Assembly (NCBI RefSeq): GCF_056712565.1
Contig: NZ_CM160072.1
Direction: 5' to 3' (one strand)
Length of the DNA: 64,000 bases
Shown here: positions 1 through 64,000 of the stretch, one piece after another
Layout of the letters: each line of letters opens with the position of its first letter
Numbering within the stretch: the stretch's first letter is position 1
The notes under the pieces: generated by a model
Databases searched by the model: none
Told to the model about the DNA's origin: nothing
Seen by the model: the letters and a program-made list of their open reading frames with translations, nothing else
Made by a program: the position numbers and the translations under genes

Positions 1-264
1 GGAGTAATCACCACCATGATTGCGTCACTGATTATTGGACCGTTACTGACACCGCTAAATACATTACAGGTATTATTAGCGGGTTTGTTAATTGGTATTA
101 GTGGTTTTTGCGGCGATGTAGTGATGTCAGCCACCAAACGAGATGTTGGTGTTAAAGATAGCGGAAAACTATTACCAGGACATGGCGGACTCCTTGACAG
201 GATTGACTCATTAATTTTCACCGCTCCGGTATTTTTTTATTTTATTCGCTACTGCTGTTACTGA
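1..264 (+). CDS. ynbB: CDP-diglyceride synthase (CdsA) family membrane protein, 3' part; 5' end lies outside the window
   Basis: Reading frame open from position 1 to stop at 264 (track ORF 16..264); C-terminal [12 protein letters not shown] motif typical of CdsA-family cytidylyltransferases; sits directly upstream of ynbC as in E. coli. Confidence 0.7.
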
Positions 265-279
265 AGGAAAACAGAGAAA

Positions 280-3343
<3,064 letters not shown>

Positions 3344-3396
3344 GCGGATTGAGATGTGGACTGAATATCTACAGTCCACATCAAGATCGTGTCCGG

Positions 3397-4011
<615 letters not shown>

Positions 4012-4202
4012 TTATAGATATTTGAATGGGCAATGCCCCGTTGCTTGTTGACACTTTATTCACAATCCTGCCACAGAGATAGCGCAATAAATCGAAGCCT
4101 ATGTTCGAATTTATTGAACAACGCATAGAAAGCCGCGATGTGGTACTCTATATCTATCATTTAAAAGAAAATTAATCAGGCAGACTACTGCCCACTAACG
4201 TT

Positions 4203-7200
4203 ATGACAGAACAACAAAAATTGACCTTTACTGCCTTGCAGCAGCGGCTGGATTCGCTGATGCTGCGTGACAGACTGCGTTTTTCTCGCCGTCTGCACGG
4301 CGTGAAGAAGGTTAAAAATCCTGATGCACAACAGGCCATTTTCCAGGAGATGGCGAAAGAGATTGACCATGCGGCAGGGAAAGTCCTGCTGCGTGAAGCG
4401 GCACGACCGGAGATTACTTACCCGGACAATTTGCCGGTTAGTCAGAAAAAACAGGACATTCTCGAAGCGATTCGTGACCACCAGGTGGTGATCGTCGCCG
4501 GGGAAACGGGTTCCGGTAAAACGACTCAGCTACCGAAAATCTGTATGGAGCTGGGTCGCGGGATTAAAGGGCTGATCGGCCATACCCAGCCGCGTCGGCT
4601 GGCGGCGCGAACGGTGGCGAACCGTATTGCGGAAGAGCTAAAAACGGAGCCGGGCGGTTGCATCGGTTACAAAGTGCGTTTCAGCGATCACGTCAGTGAT
4701 AACACGATGGTCAAGCTGATGACCGACGGTATCCTGCTGGCAGAGATCCAGCAAGACCGCCTGCTGATGCAGTACGACACCATCATTATTGACGAAGCGC
4801 ACGAACGCAGCCTGAATATCGATTTTCTCCTCGGCTATTTGAAAGAGTTGCTGCCGCGGCGTCCTGACCTAAAAATTATTATCACTTCCGCGACTATCGA
4901 CCCGGAACGCTTTTCGCGCCACTTTAATAATGCGCCGATTATCGAAGTCTCCGGTCGGACCTATCCGGTGGAAGTGCGCTATCGCCCGATTGTTGAAGAA
5001 GCTGATGACACCGAGCGCGACCAGTTGCAGGCGATTTTCGATGCCGTAGATGAACTGAGCCAGGAAAGCCCTGGCGACATTCTGATTTTTATGAGCGGCG
5101 AGCGAGAAATTCGCGATACCGCCGATGCGCTGAACAAGCTGAACTTACGCCATACGGAAATTCTTCCGCTTTATGCACGGCTTTCGAACAGCGAGCAGAA
5201 CCGCGTCTTCCAGTCGCACAGCGGACGGCGCATTGTGCTGGCGACTAACGTCGCGGAAACCTCGCTGACCGTACCGGGGATTAAATACGTTATCGACCCA
5301 GGTACGGCGCGTATCAGCCGCTACAGCTATCGCACCAAAGTGCAGCGTTTGCCGATTGAGCCAATTTCGCAGGCTTCAGCTAATCAGCGTAAAGGCCGCT
5401 GCGGTCGTGTGTCAGAAGGGATCTGTATTCGTCTCTATTCCGAAGACGATTTCCTCTCGCGCCCGGAGTTTACCGACCCAGAAATTCTGCGTACTAACCT
5501 GGCCTCGGTTATTTTGCAGATGACCGCACTGGGCTTGGGCGATATCGCCGCATTCCCGTTTGTCGAAGCACCGGATAAACGCAATATCCAGGATGGCGTG
5601 CGTCTGCTCGAAGAACTGGGCGCGATCACCACGGATGAACAGGCCAGCGCCTATAAACTGACGCCGCTCGGTCGCCAGCTCTCGCAGTTGCCTGTCGACC
5701 CACGTCTGGCGCGTATGGTGCTGGAAGCGCAAAAACATGGCTGCGTGCGTGAGGCGATGATTATCACTTCCGCGCTCTCTATTCAGGACCCGCGTGAGCG
5801 GCCAATGGACAAGCAGCAGGCATCGGACGAAAAACATCGTCGCTTCCACGACAAAGAGTCTGACTTCCTCGCGTTTGTGAATCTGTGGAATTATCTTGGC
5901 GAGCAGCAAAAGGCGCTTTCTTCAAACGCCTTCCGTCGCCTGTGCCGTACTGATTATCTCAACTATCTGCGCGTGCGCGAATGGCAGGATATCTACACCC
6001 AGTTGCGCCAGGTGGTGAAAGAACTTGGCATTCCGGTTAACAGCGAACCGGCGGATTATCGCGAAATTCACATTGCGTTGCTGACCGGTTTGCTTTCGCA
6101 TATCGGCATGAAAGATGCCGATAAACAAGAATATACCGGCGCACGTAACGCGCGTTTCTCCATCTTCCCCGGTTCCGGCTTATTCAAAAAACCGCCGAAA
6201 TGGGTAATGGTGGCGGAACTGGTAGAAACCAGCCGCCTGTGGGGACGCATTGCTGCGCGGATCGACCCGGAATGGGTGGAGCCAGTTGCTCAGCATTTGA
6301 TTAAACGCACCTATAGCGAACCGCACTGGGAACGGGCGCAGGGCGCGGTGATGGCAACGGAAAAAGTCACTGTTTATGGTTTGCCGATTGTTGCCGCGCG
6401 CAAGGTCAACTACAGCCAGATCGATCCGGCGTTATGTCGTGAACTCTTTATTCGCCACGCGCTGGTGGAAGGTGACTGGCAGACGCGTCACGCATTCTTC
6501 CGTGAAAACCTGAAACTACGGGCCGAAGTGGAAGAACTGGAACACAAAACTCGTCGCCGCGATATTCTGGTGGATGACGAAACGTTGTTTGAGTTCTACG
6601 ACCAGCGCATCAGCCACGATGTGATCTCCGCACGCCATTTCGACAGCTGGTGGAAAAAAGTCAGCCGCGAAACGCCTGATTTGCTCAACTTTGAAAAGAG
6701 CATGTTGATCAAAGAAGGGGCGGAAAAAATCAGCAAACTGGATTACCCGAACTTCTGGCATCAGGGCAATCTCAAACTGCGTTTGAGCTATCAGTTTGAG
6801 CCCGGCGCGGATGCTGACGGTGTGACCGTGCATATCCCGCTGCCGCTACTTAACCAGGTTGAGGAGAGTGGGTTTGAGTGGCAGATCCCCGGTCTGCGTC
6901 GTGAGCTGATCATCGCCCTGATTAAATCGCTGCCGAAGCCGGTACGCCGTAATTTTGTGCCCGCGCCAAACTTCGCCGAAGCGTTTTTAGGCCGCGTCAC
7001 ACCGCTGGAATTGCCGTTGCTCGACAGCCTTGAACGAGAGTTACGGCGGATGACTGGCGTCACCGTTGACCGCGAAGACTGGCACTGGGATCAGGTGCCC
7101 GATCACCTGAAAATCACTTTCCGCGTGGTGGATGACAAAAACAAGAAGCTAAAAGAAGGGCGCTCATTACAGGATCTGAAAGACGCCCTGAAAGGCAAAG

Positions 7201-8105
7201 TGCAGGAAACGCTGTCTGCCGTGGCGGATGACGGTATCGAGCAGAGCGGTTTACATATCTGGAGTTTTGGTCAACTGCCGGAAAGCTACGAGCAGAAGCG
7301 CGGCAACTACAAAGTGAAGGCTTGGCCGGCGCTGGTGGATGAGCGTGACAGCGTAGCGATCAAACTGTTTGATAACCCGCTGGAACAGAAGCAGGCAATG
7401 TGGAGCGGTCTTCGCCGTTTACTGCTGCTAAATATTCCATCGCCGATCAAGTACTTGCACGAAAAGCTGCCAAACAAAGCCAAGCTGGGGCTGTACTTTA
7501 ACCCGTATGGCAAAGTGCTGGAGCTGATCGATGACTGTATCTCATGCGGTGTGGATAAATTAATCGACGCCAACGGCGGTCCGGTCTGGACGGAAGAAGG
7601 CTTTGCTGCGCTGCATGAAAAAGTCCGCGCTGAACTGAACGACACGGTGGTGGATATTGCGAAGCAGGTCGAGCAAATCCTCACTGCGGTGTTCAATATC
7701 AACAAACGTCTGAAAGGGCGGGTGGATATGACCATGGCGCTGGGGCTTTCTGACATTAAAGCGCAGATGGGCGGGCTGGTGTATCGCGGTTTTGTCACTG
7801 GTAACGGCTTCAAACGGCTGGGCGACACGCTGCGTTATTTGCAGGCGATTGAAAAACGACTGGAAAAACTGGCGATTGATCCACATCGCGACCGTGCTCA
7901 GATGCTGAAAGTCGAAAACGTCCAGCAGGCGTGGCAGCAATGGATCAACAAACTACCGCCTGCACGTCGTGAGGATGAAGACGTGAAAGAGGTCCGCTGG
8001 ATGATAGAAGAGCTGCGCGTTAGTTACTTCGCTCAACAACTTGGCACGCCTTATCCGATTTCGGATAAGCGTATTTTGCAGGCGATGGAGCAGATTAGCG
8101 GTTAA
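4203..8105 (+). CDS. hrpA: ATP-dependent RNA helicase HrpA (DEAH-box)
   Basis: 1300 aa ORF; Walker A GETGSGKTTQLP, DEAH box (IIDEAHERS), helicase C-terminal motifs; length equals E. coli HrpA. Confidence 0.95.
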   Translation: MTEQQKLTFTALQQRLDSLMLRDRLRFSRRLHGVKKVKNPDAQQAIFQEMAKEIDHAAGKVLLREAARPEITYPDNLPVSQKKQDILEAIRDHQVVIVAGETGSGKTTQLPKICMELGRGIKGLIGHTQPRRLAARTVANRIAEELKTEPGGCIGYKVRFSDHVSDNTMVKLMTDGILLAEIQQDRLLMQYDTIIIDEAHERSLNIDFLLGYLKELLPRRPDLKIIITSATIDPERFSRHFNNAPIIEVSGRTYPVEVRYRPIVEEADDTERDQLQAIFDAVDELSQESPGDILIFMSGEREIRDTADALNKLNLRHTEILPLYARLSNSEQNRVFQSHSGRRIVLATNVAETSLTVPGIKYVIDPGTARISRYSYRTKVQRLPIEPISQASANQRKGRCGRVSEGICIRLYSEDDFLSRPEFTDPEILRTNLASVILQMTALGLGDIAAFPFVEAPDKRNIQDGVRLLEELGAITTDEQASAYKLTPLGRQLSQLPVDPRLARMVLEAQKHGCVREAMIITSALSIQDPRERPMDKQQASDEKHRRFHDKESDFLAFVNLWNYLGEQQKALSSNAFRRLCRTDYLNYLRVREWQDIYTQLRQVVKELGIPVNSEPADYREIHIALLTGLLSHIGMKDADKQEYTGARNARFSIFPGSGLFKKPPKWVMVAELVETSRLWGRIAARIDPEWVEPVAQHLIKRTYSEPHWERAQGAVMATEKVTVYGLPIVAARKVNYSQIDPALCRELFIRHALVEGDWQTRHAFFRENLKLRAEVEELEHKTRRRDILVDDETLFEFYDQRISHDVISARHFDSWWKKVSRETPDLLNFEKSMLIKEGAEKISKLDYPNFWHQGNLKLRLSYQFEPGADADGVTVHIPLPLLNQVEESGFEWQIPGLRRELIIALIKSLPKPVRRNFVPAPNFAEAFLGRVTPLELPLLDSLERELRRMTGVTVDREDWHWDQVPDHLKITFRVVDDKNKKLKEGRSLQDLKDALKGKVQETLSAVADDGIEQSGLHIWSFGQLPESYEQKRGNYKVKAWPALVDERDSVAIKLFDNPLEQKQAMWSGLRRLLLLNIPSPIKYLHEKLPNKAKLGLYFNPYGKVLELIDDCISCGVDKLIDANGGPVWTEEGFAALHEKVRAELNDTVVDIAKQVEQILTAVFNINKRLKGRVDMTMALGLSDIKAQMGGLVYRGFVTGNGFKRLGDTLRYLQAIEKRLEKLAIDPHRDRAQMLKVENVQQAWQQWINKLPPARREDEDVKEVRWMIEELRVSYFAQQLGTPYPISDKRILQAMEQISG

Positions 8106-8130
8106 CACTGCTATTTGCCTGATAAATCTA

Positions 8131-8165
8131 AAACCCGGTAAGCATTTAGCGCCGGGTTTTTTATT
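8131..8165 (+). terminator. putative rho-independent terminator of hrpA
   Basis: Inverted repeat aaacccgg...ccgggttt followed by a T-run (ttttttatt), about 25 nt after the hrpA stop. Confidence 0.5.
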
Positions 8166-8377
8166 AATTCTAAAAACGATAAGGGAAAAGATTCAGGAGT
8201 TCAGAAAAATACAATTCTCTGCTGCAAGATGAATAATGTTTATCTACAGCATTTCCTTAAAAGATATGTCAGGCTGGCGGAGTGGCAGTTAAGGAAATAC
8301 GACTTCCTCCTTTCAGAGTGCTCCGCTTCTCACTATTATCTCACGCAGTATTCTTAAGGGAACGATAAGGAGGAACC

Positions 8378-9178
8378 ATGAATATTACCCCGTTTCCGAC
8401 GCTTTCGCCGGCAACCATAGATGCCATAAATGTTATCGGACAGTGGCTGGCGCAGGATGATTTCTCCGGTGAGGTGCCGTATCAGGCCGATTGCGTGATC
8501 CTTGCAGGCAATGCGGTTATGCCGACTATCGATGCGGCATGTAAGATTGCCCGCGATCAGCAAATTCCTTTACTGATTAGTGGTGGTATCGGTCACTCGA
8601 CAACTTTTTTGTATAGCGCCATCGCACAGCATCCACACTACAACACTATCCGCACCACTGGCAGAGCTGAAGCTACCATCCTGGCGGATATCGCTCATCA
8701 GTTCTGGCATATTCCGCATGAAAAAATCTGGATTGAAGACCAGTCAACAAACTGCGGTGAAAACGCACGCTTTAGCATCGCGCTATTGAATCAGGCCGTA
8801 GAACGAGTTCATACGGCTATCGTTGTTCAGGACCCCACCATGCAGCGGCGCACGATGGCGACGTTCCGCCGTATAACCGGGGATAATCCCGATGCACCAC
8901 GCTGGTTAAGTTATCCCGGATTCGTTCCTCAGTTAGGAAATAACGCAGACAGTGTAATCTTTGTTAATCCGTTGCAAGGATTATGGCCGGTTGAGCGTTA
9001 TCTATCGCTACTCACTGGCGAGCTGCCGCGTTTACGCGATGATAGCGATGGCTACGGCCCCCGCGGGCGAGATTTTATCGTTCACGTTGATTTTCCGGCA
9101 GAAGTCATCCAGGCATGGCAAACGCTGAAACACGATGCGGTGCTCATCGAGGCGATGGAAAGTCGCTCGTTACGTTAA
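8378..9178 (+). CDS. ydcF: DUF218-family protein YdcF
   Basis: 266 aa ORF with RBS (aaggagga) upstream; length and position match E. coli ydcF. Confidence 0.8.
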
Positions 9179-9374
9179 AAATTGCCCGTTCGTGAACCAA
9201 TTGTTTGCAAACGGGCATGACTTCTGACTTTTATTTCTGCCTTTAATTCCTTTTACACTTGTTTTTATGAAGCCCTTCACAGAATTGTCCTTTCACGATG
9301 CCGTCTCTCTGATAATTGATGTTAATTAACAATAAATTTACCAAAAACAAACATGCAAATCACAGGAGTCGCCC

Positions 9375-10814
9375 ATGTCAGTACCCGTTCAACATCCTAT
9401 GTATATCGATGGACAGTTTGTTACCTGGCGTGGAGACGCATGGATTGATGTGGTAAACCCTGCTACAGAGGTTGTCATTTCCCGCATTCCCGATGGTCAG
9501 GCCGAGGATGCCCGTAAGGCAATCGATGCAGCAGAACGTGCACAACCAGAATGGGAAGCGTTGCCTGCTATTGAACGCGCCAGTTGGTTGCGCAAAATCT
9601 CCGCCGGGATCCGGGAACGTGCCAGTGAAATCAGTGCGCTGATTGTCGAAGAAGGGGGCAAGATCCAGCAGTTGGCTGAAGTCGAAGTGGCTTTTACTGC
9701 GGACTATATCGATTATATGGCGGAGTGGGCACGGCGTTACGAGGGCGAGATTATTCAAAGCGATCGTCCAGGAGAAAATATCCTTCTGTTTAAACGTGCG
9801 CTTGGCGTGACTACCGGCATTCTGCCGTGGAACTTTCCGTTCTTCCTCATTGCCCGCAAAATGGCTCCCGCTCTTTTGACCGGTAATACCATCGTCATTA
9901 AACCCAGTGAATTTACGCCAAACAATGCGATTGCATTCGCCAAAATCGTTGATGAAATAGGCCTTCCGCGCGGCGTGTTTAACCTTGTACTCGGGCGTGG
10001 TGAAACCGTTGGGCAAGAACTGGCGGGTAACCCAAAGGTCGCAATGGTCAGTATGACAGGCAGCGTCTCTGCAGGTGAAAAGATTATGGCGACTGCGGCG
10101 AAAAACATCACCAAAGTGTGCCTGGAATTGGGGGGTAAAGCACCGGCTATCGTAATGGACGATGCCGATCTTGAACTGGCAGTCAAAGCCATCGTTGATT
10201 CACGCGTCATTAATAGTGGGCAAGTGTGTAACTGTGCAGAACGTGTTTATGTACAGAAAAGCATTTATGATCAGTTCGTCAATCGGCTGGGGGAAGCGAT
10301 GCAGGCGGTTCAATTTGGTAACCCCGCTGAACGCAACGACATTGCGATGGGACCGTTGATTAACGCCGCGGCGCTGGAAAGGGTTGAGCAAAAAGTGGCG
10401 CGCGCAGTAGAAGAAGGGGCGAGAGTGGCGTTGGGTGGCAAAGCGGTAGAGGGGAAAGGATATTATTATCCGCCGACATTGCTGCTGGATGTTCGCCAGG
10501 AAATGTCGATTATGCATGAGGAAACCTTTGGCCCGGTTCTGCCGGTGGTCGCATTTGACACGCTGGAAGAGGCTATCTCAATGGCTAATGACAGTGATTA
10601 CGGCCTGACCTCATCAATCTATACCCAAAATCTGAACGTCGCGATGAAAGCCATTAAAGGGCTGAAGTTTGGTGAAACTTACATCAACCGTGAAAACTTC
10701 GAAGCTATGCAAGGCTTCCACGCTGGATGGCGTAAATCCGGTATTGGCGGCGCAGATGGTAAACATGGCTTGCATGAATATCTGCAGACCCAGGTGGTTT
10801 ATTTACAGTCGTAA
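9375..10814 (+). CDS. aldA: lactaldehyde dehydrogenase (NAD-dependent aldehyde dehydrogenase)
   Basis: 479 aa ORF starting MSVPVQHPMYIDGQFV; aldehyde dehydrogenase family motifs (catalytic Cys region GQVCNCAERV, ELGGKAP); matches E. coli AldA. Confidence 0.9.
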   Translation: MSVPVQHPMYIDGQFVTWRGDAWIDVVNPATEVVISRIPDGQAEDARKAIDAAERAQPEWEALPAIERASWLRKISAGIRERASEISALIVEEGGKIQQLAEVEVAFTADYIDYMAEWARRYEGEIIQSDRPGENILLFKRALGVTTGILPWNFPFFLIARKMAPALLTGNTIVIKPSEFTPNNAIAFAKIVDEIGLPRGVFNLVLGRGETVGQELAGNPKVAMVSMTGSVSAGEKIMATAAKNITKVCLELGGKAPAIVMDDADLELAVKAIVDSRVINSGQVCNCAERVYVQKSIYDQFVNRLGEAMQAVQFGNPAERNDIAMGPLINAAALERVEQKVARAVEEGARVALGGKAVEGKGYYYPPTLLLDVRQEMSIMHEETFGPVLPVVAFDTLEEAISMANDSDYGLTSSIYTQNLNVAMKAIKGLKFGETYINRENFEAMQGFHAGWRKSGIGGADGKHGLHEYLQTQVVYLQS

Positions 10815-10824
10815 TGAGTGAAAG

Positions 10825-10848
10825 AGGCGGAGGTTTTTTCCTCCGCCT
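10825..10848. terminator. bidirectional hairpin terminator between convergent aldA and gapC
   Basis: Perfect 9-bp stem aggcggagg / cctccgcct with tttttt loop, lying between the aldA stop (10814) and the gapC stop (10856). Confidence 0.6.
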
Positions 10849-10855
10849 GTGCGCG

Positions 10856-11857
10856 TCAGAGTTTAGCGAATTTTTCGAGGGTGCGAATAAGCTGCGTGAC
10901 GAAGCCATATTCGTTATCGTACCAGGCGACCGTTTTCACCAGTTGTAAATCGCCCACGGCGGTAATTTCCGTTTGCGTGGCATCAAACACCGAACCGAAA
11001 TGGCTGCCAATGATATCGGAAGAGACTATTTCTTCATCAGTATAACCAAATGACTCGTTATTGTTTGTCGCCTTTTTAAGCGCGTTGTTCACCTCTTCGG
11101 CAGTCACTTTCTTTCCGAGAATCGACACCAGTTCAGTGACCGAACCTGTTTTCACCGGCACGCGTTGCGCATGACCTTTCAGTTTGCCGCTCAGTTCCGG
11201 GATCACCAGACCAATGGCTTTTGCCGCCCCCGTAGTGTGGGGAATGATATTTTCTGCCGCTGCGCGTGAAGCACGTAAATCTTTACCACGTGGGCCATCC
11301 ACCAGTGACTGGGTGCCGGTATAGGCATGAATGGTTGTCATCGTGCCGACTTCTATCCCGAAACTGTCATGCAAGGCTTTGGCCATCGGCGCAAGGCAGT
11401 TAGTGGTGCATGACGCCACGGAAACAATGGTGTCGTTGCCATCCAGAGTGTCGTCATTGACGTTATAAACGATGGTTTTCATTTCACCGGCAGGGGCGGA
11501 AATCAACACCTTCTTCGCGCCAGCATCAAGATGCGCCTGCGATTTCTCGGCGGAGGTATAAAAGCCTGTACATTCGACAATGATTTCTGCGCCTTTCGCT
11601 TTCCACGGAATATTTTTAGCCTCTTTTTCGGCGTAAACCGCGATACTTTTCCCATTAACGATAAGTGAATCTTCCGTATAATCAACGCTCCAGGGGAACG
11701 GTCCGTAGTTTGAATCATGTTTCAGCAGGTAGGCGAGAATTTTTGGGGAAGTGAGATCATTAATAGCGACAACGTCTATGTTGCTTTTGACTTCAAGTAA
11801 TCGACGCAACACCAGTCGACCGATACGACCAAAACCATTAATACCAACTTTACTCAT
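10856..11857 (-). CDS. gapC: glyceraldehyde-3-phosphate dehydrogenase C (intact reading frame)
   Basis: 333 aa uninterrupted ORF, N-terminus [19 protein letters not shown] (NAD-binding GxGxxG), catalytic SCTTNCLAP motif. Confidence 0.85.
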
Positions 11858-12045
11858 GGTCTTCTCCTGTCAGGAACGTTCGGATGAAAATTGATCCTTT
11901 CCAGGCTTAGACCAGGATGGCGGGATGGGCAATCTACATTCTTGCAGCGAAACGTAACGTACTGAAAACAGGTGAACAATATTTAATGAAATTTTAAGAA
12001 AAGCCCGTTATGTTAACGGCAAATTATGTTAAAGCAGGAAATGTT

Positions 12046-12576
12046 ATGGGAAATAAATACTCAAGGTTACAAATCAGCATTCACTGGCTGGTCTTTTTGC
12101 TGGTTATCGTAGCGTATTGCGCAATGGAGTTTCGTGGTTTCTTCCCACGTAGCGATCGGCCCCTCATCAACATGATTCATGTTTCCTGTGGCATCTCAAT
12201 TCTCGTACTGATGGTGGTTCGTCTTTTGTTAAGGCTGAAATGCCCAACCCCGCCGATTATACCTAAGCCAAAACCGATGATGACGGGACTGGCGCATTTG
12301 GGCCATTTGGTGATTTATCTCCTGTTTATTGCGCTGCCAGTGATTGGTTTGGTGATGATGTATAACCGGGGCAACCCGTGGTTTGCGTTTGGTTTGACGA
12401 TGCCTTACGCTTCAGAGGCCAATTTCGAACGGGTTGATAGCTTAAAGTCGTGGCATGAAACGCTGGCGAATCTGGGATATTTTGTCATCGGGTTGCACGC
12501 TGCGGCTGCACTGGCACACCACTATTTCTGGAAGGACAACACACTTCTACGCATGATGCCGCGTAAACGTTCCTGA
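12046..12576 (+). CDS. cybB: cytochrome b561
   Basis: Track ORF 12010..12576; start re-set to the internal Met (MGNKYSRLQISIHWLVFLLV) giving 176 aa as in E. coli CybB; multiple TM helices with conserved His. Confidence 0.85.
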   Translation: MGNKYSRLQISIHWLVFLLVIVAYCAMEFRGFFPRSDRPLINMIHVSCGISILVLMVVRLLLRLKCPTPPIIPKPKPMMTGLAHLGHLVIYLLFIALPVIGLVMMYNRGNPWFAFGLTMPYASEANFERVDSLKSWHETLANLGYFVIGLHAAAALAHHYFWKDNTLLRMMPRKRS

Positions 12577-12585
12577 AGGATATTT

Positions 12586-12650
12586 AAAGAAAACGCCTGT
12601 ACTAAAACCGACCCGTGGTACAGGCGAAGAATACGGGCCTACATCGGAAG
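12586..12650 (-). ncRNA. rydC: RydC small regulatory RNA (Hfq-dependent)
   Basis: Minus-strand sequence cttccgatgtaggcccgtattcttcgcctgtaccacgggtcggttttagtacaggcgttttcttt matches my recollection of RydC, including a terminator hairpin (gcctgtac...gtacaggc) plus U-run; cybB-ydcA intergenic position as in K-12. Confidence 0.6.
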
Positions 12651-12820
12651 CGCCTATTATATTTATTTGTATGACAAATAAAACCATAATCCTTGTCTAT
12701 ACGTCCATCTGGCTTATCTTTAATCAATTCACCCGATCTTTGATCTCATCAACGGTATCAAAATAAACCAGCGTATAACGTTCAAATCGAACATAAGATT
12801 CGATAAATCATGGAGGTTAT

Positions 12821-12994
12821 ATGAAAAAACTGGCACTTATCCTGGTTATGGGAACGCTTGTTTCCTTTTATGCCGATGCCGGGCGCAAACCCTGTTCTGG
12901 TTCGAAAGGGGGGATCTCACACTGTACGGCAGGCGGCAAATTTGTCTGTAATGATGGTTCTATTAGTGCATCGAAAAAAACATGCACTAACTGA
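12821..12994 (+). CDS. ydcA: small secreted protein YdcA (57 aa, signal peptide)
   Basis: ATG preceded by RBS tggagg; MKKLALILVMGTLVSFYADA signal-peptide-like N-terminus; below the ORF-track length cut-off, so located by hand. Confidence 0.55.
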   Translation: MKKLALILVMGTLVSFYADAGRKPCSGSKGGISHCTAGGKFVCNDGSISASKKTCTN

Positions 12995-13038
12995 AGTGTA
13001 AAAGGGGTGCCATGAGAAAATGAATCCGCTAGTCAGAT

Positions 13039-13060
13039 GCGCGGGGGAAAATCCCCGCGC
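13039..13060. terminator. GC-rich hairpin 3' of hokB remnant / ydcA
   Basis: Perfect 8-bp stem gcgcgggg / ccccgcgc with gaaaat loop. Confidence 0.4.
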
Positions 13061-13066
13061 TTGCCC

Positions 13067-13151
<85 letters not shown>

Positions 13152-13177
<26 letters not shown>

Positions 13178-13622
13178 GCAAGGCCCTGGATTTGCCGTTG
13201 TCGCCAGCGAAGTACGGACACTCGCAAGCCGCAGCGCCCAGGCGGCGAAAGAGATTGAAGGCTTGATCAGTGAATCAGTCAGATTAATTGACCTGGGATC
13301 GGATGAGGTGGCAACGGCAGGGAAAATCATGTGCACTATTGTTGATGCCGTCGCGAGTGTCACACATATCATGCAGGAAATCGCCACCGCCTCGGGTGAA
13401 CAAAGTCGAGGCATAACGCAGGTTAGCCAGGCGATTTCTGAAATGGATAAGGTGACGCAACAGAATGCTTCTCTGGTAGAAGAGGCCTCAACGGCAGCGG
13501 TGTCCCTTGAAGAACAGGCGGCACGACTAACTGAGGCGGTGGACGTATTCCGTCTCAACAAACATTCTGTGTCGGCAGAACCTCGCGGAGCTTGTGAACC
13601 AGTTAGTTTTGCTACGGTGTGA
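13152..13622 (+). pseudogene. trg: methyl-accepting chemotaxis protein Trg, C-terminal ~150 codons only
   Basis: 156 aa ORF containing only the MCP signalling-domain tail ([13 protein letters not shown]...[32 protein letters not shown]); full-length Trg is about 546 aa; the first ~10 codons are antisense to the hokB remnant, so the ATG is fortuitous. Confidence 0.6.
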
Positions 13623-13634
13623 AAATGTTAAAGG

Positions 13635-13652
13635 AGGGATCGACAGATCCCT
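13635..13652. terminator. bidirectional hairpin between trg remnant and ydcI
   Basis: 7-bp stem agggatc / gatccct with 4-nt loop between convergent 3' ends. Confidence 0.45.
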
Positions 13653-13659
13653 TCACCTT

Positions 13660-14583
13660 TCAGAACGGCATTGATTTTCGAATAGCGTTAATCATCAACT
13701 GGCAACCAGAAGAGAACGTCGCATCTACGCGGGTCAGTATTCCAATCGGTTCGCCTGCACCATGACCCGGAACAGGCAGGGCCACCAGCGTGGCATGACG
13801 CAGGTCGTCTTTTACAGCGCCAGAAGGGACAAACCACACGTAATCGTATTCAACCGTAAGTTGACGAGATAGCGAAGCAGACAGCGTTTCGATACAACCC
13901 GAAGGAATTTTACATCCCTGGCTCTGCACTAATGCATCTGAATGCTGGCGTGGCGCAGTGCCTTCTGGTGATACAACGACCGGCCATTCCAGCACCCGGC
14001 TTAGCGTTACGTTCTCCTGAAGTAGCGGGTGATTGGGGCGGACAACCAGCTTCAGCGATTCAAGAAACAGCAGTTCATAATTAAGCCCGTTCATCAGTTC
14101 AGGATCTGACATCCGACCAATGCCGATATCGATTTCCCCGGTTTTTAAACCCGCCAGAATCATAGGGTTACTCATTGTCGCAACTTGCAAGGTCGTCTCT
14201 TTTTGTTGCTGATGAAACTGACCTATAACCGAAGGTAATATCCCTAGTGCCGCAGTAGGTAGCGCACCAACCCTGACGACATCATTATTAAGACCTTCTT
14301 TACGATGAAGCGACTGTCCGGCAGTGTTGATGGCGTCAAGAACTCTGACTGCATGCGTTAAAAATTGTTCGCCGGGTAAGGTAAGTTGCGCCCCCTGACG
14401 ACCACGCTCAAACAAGCGAGCGCCCGTCAGCTGCTCCAGTTCATTCAATGTCTTAGAGAGCGCAGGTTGACTCAAATTAAGGGTTTCAGCCGCGCGCCCC
14501 AAAGTTCCTTGTTGTGCGACAGCTACGAATGTATGAAGGTGGCGCAAACGGATGCGCTGACTAAACAGACTATTTTTTTCCAT
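13660..14583 (-). CDS. ydcI: LysR-family transcriptional regulator
   Basis: Track ORF 13660..14724; start re-set to MEKNSLFSQRIRLRHLHTF giving 307 aa; N-terminal HTH (LSQPALSKTLNELE) and LysR substrate-binding domain. Confidence 0.8.
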   Translation of the reverse strand: MEKNSLFSQRIRLRHLHTFVAVAQQGTLGRAAETLNLSQPALSKTLNELEQLTGARLFERGRQGAQLTLPGEQFLTHAVRVLDAINTAGQSLHRKEGLNNDVVRVGALPTAALGILPSVIGQFHQQQKETTLQVATMSNPMILAGLKTGEIDIGIGRMSDPELMNGLNYELLFLESLKLVVRPNHPLLQENVTLSRVLEWPVVVSPEGTAPRQHSDALVQSQGCKIPSGCIETLSASLSRQLTVEYDYVWFVPSGAVKDDLRHATLVALPVPGHGAGEPIGILTRVDATFSSGCQLMINAIRKSMPF

Positions 14584-14799
14584 AAGCGATGTTAAAAACG
14601 AAGCGGTGTCGCTGACAAGTGAAGTTGTTTTATTATGATAACTTGATTGCAAAATATTATTAACAATTAAAGCAACTATGTTACAGCAAAATGGATAATA
14701 TTGATGTTTTCGCGGCGAGATCACAGTTTGTAAATTCTTCCAGCCGGAGTGAATGCGGTTACCTACACTCCAGATTACTGACCACTGGAGGCAGACACT

Positions 14800-16143
14800 A
14801 TGGCGAACAGCATCACGGCGGATGAGATTCGGGAACAGTTTTCGCAGGCAATGTCAGCCATGTACCAGCAAGAAGTTCCGCAGTACGGCACGCTGCTGGA
14901 ACTGGTAGCTGATGTAAATCTGGCGGTGCTGGAAAACAATCCTCAACTGCACGAAAAAATGGTAAATGCAGACGAGCTGGCGCGACTGAATGTTGAACGT
15001 CATGGGGCGATTCGCGTTGGGACTGCACAAGAGCTTGCTACTCTTCGGCGGATGTTTGCCATTATGGGGATGTACCCGGTGAGCTATTACGATCTCTCGC
15101 AGGCAGGGGTGCCGGTACATTCGACAGCATTTCGGCCCATTGATGATGCTTCTCTGGCGCGTAATCCCTTCCGCGTTTTTACCTCGTTACTCCGTCTTGA
15201 GCTTATCGAGAACGAAATTTTGCGCCAGAAAGCGGCGGAGATTCTGCGTCAGCGCGATATCTTCACCCCACGTTGTCGACAACTGTTAGAGGAATATGAG
15301 CAGCAGGGCGGTTTTAACGAAACACAGGCACAGGAGTTTGTGCAGGAAGCCCTGGAAACGTTTCGCTGGCACCAGTCAGCAACGGTAGATGAAGAAACCT
15401 ATCGCGCCTTGCACAACGAAAATCGGTTGATTGCTGATGTGGTCTGTTTTCCTGGATGCCATATCAACCATCTGACGCCACGTACGCTGGATATTGACCG
15501 GGTGCAGTCGATGATGCCTGAATGCGGAATTGAACCCAAAGTTCTGATCGAAGGGCCGCCGCGCCGCGAGGTGCCGATTTTACTACGCCAGACCAGCTTT
15601 AAAGCACTGGAAGAGACGGTGTTGTTTGCGGGGCAGAAACAGGGCACGCATACCGCGCGCTTTGGTGAAATTGAGCAGCGTGGTGTGGCATTAACGCCGA
15701 AAGGGCGACAACTGTATGATGATCTTCTGCGGAACGCTGGAACCGGGCAGGATAATCTCACTCACCAAATGCATTTACAGGAAACCTTCCGCACTTTTCC
15801 TGACAGTGAGTTTTTAATGCGTCAGCAAGGGCTGGGATGGTTCCGGTACCGTCTGACGCCTTCGGGTGAGGCGCATCGTCAGGTGATTCATCCCGGAGAC
15901 GATCCACAGCCCTTAATAGAACGTGGTTGGGTAGTGGCGCAACCCATTACCTATGAAGATTTCTTGCCCGTTAGCGCGGCGGGGATCTTCCAGTCAAATC
16001 TGGGTAATGAAACGCGGGCATGCAATCACGGTGATGCCAGTCGCGAAGCATTTGAGCAGGCGTTGGGGTGTCCGGTTTTGGATGAGTTCCAGCTTTATCA
16101 GGAAGCGGAAGAACGCAGTAAACGTCGCTGTGGTTTGCTTTAA
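14800..16143 (+). CDS. ydcJ: DUF1338-family metalloenzyme YdcJ
   Basis: 447 aa ORF, length and N-terminus (MANSITADEIREQF) match E. coli YdcJ. Confidence 0.8.
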   Translation: MANSITADEIREQFSQAMSAMYQQEVPQYGTLLELVADVNLAVLENNPQLHEKMVNADELARLNVERHGAIRVGTAQELATLRRMFAIMGMYPVSYYDLSQAGVPVHSTAFRPIDDASLARNPFRVFTSLLRLELIENEILRQKAAEILRQRDIFTPRCRQLLEEYEQQGGFNETQAQEFVQEALETFRWHQSATVDEETYRALHNENRLIADVVCFPGCHINHLTPRTLDIDRVQSMMPECGIEPKVLIEGPPRREVPILLRQTSFKALEETVLFAGQKQGTHTARFGEIEQRGVALTPKGRQLYDDLLRNAGTGQDNLTHQMHLQETFRTFPDSEFLMRQQGLGWFRYRLTPSGEAHRQVIHPGDDPQPLIERGWVVAQPITYEDFLPVSAAGIFQSNLGNETRACNHGDASREAFEQALGCPVLDEFQLYQEAEERSKRRCGLL

Positions 16144-16367
16144 ATTCTGACCATCCGCCTTTGCAAAAATTTGCCTGATTTTACAAACGAATCAGGCTCA
16201 TCCCATCGACATAAAAAAAATGCCAATTTATGCATATTCTCTGATTTCAACAATTGGATTATTAATAAATATTGTCTAGAGTGAGCGGTCATAAATAAGC
16301 ACTTTCTTGCCGCTGAAAATGACCAGCGCGGGACCATTCACAACACCAGAAGGACTCACTTTCAGGT

Positions 16368-18023
16368 ATGGATCGTAGACGATTTATTAAAGGTTCAATG
16401 GCTATGGCCGCCGTGTGCGGTACCAGCGGCATTGCTTCTCTTTTTTCTCAGGCGGCATTCGCGGCCGATTCTGATATTGCCGACGGGCAAACCCAGCGTT
16501 TTGACTTCTCCATTCTACAGTCAATGGCGCACGACTTAGCGCAAACAGCATGGCGTGGTGCACCACGTCCGTTACCTGACACTTTGGCGACAATGACGCC
16601 GCAGGCTTATAACAGTATTCAATACGACGCCGAAAAATCGCTCTGGCATAACGTTGAGAACCGTCAACTGGACGCTCAGTTTTTCCATATGGGAATGGGA
16701 TTCCGTCGCCGCGTTCGTATGTTTTCTGTAGATCCAGCAACACATCTGGCGCGTGAAATTCACTTTCGCCCGGAGTTGTTCAAATACAACGATGCGGGTG
16801 TGGATACCAAACAATTAGAAGGGCAAAGCGATCTCGGTTTTGCCGGTTTTCGCGTGTTTAAAGCCCCCGAACTGGCGCGCCGTGATGTAGTATCATTCCT
16901 CGGCGCGAGTTATTTCCGCGCCGTTGATGACACATATCAATACGGTTTGTCGGCCCGCGGCCTGGCGATCGACACTTACACCGACAGCAAAGAAGAGTTC
17001 CCCGACTTTACCGCCTTCTGGTTTGATACGGTAAAACCAGGGGCAACCACCTTTACCGTTTATGCGTTGCTCGATAGCGCCAGCATTACTGGTGCCTATA
17101 AGTTCACTATCCATTGTGAGAAAAATCAGGTGATTATGGATGTGGAAAATCACCTGTATGCGCGCAAAGACATTAAACAGCTGGGCATTGCGCCGATGAC
17201 CAGTATGTTCAGCTGCGGTACTAATGAACGTCGGATGTGCGACACCATTCATCCGCAAATCCATGACTCTGATCGTCTGTCCATGTGGCGGGGCAACGGC
17301 GAGTGGATTTGCCGTCCGCTGAACAATCCGCAAAAATTGCAGTTCAATGCTTACACCGACAACAACCCGAAAGGGTTTGGTTTATTGCAACTGGATCGTG
17401 ATTTCTCCCATTATCAGGACATTATGGGCTGGTATAACAAACGCCCAAGTCTGTGGGTGGAACCGCGTAACAAGTGGGGTAAGGGCACCATCGGCCTGAT
17501 GGAAATCCCAACAACGGGCGAAACGCTGGATAACATTGTCTGCTTCTGGCAGCCAGAAAAAGCTGTAAAAGCGGGTGATGAGTTTGCATTCCAGTATCGT
17601 CTGTACTGGAGTGCGCAACCGCCTGTTCATTGCCCATTAGCGCGCGTTATGGCGACGCGTACCGGCATGGGCGGTTTCCCGGAAGGTTGGGCGCCAGGTG
17701 AACACTATCCCGAAAAATGGGCGCGACGTTTTGCCGTCGATTTCGTTGGTGGTGATCTGAAAGCTGCCGCGCCAAAAGGCATTGAGCCGGTGATTACGCT
17801 TTCCAGTGGGGAAGCGAAGCAAATCGAAATTCTCTATATTGAACCCATTGATGGTTATCGTATTCAGTTTGACTGGTATCCGACTTCGGACTCCACTGAT
17901 CCGGTCGATATGCGGATGTATCTGCGTTGTCAGGGCGACGCTATCAGTGAAACATGGCTGTATCAGTATTTCCCGCCAGCGCCGGATAAACGTCAGTATG
18001 TTGATGACCGCGTGATGAGTTAA
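16368..18023 (+). CDS. opgD: glucans biosynthesis protein D (periplasmic, Tat signal peptide)
   Basis: 551 aa ORF; N-terminal twin-arginine motif [16 protein letters not shown]...AFA; matches E. coli OpgD/MdoD. Confidence 0.9.
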
Positions 18024-18162
18024 TCGTTTTTTCTTCGGCATCTTCTTCGGGAGGTGCCGTCTGGTTAAACACGATCCCGCTCGCATTTTTCCCTAAGTTA
18101 AATGAGTAATCTGATGGTGTGTATTTCAGATACACCTTGTCAGCCACTAACAGGGAGTGCGT

Positions 18163-18387
18163 ATGTTTCCAGAATACCGAGATTTAATATCCCGTCTGAA
18201 AAACGAAAATCCTCGCTTTATGTCCTTGTTCGATAAACACAATAAACTTGATCATGAAATTGCCAGAAAGGAAGGTTCCGACGGTCGAGGGTACAATGCG
18301 GAAGTGGTCCGCATGAAAAAACAAAAGCTACAGTTAAAAGATGAGATGCTCAAAATCCTGCAGCAGGTGAGCGTCAAAGAGGTGTAA
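18163..18387 (+). CDS. ydcH: DUF465-family small protein YdcH
   Basis: Track ORF begins at an upstream GTG; ATG at about 18163 gives 74 aa MFPEYRDLISRLKNENPRF... as in E. coli YdcH. Confidence 0.7.
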   Translation: MFPEYRDLISRLKNENPRFMSLFDKHNKLDHEIARKEGSDGRGYNAEVVRMKKQKLQLKDEMLKILQQVSVKEV

Positions 18388-18449
18388 ACTTTCCTAAGCC
18401 GCCAGCCAGGCGGCTTTTTTAACAGCTGCATGGATTGACTGGAGATAAG

Positions 18450-18989
18450 ATGACTGAAACGATAAAAGTAAGCGAATCGCTTGAATTACATGCTGTTGCG
18501 GAAAGTCATGTCACACCTCTTTATCAGTTAATCTGTAAAAATAAAACCTGGTTACAGCAGTCGCTAAACTGGCCGCAGTTTGTTCAAAGTGAAGAGGACA
18601 CGCGAAAAACGGTGCAGGGTAATGTGATGTTGCATCAACGCGGCTATGCCAAAATGTTCATGATTTTCAAAGAAGATGAACTTATCGGCGTTATCTCTTT
18701 TAATCGTATTGAACCACTGAATAAAACCGCTGAAATCGGCTACTGGCTGGACGAATCTCATCAGGGGCAGGGGATCATTTCTCAGGCGCTGCAGGCATTG
18801 ATTCATCATTACGCTCAGTCTGGTGAACTTAGACGCTTCGTGATCAAATGTCGGGTGGACAATCCGCAAAGCAACCAGGTAGCGTTGCGCAATGGTTTTA
18901 TCCTTGAAGGTTGCCTTAAACAGGCTGAGTTCCTGAATGATGCCTATGATGATGTGAACTTATACGCGCGTATTATCGATTCACAATAA
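18450..18989 (+). CDS. rimL: ribosomal-protein-serine N-acetyltransferase (GNAT)
   Basis: Track ORF starts at TTG 18435; ATG at 18450 with RBS ggaga gives 179 aa [16 protein letters not shown]..., matching RimL. Confidence 0.85.
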
Positions 18990-19961
18990 CCCTGCCAGCA
19001 GCGTTCGCGTAATGCGCTCCTCGCCGTTAATGACTTTTGGACCACGGACATGAATCGTGTCGCCATCAAAGGCTTCAACGACGGCGTGGTCAGTTAACTC
19101 CACATGGTTTTCAATTATCACCGCACCTGTAATACGGCTCTCACCTTGTATGACAACGTGCTCGTCGAGCAGAATCGGTCCGCCACGTACCACGGCATTT
19201 CCGCCAATCAAGACATGATGTTTTAACACACAATTACCTTCCACAATGGCATATTCCGCCACCTGTGAACTGTAATGAATCGTCGGAATGGCATCTTCTT
19301 CTATGCCAGCTTTCACCTGCGCGTGACCGTAGACTTTAGCGCAATCGCATAGCCAGACGTTGTTCTCTTCATTACCTTCAACACTGGCAAAATCAAAAAC
19401 TTCGGCGCGATGTTCAATAAAAGCATACCGGACGACGGCATCGCCATAAATTTGTGCCTGGTGGACAATACGCGAGGCGCTAACCTTTGCGCGATCATAA
19501 ATTTGTAGCAGGAGTTGATGGTCGGGCGTTAAGCCTTGTGCGGCGACGATCATAGAATGTTGATCAATTAAGGCGTGACCAAATATTCTACATTGACCAC
19601 AAACTAATGAGTCACGAATGGTGACACTGTCACTTATATATGCACCCTGGCTGATTTCACTATTATCGATCCAGACATTATCCGTTGCGTAAACCTCTCC
19701 CCACAGCACGCTGGTGCCGGTGATACGCGTATTCCCGGAAATCACCGTTCCGCCGAACGCAATAGCATTCTGGTCGTAAATCCAGCAATTTCCTTCCTGT
19801 GCTAACACCGTTTCGTGATCGATCCAGCCGCCAGCGCTTCCTGCTATCACATCGTTAAAATCGCTCATGGCGATAATTTGCCGTAATAACACACTTTTTT
19901 TAGTGCCATCTTCCTGATAACTAAAGGCTCGCTGTTCTTCACTTAGACGATATTTACGCAT
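18981..19961 (-). CDS. ydcK: left-handed beta-helix (hexapeptide-repeat) protein YdcK
   Basis: 326 aa ORF with repeated hexapeptide-like segments; 3' end overlaps the rimL 3' end by 9 nt (convergent). Confidence 0.8.
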
Positions 19962-20084
19962 AGCGTTTTCCCACAGGTGACTTACTATAACCGTAGCAAA
20001 TTCTGCGGCTCTGGCTATGCTCGAGAAAATTCCATAAAATGCATTTCAAATATACTTTATAAATTAAACAAAATGAGTAAGAAG

Positions 20085-21077
20085 ATGCAGAGCGATAAAG
20101 TGCTCAATTTGCCGGCAGGCTACTTTGGTATTGTGTTGGGGACGATAGGGATGGGATTTGCCTGGCGCTATGCCAGCCAGCTTTGGCAGGTCAGCCACTG
20201 GTTGGGTGATGGGCTGGTGATTCTGGCGATGATCATCTGGGGATTATTGACTGGCGCATTTATTACCCGACTCATACGCTTTCCGCATAGCGTGCTGGCA
20301 GAAGTGCGCCATCCAGTGCTGAGCAGTTTTGTGAGTTTGTTTCCGGCAACGACGATGCTGGTGGCGATTGGTTTTGTTCCGTGGTTTCGCCCACTGGCGG
20401 TGTGCCTGTTCAGTTTTGGTGTCGTGGTTCAGTTGGCTTATGCCGCATGGCAAACTGCGGGATTATGGCGCGGATCTCACCCTGAAGAAGCTACCACGCC
20501 TGGACTGTATCTGCCGACAGTTGCCAACAACTTTATCAGCGCAATGGCCTGTGGTGCGTTGGGCTACACCGACGCCGGTCTGGTGTTTTTAGGCGCAGGC
20601 GTTTTCTCATGGCTAAGCCTGGAACCGGTGATCTTGCAGCGTCTGCGCAGTTCGGGAGAATTACCCACGGCACTGCGGACATCACTCGGCATTCAGCTCG
20701 CTCCTGCGCTGGTGGCCTGTAGTGCCTGGCTGAGCGTCAACGGCGGCGAGGGTGACACGCTGGCGAAAATGCTTTTCGGTTATGGACTGCTGCAACTGCT
20801 GTTTATGCTACGTCTGATGCCATGGTATCTCTCCCAGCCATTTAATGCTTCATTCTGGAGTTTCTCGTTCGGTGTATCTGCACTGGCAACCACCGGTTTG
20901 CATCTGGGGAGTGGCAGCGATAATGGATTTTTCCATACGCTGGCGGTGCCGCTGTTTATCTTTACCAATTTTATTATTGCAATACTGCTCATCCGTACTT
21001 TTGCGCTTCTGATGCAGGGAAAATTGTTAGTCAGAACCGAGCGCGCCGTTTTAATGAAAGCAGAGGACAAAGAATGA
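20085..21077 (+). CDS. tehA: tellurite resistance / dicarboxylate-transporter-family membrane protein TehA
   Basis: Track ORF 19977..21077; start re-set to [19 protein letters not shown] giving 330 aa; polytopic membrane protein. Confidence 0.9.
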
Positions 21078-21667
21078 TCATTCGTGATGAAAACTATTTT
21101 ACTGATAAATATGAATTAACCCGCACACACTCTGAAGTGCTGGAAGCGGTGAAAGTGGTTAAACCGGGTAAAACGCTGGATCTGGGCTGTGGCAATGGTC
21201 GTAACAGTCTTTACCTGGCAGCCAATGGTTATGATGTTGACGCATGGGATAAAAATGCCATGAGTATCGCCAACGTCGAGCGCATTAAGTCCATTGAAAA
21301 TCTGGATAATTTACACACCCGGGTCGTTGATCTGAATAACCTCACATTTGATGGACAGTACGATTTTATTCTTTCTACTGTGGTGCTGATGTTCCTTGAG
21401 GCTAAAACCATCCCAGGGCTGATTGCCAATATGCAACGTTGCACTAAACCTGGCGGTTACAACCTGATTGTGGCGGCGATGGATACCGCTGATTATCCAT
21501 GTACCGTCGGCTTCCCGTTTGCCTTCAAAGAGGGGGAATTACGTCGATATTACGAAGGCTGGGAGAGGGTGAAATACAATGAAGACGTCGGCGAGCTGCA
21601 CCGCACCGACGCCAACGGTAATCGTATTAAACTGCGTTTCGCCACGATGCTGGCACGTAAAAAATGA
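21074..21667 (+). CDS. tehB: tellurite methyltransferase TehB (SAM-dependent)
   Basis: 197 aa ORF; start overlaps the tehA stop (ATGA); SAM-binding motif [15 protein letters not shown]. Confidence 0.9.
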
Positions 21668-21827
21668 TCCGGTAAGAACAAAGCGCGTGAAAATTCCCCA
21701 CGCTGAGATGGTTTACTGTTCTTCTTTTCGGTAAGCATATTTTTTATCGAAGGGATGTGAAATTAATCACAGTAGTCGAAGTTTTTTAGCCGCTTAACTT
21801 ACTGAAATTTAACTACTGATGATTGAC

Positions 21828-21873
21828 TTAGCCCCTTTTTCGGCATTGACTATGTCGTCTGAAAAGGGGCTAA
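21828..21873. repeat. perfect 12-bp inverted repeat with about 22-nt spacer (function unknown)
   Basis: ttagcccctttt ... aaaaggggctaa in the tehB-ydcL intergenic region; not followed by a T-run on either strand. Confidence 0.5.
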
Positions 21874-21969
21874 AAAATTTATTTTCACCAACACTTTTTT
21901 TGCCACAACACGAAGCGGCGCTTTTTGCTATAACTTAGAAAGTAATATAATCATCTCAGGAAACTATTC

Positions 21970-22638
21970 ATGCGTACCACATCATTTGCGAAAGTTGCAG
22001 CTTTATGCGGCTTGTTGGCTCTGTCTGGTTGTGCCTCTAAAATCACCCAGCCAGATAAATATTCTGGTTTTTTAAACAATTACTCTGATTTAAAAGAAAC
22101 AACCTCGGCAACAGGTAAACCTGTTTTACGTTGGGTAGACCCGAGTTTTGATCAAAGCAAATATGACAGCATCGTCTGGAACCCAATCACTTATTATCCG
22201 GTACCGAAACCTTCTACCCAGGTAGGGCAGAAAGTTCTGGATAAAATTTTGAACTATACCAACACCGAAATGAAAGAAGCGATAGCGCAGCGTAAACCAC
22301 TGGTTACCACCGCTGGGCCGCGTAGTCTGATTTTCCGTGGGGCCATTACCGGTGTAGATACCAGTAAAGAAGGGCTGCAATTCTATGAAGTGGTTCCTGT
22401 TGCATTAGTGGTTGCGGGGACGCAAATGGCTACAGGCCACCGTACCATGGATACTCGCTTGTATTTTGAAGGTGAGCTGATTGATGCAGCGACTAATAAA
22501 CCGGTTATCAAGGTCGTTCGTCAGGGCGAAGGTAAAGACCTGAATAACGAAAGTACGCCAATGGCTTTCGAAAATATTAAACAAGTTATTGATGACATGG
22601 CGACCGATGCCACCATGTTTGACGTTAACAAAAAGTAG
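21970..22638 (+). CDS. ydcL: lipoprotein YdcL
   Basis: 222 aa ORF; signal peptide with lipobox LALSGCAS. Confidence 0.8.
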   Translation: MRTTSFAKVAALCGLLALSGCASKITQPDKYSGFLNNYSDLKETTSATGKPVLRWVDPSFDQSKYDSIVWNPITYYPVPKPSTQVGQKVLDKILNYTNTEMKEAIAQRKPLVTTAGPRSLIFRGAITGVDTSKEGLQFYEVVPVALVVAGTQMATGHRTMDTRLYFEGELIDAATNKPVIKVVRQGEGKDLNNESTPMAFENIKQVIDDMATDATMFDVNKK

Positions 22639-22646
22639 TTCCAGAC

Positions 22647-22674
22647 GCGCCATCGTTAGATGGCGCTTTTTATT
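22647..22674 (+). terminator. rho-independent terminator of ydcL
   Basis: Stem gcgccatc / gatggcgc, loop gtta, followed by tttttatt; overlaps the 3' end of convergent ydcO. Confidence 0.65.
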
Positions 22675-23845
22675 ATCGGTTTCTGTCAGCGATTAAATTC
22701 AACACCACGTAACAAACGCCTCCGGCAATTAATCCCCAAAACGCAGAACCAATCCCGAACAGCGTCAATCCACTTGCCGTTACCAGAAATGCCACCACCG
22801 CCGCGTCGCGCTCACGCTCATTATGCAGCGCCTGATACAAACTGCCGCCAATGGTACTCAACAGCGCAAGACCTGCCAGCATCTGGATCCAACTTACGGG
22901 CAGGGCAGCCATCATCCCGGTAATGGCACTACCAAACAGACCTGCGATCAAATAAAAAATGCCGGCAACGGCAGCGGCCAGCCAACGTTGATCTTTATCC
23001 GGATGCGCTTCCGGGCTTTGGCAAATAGCCGCGGTGATTGCCGCAATACCGACGGAATAAACGCCGAAAGGGGAAAAAACAAGCGCCAGCAATCCAGTAA
23101 ACACAATCAACGGCGAAACAGGAGCCGAATACCCGGCTGCTTTCATTGCTGCGATACCCGGTGCGTTTTGCGATGCCATCGTCACCAGAAAAAGGGGGAG
23201 TGCAACGCTCAGACTGTGAGCAAACGAAAAATCAGGGGGAATATAAGTGGGGAGAACGGGTTTAAAGACAACATCAGTTGTGACAACGTCACCTTGCGCG
23301 ATAACGATCACGATCCCAATAATCATCGCGGCAATTACCGCATAGCGCGGCGCAACGGCCCTGGTTGCCAGCCATGCCAGCAACATACTGCCACACAACG
23401 TAAATTGACCATCCAGACTGGCAAACGCCTGTAAACCAAAACGTAATAAAATCCCGGCAAGCATTGCCGCCGCAAGCGAGTGCGGAATAATGCGCATCAG
23501 ACGAGCAAAGAGTCCCGTTATGCCGCAGAGGACTATTAACACGTTGGTGACAATAAAAACGCCGATGGTTTCGTTAAGTGTTAGTCCCTGCAATCCGGTG
23601 ACCAACAAAGCCGCGCCAGGCGTTGACCATGCGGTGAGAACAGGTACGCGATACCATAATGTCAGAGCCAGCGTACTGACGCCCATTGCCAGCCCCAGCG
23701 CCGTCATCCAGCCAGAGATTTGTGCAGTGGTGGCTCCGGCGACAATCGCTGCTTGCCAGATTATTGCCGCTGAACTGGCGTAGCCAATTAATACCGCCAG
23801 AAACCCCGCCAGTAGCGTGGGTGGAGGAATAGAAAACAGACGCAT
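22673..23845 (-). CDS. ydcO: BenE-family (benzoate transporter-like) membrane protein
   Basis: Track ORF 22673..23968; start re-set to MRLFSIPPPTLLAGFLAV (about 390 aa); highly hydrophobic polytopic protein. Confidence 0.8.
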   Translation of the reverse strand: MRLFSIPPPTLLAGFLAVLIGYASSAAIIWQAAIVAGATTAQISGWMTALGLAMGVSTLALTLWYRVPVLTAWSTPGAALLVTGLQGLTLNETIGVFIVTNVLIVLCGITGLFARLMRIIPHSLAAAMLAGILLRFGLQAFASLDGQFTLCGSMLLAWLATRAVAPRYAVIAAMIIGIVIVIAQGDVVTTDVVFKPVLPTYIPPDFSFAHSLSVALPLFLVTMASQNAPGIAAMKAAGYSAPVSPLIVFTGLLALVFSPFGVYSVGIAAITAAICQSPEAHPDKDQRWLAAAVAGIFYLIAGLFGSAITGMMAALPVSWIQMLAGLALLSTIGGSLYQALHNERERDAAVVAFLVTASGLTLFGIGSAFWGLIAGGVCYVVLNLIADRNR

Positions 23846-23854
23846 AGTCACCTC

Positions 23855-23902
23855 GTGCGTTATAACGTACAGGTACCGTAGCATTTGTCCGTTATAACGC
23901 AC
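23855..23902. promoter_or_regulatory. candidate operator: two copies of the palindrome cgttataacg in the divergent ydcO-sutR control region
   Basis: gtgcgttataacg (about 23855-23867) and cgttataacgcac (about 23890-23902) are exact reverse complements; each core cgttataacg is itself palindromic; located between divergent starts of ydcO and the XRE/cupin regulator gene. Confidence 0.4.
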
Positions 23903-23936
23903 AAGTGATAAACTTCCGTTTTGCCGGAGGAGTCGC

Positions 23937-24473
23937 ATGGAAAATCTCGCTCGCTTTTTATCCACCACACTTAAACAACTACGTCAGCAGCGCGGCTGGA
24001 GTCTTTCGCGACTGGCAGAAGCGACGGGCGTTTCTAAAGCGATGTTAGGGCAGATTGAGCGTAATGAATCCAGCCCGACGGTCGCGACATTATGGAAAAT
24101 TGCCACCGGGTTGAACGTGCCATTTTCAACATTTATTTCCCCGCCGCAGTCCGCTACGCCTTCAGTTTATGATCCACAACGGCAGGCGATGGTGATCACT
24201 TCGCTGTTTCCTTATGATCCACAACTCTGCTTTGAACACTTCTCGATTCAGATGGCACCCGGTGCAATAAGCGAATCGACGCCCCATGAAAAGGGGGTAA
24301 TCGAACATGTCGTCGTCATTGATGGACAACTTGATCTGTGTGTTGATGGTGAATGGCAGAGCCTTAATTGTGGGGAAGGCGTTCGATTTGCTGCAGACGT
24401 CACGCATGTCTATCGTAATGGTGGAGAGCAAACCGTACATTTTCATTCCCTCATCCATTACCCGCGCAGTTAA
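23937..24473 (+). CDS. sutR: XRE-family HTH + cupin-domain transcriptional regulator (SutR/YdcN)
   Basis: 178 aa ORF; N-terminal HTH (LSRLAEATGVSKAMLGQIERNES) and C-terminal cupin-like domain. Confidence 0.8.
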   Translation: MENLARFLSTTLKQLRQQRGWSLSRLAEATGVSKAMLGQIERNESSPTVATLWKIATGLNVPFSTFISPPQSATPSVYDPQRQAMVITSLFPYDPQLCFEHFSIQMAPGAISESTPHEKGVIEHVVVIDGQLDLCVDGEWQSLNCGEGVRFAADVTHVYRNGGEQTVHFHSLIHYPRS

Positions 24474-24545
24474 GCGGGAAAACTATTTCGCAACGTCGCG
24501 CTTGTGGCTAAAATAGCCGCCATTTTTCAGCTACTGGATAAGAAA

Positions 24546-26507
24546 GTGACCGTATCTTCTCATCGTCTTGAACTGTTAAGCCCGGCACGCGATGCCGCCA
24601 TTGCCCGCGAAGCTATTTTGCACGGTGCCGATGCTGTTTATATCGGCGGCCCTGGTTTTGGTGCCCGTCATAATGCCAGTAATAGCCTGAAAGATATTGC
24701 CGAGTTGGTGCCGTTTGCCCATCGTTATGGTGCAAAAATTTTCGTCACGCTTAACACCATTTTGCATGATGATGAGCTGGAACCCGCGCAACGGCTGATT
24801 ACTGACCTCTACCAGACCGGTGTCGATGCGCTGATTGTTCAGGATATGGGGATTCTGGAACTTGATATTCCGCCGATTGAACTGCACGCCAGTACGCAGT
24901 GCGATATTCGTACAGTAGAAAAAGCGAAGTTCCTCTCTGATGTTGGCTTCACGCAGATTGTGCTGGCGCGAGAGCTGAATCTTGAGCAGCTCCGCGCGAT
25001 TCACCAGGCCACGGACGCGACCATTGAATTCTTTATTCATGGCGCATTGTGCGTGGCCTATTCGGGTCAGTGCTACATTTCTCATGCGCAAACAGGGCGT
25101 AGCGCCAACCGTGGCGATTGCTCGCAGGCGTGCCGTTTGCCATACACATTGAAAGACGATCAGGGGCGGGTGGTTTCCTATGAAAAACATCTGCTGTCGA
25201 TGAAAGATAACGATCAGACTGCCAACCTCGGCGCGCTGATTGATGCTGGCGTACGCTCCTTCAAGATTGAAGGGCGTTACAAAGATATGAGCTACGTGAA
25301 GAATATCACCGCCCATTATCGTCAGATGCTGGATGCCATTATTGAAGAACGTGGCGATCTGGCGCGCGCTTCATCAGGTCGTACTGAACATTTCTTTGTT
25401 CCATCGACGGAAAAGACTTTCCACCGTGGTAGCACAGATTATTTTGTGAATGCCCGTAAAGGCGATATTGGCGCGTTCGATTCGCCGAAATTTATCGGCC
25501 TGCCGGTGGGCGAAGTATTGAAAGTAGCGAAAGATCATATTGATGTTGCCGTTACCGAGCCACTGGCAAATGGCGATGGCCTGAACGTGATGATTAAACG
25601 TGAAGTCGTCGGTTTTCGTGCCAATACGGTAGAGAAAACCGGAGAAAATCAGTACCGCGTCTGGCCCAATGAAATGCCAGCAGATTTGCACAAAATTCGC
25701 CCGCATCACCCACTAAACCGTAATCTTGATCATAACTGGCAGCAGGCACTGACAAAAACCTCCAGCGAACGTCGGGTGGCGGTAGACATTGAACTGGGCG
25801 GCTGGCAGGAACAACTGATTCTGACCCTCACCAGTGAAGAGGGTGTCAGCATCACACATACGCTGGACGGGCAGTTCGACGAAGCCAATAACGCCGAAAA
25901 AGCAATGAACAATCTGAAGGATGGTCTGGCAAAACTGGGGCAAACCATCTATTACGCCCGCAATGTGCAAATTAATTTGCCGGGGGCGCTGTTTGTACCA
26001 AACAGTCTGTTAAACCAGTTCCGCCGTGAAGCCGCCGATATGCTTGATGCTGCGCGTCTTGCCAGTTACCAGCGCGGCAGCCGTAAACCGGTTGCTGATC
26101 CTGCGCCAGTTTATCCGCAAACGCATCTGAGTTTCCTCGCGAACGTATACAACCAGAAAGCGCGTGAATTTTATCATCGCTATGGTGTGCAACTGATTGA
26201 CGCGGCGTATGAGGCACATGAAGAGAAGGGCGAAGTCCCGGTGATGATCACCAAGCATTGTCTGCGCTTTGCCTTCAATCTGTGCCCGAAACAGGCGAAA
26301 GGCAATATCAAAAGCTGGAAGGCGACGCCAATGCAACTGGTTAACGGCGATGAAGTATTAACGCTAAAGTTTGATTGCCGCCCATGCGAGATGCACGTCA
26401 TTGGCAAAATCAAAAATCACATACTGAAAATGCCGTTACCGGGAAGCGTAGTGGCATCCGTAAGTCCGGATGATCTGCTGAAAACATTGCCGAAGCGAAA
26501 AGGGTAA
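24546..26507 (+). CDS. ydcP: peptidase-U32-family protein (23S rRNA 5-hydroxycytidine synthase RlhA/YdcP)
   Basis: Track ORF 24504..26507; probable GTG start near 24546 gives about 653 aa; U32 family signature region (EFFIHGALCVAYSGQCYIS). Confidence 0.8.
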   Translation: MTVSSHRLELLSPARDAAIAREAILHGADAVYIGGPGFGARHNASNSLKDIAELVPFAHRYGAKIFVTLNTILHDDELEPAQRLITDLYQTGVDALIVQDMGILELDIPPIELHASTQCDIRTVEKAKFLSDVGFTQIVLARELNLEQLRAIHQATDATIEFFIHGALCVAYSGQCYISHAQTGRSANRGDCSQACRLPYTLKDDQGRVVSYEKHLLSMKDNDQTANLGALIDAGVRSFKIEGRYKDMSYVKNITAHYRQMLDAIIEERGDLARASSGRTEHFFVPSTEKTFHRGSTDYFVNARKGDIGAFDSPKFIGLPVGEVLKVAKDHIDVAVTEPLANGDGLNVMIKREVVGFRANTVEKTGENQYRVWPNEMPADLHKIRPHHPLNRNLDHNWQQALTKTSSERRVAVDIELGGWQEQLILTLTSEEGVSITHTLDGQFDEANNAEKAMNNLKDGLAKLGQTIYYARNVQINLPGALFVPNSLLNQFRREAADMLDAARLASYQRGSRKPVADPAPVYPQTHLSFLANVYNQKAREFYHRYGVQLIDAAYEAHEEKGEVPVMITKHCLRFAFNLCPKQAKGNIKSWKATPMQLVNGDEVLTLKFDCRPCEMHVIGKIKNHILKMPLPGSVVASVSPDDLLKTLPKRKG

Positions 26508-26554
26508 AACGCCAGTTTTCGGGTTACTCACCACTCATCAAATCTGCATGATAT

Positions 26555-26590
26555 TGCCTGCCGGGTAAGGTGTCACGCCGCATCCGGCAA
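26555..26590. repeat. REP-like palindromic element
   Basis: gccgcatccggcaa-type REP core between convergent ydcP and yncJ. Confidence 0.4.
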
Positions 26591-26598
26591 CACACGAC

Positions 26599-26829
26599 TC
26601 AACGCTGTCCCGCTTCTGGTTTGCGCGATTTTTGCCAGTAAAAATGCTCGCGCAAACCTTCCGCCGACTCTTCCGCCACAGCACGCAATTCATCGCTGTC
26701 CGCTTCATGACGCAACTGATGATCCACATTCTTTACCCACATAAATTCATGTCCTTTGTGCCCTGCCATGAGTTGTCCTGAGAACAGTGCACACGTTAAT
26801 AAGACAACCGATAACGCCTTCGAAAACAT
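26599..26829 (-). CDS. yncJ: small secreted protein YncJ (DUF2554)
   Basis: 76 aa ORF with signal peptide MFSKALSVVLLTCALFSGQLMA. Confidence 0.7.
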   Translation of the reverse strand: MFSKALSVVLLTCALFSGQLMAGHKGHEFMWVKNVDHQLRHEADSDELRAVAEESAEGLREHFYWQKSRKPEAGQR

Positions 26830-27008
26830 CCCGCCACCTTTTTCTAACCTTTTGCCGCTATGATGCCGATCGTTTCTTGAGGTTATTATTCAGTTTTGCA
26901 AATTAGAGCAAAGAAATTCTGGAATCTTCCTTCCTGATTTTGCATTGCATTCTGCCGTTGCGGCGATTTAGTGCTATTTTCGAGCACATTACACACGGAG
27001 GTAAACTT

Positions 27009-27233
<225 letters not shown>

Positions 27234-27311
27234 TTACAGTTAATGAAAAGTTGTCATTTTTAACAACTGATATAGACTGCCGAATCATCTGCACATAATT
27301 ACGATTCGATA

Positions 27312-28718
27312 ATGAAAAAATACCAGCAGCTTGCAGAACAATTACGCGAGCAGATTGCGTCGGGTATCTGGCAACCCGGCGATCGTTTGCCTTCGTTGCG
27401 TGACCAGGTGGCGCTTTCTGGCATGAGCTTTATGACTGTCAGCCATGCCTATCAGTTGCTCGAAAGTCAGGGATATATTATCGCGCGACCGCAATCGGGT
27501 TATTACGTTGCGCCACAGGCAATAAAAATGCCGAAAGCGACAGTCATTCCAGTCACACGAGATGAAGCAGTCGATATCAACACCTATATTTTTGATATGT
27601 TGCAGGCCAGTCGCGATCCGTCGGTAGTTCCGTTTGCCTCGGCCTTTCCCGACCCGCGACTTTTCCCCCTCCAACAACTAAACCGCTCGCTGGCGCAGGT
27701 AAGCAAAACCGCCACGGCGATGAGCGTGATTGAAAACTTACCGCCAGGAAACGTAGAACTGCGTCAGGCTATTGCTCGTCGCTATGCCTTACAGGGCATC
27801 ACCATTTCACCTGATGAAATTGTCATTACCGCCGGGGCGTTAGAGGCATTAAACCTCAGTTTGCAAGCGGTAACTGAACCGGGCGATTGGGTGATAGTAG
27901 AGAATCCTTGTTTCTACGGCGCGTTGCAGGCGCTGGAGCGGTTACGGCTGAAGGCGTTATCGGTAGCGACGGATATTAAAGAAGGGATCGATCTTCAGGC
28001 GCTGGAACTGGCGTTGCAGGAGTATCCGGTGAAAGCGTGCTGGCTGATGACTAATAGCCAGAACCCACTTGGATTTACCTTAACGCCGCAGAAAAAAGTG
28101 CGGCTGGTAGCGTTGCTCAATCAGTACAACGTAACGCTGATTGAAGATGACGTTTATAGCGAACTTTATTTTGGACGGGAAAAACCGCTGCCTGCGAAAG
28201 CGTGGGATCGCCACGATGGTGTTTTGCATTGCTCTTCGTTTTCGAAATGTCTGGTGCCTGGTTTTCGTATTGGTTGGGTCGCCGCCGGAAAACATGCACG
28301 TAAAATTCAACGCTTGCAGTTGATGAGTACGCTTTCCACCAGCTCACCGATGCAGCTTGCGCTGGTGGATTACCTTTCTACTCGCCGATACGATGCTCAT
28401 CTTCGTCGCCTGCGTCGCCAGCTTGCGGAACGTAAACAACGCGCCTGGCAGGCTTTGCTGCGTTATCTGCCTGCGGAAGTCAAAATTCATCACAATGACA
28501 GCGGTTATTTTCTCTGGCTGGAGCTCCCCGAGCCGTTAGATGCAGGAGAATTAAGCCTGGTGGCACTGACGCATCATATCAGTATTGCGCCGGGTAATAT
28601 GTTTTCTACCGGTGAAAACTGGTCACGTTTTTTTCGTTTTAATACCGCGTGGCAGTGGGGAGAACGTGAAGAACAGGCGGTAAAACAATTAGGCAAACTT
28701 ATTCAAGAACGGCTGTAA
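27312..28718 (+). CDS. ydcR: MocR-subfamily GntR regulator with aminotransferase-like domain
   Basis: 468 aa ORF; N-terminal wHTH, C-terminal fold-type-I PLP domain. Confidence 0.8.
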   Translation: MKKYQQLAEQLREQIASGIWQPGDRLPSLRDQVALSGMSFMTVSHAYQLLESQGYIIARPQSGYYVAPQAIKMPKATVIPVTRDEAVDINTYIFDMLQASRDPSVVPFASAFPDPRLFPLQQLNRSLAQVSKTATAMSVIENLPPGNVELRQAIARRYALQGITISPDEIVITAGALEALNLSLQAVTEPGDWVIVENPCFYGALQALERLRLKALSVATDIKEGIDLQALELALQEYPVKACWLMTNSQNPLGFTLTPQKKVRLVALLNQYNVTLIEDDVYSELYFGREKPLPAKAWDRHDGVLHCSSFSKCLVPGFRIGWVAAGKHARKIQRLQLMSTLSTSSPMQLALVDYLSTRRYDAHLRRLRRQLAERKQRAWQALLRYLPAEVKIHHNDSGYFLWLELPEPLDAGELSLVALTHHISIAPGNMFSTGENWSRFFRFNTAWQWGEREEQAVKQLGKLIQERL

Positions 28719-28962
28719 TAGCGTTTAATTTAATTCCTCTCAGGTTGGGTAATATGAATTTCGAATAGCAGTCATATATCCTAACTCCTTGTCTATACTC
28801 CAGAAGATAACCTTACAGACGGCATAATGCGCGGTAGCTCACAACCTGATTAAATTTTCTCAGGGCCGAAGGTGTGCCTGCAAGCCGCCGTCTATGGTTA
28901 AACAAGGAGATATTTTTACGGCACGGCGGCTGAACAATTAATTACGACAGGAGTAAGACCTT

Positions 28963-30108
28963 ATGAGCAAGACATTTGCCCGCAGCAGCCTGTGTGCGCT
29001 CAGCATGACAATAATGACCGCTCACGCCGCCGAACCGCCTACCAATTTAGAGAATCCGGAAGGGCGACTGGATATTATCGCCTGGCCGGGATACATCGAA
29101 CGCGGACAAACTGATAAACAGTACGACTGGGTAACGCAATTCGAAAAAGAGACAGGCTGCGCGGTGAATGTTAAAACCGCCGCGACTTCCGATGAAATGG
29201 TCAGTCTGATGGTCAAAGGGGGTTACGATCTGGTTACGGCATCCGGCGATGCCTCGCTGCGTTTGATTATGGGCAAACGCGTGCAGCCAATTAATACCGC
29301 CTTGATTCCCAACTGGAAAGCGCTCGATCCGCGCGTGGTTAAAGGCGACTGGTTTAACGTTGGCGGCAAAGTTTACGGCACACCTTACCAATGGGGGCCG
29401 AACCTGCTGATGTACATCACTAAAACCTTCCCGACGCCGCCGGATAGCTGGCAAGTGGTTTTTGTTGAGCAGAATCTGCCGGACGGCAAGAGCAATAAAG
29501 GCCGGGTACAGGCTTATGATGGCCCTATCTACATTGCGGATGCCGCGTTGTTCGTCAAAGCCACGCAGCCACAGTTGGGCATCAGCGATCCGTATCAACT
29601 CACCGAAGAACAGTATCAGGCGGTGCTGAAAGTGCTGCGCGATCAACATAGTTTGATCCATCGCTACTGGCATGACACTACCGTGCAAATGAGCGATTTC
29701 AAAAACGAGGGTGTGGTTGCTTCCAGTGCATGGCCCTATCAGGCCAACGCCCTGAAAGCCGAAGGCCAGCCTGTCGCTACCGTTTTCCCGAAGGAGGGCG
29801 TTACCGGTTGGGCTGACACCACCATGCTACATAGCGAAGCGAAACATCCGGTTTGCGCCTACAAATGGATGAACTGGTCATTAACCCCAAAAGTGCAGGG
29901 CGATGTGGCGGCCTGGTTTGGCTCGTTACCAGTAGTGCCGCAAGGGTGTAAAGCCAGTCCGTTATTAGGCGAGAAAGGTTGTGAAACAAACGGTTTTAAC
30001 TATTTCGATAAAATCGCCTTCTGGAAAACGCCTATAGCAGAAGGGGGCAAGTTTGTTCCCTACAGTCGCTGGACGCAGGATTACATTGCCATTATGGGCG
30101 GTCGCTAA
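28963..30108 (+). CDS. ydcS: periplasmic polyamine-type ABC substrate-binding protein
   Basis: 381 aa ORF with signal peptide; PotD/PotF-like; first gene of ydcSTUV-patD cluster. Confidence 0.85.
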   Translation: MSKTFARSSLCALSMTIMTAHAAEPPTNLENPEGRLDIIAWPGYIERGQTDKQYDWVTQFEKETGCAVNVKTAATSDEMVSLMVKGGYDLVTASGDASLRLIMGKRVQPINTALIPNWKALDPRVVKGDWFNVGGKVYGTPYQWGPNLLMYITKTFPTPPDSWQVVFVEQNLPDGKSNKGRVQAYDGPIYIADAALFVKATQPQLGISDPYQLTEEQYQAVLKVLRDQHSLIHRYWHDTTVQMSDFKNEGVVASSAWPYQANALKAEGQPVATVFPKEGVTGWADTTMLHSEAKHPVCAYKWMNWSLTPKVQGDVAAWFGSLPVVPQGCKASPLLGEKGCETNGFNYFDKIAFWKTPIAEGGKFVPYSRWTQDYIAIMGGR

Positions 30109-30125
30109 CTTCGCTGGGGTGTTTT

Positions 30126-31139
30126 ATGACGTACGCAGTGGAGTTTGACAACGTCTCACGGTTGTACGGTGACGTGCGCGCAGTAAATGGCGTCAGTATT
30201 GCGATAAAAGATGGTGAGTTCTTCTCTATGCTGGGGCCGTCCGGCTCCGGCAAAACCACTTGCCTGCGCCTGATTGCTGGATTCGAACAGCTTTCCGGCG
30301 GGGCTATCTCTATTTTTGGTACGCCCGCCAGCAATCTGCCACCGTGGGAGCGGGACGTGAATACTGTCTTCCAGGACTACGCGCTATTTCCGCATATGTC
30401 GATTCTTGACAACGTAGCCTACGGGCTGATGGTCAAAGGCGTGAATAAAAAGCAGCGGCACGCAATGGCGCAAGAGGCGCTTGAGAAAGTGGCGTTGGGG
30501 TTTGTACAGCAACGTAAACCGTCACAACTTTCTGGTGGTCAGCGCCAGCGAGTCGCCATCGCCAGAGCACTGGTGAACGAACCGCGTGTGTTGTTGCTGG
30601 ATGAACCGCTCGGCGCGCTGGATCTCAAATTGCGCGAGCAAATGCAGCTTGAGCTGAAAAAGCTGCAACAGTCTCTCGGTATCACTTTTATCTTCGTTAC
30701 CCACGATCAGGGCGAAGCGTTATCGATGTCCGATCGGGTGGCGGTTTTCAATAATGGACGCATTGAACAGGTCGATTCTCCGCGCGATCTCTATATGCGC
30801 CCGCGCACGCCGTTTGTTGCGGGATTCGTTGGGACATCGAATGTTTTTGATGGACTGATGGCAGAGAAACTTTGTGGCATGACGGGAAGCTTCGCACTAC
30901 GACCGGAACATATCCGCCTCAACACCCCTGGAGAAATGCAGGCTAATGGCACGATCCAGGCGGTGCAGTATCAGGGCGCGGCAACTCGTTTTGAACTGAC
31001 ACTGAGCGGCGGTGAAAAACTGCTGGTGAGTCAGGCCAATATGACAGGCGAAGAACTGCCTGCCACGCTCACGCCCGGACAACAGGTGATGGTTTCCTGG
31101 TCGCGTGATGTGATGGTGGCGCTGGTTGAGGAGAGGTGA
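30126..31139 (+). CDS. ydcT: ABC transporter ATP-binding protein
   Basis: 337 aa; Walker A GPSGSGKTT, signature LSGGQRQR, Walker B LLLDEP. Confidence 0.9.
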   Translation: MTYAVEFDNVSRLYGDVRAVNGVSIAIKDGEFFSMLGPSGSGKTTCLRLIAGFEQLSGGAISIFGTPASNLPPWERDVNTVFQDYALFPHMSILDNVAYGLMVKGVNKKQRHAMAQEALEKVALGFVQQRKPSQLSGGQRQRVAIARALVNEPRVLLLDEPLGALDLKLREQMQLELKKLQQSLGITFIFVTHDQGEALSMSDRVAVFNNGRIEQVDSPRDLYMRPRTPFVAGFVGTSNVFDGLMAEKLCGMTGSFALRPEHIRLNTPGEMQANGTIQAVQYQGAATRFELTLSGGEKLLVSQANMTGEELPATLTPGQQVMVSWSRDVMVALVEER

Positions 31140-32081
31140 ATGGCGATGAACGTATTGCAATCACCTTCACGTCCAGGTCTGGGTAAGGTGCCCGGTTTCT
31201 TCTGGCGTAATCCGGGGCTGGGGCTGTTTTTGCTGCTGCTTGGCCCGCTAATGTGGTTTGGCATTGTCTATTTCGGCTCGCTGCTGACGCTGTTATGGCA
31301 GGGCTTTTATACCTTTGACGATTTCACCATGTCGGTAACGCCGGAACTGACGCTGGCGAATATCCGTGCGCTGTTTAATCCGGCGAATTACGACATCATT
31401 GTCCGCACGCTGACCATGGCTGTGGCGGTGACTATCGCCAGCGCCATTCTGGCTTTTCCAATGGCGTGGTATATGGCGCGCTATACCAGCGGAAAAATGA
31501 AAGCGTTTTTTTATATTGCGGTAATGTTGCCGATGTGGGCGAGCTACATTGTTAAAGCCTATGCCTGGACGTTATTGCTGGCAAAAGATGGCGTGGCGCA
31601 GTGGTTTTTACAACATCTGGGGCTGGAACCACTGCTGACTGCGTTCCTCACGCTACCGGCGGTGGGCGGCAATACGCTGTCAACTTCCGGGCTGGGGCGC
31701 TTTCTGGTGTTTCTCTATATCTGGTTGCCGTTCATGATCCTCCCGGTGCAGGCGGCGCTTGAGCGTTTGCCGCCGTCATTGTTGCAGGCGTCGGCTGATC
31801 TTGGCGCACGTCCACGACAAACCTTTCGCTATGTGGTGCTGCCGCTGGCAATCCCGGGTATTGCCGCTGGCTCTATCTTTACCTTCTCACTCACGCTGGG
31901 CGATTTTATTGTCCCGCAGCTGGTTGGCCCTCCAGGATATTTTATCGGCAATATGGTTTATTCCCAGCAGGGGGCGATTGGCAATATGCCGATGGCGGCG
32001 GCATTCACCCTGGTGCCGATTGTTCTCATCGCACTCTATCTGGCGTTTGTGAAACGTCTGGGAGCGTTCGATGCACTCTGA
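31140..32081 (+). CDS. ydcU: ABC transporter permease
   Basis: 313 aa polytopic membrane protein immediately after ydcT. Confidence 0.85.
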
Positions 32082-32865
32082 ACGCGCACCGTTTTTCCTC
32101 AAACTGGCGGCCTGGGGCGGCGTGGTTTTCCTACATTTTCCCATCCTGATTATCGCTGCCTATGCGTTTAACACTGAAGATGCGGCGTTTAGTTTTCCAC
32201 CGCAAGGCCTGACGCTGCGCTGGTTTAGCGTGGCAGCACAGCGTAGTGATATCCTTGATTCCGTGACGCTGTCACTTAAAGTGGCGGCGCTGGCGACATT
32301 AATCGCGCTGGTGTTAGGGACGCTGGCAGCTGCCGCGCTGTGGCGACGAGACTTTTTCGGCAAAAACGCCATTTCACTGTTACTGTTGCTGCCCATTGCG
32401 CTGCCGGGCATTGTCACTGGTCTGGCGCTATTAACCGCCTTTAAAACCATCAATCTGGAGCCAGGATTTTTCACCATCGTGGTCGGTCATGCGACTTTTT
32501 GCGTAGTGGTGGTGTTTAACAATGTCATCGCCCGTTTTCGCCGCACCTCGTGGAGTCTGGTTGAGGCGTCAATGGATCTTGGGGCCAATGGCTGGCAAAC
32601 CTTCCGCTACGTAGTGTTGCCGAATCTCAGTTCGGCGTTACTGGCTGGAGGAATGCTGGCGTTTGCCTTGTCGTTCGATGAAATCATCGTGACGACTTTT
32701 ACGGCAGGTCATGAACGAACGTTACCGTTGTGGTTGCTCAATCAGCTTGGGCGACCGCGTGATGTCCCGGTAACCAACGTGGTGGCACTGCTGGTTATGT
32801 TGGTAACAACCTTGCCGATCCTGGGGGCCTGGTGGCTAACCCGCGAAGGCGACAATGGTCAATAA
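32071..32865 (+). CDS. ydcV: ABC transporter permease
   Basis: 264 aa; start overlaps ydcU 3' end by 11 nt. Confidence 0.85.
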
Positions 32866-32886
32866 CCACTGATACAGGAATATGCT

Positions 32887-34311
32887 ATGCAACATAAGTT
32901 ACTGATTAACGGAGAACTGGTTAGCGGCGAAGGGGAAAAACAGCCTGTCTATAATCCGGCAACGGGGGACGTTTTACTGGAGATTGCCGAGGCATCCGCA
33001 GAGCAGGTCAATGCTGCTGTTCGCGCGGCAGATGCAGCATTTGCCGAATGGGGGCAAACCACGCCAAAAGCGCGTGCGGAATGCCTGCTGAAACTGGCTG
33101 ATGTTATCGAAGAAAATGGTCAGGTTTTTGCCGAACTGGAGTCCCGTAATTGTGGCAAACCGCTGCATAGCGCGTTCAATGATGAAATTCCGGCGATTGT
33201 CGATGTCTTTCGCTTTTTCGCCGGTGCGGCGCGCTGCCTGAATGGTCTGGCGGCAGGTGAATATCTTGAAGGTCATACTTCGATGATCCGTCGCGATCCG
33301 TTGGGGGTCGTGGCTTCTATCGCACCGTGGAATTATCCGCTGATGATGGCTGCGTGGAAACTGGCTCCGGCGCTGGCGGCAGGGAACTGCGTAGTGCTTA
33401 AACCATCAGAAATTACCCCGCTGACCGCGTTGAAGTTGGCAGAGCTGGCGAAAGATATCTTCCCGGCTGGCGTGATTAACGTGCTGTTTGGCAGAGGCAA
33501 GACGGTGGGAGATCCGCTGACCGGACATCCCAAAGTGCGGATGGTGTCGCTGACGGGTTCTATCGCCACTGGGGAACACATCATCAGCCATACCGCGCCG
33601 TCCATTAAGCGTACTCATATGGAACTTGGTGGCAAAGCGCCAGTGATTGTTTTTGATGATGCGGATATTGAAGCAGTGGTCGAAGGTGTACGTACTTTTG
33701 GCTATTACAATGCCGGACAGGATTGTACTGCGGCTTGTCGGATCTACGCGCAAAAAGGCATTTACGATACGCTGGTGGAAAAACTCGGTGCTGCGGTGGC
33801 AACGTTAAAATCGGGTTCGCCGGATGACGAGTCTACGGAGCTTGGACCTTTAAGCTCGCTGGCGCATCTCGAACGCGTCAGCAAGGCGGTAGAAGAGGCG
33901 AAAGCGACAGGGCACATCAAAGTGATCACTGGCGGTGAAAAGCGCAAGGGTAATGGCTATTACTATGCGCCGACGCTGCTGGCTGGCGCATTACAGGACG
34001 ATGCCATCGTGCAAAAAGAGGTATTTGGTCCGGTAGTGAGTGTTACGCTCTTCGACAACGAAGAACAGGTGGTGAACTGGGCGAATGACAGTCAGTACGG
34101 ACTTGCATCTTCGGTATGGACGAAAGATGTGGGCAGGGCGCATCGCGTCAGCGCGCGGCTGCAATATGGTTGTACCTGGGTCAATACCCATTTCATGCTG
34201 GTAAGTGAAATGCCGCACGGTGGGCAGAAACTTTCTGGTTACGGCAAGGATATGTCACTTTATGGGCTGGAGGATTACACTGTCGTCCGCCACGTCATGG
34301 TTAAACATTAA
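32887..34311 (+). CDS. patD: gamma-aminobutyraldehyde dehydrogenase
   Basis: 474 aa aldehyde dehydrogenase family ORF ([27 protein letters not shown]...), last gene of the ydcSTUV cluster. Confidence 0.9.
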
Positions 34312-34350
34312 GGATAATATTGCAGATCGTAAGAGTATGAGATGATCTTG

Positions 34351-34385
34351 CGTACTGTCAGAGCACTGATTTCTCTGACAGTACG
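34351..34385. terminator. bidirectional hairpin between patD and yncL
   Basis: Perfect 13-bp stem cgtactgtcagag / ctctgacagtacg with about 9-nt loop. Confidence 0.5.
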
Positions 34386-34407
34386 TGCTGCGTGCAAAAT
34401 CACTACA

Positions 34408-34503
34408 TCAAATAAACCAGCCAAATCTCATAGAGATAAGAGTAAACAAACCAACAGCAGCAAAGACATTTATCAGTACTACAGTTCTACTGGAAACATT
34501 CAT
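34408..34503 (-). CDS. yncL: 31-aa small membrane protein YncL
   Basis: Hand-translated minus-strand ORF MNVSSRTVVLINVFAAVGLFTLISMRFGWFI*; single hydrophobic helix; matches my recollection of YncL; too short for the ORF track. Confidence 0.5.
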   Translation of the reverse strand: MNVSSRTVVLINVFAAVGLFTLISMRFGWFI

Positions 34504-34697
34504 TTTTGCCACCTTTTATCATTGCCCCTATGTGTATAGTACGGGTTAAGAAAATCCGCAATAATACTCATTCTGAAGATAGATAAGGGCAAGTTGCTGT
34601 TTGATGATTTTTTCTCTAACTGGTGAAAAAACTTGATGCACGTCAAAAAATGACGCATATTTGCGCGCGTTTTATTCATCTGGCTGGACGCCCGTAC

Positions 34698-34871
34698 ATG
34701 TCTCTCTATCAACATATGCTTGTTTTTTATGCGGTTATGGCAGCAATCGCATTTCTTATCACCTGGTTTCTTTCTCACGATAAGAAACGCATCCGTTTCT
34801 TAAGCGCCTTTCTGGTGGGGGCAACATGGCCGATGAGTTTCCCGGTGGCGCTGTTGTTTTCTCTGTTTTAA
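34698..34871 (+). CDS. ortT: 57-aa small membrane protein OrtT (YdcX)
   Basis: Internal Met of track ORF 34623..34871 gives MSLYQHMLVFYAVMAAIAFLITWFLSHDKKRIRFLSAFLVGATWPMSFPVALLFSLF. Confidence 0.65.
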   Translation: MSLYQHMLVFYAVMAAIAFLITWFLSHDKKRIRFLSAFLVGATWPMSFPVALLFSLF

Positions 34872-34956
34872 ATCTTATGCACTGGCTTGACGGCACCACG
34901 CAGACTTATATCATTTGGATGAATCGATAAATTTCACAAGTGGCTAAGGAGAAAGT

Positions 34957-35190
34957 ATGTCGCATCTGGATGAAGTCATCGCGCGCGTGGATGCCGCGAT
35001 TGAAGAGAGCGTCATTGCCCATATGAACGAATTATTAATCGCCCTGAGCGATGACGCGGAGTTAAGTCGGGAAGATCGCTACACCCAGCAGCAGCGTTTG
35101 CGCACCGCTATTGCTCATCACGGTCGCAAACATAAAGAAGATATGGAAGCGCGCCACGAACAGTTAACCAAAGGCGGTACCATCCTCTGA
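34957..35190 (+). CDS. ydcY: small protein YdcY
   Basis: 77 aa ORF preceded by RBS aaggaga. Confidence 0.7.
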   Translation: MSHLDEVIARVDAAIEESVIAHMNELLIALSDDAELSREDRYTQQQRLRTAIAHHGRKHKEDMEARHEQLTKGGTIL

Positions 35191-35640
35191 TTAAAATGAG
35201 CGTCTGGCCACCAGCCAGGCGCCAACCACAAGTAAAATTGCGCCACAAATTGGGCCGATCAACGCCCGAAGTGGTACGCCATGGCTGCGGAAGATATCCA
35301 GCACCAGACCGCCAATCAGCTGGCTGGCGACCAGTACTGCAATAGTTGTCGCCGCTCCCACATTCTGATATCCGCTGATACTGGCGAAGACAAAAAACGA
35401 TCCCAGCAAGCCAGGTATAAGTGTCCACCAGCGCACGCTGGACACCAGTTCGCCAAACCCCGCCATGCCTTGTTTAAACCATAAAATAGAAACAAAGAGC
35501 ACAATCCCCACCAGTGAGTTCAGCAACATGGCGATGAGAATGGTAGAGGAGGTCTGGGTGATGCGCACCATCAGCGTGTTCTGGACTACCAGACCAATCC
35601 CGGCTGCAATCAAAAAGGCAAGGGTAAGTGACTGATTCAT
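35191..35640 (-). CDS. ydcZ: DMT-superfamily inner membrane protein YdcZ
   Basis: 149 aa hydrophobic ORF. Confidence 0.8.
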   Translation of the reverse strand: MNQSLTLAFLIAAGIGLVVQNTLMVRITQTSSTILIAMLLNSLVGIVLFVSILWFKQGMAGFGELVSSVRWWTLIPGLLGSFFVFASISGYQNVGAATTIAVLVASQLIGGLVLDIFRSHGVPLRALIGPICGAILLVVGAWLVARRSF

Positions 35641-36155
35641 CCGATCGCGTCCGGTTCAGTGCGCTCGTCGAGTTGCAACTGCATAAATGTCAGATCCAGC
35701 CAGCGCCCAAATTTAGTACCTACCTGCGGCATTTGCGCGGTGACGACAAATCCCAGCGACTGGTGCAGATGCAGCGAGGCCTGATTTTGCGATTCGATCC
35801 CGGCGACCATGACATGCTTCCCGCAATCCCGCGCTTCATCAATCAATCGGCTTAACAATTTACGCCCCAGACCTTTCCCCTGATGATCGGGATGGACATA
35901 AACCGAATGTTCCACGGTATGGCGAAAACCATCAAAACTACGCCAGTCGCCAAACGAGGCATATCCCGTCACTACGCCATCTTCTTCACTCACCAGCACC
36001 GGATAACCTGCTATGGTCCGCGCTTCAAACCAGGCAATGCGGTTATCCGCATCCACCGTTTGGTCATTCCAGATAGCCGCCGTATACAACACGGCGTGAT
36101 TATAAATTTCCGCAATTGCAGCACAGTCGGCTTTGCGGGCAAAACGGATGGACAT
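35637..36155 (-). CDS. mnaT: L-amino-acid N-acyltransferase (GNAT) MnaT/YncA
   Basis: Track ORF 35637..36218; start re-set to MSIRFARKADCAAIAEIYN (172 aa); GNAT motif HQGKGLGRKLL. Confidence 0.85.
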   Translation of the reverse strand: MSIRFARKADCAAIAEIYNHAVLYTAAIWNDQTVDADNRIAWFEARTIAGYPVLVSEEDGVVTGYASFGDWRSFDGFRHTVEHSVYVHPDHQGKGLGRKLLSRLIDEARDCGKHVMVAGIESQNQASLHLHQSLGFVVTAQMPQVGTKFGRWLDLTFMQLQLDERTEPDAIG

Positions 36156-36335
36156 GTCTGGCCTCGATAAAATAATGATGATGATGTTATCAATACTATC
36201 GAAAACAGCCCGAAGCAACGGATTCCTCTATGAAATTATTGCGTGTTGCAGAGGGGATGTGACGGCTGCAAACAAAACCAATCCTGTGAGCCTGCTACTA
36301 TTGATGGATTCATGCCAAAAGCACAGGAGAGCATT

Positions 36336-45769: not shown

Positions 45770-46520
45770 TAATCAAACTTCTGGACAACCAAAGCCAGAG
45801 CCAGAAGAATGTGTGAAAGAGCAAAAAATAACAGATCATTTTAAAATAATGATTGATAAGGCTCGTAAGGCACAAAAGTTGGTTTTGATAAAAAGAGCAG
45901 ATGATCTTTTGAGATGGGGAGCACAGGAGGAATATGATTTCAGTAAGATCTTTGGTGTTAAAGGAAATAAGGAGGTTAATATAAGAAAATATGGACATAA
46001 TACAGGTAGGCGCATGAATGCTAGATTTCTTATGATGGATGGTGTGAGAAGATTAATGATTATAGCTAATGATTTAACAATGAGCAGTTTTATAAATTAT
46101 ACAGGTTGTAATGAATTTGCAGCATTCGTCAGCCCAAGTAAGGATATGCCCTATATAATTAACATAGGCGCAAAATTTGAGTATAGAGATGGCAAAAAAA
46201 ATCCAGTAACGGGAAAGGATTCTCATGTTGCTACTTTATGTCATGAAATGTCTCATATTCAGTGGTATTATGGGGATAATAAAAAAGGTGGTATGTGGTC
46301 ACAGGATTATACAACTACTGATAAATATTCAACGTGCAAAGAGGATGAAGTTTCATATGACGAACATATCCGTATTGCAACTAAACTGATCTCTAAACAA
46401 AAAGATCAAATATTTGAGAATGCATATAACATAGAAAGATATTTTGAAATAAGATTAATTGAAAGTGAGATAGACTCGATTGATGATGAAATATTAAGCA
46501 ATTCAGTTAAGAAAAAATAG
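45759..46520 (+). CDS. putative T6SS cargo toxin with HExxH zinc-metallopeptidase-like motif (family unassigned)
   Basis: AT-rich ORF in track 45723..46520; probable ATG at about 45759 (AGGA RBS) overlaps the vgrG stop; contains TLCHEMSHIQWYYGD (HExxH); no signal peptide; directly downstream of and co-oriented with vgrG. Confidence 0.55.
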   Translation: MDDNNQTSGQPKPEPEECVKEQKITDHFKIMIDKARKAQKLVLIKRADDLLRWGAQEEYDFSKIFGVKGNKEVNIRKYGHNTGRRMNARFLMMDGVRRLMIIANDLTMSSFINYTGCNEFAAFVSPSKDMPYIINIGAKFEYRDGKKNPVTGKDSHVATLCHEMSHIQWYYGDNKKGGMWSQDYTTTDKYSTCKEDEVSYDEHIRIATKLISKQKDQIFENAYNIERYFEIRLIESEIDSIDDEILSNSVKKK

Positions 46521-46572
46521 CGGAATTAGAAAAAGCACTTCTCCATTAACTAATAAGTCGAGAAATATATTA

Positions 46573-47292
46573 ATGCTGCAAGCTATAAAAAAAATCATAA
46601 TAATGACAATCGTAAATATTATATTTTTCTATTCCTTTCAATCGACTGCGGATGAAATGGTTTTAATAAAAAAATACGGGTTTGGGCTTGAGAGAGATAT
46701 CAAAGGAAGGCCATTAATTTATCCTATCGAAAATTATGATGAGTGTAAGAAAAAATGCAATCATATGAATTATATAGCGGATGTCAATGCTCAATTAGCT
46801 ATGAGTAAAAAAAATAACAGGATTTTTGCTAACATAACCTTTACTAACAATAGCTCTACCACGTATTTTTTTTCTAAATATTATCTACCTATGAAAGTAA
46901 AAGATGGAAAAGGAGATGAATATGATGCGATATGCAAAAAACCATTCAGAATCAACTCTGGGAATATCACGTTGGACTACTTAGGTGGTTCATGTCCTTT
47001 TGAAATTAATACGAATCCTGAACGGTGGAATACTATTAAACCAGGTCGTAGTTTTTTGTTGAGTATAACCTTAAATGATATGTATGCCTTTATACCAGGA
47101 GATAATTATTATTTTATAAAATCATCTGGCTATAAATTTGTTAATGACAAGTGGTTTACACTCAAATCAATCAATAATATTTTTCTTTATTTTTTAAATT
47201 TAAAAATTAATTGTGCTGATGATTTTTTTGATATTAATAATTTTACTACATGTAATAATTTGTTATTGGATGAAAAAAACACTTTTTATTAA
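46573..47292 (+). CDS. candidate cognate immunity protein (N-terminal signal peptide or membrane anchor; family unassigned)
   Basis: 239 aa very AT-rich ORF immediately downstream of the putative toxin; hydrophobic N-terminus MLQAIKKIIIMTIVNIIFFYSFQSTA; Cys-containing, Asn/Lys/Tyr-rich; role inferred from position only. Confidence 0.4.
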   Translation: MLQAIKKIIIMTIVNIIFFYSFQSTADEMVLIKKYGFGLERDIKGRPLIYPIENYDECKKKCNHMNYIADVNAQLAMSKKNNRIFANITFTNNSSTTYFFSKYYLPMKVKDGKGDEYDAICKKPFRINSGNITLDYLGGSCPFEINTNPERWNTIKPGRSFLLSITLNDMYAFIPGDNYYFIKSSGYKFVNDKWFTLKSINNIFLYFLNLKINCADDFFDINNFTTCNNLLLDEKNTFY

Positions 47293-47469
47293 TCAGTTAT
47301 GGGCAATTGAGGATGAAAAAAATTCTATTTACGTCACCCCTGATGAAATTTCTATAAGTATAGACGGCGATAACTTAAAGTTGCCATATTAGGAATATGG
47401 GAAAGAACACGGTGCGCCGCTTTTTTGCACTAAATAATTTACATTTTATGTTCAATAATTGATACTAAC

Positions 47470-47613
47470 ATGTTGGATATTAAAGGTGAAATTATCACAA
47501 CTGATGCGATGGGTTGCCAGAAAGATATTGCAGAGAAGATACAAAAACAGGGAGGTAATTATTTATTTGCTGTAAAAGGACATAAGGAGCGGATTAATAA
47601 AGCCTTTGAGTGA
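47470..47613 (+). mobile_element. fragment of an ISAs1-family (H-repeat-type) transposase gene
   Basis: 47-codon [50 protein letters not shown]; the DAMGCQ region resembles the C-terminal part of H-repeat/ISAs1 transposases as I recall them; no inverted repeats or full-length gene. Confidence 0.4.
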
Positions 47614-47690
47614 AACTTCCGCTGAAAATTCAGGTTAACCGCGTTCCATGCAAACAATTTTCAAATATTCATCAATAAATAAGGAGTTCC

Positions 47691-48157
47691 ATGTTTATAC
47701 GACCAGTCAAACCTTCAGATGTTGAACCATTAATGGATATGCTGCTTGACAGGGATCAATTTGATCAAGATGGCCTTCATCATGTACAAAAAACACTAAC
47801 ACATTATTTCTCAGGTCAATCTGCCGATTTATGGTTTAGTGCAGAACACTTGGGACTGGCAGGGATTGCCTACTGTGCTTCTGAAATGATGACAAATGAT
47901 GTCTGAAATTTATTAATGCTCTGGATCAGTCCTTCCCATCAGCGCCAGGGAGTGAGACATCTGCTGATTAACGAAATAGAAAAGAGCTCACAATTAAACA
48001 GGCAAGACTACTATTAGTAGAGACCGCCAGCCATATCGATTTTAGTGCCGCCCGCGCATTTTATACAAAACAGGGCTTTATCAATGAGGCGATAATACGC
48101 AATTACTATGATGTTGGTGAGGATAAATTAATCTTCACTAAAAATATGCAATCGTGA
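47691..48157 (+). pseudogene. GNAT-family N-acetyltransferase gene disrupted by frameshift/stop
   Basis: 71-codon ORF (MFIRPVKPSDVEPLMDMLL...) followed in other frames by LLMLWISPSHQRQGVRHLLINEIEK (GNAT motif A-like) and FYTKQGFINEAIIRNYYDVGEDKLIFTKNM (GNAT C-terminus). Confidence 0.5.
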
Positions 48158-48222
48158 GATAAAATATGCTTTAACTCATATGGAAACATTGCTTAAACAA
48201 CTTGGTTGCTGCATATGATTCT

Positions 48223-48792
48223 TTAGCCCGCCGTAACTCGCTTACCACTGGTAACAAACGTGCCAGCACCTAAATGATGCAACGTATTGAGCTTATCATC
48301 ATCAAACTGCCAGCGGCCTTCGACAAATACCCGTGCGTCTGCCGCTGCTGATACCACTTCGCCAAATAGCGTATCGTATTTTTCTTGCGCGGAAGTTGCA
48401 GGTAGCAGGCGACACTCCATCCACGCCAGACATTTTTCCTCGACCAGCGGCAAACCAAGCACCGGGCCTCTCACTACCGGAATGCCGTAGCAATTAAATT
48501 TATCTTCTTCACGACCCGACACACTTCCCACCGCCCACGTCCAGTTAGTCGCCGCAACGCCCGGGATAACGATGCCAAACTTACCGTTACGTTCAATCAA
48601 CTCCCTGGTCCATGTCGATTTATCTACCACAATCGCCACGCGTGGCGGTTCAAACTCTACGGGCATCGACCAGGCTGCTGCCATAATGTTACGCCGCTGG
48701 GATTGCTCATCGAAACTGGTGATCATGACAGTTGGGCCATGATTTAACAGACGGCTGGCATGGTGTAATTCGACGGGAATGAATTGGCTCAC
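48223..48792 (-). CDS. yddH: flavin reductase-like domain protein
   Basis: 189 aa ORF; position upstream of nhoA as in E. coli. Confidence 0.8.
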   Translation of the reverse strand: MSQFIPVELHHASRLLNHGPTVMITSFDEQSQRRNIMAAAWSMPVEFEPPRVAIVVDKSTWTRELIERNGKFGIVIPGVAATNWTWAVGSVSGREEDKFNCYGIPVVRGPVLGLPLVEEKCLAWMECRLLPATSAQEKYDTLFGEVVSAAADARVFVEGRWQFDDDKLNTLHHLGAGTFVTSGKRVTAG

Positions 48793-48966
48793 GATATCGC
48801 CTCGCTATGAAGGGTGTTTTAAAAGCGTAGCTCGTAACGCAATAAGTAACGAAATTAACGGGATTGGCGATTTGCGAACGTGATGCATGTCCGCGATCGC
48901 ACAAAATAGCCAGTGCGGCGTCTATTCCAGGTTATAAGTTGAGAAAACCACTAAGGGAAACGCCTG

Positions 48967-49812
48967 ATGACGCCCATTCTGAATCATTATTTTGCCCGTA
49001 TTAACTGGTTGGGAGCTGCTGCGGCCAATATTGATACGCTGCGTGCATTGCACCTGAAACACAATTGCACCATTCCGTTTGAAAATCTCGACGTTTTGCT
49101 GCCGAGGGAAATACAGCTTGATGATCAATCGCTGGAAGATAAACTGGTGATAGCCCGTCGTGGCGGTTACTGTTTTGAGCAGAATGGCGTGTTTGAGCGG
49201 GTGTTACGCGAGCTGGGGTTTAACGTTCGCAGCTTGTTAGGTCGCGTAGTGTTATCAAATCCGCCAGCATTACCGCCGCGCACCCATCGTTTGCTGTTGG
49301 TGGAACTGGAAGGGGAAAAATGGATTGCTGATGTCGGTTTCGGTGGGCAGACGCTAACCGCGCCGATTCGTTTAATGCCGGATATCATGCAAACCACGCC
49401 ACACGGAGAGTATCGGTTGTTGCAAGAGGGTGATGATTGGGTATTGCAGTTTAATCATCATCAGCACTGGCAGTCGATGTACCGTTTTGATCTCTGCGAG
49501 CAGCAACAAAGCGATTATGTGATGGGCAATTTCTGGTCGGCGCACTGGCCGCAGTCGCATTTTCGCCATCATTTGCTGATGTGTCGCCATTTGCCGGACG
49601 GTGGCAAGCTAACGCTGACCAATTTTCATTTTACCCATTATGAAAATGGGCACGCAGTTGAGCAGCGAAATCTACCAGATGTGGCGTCGTTATATGCCGT
49701 GATGCAGGAACAGTTTGGTCTGGGCGTAGATGATGCGAAACATGGCTTTACTGTGGATGAGTTAGCGCTGGTGATGGCGGCGTTTGATACGCACCCGGAG
49801 GCGGGAAAATAA
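48967..49812 (+). CDS. nhoA: arylamine N-acetyltransferase (N-hydroxyarylamine O-acetyltransferase)
   Basis: 281 aa ORF; NAT family catalytic Cys region (RRGGYCFEQN). Confidence 0.9.
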   Translation: MTPILNHYFARINWLGAAAANIDTLRALHLKHNCTIPFENLDVLLPREIQLDDQSLEDKLVIARRGGYCFEQNGVFERVLRELGFNVRSLLGRVVLSNPPALPPRTHRLLLVELEGEKWIADVGFGGQTLTAPIRLMPDIMQTTPHGEYRLLQEGDDWVLQFNHHQHWQSMYRFDLCEQQQSDYVMGNFWSAHWPQSHFRHHLLMCRHLPDGGKLTLTNFHFTHYENGHAVEQRNLPDVASLYAVMQEQFGLGVDDAKHGFTVDELALVMAAFDTHPEAGK

Positions 49813-49825
49813 TTTATGTCAGGTT

Positions 49826-49900
49826 GCCGGATGTGGCGTAAACGCCTTATCCGGCCTACATTAGCCCGGTTGTAGACCTGATAAGCGAAGCGCATCAGGC
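49826..49900. repeat. pair of REP (repetitive extragenic palindromic) elements
   Basis: gccggatgtggcgtaaacgccttatccggcctaca and gcctgataagcgaagcgcatcaggc between convergent nhoA and yddE. Confidence 0.6.
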
Positions 49901-49907
49901 AACGGTT

Positions 49908-50801
49908 TCAGAGTTCAATTGCCCATTCGGCATGAAACAAAATCACCGCCGCGCCAGAAATGGTGACTTTCTCCGGTTGGTTATCTCGAATTGTCACCGT
50001 CACATCAATTACACCATCACGCCCCAATGCGCGCCCCTGATGGCCTTTAACACGCAACACGTTGCCATCGTGGGATAATACGTTGTGATGTACTAACCAT
50101 GCGCCCATCGGACCATTGGCATTCCCGGTCACCGGATCTTCCACAATACCAATCGCAGGCGAGAACATGCGACCGTCGGTTTCGCTTTTGCCTGGGCGGA
50201 TCTGGAACGGGAAGAAACCATTGCAGCCAATCTGCTTGCTGATTGCGGTCAGCGCAGCAAGGTCAGGCGAAAGGGCGTCGATATCCACTTCCGGCTTCAG
50301 TGGAATCATCACTTTTGAGTGTCCGGTGGTAGCCACCTGGATTGGCAAGCCTTGCAAAATATCGTCTTCAGTGAGATGAAGCGCGTTGATAATTGCCGCT
50401 CGTGTTTCACCTGTCAGTGGTGGCTCAAAGCCTGGAGTACCTTGTTCCAGCGAAATACGATAATCATCATTTTGCTTTTCGATAGTCACACGATGTTTTC
50501 CTGCCAGCGATGTTTGCCAGACCGTGCAATTTCCTAAACCTAACACCTTTGCACGTACATAGTGCGCAGCTACTGTCGCGTGACCACAAATCGGAACTTC
50601 AACCGTTGGCGTAAAGTAGCGGATGCGCACATCGCTGTCGTCGCTGTGCAGCAGAAAAGCAGTTTCCGAATGACCTAACTCGCGGGCGATAAGCTGCATT
50701 TGCGCTTCACTGAGATTATCGGCGGGGAAAACAACACCGGCAGAATTGCCGCGAAATGGTTGAGAGGTAAAAGCATCGACGTGGTAAACCTGCGGTTTCA
50801 T
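49908..50801 (-). CDS. yddE: PhzF-family isomerase-like protein
   Basis: 297 aa ORF; length and N-terminus (MKPQVYHVDAFTSQPFRGNSAGVV) match YddE. Confidence 0.85.
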   Translation of the reverse strand: MKPQVYHVDAFTSQPFRGNSAGVVFPADNLSEAQMQLIARELGHSETAFLLHSDDSDVRIRYFTPTVEVPICGHATVAAHYVRAKVLGLGNCTVWQTSLAGKHRVTIEKQNDDYRISLEQGTPGFEPPLTGETRAAIINALHLTEDDILQGLPIQVATTGHSKVMIPLKPEVDIDALSPDLAALTAISKQIGCNGFFPFQIRPGKSETDGRMFSPAIGIVEDPVTGNANGPMGAWLVHHNVLSHDGNVLRVKGHQGRALGRDGVIDVTVTIRDNQPEKVTISGAAVILFHAEWAIEL

Positions 50802-50880
50802 TAATGTTCTCCTGTGGCTGGAGAACTATCATAGCCTGCAAGTGGCCGGAGAGCGAAGGGCTATCCGGCCCGCGTGAGAA

Positions 50881-51561
50881 TTAACGCCGCGAACGCACAA
50901 TCTGATACCGACGAGTAAAGTACTCAAACGGCGCGCTCCAGACATGCACCAGTCGGGTGAACGGGAAGAGCAGGAAGATGGTCATTCCAAGCACCAGATG
51001 AACGCGGAATATAAAGGCGACACCATCAAGATGCGTAGATGCACCGCCCTGGAAAGTGACGATGCTTTGCGCCCAGCCCACCAACTTCATCATTTCACTG
51101 CCGTCCGGATGTTGTGCTGAAAAAGGAATGGTGGTTAACCCAAGAATGCACTGAATTAACAAAATGGCGAGGATCAGGATATCCGCACCAGAAGACGTCG
51201 CCCTGATACGCGGATTTGTTAAACGACGCACCAGTAGCCCCGCACCGCCAATCAGCGTCAATACCCCGCATATTCCGCCGAGGATCATCGCCATCTGCTG
51301 TTTTACCGCCACCGGCAGAAACCACGCGTACATCCAGTGTGGCGTTAACATGCCGAACAGGTGCCCGAAGAAAATCCCCAAAATGCCGATATGGAACAAG
51401 TTCGACCACAGCACCATCCCGCGTTTATCCAGCATCTGGCTGGAGGCGGCGCGCCAGGTGTACTGCCCGTGGTCGTAGCGCAGCCAGCTTCCAAGGATAA
51501 AAACCGTGCCGCACAAGTACGGGTAGATATCGTAAAAAAAGACGTTCAGATACTGAATCAT
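50881..51561 (-). CDS. narV: respiratory nitrate reductase Z, gamma (cytochrome b) subunit
   Basis: 226 aa membrane protein; last gene of narZYWV; start overlaps the narW stop. Confidence 0.9.
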
Positions 51562-52253
51562 TTCCCACCTCCCGCACTGATGTCGACATACTGCGGCGCG
51601 ACATCCTGGCTAAAGCGTCGCTGATATTGATTAAGCGGCGAGCTGTCACACGCCGTGGCGTTATCTTCAATAAACTTCACCTGTTCTTCTTCCCACACCG
51701 CATCCAGCGCCTGGTGGGTGTCGTCACGCTCTTCACTGCGAATCTGTTTTATGACACTGTCACTTGACAGAGGGCTTCCTGCCAGTTGCAACAGGGCGTC
51801 AAATAACGCGTACCACGGTGCCTCGCGTTGTTTTAAGCGTCCGCCAAGCAGGGCGAGGATCGGCGCAACGTTGAGTAATCCTTCTTTCGCCTGATCGTCC
51901 GGAAGTACGCTTAAATACTCCAGATACAGCGGTAGATAATCGGGCAGTTCCCTACAATTCAGTTGCAGACCGACCTTTTCATACTCCGCCAGCAGGTCCA
52001 CCATTGCCTGGCCGCGATCGCGGGACTCGGCATGAACATGTTCAAACAGCAGCAGCGACGTGGTGCGCCCGCGGTCAAACACTTCACACCATTCGGCCTG
52101 TTTATCCAGCAGCGGGGCGTTGAGCAGGTCGAGTGCAAAATCGGTGAGCATCGGCGCGTCGCGGCGGATAAGCGCCAGCGCGTCGTCCTTACACTCCCAC
52201 AACAACTCGTCTGGGTACTCCATCAACAGGCCGATCACTTTGAGGATCTGCAT
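51558..52253 (-). CDS. narW: nitrate reductase Z assembly chaperone (delta)
   Basis: 231 aa ORF between narY and narV. Confidence 0.9.
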
Positions 52254-53797
52254 TATTCGCCCTCCGCTTTGTCGCGCACTTCGGTGATGTTGATGGCATC
52301 GATACGGCTACTGTTGAACAGGTTGAATTTGCTGTCCGAACCGTGGCAACCGTCGCCAAAGGTAAAACCGCAGCCGTTGCGTTCTGCGAAGGCATCGCCC
52401 GCCATTTCCCGATGGCTTGTCGGGATGACGAAACGATCTTCATAGTTGGCAATGGCGAGGTAACGATACATCTCTTCGACCTGGGCGACGCTCAGGCCTA
52501 CTTCGTCGATGGCACGAGTATCAGTAACGCCTTCCACGGTTTGTGAACGCATATAGTGGCGCATCGCCATCATCCGTTTCAGCGCCCGCAGTACCGGACC
52601 GGTATCACCGGCACTCAACATATTGGCGAGATATTGCACCGGAATACGCAGGCTTTCGATGGCGGGCAGCACGCCTTCGCTTTTCGGCAAGCCGCCCGCA
52701 TCAGCGTAGGACTGAATCGGTGACAGCGGAGGAACGTACCAGACCATCGGCAGGGTGCGGTATTCAGGGTGCAGCGGTAGCGCCAGTTTCCAGTCCATCG
52801 CCATTTTGTAGACAGGCGAACGCTGGGCAGCGTCAATCACGTTTTGTGGAATACCTTGTTTCAGGGCTTCTTCGATCACCGAGGGATCGTGCGGATCGAG
52901 GAACACTTCGCACTGGCGTTCATAGAGATCGACCTCTCGTTCGGTACTCGCTGCTTCTTCGATGCGGTCGGCGTCGTAGAGCAGCACGCCCAGATACCGG
53001 ATGCGACCCACGCAGGTTTCGGAGCAGACTGTTGGCTGACCGGACTCAATTCGCGGATAACAGAAAATACATTTTTCTGACTTACCGCTTTTCCAGTTGA
53101 AGTAGATTTTTTTGTATGGGCAACCGCTAATGCACAAACGCCAGCCACGGCATTTATCCTGATCGATCAGCACAATGCCGTCTTCTTCGCGTTTGTAGAT
53201 AGCGCCGCTGGGGCAGGTCGCTACACAACTGGGGTTAAGGCAGTGTTCGCACAAGCGCGGCAGGTACATCATGAAGGTGTTTTCAAACTGCCCGTACATC
53301 TCCTTTTGCATGGCCTCGAAGTTGCGGTCGCGGGCTCGTTTTTCAAATTCGCCGCCCAGCAGTTCTTCCCAGTTTGGGCCCCAGATCACTTTGTCCATCC
53401 GTTTGCCGTCAATCAGTGAACGCGGACGGGCGGTGGGAATATGTTTGCCTTCCGGCGCGCTATGCAAATGTTCGTAGTCGAAGGTGAAAGGTTCGTAGTA
53501 ATCGTCAATCTGCGGCACTACCGGGTTGGCGAAAATTTTGGTAATCACGCCCATTTTGCTGCCCAGACGCGGGCGTATCTTGCCATTCACATCACGCACC
53601 CAGCCGCCTTGCCATTCTTCCTGATCTTCCCAGTTTTTCGGATAACCAATGCCCGGTTTGGTTTCGACGTTGTTAAACCATGCGTACTCCATGCCTTCGC
53701 GTCCGGTCCAGACGTTTTTACAGGTCACCGAACAGGTATGGCAGCCGATACATTTATCGAGGTTAAGCACCATGCCGACTTGCGAACGTATTTTCAT
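52253..53797 (-). CDS. narY: respiratory nitrate reductase Z, beta (Fe-S) subunit
   Basis: 514 aa ORF with multiple Cys clusters (CIGCHTCSVTCK etc.). Confidence 0.9.
   Translation of the reverse strand: MKIRSQVGMVLNLDKCIGCHTCSVTCKNVWTGREGMEYAWFNNVETKPGIGYPKNWEDQEEWQGGWVRDVNGKIRPRLGSKMGVITKIFANPVVPQIDDYYEPFTFDYEHLHSAPEGKHIPTARPRSLIDGKRMDKVIWGPNWEELLGGEFEKRARDRNFEAMQKEMYGQFENTFMMYLPRLCEHCLNPSCVATCPSGAIYKREEDGIVLIDQDKCRGWRLCISGCPYKKIYFNWKSGKSEKCIFCYPRIESGQPTVCSETCVGRIRYLGVLLYDADRIEEAASTEREVDLYERQCEVFLDPHDPSVIEEALKQGIPQNVIDAAQRSPVYKMAMDWKLALPLHPEYRTLPMVWYVPPLSPIQSYADAGGLPKSEGVLPAIESLRIPVQYLANMLSAGDTGPVLRALKRMMAMRHYMRSQTVEGVTDTRAIDEVGLSVAQVEEMYRYLAIANYEDRFVIPTSHREMAGDAFAERNGCGFTFGDGCHGSDSKFNLFNSSRIDAINITEVRDKAEGE

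Positions 53798-64000: not shown

Follow-up and report, generated by a model that had tools for sequence, protein, structure and literature searches.

The gapC gene found in the window (the whole 64,000-nucleotide stretch of DNA that was analysed) is very probably an ordinary functional allele encoding an NAD+-dependent phosphorylating glyceraldehyde-3-phosphate dehydrogenase (GAPDH) at the usual aldA-gapC-cybB locus, where it would provide a low-level, sigma-S-dependent isozyme supplementing GapA. The original prediction, made from the letters alone, had described an intact 333-codon gapC with preserved NAD-binding and catalytic cysteine motifs, and both parts of this description are borne out. 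A mechanical scan for open reading frames returned a minus-strand frame of 333 amino acids, from ATG to TGA, that is free of internal stops and frameshifts and occupies exactly the interval listed in Table 1, and it contains the GFGRIG motif, Cys150 and His177. Though correct, the finding is an ordinary one: intact gapC has already been annotated by RefSeq, crystallised, assayed and used to replace gapA. Nor does it set the window strain apart, as most E. coli genomes have the intact form and it is K-12 that represents the exception.

Table 1. Features of the gapC locus in the window, with positions counted from the first letter of the stretch
Feature	Position	Strand	Description	Evidence or source
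gapC coding sequence	10856..11857	-	333 codons + TGA; intact type I NAD-dependent GAPDH	ORF scan, TIGR01534, Pfam
GFGRIG, codons 8-13	11819..11836	-	GxGxxG dinucleotide-binding motif, Rossmann fold	same in E. coli GapA
Catalytic Cys150	11408..11410	-	codon 150 TGC, inside SCTTNC	C150 essential in EcGAPDH1 (PMC8615399)
Catalytic His177	11327..11329	-	codon 177 CAT	H177 essential in EcGAPDH1 (PMC8615399)
Codon 39	11741..11743	-	AAA (Lys) in the window, TAA (stop) in K-12	alignment
G747	11111	-	third base of codon 249 AAG; present in the window, deleted in K-12	alignment
Shine-Dalgarno sequence	11863..11868	-	AGGAGA, 5 nt 5' of the gapC ATG	read from sequence
Hairpin	10825..10848	.	aggcggagg-tttttt-cctccgcct, 9-bp GC-rich stem, between the convergent aldA and gapC stops	folding
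Divergent gapC-cybB intergenic region	11858..12045	.	188 bp; presumed gapC promoter site	K-12 comparison
aldA	9375..10814	+	aldehyde dehydrogenase A, convergent neighbour	ORF scan, annotation
cybB	12046..12576	+	cytochrome b561 / superoxide oxidase, divergent neighbour	ORF scan, annotation

The assignment of the product to the type I GAPDHs rests on profile matches over essentially the whole protein. Against TIGR01534 (type I GAPDH, EC 1.2.1.12) the window protein scores 448.1 bits, with a curated cut-off of 367.2, and its residues 3-325 align to profile positions 1-330 of 330; the Pfam domains PF00044 (Gp_dh_N) and PF02800 (Gp_dh_C) match amino acids 3-102 and 155-313, respectively, the latter over the entire profile (positions 1-158 of 158). 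Cys150 within the S-C-T-T-N-C motif and His177, about 27 residues further on, are the arrangement that characterizes type I GAPDHs, and alignment together with motif location indicates that no catalytic residue has been lost. The gene is identified as the gapC orthologue by its place between aldA and cybB and by its high full-length nucleotide identity to b4493, the order aldA-gapC-cybB being common to the window, K-12, ATCC 11775 and all fetched strains. In the record of ATCC 11775, RefSeq lists the gene as an intact gap encoding "type I glyceraldehyde-3-phosphate dehydrogenase" (WP_000048694.1). The housekeeping GAPDH of E. coli, GapA (b1779), shares with the window GapC the reaction, the fold, the SCTTNC motif, the catalytic histidine and the GxGxxG motif, but the two proteins are only 46% identical, and the GapA-type model NF011954 / PRK15425 gives the window protein 303.1 bits, under the cut-off of 662.

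The annotation of K-12 MG1655 lists gapC (b4493), which lies between aldA and cybB, as a 1001-bp pseudogene, and PGAP labels the identical sequence of a K-12 derivative "frameshifted; internal stop". Base-by-base alignment of the window gene with b4493 shows 24 substitutions and one indel in 1002 nt, K-12 derivatives being 97.5% identical to the window gene at the nucleotide level. The first lesion in K-12 turns AAA into TAA at codon 39 (K39*), and the second is the loss of G747, which changes GGAAAGAAAGTG to GGAAAAAAGTG at codon 249 and causes a -1 frameshift with a TGA in frame two codons on. The earlier description of K-12 gapC as a frameshifted pseudogene formerly named gapC_1/gapC_2 was therefore right with respect to b4493 and the G747 deletion, and the old names do appear in PMC4447067; it was incomplete in that the nonsense mutation is present as well. 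The K-12 and window alleles have in common the orthologous aldA-gapC-cybB locus, an identical putative terminator hairpin and a 95% identical upstream region, whereas neither K39*, nor the G747 deletion, nor the R18G substitution of K-12 is found in the window allele. When K-12 GapC is read through its lesions, just five substitutions besides the stop separate it from the window protein, which suggests a recent inactivation.

The frequency of the intact and null alleles was assessed in 5,426 complete E. coli genomes, with the intact share bounded by lesion-specific short queries and by a systematic sample of 60 hits. A gapC match was present in 5,417 of these genomes (in 5,409 it covered at least 80% of the gene) and absent in nine. 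The 61-mer centred on the K-12 TAA has an exact match in 1,152 of the 5,426 genomes (21%) and the 60-mer spanning the K-12 deletion in 1,041 (19%), so that approximately 80% of the genomes are without the K-12 lesions. The 60 hits sampled down the ranking comprise 47 alleles of 1002 bp, 12 with an indel and one truncated, and all ten 1002-bp alleles that were fetched (AQ15, O145, F8111, the UTI isolate EC1515, O157, 14EC020, EC6868, the dog isolate CUVET19-1704, E. coli B and the window) translate without interruption. Intact gapC is thus the majority state, found in roughly four of every five E. coli genomes, and presumably the ancestral one; the K-12 pseudogene would be a lineage-specific double lesion common to about a fifth of the genomes. 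That environmental isolates have an intact gapC has been reported since 1998, according to the account of Espinosa-Urgel & Kolter 1998 given in PMC2949598. As a minor point, five of 5,429 gapC matches lie on plasmid-labelled records, and some genomes carry the gene in two places.

The null allele of K-12 is not confined to laboratory strains. The double lesion was found in the bovine strain CFS3246 and the human colon isolate MS 196-1, both labelled "frameshifted; internal stop" and first interrupted at codon 39; among the matches listed, those that agree exactly with the K-12 lesion queries also include isolates of pig, chicken, duck, dog, wastewater and ICU origin. PMC2949598, in summarizing Espinosa-Urgel & Kolter 1998, has laboratory strains "accumulate mutations" in the gene; since this particular allele also occurs in non-laboratory isolates, it must be older than domestication and the mark of a natural lineage, which may be phylogroup A/ST10-like, and the combination of K39* and the G747 deletion is therefore a natural lineage polymorphism and not a product of laboratory domestication. 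Further losses are independent of it. The gapC of WB61, a roadside hawk isolate (L016, 301-1301), has a frameshift of its own that puts the first stop at codon 168 and is the most divergent full-length allele in the sample (93.5% identity), SCPM-O-B-7615 has an IS1-associated truncation, and 2017.13.01CC has an additional deletion. Given these independent losses and the nine genomes with no match, gapC is repeatedly dispensable, yet it is under purifying selection where it is kept.

Copies of IS1A adjoin gapC in several unrelated strains (L017, 1-215; L011, 1455-1600; L018, 1748-2445). In E. coli B C2566 and 2017.13.01CC the element lies on the side of cybB, approximately 150-170 bp 5' of gapC, and in SCPM-O-B-7615 it sits between a truncated aldA and the truncated gapC. 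The locus may be a target hot spot for IS1, and the insertion in E. coli B could affect the gapC promoter.

The sequence closest to the window protein among characterized enzymes is that of "EcGAPDH1" (PDB 7C5F and series), which matches it with E = 3.9e-217 and has been crystallised (Zhang et al. 2020, 2021). The two proteins are identical at 329 of 333 residues and differ only by Y60F, N68D, K262Q and N265T. The same four changes, and no others, distinguish the E. coli B allele WP_000048667.1, which means that the protein in the crystals is GapC of the E. coli B type in sequence; the strain of origin of 7C5F is deduced from this match. It is the window protein that departs from the other alleles at three of these positions, as Y60 and N265 occur in no other sampled allele and K262 is likewise unique, the others having Q or, in EC6868, N. 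GapC of E. coli B / BL21 shares with the window the gene, the locus, C150, H177, GFGRIG and the 208-215 loop; the difference lies upstream, where E. coli B has an IS1 element about 170 bp from gapC that is absent from the corresponding place in the window.

The biochemistry of this near-identical protein is well documented. EcGAPDH1 is an active NAD-dependent phosphorylating GAPDH with a Km of 0.73 mM for glyceraldehyde-3-phosphate and a high turnover, and mutation of C150 or H177 abolishes its activity (PMC8615399). An engineered strain in which BL21 gapC takes the place of gapA is viable, the activity of the BL21 enzyme being reported as approximately 40% of that of GapA (PMC8879981, PMC9214030, PMC11611044), and GapC of BL21 is listed among expressed proteins (PMC11471845). 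Complementation of gapA, which had been proposed as a check of the prediction, has thus effectively been demonstrated for the near-identical BL21 allele. For K-12, the Keio gapC deletion has been used in PMC3080795, a paper that makes no mention of an intact gene. A gapC knockout described in Klebsiella pneumoniae (PMC8243499) was set aside, its orthology to E. coli gapC not being established. The catalytic competence of the window GapC is taken by analogy from the E. coli B protein, which has a different residue at 4 of the 333 positions. On the standard mechanism (PMC8615399), the thiolate of Cys150 would attack glyceraldehyde-3-phosphate to form a hemithioacetal, a hydride would be transferred to NAD+ with His177 acting as the base, and phosphate would then cleave the thioacyl intermediate to release 1,3-bisphosphoglycerate. 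The suggestion that this strain could express a second GAPDH is supported as far as coding capacity is concerned: with an intact reading frame, all catalytic motifs, a low dN/dS and an active protein only four residues apart, the allele can encode one.

Selection was estimated for 11 alleles: ten intact ones, that of the window included, and that of K-12 with its lesions read through. The mean dN/dS across them is approximately 0.035 (0.033 to 0.083 for pairs that include the window), and 74 of the 85 segregating sites fall at third codon positions, a pattern that marks a gene in use, as opposed to one in decay. The effective number of codons (Nc) is 52.4 for window gapC vs 27.9 for gapA, that is, weak bias as against extreme bias, which fits low or conditional expression of gapC.

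Several lines of evidence from K-12 point to sigma-S control. ChIP-seq has placed a peak of sigma-S RNA polymerase between gapC_1 and cybB (PMC4447067), and gapC transcripts go up in slow-growing PTS- cells and down upon rpoS inactivation (PMC2759082). In the account of Espinosa-Urgel & Kolter 1998 contained in PMC2949598, environmental isolates are described as having an intact gapC, and fresh water as the setting in which the gene is preferentially expressed. All of the regulatory evidence concerns K-12, where the product is truncated; since the gapC-cybB intergenic region of the window is identical to that of K-12 at 179 of 188 positions (95%), K-12-like regulation by sigma-S is probable for the window gene too. 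GapC would then be a low-level, conditionally expressed, sigma-S-dependent isozyme that comes into play when growth is slow, when carbon is limiting or when the cell lives outside the host, as a supplement to the housekeeping enzyme GapA with its high expression.

A consensus scan for sigma-70 promoters upstream of gapC returned two sites vs 1.7 expected by chance. The only minus-strand site, at 12052-12023 (9/12 matches), lies approximately 165 nt 5' of the ATG and was not retained as the gapC promoter. At the other end of the gene, the hairpin between the aldA and gapC stops folds at -18.5 kcal/mol (z = -4.07), with none of 200 shuffles as good, and the aldA-gapC intergenic sequence that contains it is identical in K-12. 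It is likely a terminator, followed in the gapC direction by UCUUUC; a consensus terminator scan did not list it because the stem lacks a subsequent T-run.

Three other explanations of the intact reading frame have to be considered. The possibility that a sequencing or assembly artefact masks a frameshift is negligible, and nothing was found in its favour: the 1002-bp gene recurs with 100% identity in two independent assemblies of complete genomes, those of E. coli DSM 30083 = ATCC 11775 (the type strain) and of strain N54, and 1,032 complete genomes have at least 99% nucleotide identity to it, which excludes the hidden frameshift that could have undone the prediction. Moreover, a 6-kb stretch around gapC is identical to the ATCC 11775 record, the length of 1002 bp is common to lineages from B2 to O157, and the site of the K-12 deletion, which reads GGAAAGAAAGTG in the window, has no long homopolymer. 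It is also conceivable, and improbable to a lesser degree, that the gene is cryptic, that is, intact but silent, and has simply not acquired a lesion yet in this lineage. Repeated independent inactivation (K39* with the G747 deletion in about 20% of genomes, the WB61 frameshift, the IS1-associated truncation and the nine genomes without a match), the weak codon bias and the lack of a clear sigma-70 promoter in the upstream scan would all agree with such a state. However, a dN/dS near 0.035 and the concentration of variable sites at third positions across diverse lineages are unlike neutral drift, in K-12 sigma-S polymerase binds the promoter region and gapC transcripts are made, and the window gene retains the 95% conserved upstream region together with a good Shine-Dalgarno sequence.

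A main role other than the glycolytic one, whether Epd-like, paired with ArsJ in arsenate handling, or moonlighting and secreted, appears very unlikely. This idea draws on sub-threshold matches of the window protein to the models for Epd and the ArsJ-associated GAPDH and on the fact that E. coli does have a GAPDH paralogue with a shifted substrate, such as Epd (see also PMC8243499). Epd / GapB (erythrose-4-phosphate dehydrogenase) indeed shares the superfamily and the domain layout with the window GapC, but the scores against the Epd models NF010058 and TIGR01532 (281 vs a cut-off of 539 and 278.7 vs 530.55 bits, respectively) lie so far under the cut-offs that the window protein is not an Epd. 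The match to the ArsJ-associated GAPDH model NF033735 (305.9 bits) is likewise under its cut-off of 450, and arsJ is not adjacent to the window gene, whose neighbours are aldA and cybB. Finally, the enzyme four residues apart turns over glyceraldehyde-3-phosphate efficiently and substitutes for GapA in vivo. The reading of the window gene as an ordinary, functional glycolytic gapC is strongly preferred over all three.

Beyond correct annotation, the intactness of gapC in this strain matters little and brings nothing new in kind. The consequences concern K-12: metabolic models and essentiality predictions that are based on this strain, with gapA as the sole GAPDH gene, may not transfer to the approximately 80% of E. 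coli strains, the type strain included, in which gapC is intact. The physiological role of GapC is loosely defined, its link with sigma-S, slow growth and aquatic life resting on promoter and transcript data from K-12, and the natural null-allele polymorphism offers a ready comparison for approaching it. The null polymorphism in about a fifth of genomes, the strong purifying selection on intact alleles and the independent losses can be brought together in a broader proposal, which we put forward tentatively and rate at somewhat below an even chance: GapC would be a GAPDH under sigma-S control that serves cells growing slowly or living outside the host, bringing a real fitness benefit in most lineages and being conditionally dispensable in one widespread lineage. 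If this were true, gapA could be non-essential in strains such as the window strain under inducing conditions.

A few observations concern the divergent side of the locus. The mechanical open reading frame of cybB starts at an ATG at 12010 (12010-12576, plus strand, 188 amino acids), while RefSeq and K-12 place the start at 12046 (176 amino acids); the additional 36 nt of the longer frame overlap the presumed divergent promoter region. Just 3' of cybB, at window positions 12587-12650 on the minus strand, lies the small RNA RydC, a full-length Rfam match of 90.5 bits (gathering score 48) in the same position as rydC in K-12. Farther on, the junction at 13169-13177 marks the absence of approximately 1.64 kb relative to K-12 (K-12 locus L003, 6028-7666), a stretch that comprises the 5' part of hokB, mokB, sokB and approximately the first 1.2 kb of trg, the gene for the ribose/galactose chemoreceptor. 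Truncated remnants of hok and trg remain at the junction, and both are called partial pseudogenes by PGAP in ATCC 11775.

Follow-up and report, generated by a model that had tools for sequence, protein, structure and literature searches.

The small RNA RydC has been known since 2003-2005; its Hfq-bound structure has been solved, cfa is established as its main target, and YieP is known to repress it. RydC was described as an H-type pseudoknot, which is seen in the RydC-Hfq crystal structure; there, the UU steps U23/U24 and U46/U47 touch the Hfq rim and the 3′ tail binds the proximal face of Hfq (PMC4337610). The S1 mutations G37C/G39C destabilise the RNA in vivo (PMC4337610). An independent RydC RNA has been detected on Northern blots in K-12 and in Salmonella (PMC11340327, PMC4337610), and it is barely detectable in wild-type Escherichia coli under standard conditions (PMC11340327). 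The targets described comprise yejABEF (Antal 2005, as cited in PMC3985669), cfa (Froehlich 2013, as cited in PMC4337610; also PMC6755755), csgD (PMC3985669), and trpE and pheA (PMC11340327). Pairing between RydC and cfa was validated by the compensatory mutation G-101C, and an RNase E cut was mapped in the cfa leader between G-100 and A-99 (PMC6755755). Regulation of the small RNA gene itself involves YieP, a repressor of the GntR/FadR type, since rydC was derepressed 20-fold in an E. coli yieP deletion (PMC11340327); the paper establishing this repression reports no YieP site in the rydC promoter. A YieP motif, atTTGTaTGAcaAAT, was derived by ChIP-exo, with rydC and ydcA among the bound targets (PMC7642389). 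Everything stated below about expression, Hfq binding and target regulation is drawn from the literature on K-12 and Salmonella (PMC11340327, PMC4337610, PMC3985669, PMC6755755).

Here, we compare with these systems a rydC locus from a stretch of 64,000 nucleotides, called the window throughout (contig NZ_CM160072.1 of RefSeq assembly GCF_056712565.1). A sequence-only reading of this stretch had placed RydC, a regulator of yejABEF/cfa with a terminator hairpin, on the minus strand between cybB and ydcA.

The window carries rydC at its known place

The whole window was scanned with Rfam 15 at gathering thresholds, which returned two matches, RydC and SECIS_3. The RydC match (RF00505) extends over 12587..12650 on the minus strand and over model positions 1-64 of 64; it is untruncated, with posterior probabilities at maximum, and its 90.5 bits compare with a gathering score of 48 (E = 1.6e-16, calculated for the full 64-kb window). 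A permissive rescan of the 2-kb neighborhood gave E = 5e-18 for RydC and nothing else noteworthy around rydC; a Mu-gpT-DE match at 11855..11875 (17 bits, E 0.99) was discarded as chance. The sequence-only reading had tied its proposal to an Rfam RydC match at this position, and such a match is present, at full length and with nearly twice the gathering score.

In the curated annotation of K-12 MG1655, the order is cybB (+), rydC (b4597; minus strand, 65 nt; NC_000913 1491442..1491506) and ydcA (+). The same order is found in the window, where cybB (12046..12576, +) and a ydcA homologue (12821..12994, +) flank RydC on the minus strand and cybB is convergent with it. Once the two loci are brought into register, the interval assigned to RydC equals the 65-nt K-12 feature. 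The proposed strand thus agrees with the Rfam match and the K-12 annotation, the proposed neighbors agree with the open reading frames of the window and the K-12 annotation, and the function named for the RNA agrees with the K-12 annotation and the literature. The RNA read from the minus strand is CUUCCGAUGUAGGCCCGUAUUCUUCGCCUGUACCACGGGUCGGUUUUAGUACAGGCGUUUUCUU; its +1 is the C at 12650, and its 3′ end lies within the U tract, at 12586/12587. The E-value excludes chance, as does the match at 63/64 positions to a gene annotated in the same synteny, and we found no evidence contradicting the RydC assignment. Our sequence comparisons show the identity and synteny of the locus, its potential to form each part of the structure, the promoter with its motif, and the complementarity of the seed to the K-12 cfa leader. 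We consider it practically certain that this minus-strand interval is the known enterobacterial RydC gene, with the promoter control, pseudoknot and target action proposed below. Its features are collected in Table 1. Two mechanically called minus-strand open reading frames that overlap RydC, 12547..12687 and 12602..12727, have no support as genes.

Table 1. Coordinates of rydC, its RNA elements and its promoter in the window
Feature	Position	Strand	Basis or remark
rydC, 64-65 nt Hfq-dependent trans-acting small RNA	12586..12650	-	RF00505 and identity to K-12 b4597
5′ seed, nt 1-13, CUUCCGAUGUAGG	12638..12650	-	single-stranded; nt 1-12 invariant in alignment
S1 5′ arm, nt 12-18, GGCCCGU	12633..12639	-	7 standard pairs including G13-U40
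S1 3′ arm, nt 35-41, ACGGGUC	12610..12616	-	pairs with nt 12-18
S2 5′ arm = terminator stem 5′ arm, nt 25-33, CGCCUGUAC	12618..12626	-	inverted repeat
S2 3′ arm = terminator stem 3′ arm, nt 49-57, GUACAGGCG	12594..12602	-	inverted repeat
3′ U-rich tail, UUUUCUUU, terminator tract and Hfq proximal-face tail	12586..12593	-	sequence; role from PMC4337610
Sigma-70 -10 box, TATAAT	12656..12661	-	sequence; 5 nt upstream of +1
21-bp perfect palindrome, TTTATTTGT-ATG-ACAAATAAA	12662..12682	.	inverted repeat; adjoins -10 box

The locus is widespread in E. coli. The 271 nt around RydC are 100% identical in many chromosomes of the species, including that of the type strain ATCC 11775 and those of several ExPEC isolates, and 5415 of 5426 complete E. 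coli genomes contain the stretch. The 64-nt RydC is single-copy in 5410 of the 5426; 1241 genomes carry the exact sequence of the window, and 4169 differ from it by one to three bases. Between 11 and 16 of the 5426 complete genomes are without the rydC locus, and five records labelled plasmids in complete E. coli assemblies carry it. No RNA feature is present at the rydC locus in the PGAP annotation of ATCC 11775, and in a spread sample of other non-K-12 E. coli genomes the RefSeq/PGAP annotation under the RydC match was "none." The element appeared unannotated because the RefSeq pipeline leaves RydC out of the non-K-12 records checked.

Several observations concern the surroundings of the gene. 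The mechanically called cybB frame (12010..12576, +; 188 amino acids) has its start 36 nt ahead of the annotated one, and annotated cybB encodes 176 amino acids in K-12 and ATCC 11775; the longer frame probably reflects just an upstream in-frame ATG. Between aldA and cybB lies an intact gapC frame for a 333-amino-acid glyceraldehyde-3-phosphate dehydrogenase (10856..11857, -); the ATCC 11775 annotation calls it a type I GAPDH, and gapC is a pseudogene in K-12. On the other side, at about 13000..13622, roughly 1.6 kb are absent relative to K-12 between ydcA and ydcI. Lost with this deletion are the 5′ part of hokB, mokB, sokB and about 1.2 kb from the start of trg, a chemoreceptor gene; the interval retains a Hok remnant, yncP with a frameshift and the final ~440 nt of trg. 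The SECIS_3 match (84.3 bits, 60985..61043, +) covers an in-frame TGA at 60988..60990, through which the open reading frames 60403..60990 and 61039..63450 are joined; their product looks like the alpha subunit of formate dehydrogenase-N (FdnG), with the TGA as the expected selenocysteine site.

Pseudoknot and terminator

All pairs of the two RydC helices are standard in the window RNA (7/7 in S1 and 9/9 in S2), and the helices interleave in an H-type pseudoknot layout. Calculated separately, their energies are -9.9 kcal/mol for S1 and -13.8 kcal/mol for S2. The UU steps U23/U24 and U46/U47 and the S1 residues G37 and G39 are all kept, so that, by sequence, the Hfq contact elements (the U-rich tail and the two UU steps) are all found. 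The terminator hairpin noted earlier by the sequence-only reading corresponds to S2, whose arms form a 9-bp inverted repeat without mismatch (12594-12602 with 12618-12626); on the minus strand, the U tract UUUUCUUU comes next. The transcript would accordingly fold as an H-type pseudoknot of S1 (nt 12-18/35-41) and S2 (nt 25-33/49-57), in which S2 and the U tail would double as an intrinsic terminator and about 11 to 13 nt at the 5′ end would remain single-stranded. Hfq would bind the U tail and the two UU steps, as known from K-12 and Salmonella.

The nested minimum-free-energy fold of the 64 nt has -16.1 kcal/mol, which is not significant against shuffled sequences (z = -0.98). Because nested folding cannot represent a pseudoknot, this unremarkable energy is not evidence against structure; the nested structure is wrong and was discarded as a test, since the actual fold is a pseudoknot. 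A consensus terminator scan reported only a 6-bp sub-hairpin at RydC because the S2 loop (15 nt) exceeds the 8-nt limit of the scan.

For a comparative test of the pseudoknot, genome collections were searched with the pattern CTTCCGATGTN9TNCTTCGCC. This search yielded six true loci, none from outside the genus Escherichia, together with 10 chance matches, where about nine were expected. Salmonella and other genera were missed because the fixed T20 of the pattern was too strict. The Salmonella RydC was rebuilt from the primer table of PMC4337610, in which the paired regions are fully primer-covered and nt 21-24 are partly inferred. The resulting alignment held nine RydC sequences in six distinct rows. 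Over these six rows, the 16 pairs of S1 and S2 give 96 cells, every one of which holds a standard pair; displacing the 3′ partners by one to three columns lowers the proportion to 22-44%. In the primer-rebuilt Salmonella sequence, both sides of three consecutive S2 pairs are altered; variation in S1 is confined to A-U/G-U alternation. The compensatory S2 changes, all of which come from one diverged lineage, Salmonella, lend modest support to S2 pairing. Seed nt 1-12 are invariant in 9/9 aligned sequences (among them the window, K-12, five other loci of the genus Escherichia and Salmonella), and the invariant 5′ seed, CUUCCGAUGUAG, lies outside the S1 and S2 helices.

Promoter and predicted YieP operator

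The perfect -10 box upstream of rydC is accompanied by no recognisable -35 box, and the rydC promoter has been described likewise (PMC11340327). A consensus promoter scan did not find a full promoter at rydC, because the gene has no -35 box. The published YieP motif atTTGTaTGAcaAAT matches 12665..12679 on the plus strand at 15/15 positions, and this is the sole match with up to two mismatches in the 64-kb window. It falls within the perfect palindrome that adjoins the -10 box, and the palindrome is kept in six loci of the genus Escherichia, with the sequence further upstream diverging. From the motif match, the ChIP-exo target list, the 20-fold derepression and the conservation, we infer that the palindrome at 12662..12682 is a YieP operator, predicted to cover -12 to -32 of the rydC promoter. 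The gene would be read from a sigma-70 promoter and normally be kept off by this GntR-family repressor, which at the predicted operator would block RNA polymerase by occupying -12 to -32.

One base of the palindrome, at 12675, differs between the two strains (TTTATC in K-12 vs. TTTGTC in the window, on the RydC strand). The perfect palindrome of the window is the majority E. coli allele, with 3867 of 5415 genomes identical over 55 nt. We had considered the perfect YieP palindrome as a specialty of the lineage and rejected this idea, since most E. coli genomes carry it and K-12 has the variant.

Pairing of the seed with cfa

RydC nt 3-13 pair with UCUACGUCGGA at -109..-99 of the K-12 cfa leader with -16.8 kcal/mol (RNAduplex), and 22 of 1000 shuffled seeds equalled this energy. 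The cfa gene lies outside the window, and the pairing was computed on the K-12 leader. The 61-nt region around the site is found in 5424 of 5426 complete E. coli genomes; the site itself does not vary among K-12 and two further E. coli lineages, whose leader SNPs lie upstream of it. A literal search of the K-12 cfa leader for the reverse complement of seed nt 1-10, allowing up to two mismatches, gave no match. This search missed cfa because the actual duplex is formed by nt 3-13 and contains a G-U pair.

The duplex spans the mapped RNase E site. The free 5′ seed would pair with mRNAs, the best documented of which is the long cfa isoform with its leader site at -109..-99. According to the literature, this pairing would mask the RNase E site and counteract Rho-dependent termination, leading to more cyclopropane fatty acid synthase; yejABEF, csgD, trpE and pheA would be repressed by RydC. 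Within the seed, nt 7-12 (12639..12644, -) read AUG directly followed by UAG, a start-stop pair with no evident Shine-Dalgarno sequence, which is probably meaningless.

The G13 allele and alternative explanations

The window and K-12 RydC are identical at 63 of 64 positions, and the sole difference in the RNA is A13G. Over the 144 nt of gene and promoter, five positions differ, one of which lies inside the RNA. The exchange converts an A-U pair of S1 into G13-U40, still a standard pair, and S1 has -9.9 kcal/mol with G13 vs. -10.5 kcal/mol with A13. The G13 allele of the window is carried by about 23% of the complete E. coli genomes, and G13 likewise occurs in E. albertii, in E. whittamii and in one more species of Escherichia. 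Judged by this distribution, G13 is an old or recurrent, maintained allele; it is not a private lesion, because it occurs in 1241 E. coli genomes and in other Escherichia species.

Such an exchange in S1 could also mark a decaying or inactive rydC copy, in which A13G disables the pseudoknot and leaves an unstable RNA devoid of function. RydC is indeed less stable in vivo with point mutations in S1 (G37C/G39C; PMC4337610), A13G costs S1 about 0.6 kcal/mol, and the hokB-trg deletion attests to decay in the neighboring region of this lineage. However, G13-U40 is still a standard pair, and the same G13 is present in E. albertii, E. whittamii, another Escherichia species and 1241 complete E. coli genomes. 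The seed, S2, UU steps, U tail, -10 box and predicted operator are all intact, and the Rfam score is far over the threshold. We therefore regard a decayed copy as very improbable.

Even less credible is that the hairpin is merely a terminator or 3′-UTR structure of the convergent cybB, with no independent minus-strand RNA: cybB, whose stop codon reaches 12576, finishes only 10 nt short of the 3′ end of RydC, and its transcript would likewise fold the S2 inverted repeat into a hairpin, but the plus strand continues after the hairpin with AAGAATACGG, which is not a U tract (that tract is on the minus strand only), a plain terminator needs no conserved 10-nt 5′ seed, S1, correctly spaced TATAAT or YieP site, and Northern blots show the independent RNA in K-12 and Salmonella (PMC11340327, PMC4337610).

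For an intact RydC, position 13 is of interest as it belongs to both S1 and the edge of the seed-cfa duplex. G13 would pair with cfa U-109 as a wobble, whereas A13 of K-12 gives an A-U pair. Conceivably, G13 might alter the half-life of RydC or the strength of cfa activation and so amount to a lineage-specific tuning of membrane cyclopropanation; we think this unlikely, the evidence behind it being the S1 difference of 0.6 kcal/mol. A covariation of RydC G13 with a change at cfa -109 was rejected, as the cfa site is invariant in the strains read.

Comparison with known RydC systems

The RydC described here is an already known gene at a known place, carrying a common allele. Its value as a discovery is little; the finding is correct but ordinary. 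The small additions are the placement of the YieP motif at base level in the promoter and the location of A13G at a position shared by S1 and the cfa duplex. The first of these, a YieP motif on a palindrome beside the rydC -10 box, gives a base-level prediction of the operator. Annotation-based scans will keep flagging RydC, as RefSeq/PGAP omits rydC in the non-K-12 E. coli records checked.

Two other small RNAs act on the same target leader. The site of ArrS in the cfa leader overlaps that of RydC, and ArrS activates cfa too, whereas CpxQ binds the long cfa leader further upstream and represses it (PMC6755755). Both are unrelated to RydC in sequence and locus, and neither is a pseudoknot RNA; the Rfam scan of the window, with RydC and SECIS_3 as its only matches, did not find them.

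A closer likeness is seen with RydC of Salmonella enterica, the RNA that was crystallised with Hfq (PMC4337610). As rebuilt from the primers, it is identical to the window RNA in nt 1-18 and shares with it the 3′ arm of S1, the topology of the pseudoknot, the UU steps and the U tail. It differs in loop 1, where nt 19-20 are CC instead of the AU of Escherichia, and in loop 2, which has one extra nucleotide. In its S2, CGU/ACG takes the place of UAC/GUA in Escherichia, a compensatory swap of three consecutive pairs. RydC of K-12 MG1655 (b4597) shares the locus, length, +1 and 3′ end with the window and is identical to it at 63/64 positions; the two do not differ in the seed, S2, loops, U tail or -10 box. 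The two loci are distinguished by A13 in the K-12 RNA, by one base of the YieP palindrome and by two further upstream SNPs.

Follow-up and report, generated by a model that had tools for sequence, protein, structure and literature searches.

The spacer between tehB and ydcL in E. coli carries no annotation in the K-12 reference record (NC_000913.3), yet it holds a perfect inverted repeat, and the question raised by this locus is what the repeat encodes and on which strand it acts. The repeat was examined within the window, that is, the whole 64-kb stretch of DNA analysed. Its arms, TTAGCCCCTTTT at 21828-21839 and AAAAGGGGCTAA at 21862-21873, are 100% complementary and lie 22 nt apart, exactly as the initial annotation had described them, and the distances given there (about 160 nt after tehB and about 100 nt before ydcL) agree with measured values of 160 nt from the end of tehB and 96 nt to the ATG of ydcL. 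Both genes run on the + strand, and the − strand has no gene nearby. The genes and the parts of the structure are as follows.

21074 to 21667, + strand: tehB coding sequence, the upstream gene (Pfam TehB, E = 3.6e-110)
21828 to 21840, + strand: 5' strand of the outer stem, TTAGCCCCTTTTT, composed of the 12-nt left arm and a U that pairs with G21861
21841 to 21846 and 21852 to 21857, + strand: inner stem, CGGCAT and ATGTCG, containing a G.U pair
21847 to 21851, + strand: hairpin loop of 5 nt, TGACT
21858 to 21860, + strand: 3-nt bulge, TCT, preceding the 3' strand of the outer stem
21861 to 21873, + strand: 3' strand of the outer stem, GAAAAGGGGCTAA
21970 to 22638, + strand: ydcL coding sequence (DUF3313 lipoprotein), the downstream gene, with its own promoter

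A search of the 64-kb window for the exact 12-mer matched only the two arms. Perfect inverted repeats of at least 12 nt, counted with spacers of 3-40 nt, occur at three loci of the window (five 12-mer hits), whereas 100 dinucleotide shuffles of the window averaged 0.18 hits and 13% of them contained at least one. The repeat by itself is only modestly improbable; it is because the hairpin region is conserved, as described below, that it is not attributed to chance.

Folding of the + strand RNA gave a hairpin of 13+6 bp with a 5-nt loop and an energy of −25.3 kcal/mol. Shuffled sequences gave −11.4 ± 2.8 kcal/mol (z = −5.0) and none of the 200 shuffles reached the energy of the hairpin. The − strand RNA reached just −19.3 kcal/mol, with a poor inner stem. 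The initial annotation had suggested a hairpin with a long loop; the hairpin stands and the long loop does not, as the 22-nt spacer is itself mostly paired, through one U.G pair and the 6-bp inner stem CGGCAU/AUGUCG, leaving 5 nt unpaired in the loop. The complete stem therefore comprises 19 bp interrupted by an internal loop, which is longer than usual for the stem-loops found at Rho-type 3' ends. Other Escherichia lineages can form the inner stem in an alternative register, TGAC/GTCA, making two registers in all. The heptamer ATTGACT occurs as a direct repeat just before the hairpin (21822-21828) and in its loop (21845-21851), 23 nt apart, and is invariant in all seven Escherichia sequences compared, although such invariant runs are expected at this shallow divergence. 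Two other roles for the region were considered and rejected. The right arm can also pair with 21779-21795 in an attenuator-like manner, but only in E. coli, the partner segment not being complementary in loci L004-L007. A 39-aa open reading frame that crosses the hairpin (21819-21938) has no Shine-Dalgarno sequence, has ACG in L005 and ATA in L007 in place of a start codon, and is shifted out of frame by indels in the sister species.

The initial annotation had proposed searches for further copies and for conservation. The tehB-ydcL spacer was found once per genome in 5,412 of 5,426 complete E. coli genomes, and the repeat is present in 5,365-5,412 of them (about 5,400) and in the other Escherichia species. 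In a sensitive blastn search with the 59-nt element alone, the number of places per genome had a median of one and never exceeded three. The element is single-copy and without a family consensus, which rules out REP/BIME or another dispersed repeat; neither of the two outcomes that the initial annotation had named as refuting, absence from related genomes and membership of a REP/BIME family, was thus observed. A search of Rfam returned no family at the gathering threshold, the best scores being 10-20 bits against thresholds of 36-70, with E-values of 0.26-7.9. Among the complete E. coli genomes the arms are essentially fixed. In the K-12 variant an A>G change in the right arm produces a U.G pair on the + strand and a C/A mismatch on the − strand, and in the O55:H7-type variant the change falls solely on the 13th, junction pair and is accompanied by one A added to the A-run. 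One strain, E. coli 20Ec-P-124 (L083, NZ_AP017610.1 1562849-1562943), carries a 36-nt duplication inside the hairpin, consisting of repeated GCCCCTTTTTCGGCA / TTTTTCGGCATTGACTATGTC segments, which probably arose by replication slippage at the palindrome.

The sequence that follows the stem is TAAAAAATTTATTTT on the + strand and TAAGTCAATC on the − strand. The elements between the stem and the ydcL gene are listed below.

21874 to 21885, + strand: tail AAAATTTATTTT, standing in place of the T-run of other genera
21886 to 21911, + strand: C-rich, G-poor stretch CACCAACACTTTTTTTGCCACAACAC, mildly rut-like and part of the TTTTTTGYCACAAC block of the near-invariant region upstream of ydcL
21926 to 21934, + strand: TGCTATAAC, probable extended −10 element of ydcL, resembling the sigma-S type GCTATAACTT and conserved across the Enterobacteriaceae

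On the + strand the stem runs into UAAAAAAUUUAUUUU, which begins with six A's followed by UUUAUUUU and contains 2-3 T in its first 8 nt; on the − strand it runs into UAAGUCAAUC. The initial annotation had concluded from the missing T-run on either strand that the repeat is not a canonical intrinsic terminator, and the tail and a terminator scan both agree. The scan called no terminator-like site at the hairpin on either strand, and no canonical + strand terminator between the tehB stop and ydcL. Of the elements of a canonical intrinsic terminator, a stable GC-containing stem-loop on the coding strand is present 160 nt past the tehB stop, and a U-rich tract of about 7-8 nt starting 0-2 nt past the stem is absent. 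When the locus was aligned with that of Enterobacter, the E. coli sequence TGAAA-AATTTATTTTCACC fell opposite TCTTTTTGCAATTTGTGCTCACC, and it is therefore precisely the U-tract that E. coli lacks. Downstream of the hairpin the RNA is richer in C than in G, with 8 C/1 G and 10 C/4 G per 30 nt (21878-21917). This bias lies at about the 6th percentile of the window, in a stretch that overlaps the conserved ydcL regulatory block, and the C-rich stretch need not be a rut site since it is also conserved within that regulatory region.

The conservation of the downstream region was examined in 80 ydcL loci from the Enterobacteriaceae, one genome per species. The approximately 95 nt before the ydcL ATG align in all genera and contain two deeply conserved blocks, TTTTTTGYCACAAC and TTTGCTATAACTT, separated by about 14 nt (window 21895-21934; L003-L082, about 35-75 nt before the ATG). 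The TTTGCTATAACTT block reads as the probable sigma-S-type extended −10 element of the ydcL promoter, in agreement with an RpoS-holoenzyme SELEX peak reported for the tehB>ydcL spacer (PMC5493296). Two further features of this region were noted. A AATTTGTGC motif lies just past the terminator in most genera except Escherichia, and a TTGTG...CACAA arrangement upstream of ydcL suggests the site of an unknown regulator. At the other end of the gene, the ydcL-ydcO junction (window 22639-22672; L001 3662-4001; L002 2717-3175) is a hotspot for insertion sequences, with IS609 in K-12 and IS200C in strain 7/2; the window strain has neither, and about 35 nt separate its two genes.

The gene upstream of ydcL differs between genera. 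In Escherichia tehB lies directly upstream, with a spacer of about 305 nt (178 nt in L003), and the tehB-linked spacers of Citrobacter/Salmonella and Kluyvera are about 165 nt and about 153 nt, respectively. The tehB gene is also upstream in Trabulsiella, Yokenella and others. A different gene occupies this position in Enterobacter, Lelliottia, Leclercia, Silvania and many Klebsiella/Raoultella. That of Enterobacter and Leclercia runs in the same direction as ydcL and encodes an SBP_bac_5 binding protein. Whatever the upstream gene, the local hairpin of greatest stability ends some 93-106 nt ahead of the ydcL ATG in most loci, directly upstream of the conserved promoter block. In the genera with a different upstream gene this hairpin is a textbook intrinsic terminator with a GC stem and a T-run, for example ACTGCCCGG-TTCCGT-CCGGGCAGT followed by TTTTTCGC, and canonical terminators are also found in some tehB-linked loci (L040, L047, L054, L055 and L061). 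The number of T's in the 8 nt past the stem averages 5.0 in the canonical group and 2.1-2.7 in Escherichia, Citrobacter/Salmonella and Kluyvera; in these last the hairpin energies are similar and the T-run is absent. A candidate terminator in Citrobacter that would use a T-run in the loop (CTGAAC...GTTCAG + CAUUUUUUU) was identified by eye and rejected as too weak and not conserved.

The tehB stop and the hairpin lie farther apart in Escherichia, by about 127 nt (window about 21675-21805), than in Citrobacter, Salmonella and Kluyvera. One locus, L003 (MOD1-EC7003; 2323-2501), is without this 127-nt segment and retains both the hairpin and the ydcL promoter, placing the hairpin about 30 nt past the tehB stop as in Citrobacter. 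From their position we infer that the Escherichia and Citrobacter hairpins are homologous.

How the stem evolves was examined in 17 Citrobacter and Salmonella sequences. Their hairpin sequence is unlike the E. coli one and is itself variable, yet 94% of the alignment cells at paired positions remain paired. Compensatory double changes were found in 8 of 9 pairs, compared with 2.4 ± 1.0 in shuffled alignments (0 of 500 reached the observed number), and shifting the 3' partners by 1-3 columns reduced the paired cells to 25-50%. These patterns show a stem that is kept by selection despite having no U-tract; the compensatory changes arose within a clade already lacking the U-tract, and the stem is therefore functional in that state. 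In the seven Escherichia sequences the outer stem is 92% paired and one-sided changes lead to G.U pairs, although covariation within Escherichia alone is not significant for seven sequences of shallow divergence. All Escherichia species and about 99% of E. coli genomes retain the stem.

The strand on which the structure acts was assessed from the same sequences. Stability favours the + strand RNA over its − strand counterpart in 7 of 7 Escherichia, 16 of 19 Citrobacter/Salmonella and 6 of 6 Kluyvera hairpins, comparisons for which p-values are nominal as the sequences are related and phylogeny was ignored. The difference averages about 4.4 kcal/mol in the hairpins without a U-tract and 1.4 kcal/mol in the canonical terminators, and arises because many pairs are U.G on the + strand and A/C mismatches on the − strand.

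Taken together, the inverted repeat is probably a terminator-derived + strand stem-loop, now without its U-tract, at the 3' end of the tehAB transcript. The initial annotation had called the repeat unexplained, a description that no longer fits a hairpin occupying the terminator position of the upstream gene immediately before a conserved ydcL promoter. The repeat would be transcribed at the 3' untranslated end of the tehA-tehB message as a + strand hairpin, descended from a terminator whose U-tract is missing in Escherichia, Citrobacter, Salmonella and Kluyvera. RNA polymerase would pause at the hairpin or read past it, and termination would then be either inefficient or assisted by Rho acting on the unstructured C-rich RNA just downstream. 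The 3'-to-5' exonucleases would trim the transcript back to the base of the stem and be blocked there, and the ydcL promoter would thereby be partly insulated from upstream transcription. From the structure, strand, conservation, position and missing U-tract we infer that tehAB transcripts end at the hairpin, with Rho involved in their termination and the stem shielding them from exonucleases; the most likely role of the hairpin is thus to define and protect the 3' end of the tehAB mRNA.

This proposal follows the behaviour of known E. coli transcripts. Rho-dependent transcripts end directly past stable stem-loops without U-tracts, their 3' ends being made by PNPase/RNase II trimming and followed by sequence with more C than G (PMC6061677). 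It has also been proposed that terminators switch type during evolution through changes in U content (PMC6061677). Like those protective stem-loops (PMC6061677), the tehB-ydcL hairpin is stable, has a terminator-like energy and lacks a U-tract, and it is likewise without an upstream A-tract; its excess of C over G downstream, at about the 6th percentile of the window, may or may not be of the same kind. It differs in its longer stem (19 bp with an internal loop) and would be a candidate member of this class. Compared with the canonical terminators of Enterobacter, Leclercia, Lelliottia, Silvania, Trabulsiella, Yokenella and others, its position is unchanged and its stem comparably stable, but the defining U-tract is absent. 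A likeness to the REP/BIME elements that stabilise 3' ends lies in its being an extragenic palindrome between co-directional genes, with a resistance to exonucleases that would be shared; unlike them it is single-copy and has no family consensus.

Mapping of transcript 3' ends, also proposed in the initial annotation, offers no support from published data. The complete, curated MG1655 tables of Term-seq 3' ends and Rho regions (Adams 2021), which cover growth in LB at OD 0.4 and 2.0 and in M63, show neither a 3' end nor a Rho region between tehB and ydcL; on the + strand the closest Rho regions are at 1,499,587 and 1,503,424. The TERMITe and SMRT-Cappable-seq supplements likewise contain no entry for this hairpin. 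The absent 3'-end signal may be due to low expression of tehAB, which is an assumption.

A close alternative to the Rho-assisted reading is weak intrinsic termination, in which the hairpin, either factor-independently or with the assistance of NusA/NusG, partially terminates tehAB transcription without Rho. Its position and stem energy equal those of the canonical terminators of other genera, the hybrid formed past the stem (UAAAAAAUUUAUUUU) is A/U-rich and weakly paired, and Dar & Sorek mention intermediate cases of reduced U content (PMC6061677). However, the 2-3 T in the 8 nt past the stem are preceded by six A's, the consensus scan is negative, the established mechanism requires that the U-tract directly adjoin the stem (PMC6061677) and the MG1655 tables contain no 3' end at the hairpin. 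On balance we regard this alternative as unlikely, though it is the one that best survives the comparison.

It is less likely still that the hairpin acts in cis inside an extended + strand RNA that continues into ydcL, serving as a processing site (for example for RNase III) or as a leader structure through which ydcL expression would be modulated. Such an RNA would originate either from tehAB read-through, which the absent U-tract would allow, or from an Escherichia-specific, CRP-controlled start upstream. The interrupted 19-bp stem is near the size of an RNase III substrate, and a perfect CRP core, TGTGAaattaaTCACA (TGTGA-N6-TCACA), is situated at 21756-21771, 57 nt upstream of the hairpin. 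This core is the only one in the 64-kb window, where 0.04 would be expected by chance; it lies within the Escherichia-specific 127-nt segment, is conserved in the Escherichia lineages with the long form of the spacer (L004-L007) and is unannotated in NC_000913.3. Against a long RNA, no promoter conserved at class I or class II distance from the core was found on either strand. By inspection, no + strand −10 element between the core and the hairpin is conserved, TAACTT being present in E. coli only, and a CRP-dependent + strand promoter starting an RNA just before the hairpin was rejected for want of a conserved −10 element. Moreover, L003 keeps the hairpin without the CRP segment, the positional homolog in most genera is a plain terminator that would block a leader, and ydcL is served by a conserved promoter of its own that lies beyond the hairpin on the downstream side. 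A search of the literature on CRP near tehB or ydcL found nothing relevant.

A related and similarly doubtful proposal holds that the loss of the U-tract in Escherichia, Citrobacter and Salmonella was itself selected, making the hairpin a regulatory element that sets tehAB read-through into the sigma-S-type ydcL promoter region. In that role it could be a conditional or factor-dependent terminator, or else a processing site, in Escherichia perhaps combined with the CRP site. If this were true, a tellurite-resistance/methyltransferase operon would be linked to an envelope lipoprotein under carbon and stationary-phase control.

The hairpin might also have no function, being either left over from a decayed terminator or a palindrome that arose by chance, as could be argued from the lost U-tract, the lack of an MG1655 3' end and the 13% of shuffled windows that hold a 12-nt inverted repeat. 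This is improbable, given that compensatory evolution continued inside the clade without a U-tract and that the stem is so widely retained among Escherichia species and E. coli genomes.

The initial annotation had also raised binding by a dimeric protein. Bound to both 12-bp arms, such a protein would regulate ydcL or form a roadblock to read-through. In the window strain the arms are perfectly symmetric, and some 70-115 bp separate them from the probable ydcL start downstream. A centre-to-centre distance of 34 bp would be unusual for such an operator, however, and the spacer pairs as well. Across genera it is the complementarity that is conserved and not the sequence of the arms, and substitutions that yield G.U pairs in the + strand RNA would be mismatched half-sites in DNA. 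Orthologous hairpins of unrelated arm sequence, compensatory changes and stability on the + strand only are the signature of an RNA structure rather than a DNA operator, and binding of a dimer to the arms is accordingly very improbable.

Least probable of all is that the hairpin belongs to a − strand antisense sRNA spanning the spacer, similar to 'Ssr15' of Shigella flexneri, which was predicted from an antisense promoter and terminator in the SF1779/tehB spacer and is not marked as validated by RT-PCR (PMC4782007). The scan of the window did reveal a − strand promoter-like site at 21761..21734 (TTCACA-16-TATGCT), overlapping a half-site of the CRP core, and a − strand terminator-like hairpin at 21703-21685 (GCGTGGGGAATTTTCACGC then GCTTTGTTCT), and these two sites may underlie the Ssr15 prediction (PMC4782007). 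In − strand terms, however, the promoter-like site is downstream of the tehB-ydcL hairpin, so that its transcript would exclude the hairpin; in addition the − strand fold is weaker, its G.U pairs becoming A/C mismatches, and the terminator-like hairpin is not conserved among Escherichia lineages. An Hfq-type sRNA gene on the + strand was rejected, as there is no conserved + strand promoter upstream and no U-tail.

A stem-loop at the tehAB 3' end thus remains the favoured explanation, and it would assign a function to a conserved element that has been unannotated, namely as the likely 3' boundary of tehAB, set apart from the ydcL promoter. The comparison of 80 species provides a clean natural example of the loss or gain of a U-tract with the stem kept, which would represent a switch between intrinsic and Rho-assisted modes, an idea drawn from the E. 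coli 3'-end maps. The result illustrates that idea and leaves current understanding as it is, the element being of an ordinary kind.

Two other perfect inverted repeats were observed in the window. At 23855-23902, arms of 13 nt, GTGCGTTATAACG ... CGTTATAACGCAC, are separated by a 22-nt spacer in the divergent region between ydcO (− strand) and a ydcN-like HTH gene (ATG at 23937), an arrangement that looks like an operator. At 34351-34385, a hairpin with perfect 13-nt arms, CGTACTGTCAGAG-cactgattt-CTCTGACAGTACG, has no T-run after it and lies 40 nt past the stop of a 474-aa + strand open reading frame (32887-34311); judged by these features it reads as a 3' stem-loop without a U-tract, of the same class as the tehB-ydcL hairpin.

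Follow-up and report, generated by a model that had tools for sequence, protein, structure and literature searches.

Is the uninterrupted junction between ydcL and ydcO in this E. coli chromosome the original state of the locus, or is it a site from which an insertion sequence has been lost? The question arose from an initial annotation of the stretch of 64,000 nucleotides analysed here (the window), which described the two genes as directly convergent, with a shared terminator and no insertion sequence between them, noted that K-12 carries an IS609-type insQ/ydcM transposase at this place, and proposed that its absence reflects the ancestral, empty site.

The ydcL-ydcO junction and its terminator

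The open reading frames and the RefSeq annotation of the 100%-identical stretch of ATCC 11775 agree on the same two genes, placed tail to tail. The gene ydcL, which encodes a DUF3313 lipoprotein (Pfam DUF3313, E = 4e-63), occupies positions 21970-22638 on the plus strand, with its stop codon TAG at 22636-22638, and ydcO, which encodes a BenE-family transporter of 390 aa (Pfam BenE, E = 3e-160), occupies 22673-23845 on the minus strand, with its stop codon TAA at 22673-22675 (the complement of 22675-22673). The convergent arrangement had therefore been described correctly, and the spacer between the two stops, first given as about 35 bp, measures 34 bp (22639-22672). No IS200/IS605-family element, with end hairpins and tnpA/tnpB, is present in this spacer, and an Rfam search for small RNAs in it returned nothing, even at E <= 1.

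Positions 21900-24000 of the window are 100% identical to ATCC 11775, UTI89, S88 and other strains, which we take to belong to phylogroup B2. A comparison with ATCC 11775 over the larger interval 12000-36000 shows 3 SNPs and, in the window, an 11-bp deletion (TTAAATGCTTT), located after window position ~27073 in the region of a hicB remnant. The counterpart of this interval spans 24,012 bases in other top-ranked genomes versus 24,001 in the window, and the 11 bp that are lacking may be a private deletion of the source strain. On the far side of ydcO, the divergent ydcO-sutR intergenic region (23844-23911) has two copies of the palindrome CGTTATAACG, and Rfam matches it weakly on both strands; the palindrome could be a candidate SutR operator.

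The spacer contains a single hairpin (22647-22666, plus strand), detected by a terminator scan and by RNA folding, in which an 8-bp GC-rich stem, GCGCCATC/GATGGCGC, with 6 GC pairs of 8, closes the 4-nt loop GTTA. As RNA it folds with -16.7 kcal/mol (z = -3.3 compared with shuffles), and its stem is conserved in E. coli and in three other Escherichia species. On the plus strand the hairpin is followed by TTTTTATTAT, with the U-tract TTTTTAT at 22667-22673 on that strand only, and hairpin and U-tract together constitute a predicted canonical intrinsic terminator for ydcL, similar to the intrinsic terminators found between convergent genes in having one GC-rich 8-bp hairpin between the stops and a canonical U-tract for ydcL. 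The notion of a shared terminator holds for ydcL, but not for ydcO. No A-tract lies upstream of the hairpin on the plus strand, so the ydcO transcript has no U-tract, and what comes after the hairpin on the minus strand is GUCUGGAACUAC; the terminator scan likewise reports the spacer site on the plus strand only. Judged by its sequence, the hairpin is not a bidirectional (shared) intrinsic terminator, a class from which it differs in offering no U-tract to the ydcO transcript.

The vacant IS609 target site

The annotation of K-12 MG1655 (NC_000913.3) places between ydcL and ydcO a feature named 'insertion sequence:IS609', of 1,748 bp, containing yncK, a tnpA pseudogene on the minus strand, and insQ/tnpB (b1432, ydcM) on the plus strand, in agreement with the initial annotation. 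Alignment to K-12 corroborated that the arrangement of the window is a different one. Positions 1-5161 of the K-12 locus align to window 17512-22673 and positions 6910-8001 to window 22674-23765, with flanks that are 97.5-98.4% identical to those of the window. The two loci occupy the same chromosomal position and their flanks break at the same base, between window positions 22673 and 22674 (TTAT/TATCGG), with no target duplication and no base lost; the junctions in K-12 read GCGCTTTTTAT / CCGGTGCG...GGATGTCAA / TATCGG. Whereas the whole element is missing from the window, where ydcO keeps its own TAA, in K-12 the insertion point splits the ydcO stop codon (TA/A), and the gene continues through one added Tyr codon to a TGA supplied by the right end of IS609. 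The K-12 ydcO is accordingly annotated from position 6906 of the locus, inside the IS609 feature, which ends at 6909. The window is a clean vacant IS609 target site, with TTAT (22670-22673, plus strand) 5' of the point and flanks that join without duplication, deletion or remnant. A decayed IS609 remnant or footprint in the spacer was also considered and is ruled out by the base-perfect junction.

The motif is not peculiar to this locus. Five independent chromosomal sites were compared (ydcL/ydcO, a tetR-like gene near ytfB, yedK, a DUF3251 gene and gltX/yfeD), and in all five IS609 begins after TTAT and closes with GTCAA (TTAT/CCGGTG...GTCAA/). This rule fits the mechanism of the IS200/IS605 family, in which insertion takes place 3' of a short motif without duplication; IS609, a member of the family, inserts as single-stranded DNA immediately 3' of TTAT. 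Moreover, the presence of TTAT at every examined site predicts that this motif is the one needed by the IS609 TnpB nuclease. The corresponding motif is TTAC for IS608 and TTGAT for ISDra2. For TnpB2 of G. stearothermophilus the transposon-adjacent motif is TTTAT, compared with TTAT for IS609 (10.1101/2023.03.14.532601). The window is similar to the vacant sites described for IS608, ISDra2 and ISGst in that the motif abuts the right-flank sequence with no duplication and no scar (10.1101/2023.03.14.532601). In E. coli the TTAT of this locus comes from the U-tract TTTTTAT, the tail of the ydcL terminator, which runs into the ydcO stop codon. The equivalent of TTAT is GGAT or TGAT in two of three outgroup Escherichia, the three outgroup junctions reading ...GCGCTTCGGAT/TATCGG, ...TTCTGAT/... 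and ...TTCTTAT/....

The same bases can be read as a potential nuclease target. The TnpB proteins of related elements work with an RNA whose transcription crosses the right end and whose guide is the flanking sequence, and they cut copies of the empty site that carry the motif (10.1101/2023.03.14.532601). The junction sequences identify TATCGGTTTCTGTCAG (22674-22689, plus strand) as the stretch that adjoins the right end of IS609 in K-12, and we infer that it matches the guide of an omega RNA, assuming the 16-nt guide length of other TnpB systems. TTAT and TATCGGTTTCTGTCAG together (22670-22689) would then form the exact target of a K-12-type IS609 TnpB-omega RNA complex. InsQ has the Pfam domains OrfB_IS605, TNB and HTH. 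The single Rfam signal over the right end of IS609, where an omega RNA is expected, is a match to HgcC RNA that lies below threshold (22 bits versus a gathering score of 50, E = 0.019); it spans positions 6803-6919 of the K-12 locus and also takes in the 3' end of insQ.

Ancestral vacancy or loss by excision

Population counts were made on 5,416 complete E. coli genomes with a match to the locus. A short junction query found the spacer uninterrupted, as in the window, in 2,043 genomes (38%); 3,251 genomes (about 60%) have IS609 in it, in the K-12 arrangement; 93 have a different element, IS200C (709 bp); and other arrangements account, by subtraction, for about 29. The difference between empty and IS609-occupied ydcL/ydcO junctions is thus an ordinary and already annotated presence/absence polymorphism. 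IS609 is found somewhere in the genome in 5,016 of 5,426 E. coli genomes. The initial annotation had proposed a search for IS609 copies elsewhere in the genome: blastn with the K-12 IS609 and tblastn with InsQ detected neither IS609 DNA nor InsQ-like coding sequence in the 64-kb window, giving matches at chance level only. The whole chromosome was covered by proxy, through close relatives standing in for the source genome, and a chimeric query, made of a window segment and the reverse-complemented IS609, found no IS609 on the chromosome of ATCC 11775, UTI89 and S88, nor on that of most of the remaining relatives with 100% identity.

Because IS200/IS605 transposases excise without a scar, leaving 'donor joints' (Meers et al., 10.1101/2023.03.14.532601), the junction sequence alone cannot decide between an ancestral and an excised site, and it counts against the ancestral reading that an excised site would look identical. 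The evidence has to come from the distribution of the element. A scan with YdcL against species-representative genomes yielded 80 loci, and three non-coli Escherichia species among them (L004, L005 and L006), at a divergence of 9.8-12.2% in a two-flank alignment, have the ydcL-hairpin-ydcO junction without an insertion sequence. In a neighbour-joining tree of the flanks (16 sequences, 2,682 gap-free flank columns, one locus) the sampled IS609 carriers, K-12, PC-NDM34, E2865 and NCTC11129, group together in a single nested clade, recovered in 180 of 200 bootstraps, with the O157:H7 flanks as its sister group; the site is vacant in all basal E. coli lineages. Since the four carriers are nested and the basal lineages empty, a single gain on the carrier stem is most parsimonious and the state of the window ancestral. 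The small size of the tree (16 sequences, ~2.7 kb, one locus) limits confidence in it, and recombination could distort it.

On this evidence the empty state of the window is very probably ancestral, at a site that was never occupied. The proposal of the initial annotation is thereby supported by the empty outgroups, the nested clade of carriers and the IS609-free close relatives. The most economical history would be one in which IS609 inserted once, in an ancestor of the lineage that contains K-12, and is now present by descent in about 60% of sequenced E. coli, while the window lineage, of the phylogroup-B2 type, never received it. In the carrier lineage tnpA would then have decayed in several independent ways and tnpB (insQ) stayed intact.

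The state of the IS609 copies is compatible with that last step. At the ydcL/ydcO site tnpA is interrupted by a single TGA nonsense codon in K-12, by an N-terminal frameshift in PC-NDM34 and NCTC11129, and by a deletion and a stop in E2865, and insQ is full length (402 codons) in all four copies. Across nine IS609 copies (L001, L084, L087, L088 and L094-L098) insQ is annotated as intact in every one (1,209 nt, except for the 1,197 nt of CB7286), and tnpA carries differing lesions in nearly all of them, being intact only in O157:H7 ATCC 43888 (L094 458-889). K-12 has one IS609 copy, for which no transposition was detected in mutation-accumulation lines (PMC5009759), and the literature that we found on IS609 or insQ at ydcL/ydcO consists of resistome surveys and this K-12 mutation-accumulation study (PMC5009759). 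The copy at ydcL/ydcO in E2865 (L087 1705-3447) and the copy at yedK in O91 RM7190 (L095 401-2143) have the same tnpA deletion and internal stop, which suggests that a defective copy was mobilised in trans, or that gene conversion took place.

Occupancy of the site is also found outside E. coli. Escherichia sp. MOD1-EC7003, which is basal to E. coli in a left-flank tree, carries, at the TTAT used by the K-12 insertion, a 46-nt mini-IS609 (L003 4704-4749), in which the left tip is fused to the right end (CCAGTGCGCC...GTCCTTCAGTGCGTGGAGGATGCCAA), and a deletion beside it takes out ydcO and most of sutR. A search of 5,426 E. coli genomes found no such arrangement. The lineage of MOD1-EC7003 had its site occupied independently, and occupancy therefore extends beyond one clade.

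These two sets of observations bear on the alternative that an ancestor of the window had IS609 at this site and lost it through precise excision by TnpA, with TTAT/TATCGG restored. The differences in tnpA lesions between carriers imply that tnpA was intact on arrival and that excision was once possible, IS200/IS605 excision normally leaves a scarless donor joint (10.1101/2023.03.14.532601), and a basal Escherichia lineage did have IS609 at the same point. However, on the sampled tree excision requires one early gain and at least 5 separate precise losses, compared with two gains if the empty state is ancestral; the three outgroup species are empty, the close relatives of the window have no chromosomal IS609 that could serve as a source of TnpA, and TnpB is reported to counteract loss (10.1101/2023.03.14.532601). 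We consider excision very unlikely. In contrast with the donor joints of IS608, ISDra2 and ISGst, the site in the window is most likely one that was never occupied, and not an excision product.

Repeated use of the terminator tail

IS609 is not the only element that has used these bases. IS200C lies inside the ydcL U-tract, two bases upstream of the IS609 point, at the position equivalent to window 22671/22672, as in E. coli FDAARGOS_1370 (L083 about 1705-2413). Its carriers look like one clone: the top 25 listed are 100% identical across the junction, with 17-27 places matching the query in each. The bases that follow the ydcL hairpin have thus been struck at least three times, by IS609 in the K-12 clade, by IS609 in MOD1-EC7003 and by IS200C.

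Such repeated use raises the possibility that the spacer is a recurrent hotspot for IS200/IS605 elements, and that the patchy distribution comes from repeated gains, or from spread by recombination helped by TnpB cleavage of empty alleles. The three separate occupancies of the same few bases speak for it, as do the IS609 site at gltX/yfeD, which also follows a T-run ending in TTAT, and the presence of TTAT and of the exact right-flank sequence in the empty allele. Against it, the sampled carriers belong to one flank clade, so that repeated gain within E. coli is not needed, the IS200C carriers have the appearance of a single clone, and both the InsQ nuclease and the omega RNA are putative, with a right-end Rfam match that is below threshold. 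We regard this explanation as tenable, though the less probable one. The stronger proposition, that the terminator tail is a preferred landing site for IS200/IS605 elements and that the 60% frequency of IS609 results in part from TnpB-guided cleavage of empty alleles after DNA exchange, is speculative and, in our judgement, unlikely to be correct. If it were true, IS609 would be a naturally occurring gene drive on the chromosome, acting between lineages of E. coli.

On a wider scale the compact junction itself has a history. In most other Enterobacteriaceae (Citrobacter, Enterobacter, Klebsiella, Kluyvera and others; most of L008-L082) the gap between ydcL and ydcO is ~2 kb, and in Citrobacter sp. 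wls619 (L008 4708-6670), the only locus for which the open reading frames of the gap were read, it contains an EamA-family transporter and an AraC-family regulator. The extra 2 kb are absent from Escherichia, Salmonella and Atlantibacter, from which it follows that the tight convergent junction is derived at the level of the family. For O157:H7 EC4115 and ETEC4079 (L086 1704-2877 and L091 1704-2875) the annotation gives ydcO a frameshift, and the type strain of E. albertii (L007) lacks the gene; it appears to be dispensable in several lineages.

With the window read as the ancestral, unoccupied state, it is the K-12 reference that represents the derived condition, an IS609 insertion, and the strain studied here, like 38% of complete E. 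coli genomes, that has the original junction. The empty site as such is of little importance beyond bookkeeping and belongs to already known biology. What remains of mild interest is the repeated use of a terminator tail by IS200/IS605 elements, and the locus, where natural alleles with and without the element can be paired, lends itself to tests of TnpB homing in E. coli.

Follow-up and report, generated by a model that had tools for sequence, protein, structure and literature searches.

Cro/CI-type phage repressors (lambda and 434, at OR1/OR2) and the controller (C) proteins of restriction-modification systems (C.BclI, C.Esp1396I) act as dimers with an XRE/Cro-type helix-turn-helix (HTH) domain, as would SutR of Escherichia coli, and they bind adjacent palindromic operators that overlap core promoters, including the regulator's own. 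The paired sites described below, in the spacer between the divergent genes ydcO and sutR, would be of the same kind. However, the phage repressors and C proteins combine a fixed operator spacing with cooperative dimer-dimer contacts, whereas the SutR sites are spaced at 27, 31-32 or 35-38 bp, and SutR, unlike them, carries a cupin as its effector domain. A second parallel within E. coli is PuuR, which Nemoto et al. are said to have described in 2012 (J Bacteriol) as an HTH_3 plus cupin repressor of the divergent puuA/puuD region. Like SutR, PuuR reportedly joins an HTH_3 domain to a cupin, binds at more than one place in a divergent region, its own operon included, and responds to a small molecule that relieves repression, as is proposed here for SutR; unlike SutR, it is said to recognize a different, AT-rich sequence and to have more sites.

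The closest precedent of all is the published binding of SutR (YdcN) at ydcO/ydcN, which concerns the same protein at the same locus and in which the ChIP-exo peak corresponds to one of the two sites, termed site 1 below (PMC5934670, PMC8464067). The binding of SutR in the ydcO-sutR spacer was therefore already known from gSELEX (Yamamoto, Nakano, and Ishihama 2015, PMID 25406449, as tabulated in PMC5934670) and ChIP-exo (2021), and the palindromic nature of its motif from the latter. Among solved structures, the closest homologues of SutR are 1Y9Q (VC1968, Vibrio cholerae) and 6B8W (E = 1e-36 and 2e-38, respectively), neither of which contains a DNA complex or a ligand; 1Y9Q was the template for the published SWISS-MODEL prediction that SutR is a dimer (PMC8464067 Table S2). 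The HTH domains of C.BclI, SinR, and HipB are also among the PDB sequence matches to SutR.

The present analysis covers a 64,000-nucleotide stretch of DNA (hereafter, the window). To the published picture it adds a 16-bp consensus, a two-site layout with mirror-image promoters, broad conservation of this layout, its anchoring to ydcO, and a putative weakening of site 2 in E. coli. The texts consulted (PMC8464067 and PMC5934670) give no account of the pairing of the sites, their 16-bp consensus, the way in which the divergent promoters would share an operator, the ydcO anchoring, or the wide conservation.

The sutR and ydcO Genes

In the window, ydcO occupies positions 22673..23845 on the minus strand and encodes a BenE-family transporter (Pfam BenE, E = 2.8e-160; K-12 annotation), while sutR (ydcN), at 23937..24473 on the plus strand, encodes an HTH_3 plus Cupin_2 regulator (Pfam; annotation). 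The XRE-type HTH_3 domain of SutR spans residues 12-64 (Pfam, E = 1.1e-16) and the Cupin_2 domain residues 104-171 (Pfam). Residues 31-57 (TGVSKAMLGQIERNESSPTVATLWKIA), which make up the recognition-helix region, are nearly invariant among orthologues, paralleling the near-invariant DNA motif described below. Literature mentioning ydcO yielded no functional data on the E. coli gene, and the term 'SuTR' in a 2026 bioRxiv paper was discarded as an unrelated reporter acronym.

Downstream of sutR lies rlhA (24504-26507), encoding the 23S rRNA 5-hydroxycytidine C2501 synthase, which has a transcription start site (TSS) of its own at 1506756 (PMC6131387). A read-through transcript covering b1434 and b1435 from the sutR TSS is listed in the SMRT-Cappable-seq table of the same study (PMC6131387), so that sutR and rlhA can be co-transcribed (23918-26507).

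Annotation of the ydcO start codon is inconsistent. The RefSeq/PGAP start is 13 codons longer than that of K-12 in at least some E. coli genomes; for example, it corresponds to window position 23884 in strain SK1144, versus 23845 in K-12. The long form (23846-23884) would take site 1 and the conserved -10 element discussed below into the coding sequence. Since orthologue alignments start at MRLFS, the long start is probably wrong, and many RefSeq E. coli genomes probably carry a mis-annotated ydcO start. A 431-aa GTG-initiated open reading frame (22673-23968, minus strand) spans the whole spacer into sutR, and the inconsistent start annotations are probably due to it. This frame is an artefact of the upstream extension of ydcO.

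Two 16-bp Palindromes in the ydcO-sutR Spacer

The original prediction, made from the sequence alone, described a self-complementary 10-mer occurring twice between the ydcO and sutR starts, each copy within a 13-bp arm, with a further palindrome, GGTACC, between them, and it took this architecture to be that expected of an operator for an autoregulated XRE-family dimer. Its description of the DNA was accurate. The 10-mer CGTTATAACG is found at exactly two places in the window, 23858-67 and 23890-99, both of them between the ydcO start (23845, minus strand) and the sutR start (23937); the 13-bp arms (23855-67 and 23890-902) are exact reverse complements of each other, with 22 bp between them; and GGTACC is present at 23872-77. 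The stretch with both palindromes reads ...cctcGTGCGTTATAACGTACaggtaccgtagcatttGTCCGTTATAACGCACaagtgataaac..., and the spacer from the ydcO ATG (23845, minus strand) to the sutR ATG (23937) reads ...cctcGTGCGTTATAACGTACaggtaccgtagcatttGTCCGTTATAACGCACaagtgataaacttccgttttgccggaggagtcgcATG.

By chance, 0.11 copies of the 10-mer would be expected in 64 kb, and at least two copies arose in 1 of 100 shuffles. The 16-mer GTGCGTTATAACGCAC, with up to three mismatches allowed, matches the window at the same two places only, versus 0.34 matches expected. Because the two matches lie 32 bp apart within a single 91-bp intergenic spacer, the pair is far beyond chance.

The unit, however, is larger than originally proposed: the palindromy stands, but the real unit measures 16 bp rather than 10 or 13. 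Each copy of CGTTATAACG forms the core of a 16-bp palindrome with the consensus GTGCGYTATARCGYAC, and each window copy has one asymmetric position. The dyad consists of the half-sites GTGCGYTA and TARCGYAC, roughly one helical turn apart, and both halves are kept in the family logo. Site 1, the ydcO-proximal SutR operator (GTGCGTTATAACGTAC), spans 23855..23870 and lies under the K-12 YdcN ChIP-exo peak, whereas site 2 (GTCCGTTATAACGCAC; 23887..23902) is a putative sutR-proximal SutR operator, identified by its sequence and the family logo; neither has a strand orientation. The two are 32 bp apart, centre to centre. In a repeat search, the arms of the inverted repeat grew to 20 nt (90% complementary); a direct repeat with 32-bp spacing was also returned, as was an extended palindrome at 23879-23910, made up of mirror-image -10 elements around site 2.

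The perfect twin is one allele. The region 23600-24500 is 100% identical to that of strain ATCC 11775, and it is present in 5413 of 5426 complete E. coli genomes (best match 95-100% identity, annotated ydcO / sutR). The exact window haplotype was found in 1257 of the 5426, and the K-12 haplotype in 3623 (about two thirds, with GGCACC). K-12 has CGTTATAGCG in site 1, and this A to G difference from the window falls on the degenerate R of the family consensus; it also has GGCACC in place of GGTACC. As K-12 and most E. coli genomes differ from the window there, GGTACC is not a conserved feature. By our own estimate, roughly one 22-bp spacer in four would contain some 6-bp palindrome by chance. 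The reading of GGTACC as a third functional palindrome was rejected on these grounds: K-12 has GGCACC, the GGTACC haplotype is in the minority, and the position is unconserved across other genera. GGTACC is a chance, strain-specific sequence and is not functional.

Occupancy by SutR

The gSELEX target list of SutR includes ydcO/ydcN (PMC5934670 table). ChIP-exo of YdcN in K-12 identified 62 sites (Gao et al. 2021, PMC8464067, Dataset S4), and the motif derived from them with MEME was termed palindromic (PMC8464067). The strongest of the peaks, by about tenfold (S/N 1344.75), lies next to ydcN at NC_000913.2 1504105-1504137 (PMC8464067). Peaks were mapped through the K-12 record NC_000913.3, with an offset of +1975/6 between genome versions, and then through the K-12/window alignment. 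By this route, the strongest peak falls at window positions 23845-23877, centred on site 1, with the site 1 16-mer at peak offset +9/+10. SutR binding as reported by ChIP-exo thus coincides with site 1, and gSELEX places SutR at the same spacer.

The same 16-mer recurs at other peaks. For each of the next six (dppA, yehB, fucO, ttdB, caiF, and mltD), the best match was sought within a 451-bp stretch, which checks both the genome offset and the motif, and in 6/6 it lay at offset +8 to +11; random 451-bp windows mostly gave 6-7 mismatches at best, at arbitrary positions. Being centred in the next six strongest peaks, the motif of the original prediction is the motif that SutR occupies in vivo. 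The fucO peak contains an exact CGTTATAACG.

The exact CGTTATAACG of the fucO peak lies within the K-12 fucO coding region (L084, ~218-233), under a YdcN peak with an S/N of 21, and GAACGCTAAAACGCAC lies far upstream of dppA in K-12 (L082, ~217-232), under a peak with an S/N of 141.

In the ydcO-sutR spacer, ChIP-exo yielded a single 33-bp peak, on site 1, and none was reported separately on site 2. Position 3 of site 2 is G in 74 of the 76 orthologous site 2 copies and C (GTCCG) in E. coli; C3 is shared by the window, K-12, and a divergent E. coli lineage (L002). Judged from these sequences, the change from G3 to C would weaken site 2 specifically in the E. coli lineage, and it may be the reason that ChIP-exo calls only site 1, despite the perfect 10-mer core of site 2.

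Promoter Layout

A consensus promoter scan returned nothing in the spacer, its one weak match lying inside ydcO, and the promoter elements became visible only by alignment of 48 enterobacterial spacers. Between the two sites, the conserved columns read A..TA.CA on the plus strand, which corresponds to TGnTAnnnT, an extended -10, on the ydcO strand; the conserved columns are exactly TG, T1, A2, and T6. In the window, the extended -10 predicted for ydcO (TGCTACGGT) is located at 23875..23883 on the minus strand (TG 23883-82, hexamer 23880-75). Of 77 loci, 71 have TGnTAnnnT on the ydcO strand, separated from site 2 by 2-3 nt. Transcription of ydcO would begin 7 nt downstream of the conserved -10, at ~23868 (23866..23870, minus strand), just within the right edge of site 1, and in 55 of the 71 loci the predicted start lies at -2..0 from the edge of site 1. 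No ydcO TSS is present in the SMRT-Cappable-seq data set that contains the sutR TSS (PMC6131387), and none emerged from a wider search of the TSS literature. The ydcO Shine-Dalgarno sequence, GAGGTGA (23848..23854, minus strand), directly abuts site 1, and its CTCC-type column is conserved.

To the right of site 2, the conserved columns read TGnTAnnCT on the plus strand, an extended -10 for sutR. This -10 region (TGATAAACT) occupies 23906..23914 on the plus strand (TG 23906-07, hexamer 23909-14), and in the window it is the exact mirror image of the ydcO -10 element about the site 2 dyad. On the sutR strand, 32/77 loci have TGnTAnnnT at a distance of 3-4 nt from site 2, and 47/77 have TAnnnT. 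The TSS of b1434 has been mapped by SMRT-Cappable-seq to 1506153 on the forward strand (PMC6131387, supplementary file 4), and the K-12/window alignment transfers it to a G at 23918 on the plus strand, such that site 2 spans -31..-16 relative to it. The mapped TSS is 3 nt upstream of that predicted from TAAACT, and GATAAA fits it better.

Candidate -35 elements overlap site 2 from either side. For the sutR promoter, a -35-like TTGTCC (23885..23890, plus strand) overlaps the left half of site 2, and for the ydcO promoter, a -35-like TTGTGC (23899..23904, minus strand) overlaps its right half together with the ACAAG flank. The GYACAAG flank to the right of site 2 is kept in the alignment.

Conservation of the Twin Sites

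A protein-guided scan with one genome per species yielded 80 sutR-orthologue loci. These include Escherichia, Citrobacter, Klebsiella, Enterobacter, Serratia, Yersinia, Erwinia, and Pectobacterium, as well as Halomonadaceae (Halomonas, Chromohalobacter, and Billgrantia) and the betaproteobacterium Paenalcaligenes. The divergent neighbour of sutR is ydcO in 78/80, and the palindrome pair is found in the ydcO-sutR spacer of 76/80. Its logo, G-T-G-C-G-Y-T-A-T-A-R-C-G-Y-A-C, carries ~26-27 bits per site, and outside the spacers there are just 18 matches (with up to 4 mismatches) in 400 kb. Both of the loci without ydcO also lack the operator pair, and their SutR recognition helix is unchanged. In these two, from Kosakonia cowanii and Klebsiella spallanzanii (L015 and L019, 1-2500), a same-strand MFS_2 transporter and an AraC-family regulator replace ydcO, and the SutR HTH is identical while the operator pair is absent.

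The reverse search took the DNA pattern alone (GTGCGYTATARC, 15-33 N, GTGCGYTATARCG) to metagenome contigs, where 52 loci were informative, having at least 700 bp on either side. Both sutR and ydcO flank the pattern in 45 of these, ydcO only in 4, sutR only in 2, and neither in 1; one or both genes are thus present in 51/52, and the identity of SutR in this set falls as low as 39%. Several metagenome loci depart from the common plan. In L142 (2259-2303), the twin sites have neither gene nearby and lie inside a short direct repeat, AAAACCnGTGCG...CGCACCATTT. In L145 and L147 (~4356-4413), they adjoin a 37%-identical ydcO homologue with no sutR, and in L129 (9128-9175), sutR is accompanied by a 170-aa divergent gene in the place of ydcO. 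Among the genomes, Cedecea colo has a third near-consensus site, GTGCGTCATAGCGCAC, with 2 mismatches, ~125 bp past the 3' end of ydcO (L051, ~1125-1140), which may mark an extra member of the regulon.

Taken as a whole, the regulator has an HTH_3 domain and its sites are dyad-symmetric, as in dimeric XRE/Cro-C1-type operators. The DNA is occupied by SutR (ChIP-exo over site 1; gSELEX for the spacer), the motif is common to other SutR-bound sites (6/6 of the next-strongest peaks), and it co-occurs with the regulator gene (76/80 genome and 51/52 metagenome loci). The original reading of the palindromes as an XRE-family dimer operator is supported by the HTH_3 regulator, the ChIP-exo peak on site 1, and this co-occurrence with sutR/ydcO.

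Anchoring to ydcO and Spacing of the Sites

In Enterobacteriaceae, 10-16 bp separate site 1 from the ydcO start codon, while the distance from the sites to sutR varies from about 35 to 270 bp across lineages. In Klebsiella/Raoultella, the sites are 140-300 bp from sutR, and a separate TATAAT/TATACT-like element lies near sutR. Likewise, some metagenome loci lack sutR or have it 4.6 kb off, and there the twin sites still lie beside ydcO. With the sites fixed relative to the ydcO start and promoter in all lineages and variable in their distance from sutR, control of ydcO appears to be the conserved function. With over 100 bp between the sites and sutR in Klebsiella/Raoultella, autoregulation by this route is not universal. 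The operator overlaps the core promoter of sutR in K-12 and does not in Klebsiella/Raoultella. The predicted autoregulation accordingly holds in part: it is likely in E. coli, where site 2 spans -31..-16 of the sutR TSS, and it does not extend to Klebsiella/Raoultella.

Measured from start to start, the spacings of the two sites fall into groups at 27, 31-32, and 35-38 bp and show no periodicity of 10.5 bp. Such variable spacing without helical periodicity argues against an obligatory cooperative tetramer, and a tetramer of this sort on one face of the DNA is disfavoured, the spacings not being multiples of 10.5.

Proposed Mechanism

The palindromes are best read as SutR dimer operators within two overlapping, back-to-back divergent promoters, where SutR would repress by excluding RNA polymerase until a ligand of its cupin domain relieves the repression; this reading is assigned a probability of roughly 0.9. 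In this mechanism, SutR dimers (XRE-type HTH plus cupin) would bind both 16-bp palindromes. Site 2 would lie between the -35 and -10 of the sutR promoter and, by mirror symmetry, also between the -35 and -10 of the extended -10 ydcO promoter, at about -34..-19. Site 1 would cover the predicted ydcO start, at about -2..+14, abutting the ydcO ribosome-binding site. Bound SutR would then shut out RNA polymerase, such that ydcO would be repressed via both sites and sutR via site 2, and derepression would follow once the cupin domain senses its ligand. Occlusion of RNA polymerase is the best-supported mechanism because site 2 is predicted to fall in the spacers of both promoters and site 1 over the predicted ydcO start.

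Alternative Explanations

The alternative that fares best, though its chances are small, is that SutR at site 2 activates transcription, whether by binding in the promoter spacer and remodelling a promoter with an 18-bp spacer, or by exerting opposite effects on the two promoters. The annotation of SutR as a 'dual regulator' in databases would fit such a role, as would the centring of site 2 in the spacer of promoters that have a weak -35 and spacers put at 16-18 bp. Proteins combining an XRE-type HTH with a cupin are not known to be spacer-twisting activators, however, and a site lying across the predicted ydcO start, as site 1 does, is where a repressor typically binds. The ydcO-sutR ChIP-exo site, in the sutR promoter region, is flagged as RNAP-bound too (PMC8464067), which is also in keeping with activation, yet the expression of ydcO and sutR is weak under standard conditions (base means ~36-40; PMC8464067 Dataset S6), and this, along with the failure to detect a ydcO TSS, fits repression.

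Less probable still is an effect at the RNA level, in which the repeats would fold, within a long ydcO leader, into a hairpin masking the ribosome-binding site, or would serve as an attenuator or terminator. For a minus-strand transcript of 23846-23910, a hairpin of -31.6 kcal/mol (z = -6.4) is indeed predicted, with its 3' arm extending into GAGGUGA, and the inverted repeat reaches 20 nt. Such a fold is nonetheless a trivial outcome of two palindrome copies. With the extended -10 located between the sites, the ydcO transcript is predicted to begin within site 1 and so to leave out site 2, and the sutR transcript begins downstream of both. At the variable positions there is no sign of compensatory change, with A-C combinations in 9/52 distinct site pairs; no terminator-like site was found in a scan; and single copies of the motif lie under other SutR ChIP-exo peaks. 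A single long inverted repeat with 13- or 20-bp arms, acting as a functional hairpin or cruciform, was likewise rejected, given the variable spacing, the lack of covariation, and the palindromy of each site on its own.

Finally, it is most improbable that some other regulator mainly binds the palindromes, with SutR occupancy being incidental, for although the sutR promoter region is marked as RNAP-bound as well, seven independent SutR ChIP-exo peaks have the motif at their centre, the motif accompanies sutR and ydcO over very wide phylogenetic distances, and the near-invariant recognition helix of SutR matches a near-invariant motif.

Biological Significance

Repression by SutR dimers at both palindromes thus remains the preferred reading, and it refines a published binding site without overturning current knowledge. 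The twin operator and the predicted extended -10 ydcO promoter have been kept as one module in Enterobacterales, Halomonadaceae, marine metagenome lineages, and a betaproteobacterium, and this module remains with ydcO where sutR has moved off and is gone where ydcO has been replaced. The odds appear about even that SutR is primarily, and by ancestry, a repressor of ydcO that acts locally and responds to a ligand, and not a general regulator of 'sulfur utilization'. The analysis provides an operator and promoter layout at base-pair resolution for a poorly studied E. coli regulator, and the 16-bp consensus can be used for regulon prediction in other bacteria. As the conserved target appears to be the uncharacterized transporter YdcO, the layout also suggests where to seek both the ligand of SutR and the substrate of YdcO.

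Follow-up and report, generated by a model that had tools for sequence, protein, structure and literature searches.

Periplasmic toxins paired with exported immunity proteins are known from VgrG2b C-ter/PA0261 and Tpe1/Tpi1, in which the immunity protein is DsbA-dependent and acts by complex formation (PMC6899460). As at the locus described here, the immunity protein of these pairs carries a signal peptide, contains cysteines and is encoded directly downstream of the toxin. However, their toxins are gluzincins fused to VgrG, whereas the toxin considered here resembles an aspzincin and is a cargo, and their immunity proteins are small and, in enterobacteria, are lipoproteins. A second described system is the Escherichia coli PAR pair AKO63_2955/AKO63_2956, which represents the same two protein families in the same order, VgrG-toxin-immunity. 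Its toxin, M35^PAR (AKO63_2955), kills E. coli when exported from pET22b, and its periplasmic toxicity is abolished by co-expression of AKO63_2956, a protein presented without fold, mechanism or family description (PMC10673891, 2023). In strain BCE049, the M35-like protein of module 5 in T6SS effector locus 1 needed fusion to a PelB leader to be toxic, and the ORF downstream of it was neither assayed nor discussed as an immunity gene (PMC7904677, 2021). Among secreted proteases, the M35 aspzincin AsaP1 of Aeromonas salmonicida is a zymogen (PDB 2x3a, 2x3b, 2x3c) whose pro-domain is fused N-terminally and removed on activation. BsuPI of Bacillus subtilis (PDB 3isy; PF12690) is also a protease inhibitor, but it is cytoplasmic and acts on subtilisin, not on a metallopeptidase; the immunity protein studied here gave no sequence-level match to its Pfam model PF12690.

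The candidate immunity gene lies in a stretch of 64,000 nucleotides that was analysed as a whole (the window). It belongs to an island with the order yncG, PAAR, VgrG, HExxH protein, immunity ORF and ISAs1 fragment, with yddH beyond (Table 1). On the K-12 map, the corresponding position between yncG and yddH is occupied by RhsE remnants. The DNA from 45700 to 47450 is 100% identical in the E. coli phylogroup B2 genomes S88, APEC O1 and ATCC 11775, and DNA of the immunity gene is carried by about 12% of complete E. coli genomes (639/5426), with matched lengths of 819-824 nt. The stop codon of VgrG and the start codon of the toxin lie within an 11-nt overlap of the two genes, and a gap of 52 nt separates the toxin stop from the start of the immunity ORF on the same strand. 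GC content is 27.4% in the immunity ORF, compared with 50.2% in the window and 56.7% in vgrG. Promoter and terminator scans near the ORF found nothing above background. BCE049 module 5 occupies the same chromosomal site and encodes the same toxin, identical over the 253 residues that the two forms share; it differs in having an extra VgrG-DUF2169-PAAR-like module, a toxin tail that brings the protein to 263 aa and two pieces in place of a single immunity ORF. The AKO63_2955/AKO63_2956 pair, in contrast, is a distant paralogue located inside the main T6SS cluster beside clpV and tssM, with an intact immunity protein of 308 aa.

Table 1. Positions of the island genes and of the elements of the immunity gene in the window
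Feature	Position	Strand	Basis
PAAR tip protein, first gene of the island	43061..43345	+	NCBIfam NF033420, E 5.5e-47
VgrG spike, 801 aa, with C-terminal extension	43364..45769	+	NCBIfam TIGR03361, E 9e-181
Putative M35-like (aspzincin) zinc metallopeptidase toxin, 253 aa, HEMSH and GGMWSQD	45759..46520	+	Weak Pfam matches, family alignment, AsaP1 profile match
Immunity ORF, 239 aa, frameshift-shortened allele of a 273-aa gene	46573..47292	+	ORF listing, S88 annotation, intact-allele alignment, HMM
Predicted Sec signal peptide, residues 1-26	46573..46650	+	Sole hydrophobic segment, layout judged by hand
Predicted beta-sandwich core, residues 71-190, intact in the window allele	46783..47142	+	Homologous to AsaP1-type M35 pro-domain
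A7 tract (47273-47279) and T5 tract (47283-47287)	47273..47287	+	A8 and T6 in the intact allele (seven-allele alignment)
Displaced conserved C-terminus, ending NQLWAIEDEKNSIYVTPDEISISIDGDNLKLPY and stop, in the +1 frame inside ORF 47213-47392	~47282..47392	+	Translation, HMM match
ISAs1 transposase fragment, downstream edge of the AT-rich island	47467..47610	+	S88 RefSeq annotation mapped to the window

As read in the window, the immunity ORF spans 720 nt from ATG to TAA. It is annotated by RefSeq in E. coli S88 as a 'hypothetical protein' (WP_001447244.1), and it matched no family in Pfam or NCBIfam. Residues 1-22 form its only hydrophobic stretch, with Lys6-Lys7 ahead and Ser-Thr-Ala26 behind; the predicted signal thus consists of an n-region with KK, the h-region IIIMTIVNIIFFYSF and a c-region QSTA, followed by DEM. 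From this layout, the product is inferred to be exported to the periplasm by a Sec signal peptide. A previous sequence-only reading of this DNA had described an AT-rich gene of atypical composition, directly downstream of a putative toxin in the same orientation, with a hydrophobic N-terminus and no recognisable enzymatic motifs. All of these points are borne out by the composition, spacing and family searches given above, and the N-terminal layout recurs in relatives of the protein. The same reading took 46573-47292 as the gene, which holds insofar as this is a genuine ORF; it is not the whole gene, and the frameshift went unnoticed.

The longest open version of the gene is an intact allele of 822 nt encoding 273 aa (WP_001337789.1, strain FDAARGOS_1253), which served as the reference for the window indels in a DNA alignment of seven E. 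coli alleles. The seven alleles differ in length only by single bases gained or lost within runs of A or T. The window allele has a premature stop at 47290-47292 because one A and one T are missing relative to the intact allele; these losses in two homopolymer tracts cost the protein its final 38 residues, corresponding to a helix and a beta-hairpin. In agreement with this, the window ORF matches only positions 1-239 of the family HMM, and the displaced remnant in the +1 frame (~47282-47389) matches positions 249-285. The complete family architecture, including the C-terminal 'F.IRSNQV.I.IDG' element, is therefore found in the 273-aa allele and not in the window allele. The gene really ends at 47392 and is frameshifted in the window, so that the gene model needs correcting. 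Since the window sequence is identical in S88 and APEC O1, which are early complete reference genomes sequenced by the Sanger method, and since the exact 239-aa product occurs on 904 public contigs, the short form is genuine and inherited, and sequencing error does not account for it. The frameshift lies beyond the signal peptide, the pro-domain-like core and the four cysteines conserved in the family. Programmed frameshifting was considered as a rescue and is unlikely, as the window allele would need a net shift of -2 or +1 across two tracts. Such a rescue is conceivable for the 261-aa allele, whose frame would be re-established by -1 slippage on the heptamer A AAA AAC.

Beyond E. coli, the protein has a wide set of relatives. 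Exhaustive searching by phmmer, with the 273-aa protein as query, recovered 88 of them (58 at E<=1e-10), and a word-indexed protein search with the immunity protein returned near-identical E. coli copies only. About 55 relatives are full length (260-315 aa, 22-39% identity) and align over their entire length, signal peptide included. The hydrophobic N-terminus is strong in 45/50 relatives and is followed by Ala at -1 in 32/50, a layout by which SPase-I-type signals appear to typify the family. Other family features are a KYGYG motif, invariant N92 and Y180, and cysteines C121, C141, C214 and C227, which are conserved in at least 45 of 52 members. The C-terminal element lost from the window allele is among the best-conserved segments. 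Relatives in the AlphaFold DB are all labelled 'uncharacterized protein' and come from Escherichia, Salmonella, Citrobacter, Buttiauxella, Enterobacter and similar genera, and the 52 family members gave no match to Pfam at E<=1e-3. The family HMM recognises both the window ORF (E 8e-63) and the intact allele (E 8.5e-71). By these alignments and profile scores, the ORF is a member of an Enterobacterales family left blank by Pfam, NCBIfam and UniProt.

In the alignment of the family to which the upstream toxin belongs, C-H-E-x-x-H is invariant, and the other motifs are GGM..D and the C-terminal NAYNIERYF. A profile of this family hits the catalytic domains of two M35 aspzincins, AsaP1 (E 1.4e-6) and peptidyl-Lys metalloendopeptidase (E 1.2e-3), and the window toxin keeps every invariant catalytic residue. 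Compared with the 263-aa form of BCE049, it is without the last 10 aa, an A7 tract having become A6 at 46512-46517. In all 15 loci examined, an ORF of the immunity family directly follows the toxin homologue on the same strand. Seven of these loci were taken from a scan of species-representative genomes (Citrobacter, Buttiauxella, Rahnella, Escherichia sp.) that used toxin motifs only, and the pairing held in 7/7; VgrG or PAAR genes adjoin the paired loci wherever the contig allows. The experimentally studied pair could be placed in the same families. AKO63_2955 was identified via published primer sequences as P0121, which is 30% identical to the window toxin, and AKO63_2956 corresponds to the 308-aa protein encoded downstream, ending SLYSSMQ; a megablast search with the published AKO63_2955-2956 overlap primer gave no match. 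AKO63_2956 is 31% identical over the core to the intact 273-aa form (BLASTP E 2e-21) and scores 277 bits on the family profile. An immunity role had been proposed previously from gene position, together with the suggestion that export would suit a periplasm-acting toxin. The second point agrees with the BCE049 toxin, which kills only when targeted to the periplasm. As for the first, the reading now rests on a tested homologous pair and strict synteny and thus not on position alone; with the periplasmic action of the toxin and the pro-domain homology described below, an immunity function for the ORF is supported by sequence comparison and by analogy.

An AlphaFold2 model computed with the family alignment (pLDDT 85.5, pTM 0.76) opens with a signal helix and, still near the N-terminus, a short hairpin. 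A beta-sandwich (residues 71-190) and a helix (192-210) come next, and a helix (230-251) and a hairpin (252-265), both confident, close the model; between the helices at 192-210 and 230-251, C214 and C227 flank a loop that is predicted poorly. The core holds the family-conserved residues N92, C121, F125, C141, W152, L167, Y171 and Y180. The modelled sandwich has the fold of the AsaP1 pro-domain. For comparison at the profile level, public contigs yielded five AsaP1-like precursors, with their pro-regions read from the DNA of frameshifted gene calls; the AsaP1 homologue search itself returned short fragments only. One precursor, used as the reference, aligns to AsaP1 residues 39-343 (E 2e-70), and its catalytic domain lies at 229-397 by match to 1g12 and at 261-392 by Pfam Aspzincin_M35. 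Alignment of the immunity family with the five pro-regions by hhalign gave a probability of 95.8% (P 6.9e-9, 96 columns), and the controls, a reversed alignment and 20 column-shuffled alignments, all gave P>=0.1. The aligned stretch falls inside the pro-region, upstream of the catalytic domain, and corresponds approximately to AsaP1 residues 21-121 by residue offset. Conserved residues occupy the same columns in the immunity family and the pro-domain (N92/N84, F125/F107, G138/G120, G158/G139, L167/L148, Y171/Y152). The link is seen only by fold and by profile-profile comparison: the family profile found no match by sequence among solved structures, and HMMER found none between this profile and M35 precursors. 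On this evidence, the immunity core is judged homologous to the M35 pro-domain, as the toxin is to the M35 catalytic domain.

The correspondence with the zymogen has limits. The invariant Lys-Arg pair of the pro-domain aligns with non-conserved positions of the immunity family, so that the details of contact may differ from those in the zymogen. The immunity protein also differs from the AsaP1 pro-domain in having additional elements at both termini and two conserved pairs of probably disulfide-bonded cysteines. Moreover, it is not covalently attached to the N-terminus of the protease but is encoded by a separate downstream gene with its own signal peptide, and it is therefore a homologue of a pro-domain, not a pro-domain. 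A fused immunity-(GGGGS)6-toxin AlphaFold2 model, computed from 9 paired and 61 unpaired alignment rows, reached a pTM of only 0.55 and did not order the Cys214-Cys227 loop, giving no computational support for a complex.

Altogether, it is quite probable that the ORF is a periplasmic immunity gene for a T6SS M35-like toxin, with a pro-domain-like core and a truncated allele in this genome. The upstream zinc metallopeptidase would ride on the PAAR-VgrG spike and act in the periplasm of the attacked cell. The immunity product would leave the cytoplasm via its predicted Sec signal peptide, with disulfides C121-C141 and C214-C227 probably lending it stability, and would bind the incoming toxin and block it directly. 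Its core probably shares an ancestor domain with the pro-domain by which AsaP1 and other secreted M35 zymogens are inhibited, and it may mask the active-site cleft of the toxin in the manner of a pro-domain, in trans and from a separate gene. Because the toxin resembles an M35 catalytic domain and the antidote a pro-domain, in-trans occlusion is the simplest and most likely mechanism. Whether the pair as a whole represents an M35 zymogen split in two is a more speculative matter, on which we consider the chances evenly balanced. The catalytic domain would have gained an N-terminal helical module and become VgrG cargo, and the pro-domain, once equipped with a signal peptide, flanking elements and disulfides, would have become a free periplasmic immunity protein, by which a zymogen-like latency could be re-imposed on the incoming toxin. 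No report of such an origin of an immunity protein was found in the searchable literature.

Other roles for the protein can be envisaged. The sequence-only reading had named a second effector or an adaptor as alternatives, for which position in a vgrG island is the sole argument. Both can hardly be credited, given a cleavable-looking Sec signal of a kind absent from T6SS cargo and adaptors, no match to DUF4123, DUF1795, DUF2169 or any other Pfam or NCBIfam family, and a homologue, AKO63_2956, that neutralises its toxin and adds no toxicity (PMC10673891). Membership of the PA0261/Tpi1 immunity family of VgrG2b-type metallopeptidase effectors would fit the analogous function and compartment (PMC6899460) and the treatment of M35^PAR as an equivalent of the VgrG2b toxin domain (PMC10673891). 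However, VgrG2b C-ter is thermolysin-like, with Glu as third zinc ligand, whereas the profile of the window toxin matches aspzincins and no VgrG2b chain at E<=10. Compared by description, the enterobacterial homologues of PA0261 are small lipoproteins (PMC6899460), whereas the proteins of this family have 260-315 residues and signals of SPase-I type, and common membership is accordingly very improbable. The homology to a zymogen pro-domain also raises the idea of a trans-acting pro-domain that aids folding of the toxin or imposes latency before loading, that is, a maturation factor and not an antidote. Pro-domains of secreted proteases often serve as folding chaperones. Such a role is nonetheless highly unlikely here: the family-conserved signal peptide would direct the protein to the periplasm, whereas T6SS cargo loads in the cytoplasm, where the toxin is harmless without the immunity protein (PMC7904677), and the PAR toxin is active when expressed alone (PMC10673891).

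A weightier rival to the reading of a working periplasmic immunity gene is that the allele in this genome is a dead remnant, with a 239-aa product that misfolds or is not made, in a module that is silent or whose toxin is undelivered, leaving the antidote unselected. We regard this as a serious contender, a little short of an even chance. The frameshifts remove a conserved, well-folded C-terminal element, the 10-aa tail of the window toxin has also been lost by slippage, the GC content of 27-32% is typical of silenced foreign DNA, and deletion of effector locus 1 left the virulence of BCE049 unchanged (PMC7904677). The distribution of alleles points the same way, the intact 273-aa form being found on 390 contigs of public assemblies and most of the other forms being commoner: immunity proteins of 219 aa and split products of 77 + 155 aa each occur on at least 1000 contigs, the 239-aa form of the window on 904, a 261-aa form on 889, fragments of 87 aa and 113 aa on 522 and 497, respectively, and a 263-aa form on 294. 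On the other side, the core, signal peptide and four conserved cysteines all lie ahead of the frameshift, and many genomes, S88 and APEC O1 among them, share an identical, stably inherited 239-aa allele. The catalytic residues of the toxin are also intact, which would make the loss of all immunity risky if the toxin were ever fired. The 239-aa allele may retain some function, and the prospect that its product no longer protects, though substantial, falls slightly below one in two.

The toxin gene shows a different pattern of decay. Toxins of 253 aa and 263 aa are each present on at least 1000 contigs, with a further 443 for a second variant of the latter, and a truncated form of 149 aa on 402. 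The immunity gene is broken more often than the toxin gene; it is mostly frameshifted in E. coli, and the toxin is usually whole. Part of this difference is mutational, as the immunity gene contains 11 homopolymer tracts of at least 6 nt (three of them of 8 nt), against 4 in the toxin gene; under mononucleotide shuffling, about 2 are expected. Truncation confined to the last quarter of the E. coli alleles would have pointed to selection on the core, but this possibility was refuted, early-frameshift split alleles being equally common. Frequent and often early frameshifts beside a whole toxin ORF suggest that the immunity function is dispensable in many lineages.

Three results go beyond the searchable literature, namely the family definition, the homology of the core with the M35 pro-domain and the census of immunity-gene decay, whereas the effector-immunity pairing had already been tested for one homologous pair. 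Together, these results give an evidence-based name to a 'hypothetical protein' carried mainly by extraintestinal pathogenic lineages such as S88 and APEC O1. An antidote that breaks more often than its toxin is the reverse of the usual pattern and bears on the present use of the module by these pathogens. The homology to the M35 pro-domain offers a testable mechanism for the neutralisation of such T6SS protease toxins and hints at the origin of the immunity protein. If the split-zymogen origin is true, it would document how the autoinhibitory domain of a toxin can be recruited as the immunity protein against that toxin.

Across public E. coli assemblies, the toxin ORF, encoding the M35-like metallopeptidase, is mostly whole, and the neighbouring immunity ORF is intact in only about 390 contigs and frameshifted in several thousand. 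Orphan immunity genes usually persist longer than their toxins, so decay of the immunity ORF beside a whole toxin gene is the opposite of the usual orphan-immunity pattern. In Buttiauxella agrestis (L023), the immunity gene of this family is split into three ORFs.

The toxin gene in the window differs at its 3' end from that of BCE049, an E. coli strain carrying the M35-like module at the same chromosomal site: its stop is 10 codons premature, and a nearby tract reads A6 vs A7 in BCE049. The A7 tract restores the toxin tail ...KKKIAELEKALLH, and because this tail is common to Salmonella and other homologues, the window toxin is a slippage variant too, like the immunity ORF. At the other end of the gene, the overlap of the vgrG stop with the toxin ATG suggests translational coupling of spike and cargo.

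The immunity ORF is almost entirely chromosomal in E. coli, with 2 of 640 matches plasmid-borne. Two subspecies of Salmonella enterica, indica and arizonae, have a 273-aa copy (protein record P0139) that shares over 90% identity with the E. coli protein. Identity is only 41% for the homologue resident in Salmonella (locus L017), and these values together suggest a recent transfer between genera.

At the chromosomal site itself, an additional module lies upstream of the M35 one in BCE049, and the site therefore accumulates vgrG cassettes. In the window, the ISAs1 and GNAT fragments look like remains of earlier insertions there. Directly upstream of the island, yncG is split. Elsewhere, on the metagenomic contig L010, two immunity-family genes stand in tandem, with remnants of toxin genes ahead of the first and between the two; the arrangement resembles a series of displaced toxin-immunity modules.

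Positions of features at the toxin-immunity island and related loci
Feature	Position	Remark
yncG (glutathione S-transferase family gene)	41920-42520	two ORFs; annotated as frameshifted in S88
vgrG stop/toxin ATG overlap	45759-45769	11 nt
Premature toxin stop	46512-46520	
ISAs1 transposase fragment and GNAT acetyltransferase gene fragments	within 47467-48160	between island and yddH
GNAT acetyltransferase gene fragments	47691-47906 and beyond	
Extra BCE049 module	L020 22158-31833	PAAR, VgrG, DUF2169 adaptor, PAAR-like effector; then an ISAs1 remnant
Tandem immunity-family genes	L010 3379-6081	

The similarity of the immunity core to the M35 pro-domain may have left an independent, automated trace in P0237: this 155-aa fragment of the immunity ORF, from a Caudoviricetes MAG record, bears the label 'Deuterolysin metalloprotease family protein'. 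In the five AsaP1-like pro-domains a Lys-Arg pair is invariant; the residues aligned with it in the immunity family, 142-143, are variable and adjoin the conserved Cys141. If the Lys of this pair is a pseudo-substrate in the pro-domain, the immunity protein must make contact with the toxin in another way.

Follow-up and report, generated by a model that had tools for sequence, protein, structure and literature searches.

The association of H-rpt (H-repeat) elements with Rhs elements has been on record since the 1990s, and in Escherichia coli K-12 the RhsE slot contains, in order, yncH, rhsE, ydcD, yncI, the H-rpt gene ydcC and pptA. The genome paper of E. coli W (PMC3032704) tabulated this slot as the Rhs region b1455-b1461 and described H-rpt elements as going along with Rhs loci, their transposition never having been observed. 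The literature on ISEc1/H-rpt together with Rhs otherwise yielded general descriptions and nothing more specific, and the text matches to 'ISEc1' in PMC10711316 were actually to ISEc12. The RhsE location is recognised by its place between yncG/yncH (b1454/b1455) and pptA/yddH (b1461/b1462) and by T6SS (VgrG/Rhs) cargo accompanied by H-rpt copies.

We examined positions 47293-48222 of a 64,000-nucleotide stretch of E. coli DNA of B2 type (the whole stretch is called the window below). Synteny with K-12 showed that the slot from yncG to yddH in the window is the RhsE site, with a PAAR and a VgrG gene present and the Rhs core gene absent. To the left of the interval lie the PAAR gene, the VgrG gene, an M35-like peptidase gene and an immunity-candidate gene, and to its right yddH, nhoA, yddE and narVWYZ (Table 1). 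The sequence of the interval is 100% identical in DSM 30083, Nissle 1917, ATCC 25922 and many ExPEC/APEC chromosomes, and it has a single matching place in each chromosome of DSM 30083, Nissle and ATCC 25922. The GC content is 0.26-0.39 across the interval up to position 48200 and then reaches the core level of about 0.52 inside yddH. We are highly confident that the RhsE hot spot of the window contains a horizontally acquired PAAR-VgrG-effector-immunity module and that the interval is what decay has left of the right junction of this module; the pieces of the interval and their exact lesions were identified, as were intact counterparts at the same locus.

Table 1. Positions in the window of the features at and around the right junction of the island
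Feature	Positions	Strand	Remarks
Second ISEc1 left-end remnant	42766..42925	+	intact-looking IRL CAGGGAAAGATTACG through the first ~5 transposase codons
VgrG gene	43364-45769		
M35-like peptidase gene	45723-46520		
Immunity-candidate gene, ORF in the window	46573-47292		
Orphaned 3' end of the immunity-candidate gene	47293..47392	+	
14-codon ORF	47313-47357		MKKILFTSPLMKFL
ISEc1/H-rpt left end	47397..47462	+	degenerate terminal inverted repeat ATGGGAAAGAACACG (consensus CAGGGAAAGATCACG) plus ~50 bp
ISEc1 transposase gene, internal piece	47466..47627	+	codons ~160-213, ORF nt 477-639; contains the 47-codon ORF
47-codon ORF	47470-47613		
Deletion junction	47628..47629	.	IS-internal sequence joined straight to GNAT-upstream DNA
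GNAT (RimI-like) N-acetyltransferase pseudogene	47691..48157	+	directly before yddH; W72*, A5>A4, G89R
Probable pptA 3'-end vestige	48177..48222	+	BLAST HSP with K-12 extends from yddH into pptA; 48177 = L004:13239
yddH	48223-48792	-	flavin reductase family; first conserved core gene right of the variable slot

Two differences were observed outside the interval. The effector region differs among B2 strains with common flanks (window 45683-46560 against Nissle L001 3410-5268): the window has one 265-aa M35-like (HExxH) ORF, while Nissle and 95-3322 have a 201-aa 'peptidase M35' and a further ORF, which measures 227 aa in Nissle and 273 aa in 95-3322, and the homology between the window and Nissle picks up again at 46561. 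On the core side, the nhoA-yddE intergenic spacer (window 49813-49907) has two REP-like palindromes, gccggatgtggcgtaaacgccttatccggcctac and gacctgataagcgaagcgcatcaggc, and holds IS1397 in WP8-S18-ESBL-07 (WP8) and IS621 in 2014C-3075, both of which are ISs that target REP/BIME sequences.

The content of the slot varied widely between strains. In 2014C-3075 it consists of yncH, VgrG, ISEc1, a partial Rhs, IS debris including an ISEc26 fragment, ISEc1, an Rhs core gene, an immunity gene, ISEc1, an intact GNAT gene and yddH, all three ISEc1 copies being intact. The LP5-1 slot is made up of six small AT-rich genes and an intact GNAT gene, the T6SS module being absent. WP8 is colinear with the window to 47448 and continues with the C-terminal third of the transposase, which does not overlap the piece retained in the window, two LP5-1-type genes (91-94% aa identity) and the last 227 bp of GNAT. 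A metagenome contig (L007) has a nearly empty slot, with yncG, a left IS remnant, 46 bp of PAAR and an ISEc1-GNAT fusion in which ISAs1/ISEc1 codons 1-134 are joined in frame to GNAT codon ~104. Compared with one another, these variants are different IS-anchored deletions cutting into one resident DNA, with WP8 and L007 showing distinct deletions that start from a common IS left end. The sequence-only reading had described the flank as mobile-element debris compatible with repeated insertion and deletion at this slot, before a conserved yddH, and the variants of K-12, 2014C-3075, LP5-1, WP8 and L007, together with the position of yddH, agree with that description. The AT-rich small-gene array that precedes GNAT in strains without the T6SS module (LP5-1 L002 4977-7759, WP8 L003 6281-7836) might consist of orphan immunity genes. 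The intact ISEc1 adjoining GNAT in 2014C-3075 has a tandem duplication of its left inverted repeat (CAGGGAAAGATCACGTAACGCTGCT twice, L008 7641-7690).

The 47-codon ORF, which had been read from sequence as an ISAs1/H-repeat-like transposase fragment, is indeed homologous to ISAs1-type DDE transposases. It matched NCBIfam NF033564 (transpos_ISAs1) with E=6.9e-15 at model positions 133-178 of 314, the score of 55 bits being under the cutoff of 70 because just 46 of the 314 positions are left, and its match to Pfam DDE_Tnp_1 was weak (E=0.011). The internal piece that contains it showed 84% aa identity (tblastn, 51 aa) to residues 160-210 of K-12 YdcC and of the intact ISEc1 transposase, and, over its 162 bp, 89.6% DNA identity to the central part of ydcC, which is the RhsE H-repeat transposase gene of K-12; RefSeq labels the fragment 'ISAs1 family transposase, incomplete; missing N-terminus and C-terminus'. 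The size of the remnant had been under-called, the left-end piece next to the fragment and a second left end on the other side of the module having been missed. Over 64 bp, the left-end piece shares 81-83% identity with the corresponding end of intact ISEc1 from 2014C-3075 (L008) and L007, and it also aligns with the region upstream of K-12 ydcC. A complete transposase ORF (~378 aa) is absent from the window, where only codons ~160-213 are left and the frame is broken at ~47613. The terminal inverted repeats (CAGGGAAAGAT...) are represented by a degenerate left copy (47397-47411, 11/15), and, since the right end has been deleted, there is no longer a pair of flanks in which a target-site duplication could be seen.

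Two deletions were delimited in this remnant. Only 3 bp separate the left-end piece from the internal piece, which points to an internal IS deletion of ~555 bp. At the second junction, the IS sequence ends at 47627/47628 and homology to LP5-1, 2014C-3075 and GF4-3 begins at 47629, the IS 3' half, the right inverted repeat and ~47 bp of GNAT-upstream sequence being missing. The intact 1,291-bp ISEc1 of 2014C-3075 (L008) ends ...CGTAATCTTTCCCTG / ...CTTTCCCTG and is followed by TTTGTTTATATAAATGCC...TTGACTTCAGATTAACCG, with 47 bases (TTTGTTTATATAAAT...TTGAC) between the end of ISEc1 and the point equivalent to 47629. According to this comparison, the second deletion in the window took 47 flanking bp along with the IS 3' half and the right repeat. 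The left-end piece has a lower identity to ISEc1/ydcC (81-83%) than the internal piece has (~90%), and the two might come from different elements instead of from one with an internal deletion. Relative to the H-rpt/ISEc1 of K-12 (ydcC and the pseudogene yncI), the remnant has the same chromosomal slot, the same orientation, the same position as last element before the core gene and a CAGGG-type terminal repeat. However, it keeps ~230 of 1,291 bp in two pieces, with no right end and no complete ORF, and its neighbour is the GNAT pseudogene, whereas in K-12 it is pptA.

The second ISEc1 left end, which lies just ahead of the PAAR gene and has the orientation of the right-flank remnant, showed 91-92% identity to ISEc1/ydcC left ends, so that the PAAR-VgrG-effector-immunity module is bracketed by direct IS left ends; a search across the window for another ISAs1/ISEc1 or GNAT copy found none. 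It is conceivable, although we consider it doubtful, that the IS remnants are retained recombination anchors, direct ISEc1 copies allowing T6SS cassettes to be exchanged or deleted by homologous recombination. The bracketing in the window would suit this, as would the Rhs modules of 2014C-3075, bracketed by intact ISEc1 copies all in one orientation, the fact that K-12, 2014C-3075 and the window all have an ISEc1 copy or remnant as the final element ahead of the core-side gene, and the different IS-anchored deletions in several strains. However, the remnants of the window have just ~64 bp at 76-83% identity in common, not enough for RecA to recombine them efficiently at present, and recombinant junctions were not demonstrated in this analysis. 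The H-rpt/Rhs association has moreover long been described, and anchoring would explain the history of the locus but assign it no current function. An extended proposal, in which ISEc1 would supply portable homology for cassette swap or loss while, in parallel, the homopolymer tracts of the immunity-candidate gene (A8/A7 and T6/T5, with three C-termini among natural isolates) would allow slipped-strand switching of the immunity protein and not simple decay, is improbable.

The next part of the interval, in our preferred reading of it as a decayed junction, is a dead GNAT gene. The sequence-only reading had described a GNAT gene in at least three frame segments and had pointed to intact copies elsewhere as the comparison to make. 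Intact 155-aa alleles were found in LP5-1 (WP_040063150.1, L002:8052-8519) and 2014C-3075 (WP_123000022.1, L008:9063-9530), in the orthologous position next to yddH, with ~95% DNA identity to the window copy, which has 155 codons once repaired. Alignment with the LP5-1 allele showed exactly two disabling lesions: a G>A substitution at 47906 that changed TGG to TGA (47904-47906, W72*), and a frameshift caused by the contraction of an A5 run by 1 bp to A4 (47980-47983). These divide the gene into three segments in two reading frames and leave no uninterrupted ORF. Accordingly, a tblastn search with the intact 2014C-3075 protein placed residues 1-98 at 47691-47984 and residues 98-155 at 47981-48154, in the other frame. 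The copy also differs from the intact E. coli alleles by G89R and seven further missense changes. Both parts of the earlier description of the flank held, as the lesions are real against the intact alleles and profile searches match the ISAs1 and GNAT families.

When the stop was read through and the frame restored, the repaired 155-aa product scored above the Pfam gathering thresholds for Acetyltransf_7 (34.9/27), Acetyltransf_1 (28.7/20.7), Acetyltransf_10 (24.2/23.6) and FR47 (22.9/22.1), which are GNAT fold profiles, and it showed 92-97% protein identity to the intact 2014C-3075 allele. The RimI equivalog TIGR01575 gave 37.5 bits against a cutoff of 86.4, and the protein is RimI-like only. 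Its best solved relative is PDB 2r7h, a putative D-alanine N-acetyltransferase (E=8.8e-15). The acetyl-CoA motif of the GNAT family is Q-x-x-G-x-G/A. The intact alleles read Q84-R-Q-G-V-G89 in this loop, while the window copy has lost the last glycine (G89R, GGA>AGA, 47955) and no longer has the motif A loop Q/R-x-x-G-x-G/A. On the branch of the window, nonsynonymous codon changes outnumber synonymous ones by 9 to 3, while the corresponding figures for the comparison of the two intact alleles with each other are 4 and 8 (Fisher p=0.10), a contrast suggestive of relaxed constraint on GNAT.

Full-length homologs with 69-73% identity exist in Salmonella (P0004), Enterobacter (P0008), Phytobacter (P0014) and others, and these Enterobacteriaceae homologs are not syntenic with the window copy. 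The Salmonella homolog lies in an unrelated integrase-bearing island with DUF3987, AlpA and CbtA/CbeA genes, so an ancient GNAT-yddH synteny was rejected, the adjacency not being ancestral to Enterobacteriaceae. A conserved GNAT cassette was likewise rejected, as the small genes upstream of the LP5-1 GNAT and those of the Salmonella GNAT show no similarity. The Salmonella enterica island (GCA_018535225.1, L005 749-10468), whose GNAT is 72% identical, also encodes four small secreted-looking proteins, YagK/YfjJ and RadC; the GNAT family of the window copy is carried on mobile islands.

We considered whether GNAT could still be expressed, either by TGA read-through combined with programmed frameshifting or in the form of a working N-terminal peptide of 71 aa, and judged this very unlikely. 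Nothing is broken in the 62-bp leader, the start codon or the first 71 codons, and B2 strains conserve the sequence; RefSeq records the 71-codon N-terminal segment (47691-47906) as the hypothetical protein WP_000470661.1, not marked as a pseudogene. However, the non-coding debris alongside is equally identical, so that the conservation reflects clonal relatedness, and in other lineages two thirds of GNAT are deleted or the gene has an independent frameshift. The motif A glycine is gone too, with nonsynonymous changes in excess on this branch, and the N-terminal 71 aa of a GNAT protein lack the acetyl-CoA-binding core. No slippery site or stimulator structure was detected, and a Rfam scan of 46400-49000 at E<=1 gave no match. 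Promoter-like sites occurred at the chance rate (6 against 5.7 +/- 2.4) and terminator-like sites were absent, so we assign no regulatory role, not even to the TTGAC box deleted upstream of GNAT. On these comparisons, we infer that probably no part of the interval has a present function.

The left end of the interval belongs to the preceding gene. An intact allele of the immunity-candidate gene reads this stretch as ...INQLWAIEDEKNSIYVTPDEISISIDGDNLKLPY*, with its stop codon TAG at 47390-47392. Alleles with A8-CAC-T6 tracts, namely P0057 (273 aa, 833 member sequences) and FDAARGOS_536 (822-bp CDS), both end ...DEKKHFFINQLWAIEDEKNSIYVTPDEISISIDGDNLKLPY*, and the TAG of this 273-aa allele falls 4 bp ahead of the IS left end. 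With A7-T6 tracts, found in two Nissle and two ATCC 25922 assemblies, the frame ends ...RMKKILFTSPLMKFL / ...NTFLLISYGQLRMKKILFTSPLMKFL and the products have 251-261 aa. The A7-T5 allele of the window stops at 47292 and leaves MKKILFTSPLMKFL as an orphan frame; this exact allele is the rarest, being present in only 31 of 629 genomes, DSM 30083 included. The tail tract allele agreed between independent assemblies of one strain. Long-read assemblies can mis-call homopolymer lengths in this gene, and an A-tract near the start codon was A7 in one Nissle assembly and A8 in another, so that some tract calls are unreliable. The gene (46573-47392) is rich in A/T homopolymers (A8, T8, T7, A7, T5), and its ORF takes forms of 239, 251/261 or 273 aa, or is split, across strains. 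The protein has a signal-peptide-like N-terminus and matches no Pfam or NCBIfam family.

The 14-codon ORF does exist, as the sequence-only reading stated, but its interpretation as what might remain of a separate gene that the island displaced was not sustained and is extremely unlikely to be right. The ORF starts with ATG, has a purine-rich GAGG ahead of it and is situated between two genes; its bases are nevertheless a different frame of the 3' end of the immunity-candidate gene, forming the in-frame C-terminus in the A7/T6 allele (251-261 aa) and being read in a third frame in the 273-aa A8/T6 allele, and no independent homolog that would indicate a separate gene turned up.

A survey of 5,426 complete E. 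coli genomes with the 583-bp GNAT region as query detected GNAT-derived DNA in 660 genomes and the full-length region in 432, of which 415 were at least 99% identical to the window and hence have the same lesions. The annotation 'GNAT family N-acetyltransferase' was present in 17 of the best 40 matches, or 16 without the truncated CDS of GF4-3, in which GNAT has been inactivated independently by its own 1-bp deletion at CDS nt 295. In the band of 90-95% identity (226 genomes), every sampled match except the full-length LP5-1 keeps just the 3' 227 bp of GNAT. The proposal that errors of sequencing or assembly produced the GNAT stop and frameshift and the short transposase ORF out of intact genes, to which error-prone homopolymer tracts and the disagreement of the two Nissle assemblies at one A-tract in the neighbouring gene lend some colour, is essentially refuted by the recurrence of the GNAT region at >=99% identity in 415 independent complete genomes from a wide range of laboratories and platforms (the majority 100% identical and of equal length), by W72* being a substitution and no indel, and by the size of the IS remnant, which is over 1 kb short of the 1,291-bp element.

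PptA (b1461) is a 4-oxalocrotonate tautomerase homolog whose gene, at >=80% coverage, was found in 4,080 of the 5,426 genomes, at the same position against the yddH 3' end. The window has no pptA ORF there, only weak (~60%) similarity in a stub of ~46 bp. When the end of pptA and the GNAT-yddH spacer were aligned globally in register, the score was 7, compared with -9.9 +/- 3.6 for shuffled sequences (0 of 5000 reached it, z ~4.7), while unanchored local alignment with pptA was not significant (108 of 1000 shuffles); support for the 46-bp stub thus comes from the synteny-anchored test only. The GNAT segment has probably replaced most of pptA.

The order and direction of events can be proposed as follows. 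A GNAT-bearing segment would earlier have taken the place of most of pptA beside yddH, this direction, pptA before GNAT, resting on the 46-bp stub of ~60% identity. A T6SS/Rhs cargo module with a complete ISEc1 (H-repeat) on its right would then have arrived just upstream of the intact GNAT, and the arrangement of 2014C-3075 (Rhs, immunity gene, intact ISEc1, intact GNAT, yddH) likely represents this precursor state. In the B2 lineage of the window, two deletions would have shrunk the IS, one removing positions ~66-620 and the other extending from ~position 784 through the right end and a further 47 bp, with loss of the DNA upstream of GNAT position -62. GNAT, with selection gone, would have gained W72*, the 1-bp homopolymer deletion, G89R and the other missense changes, and the last island gene would have shed its C-terminal 34 codons by two 1-bp contractions (A8>A7 and T6>T5).

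The junction debris is ordinary, and nothing in it departs from known Rhs/H-rpt hot spots and pseudogene decay: the scar lies at a long-known RhsE rearrangement hot spot, and its IS fragment was already recorded as partial in RefSeq. The finding has little importance beyond annotation and reveals no new kind of element or mechanism. For annotation, it means that the 'hypothetical protein' WP_000470661.1 is the first part of a dead GNAT gene (71 aa, the 'first third'), a mis-annotation spread over hundreds of B2 genomes, including Nissle 1917, ATCC 25922, CFT073 and the type strain DSM 30083, and that the last gene of the island is annotated in at least four lengths because of its homopolymer alleles. 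For the biology of the RhsE site, the precise junctions indicate that ISEc1/H-rpt-associated deletions trim the right edge of its T6SS island to lineage-specific depths, and these junctions are usable as a lineage marker and for reconstructing the history of the hot spot.
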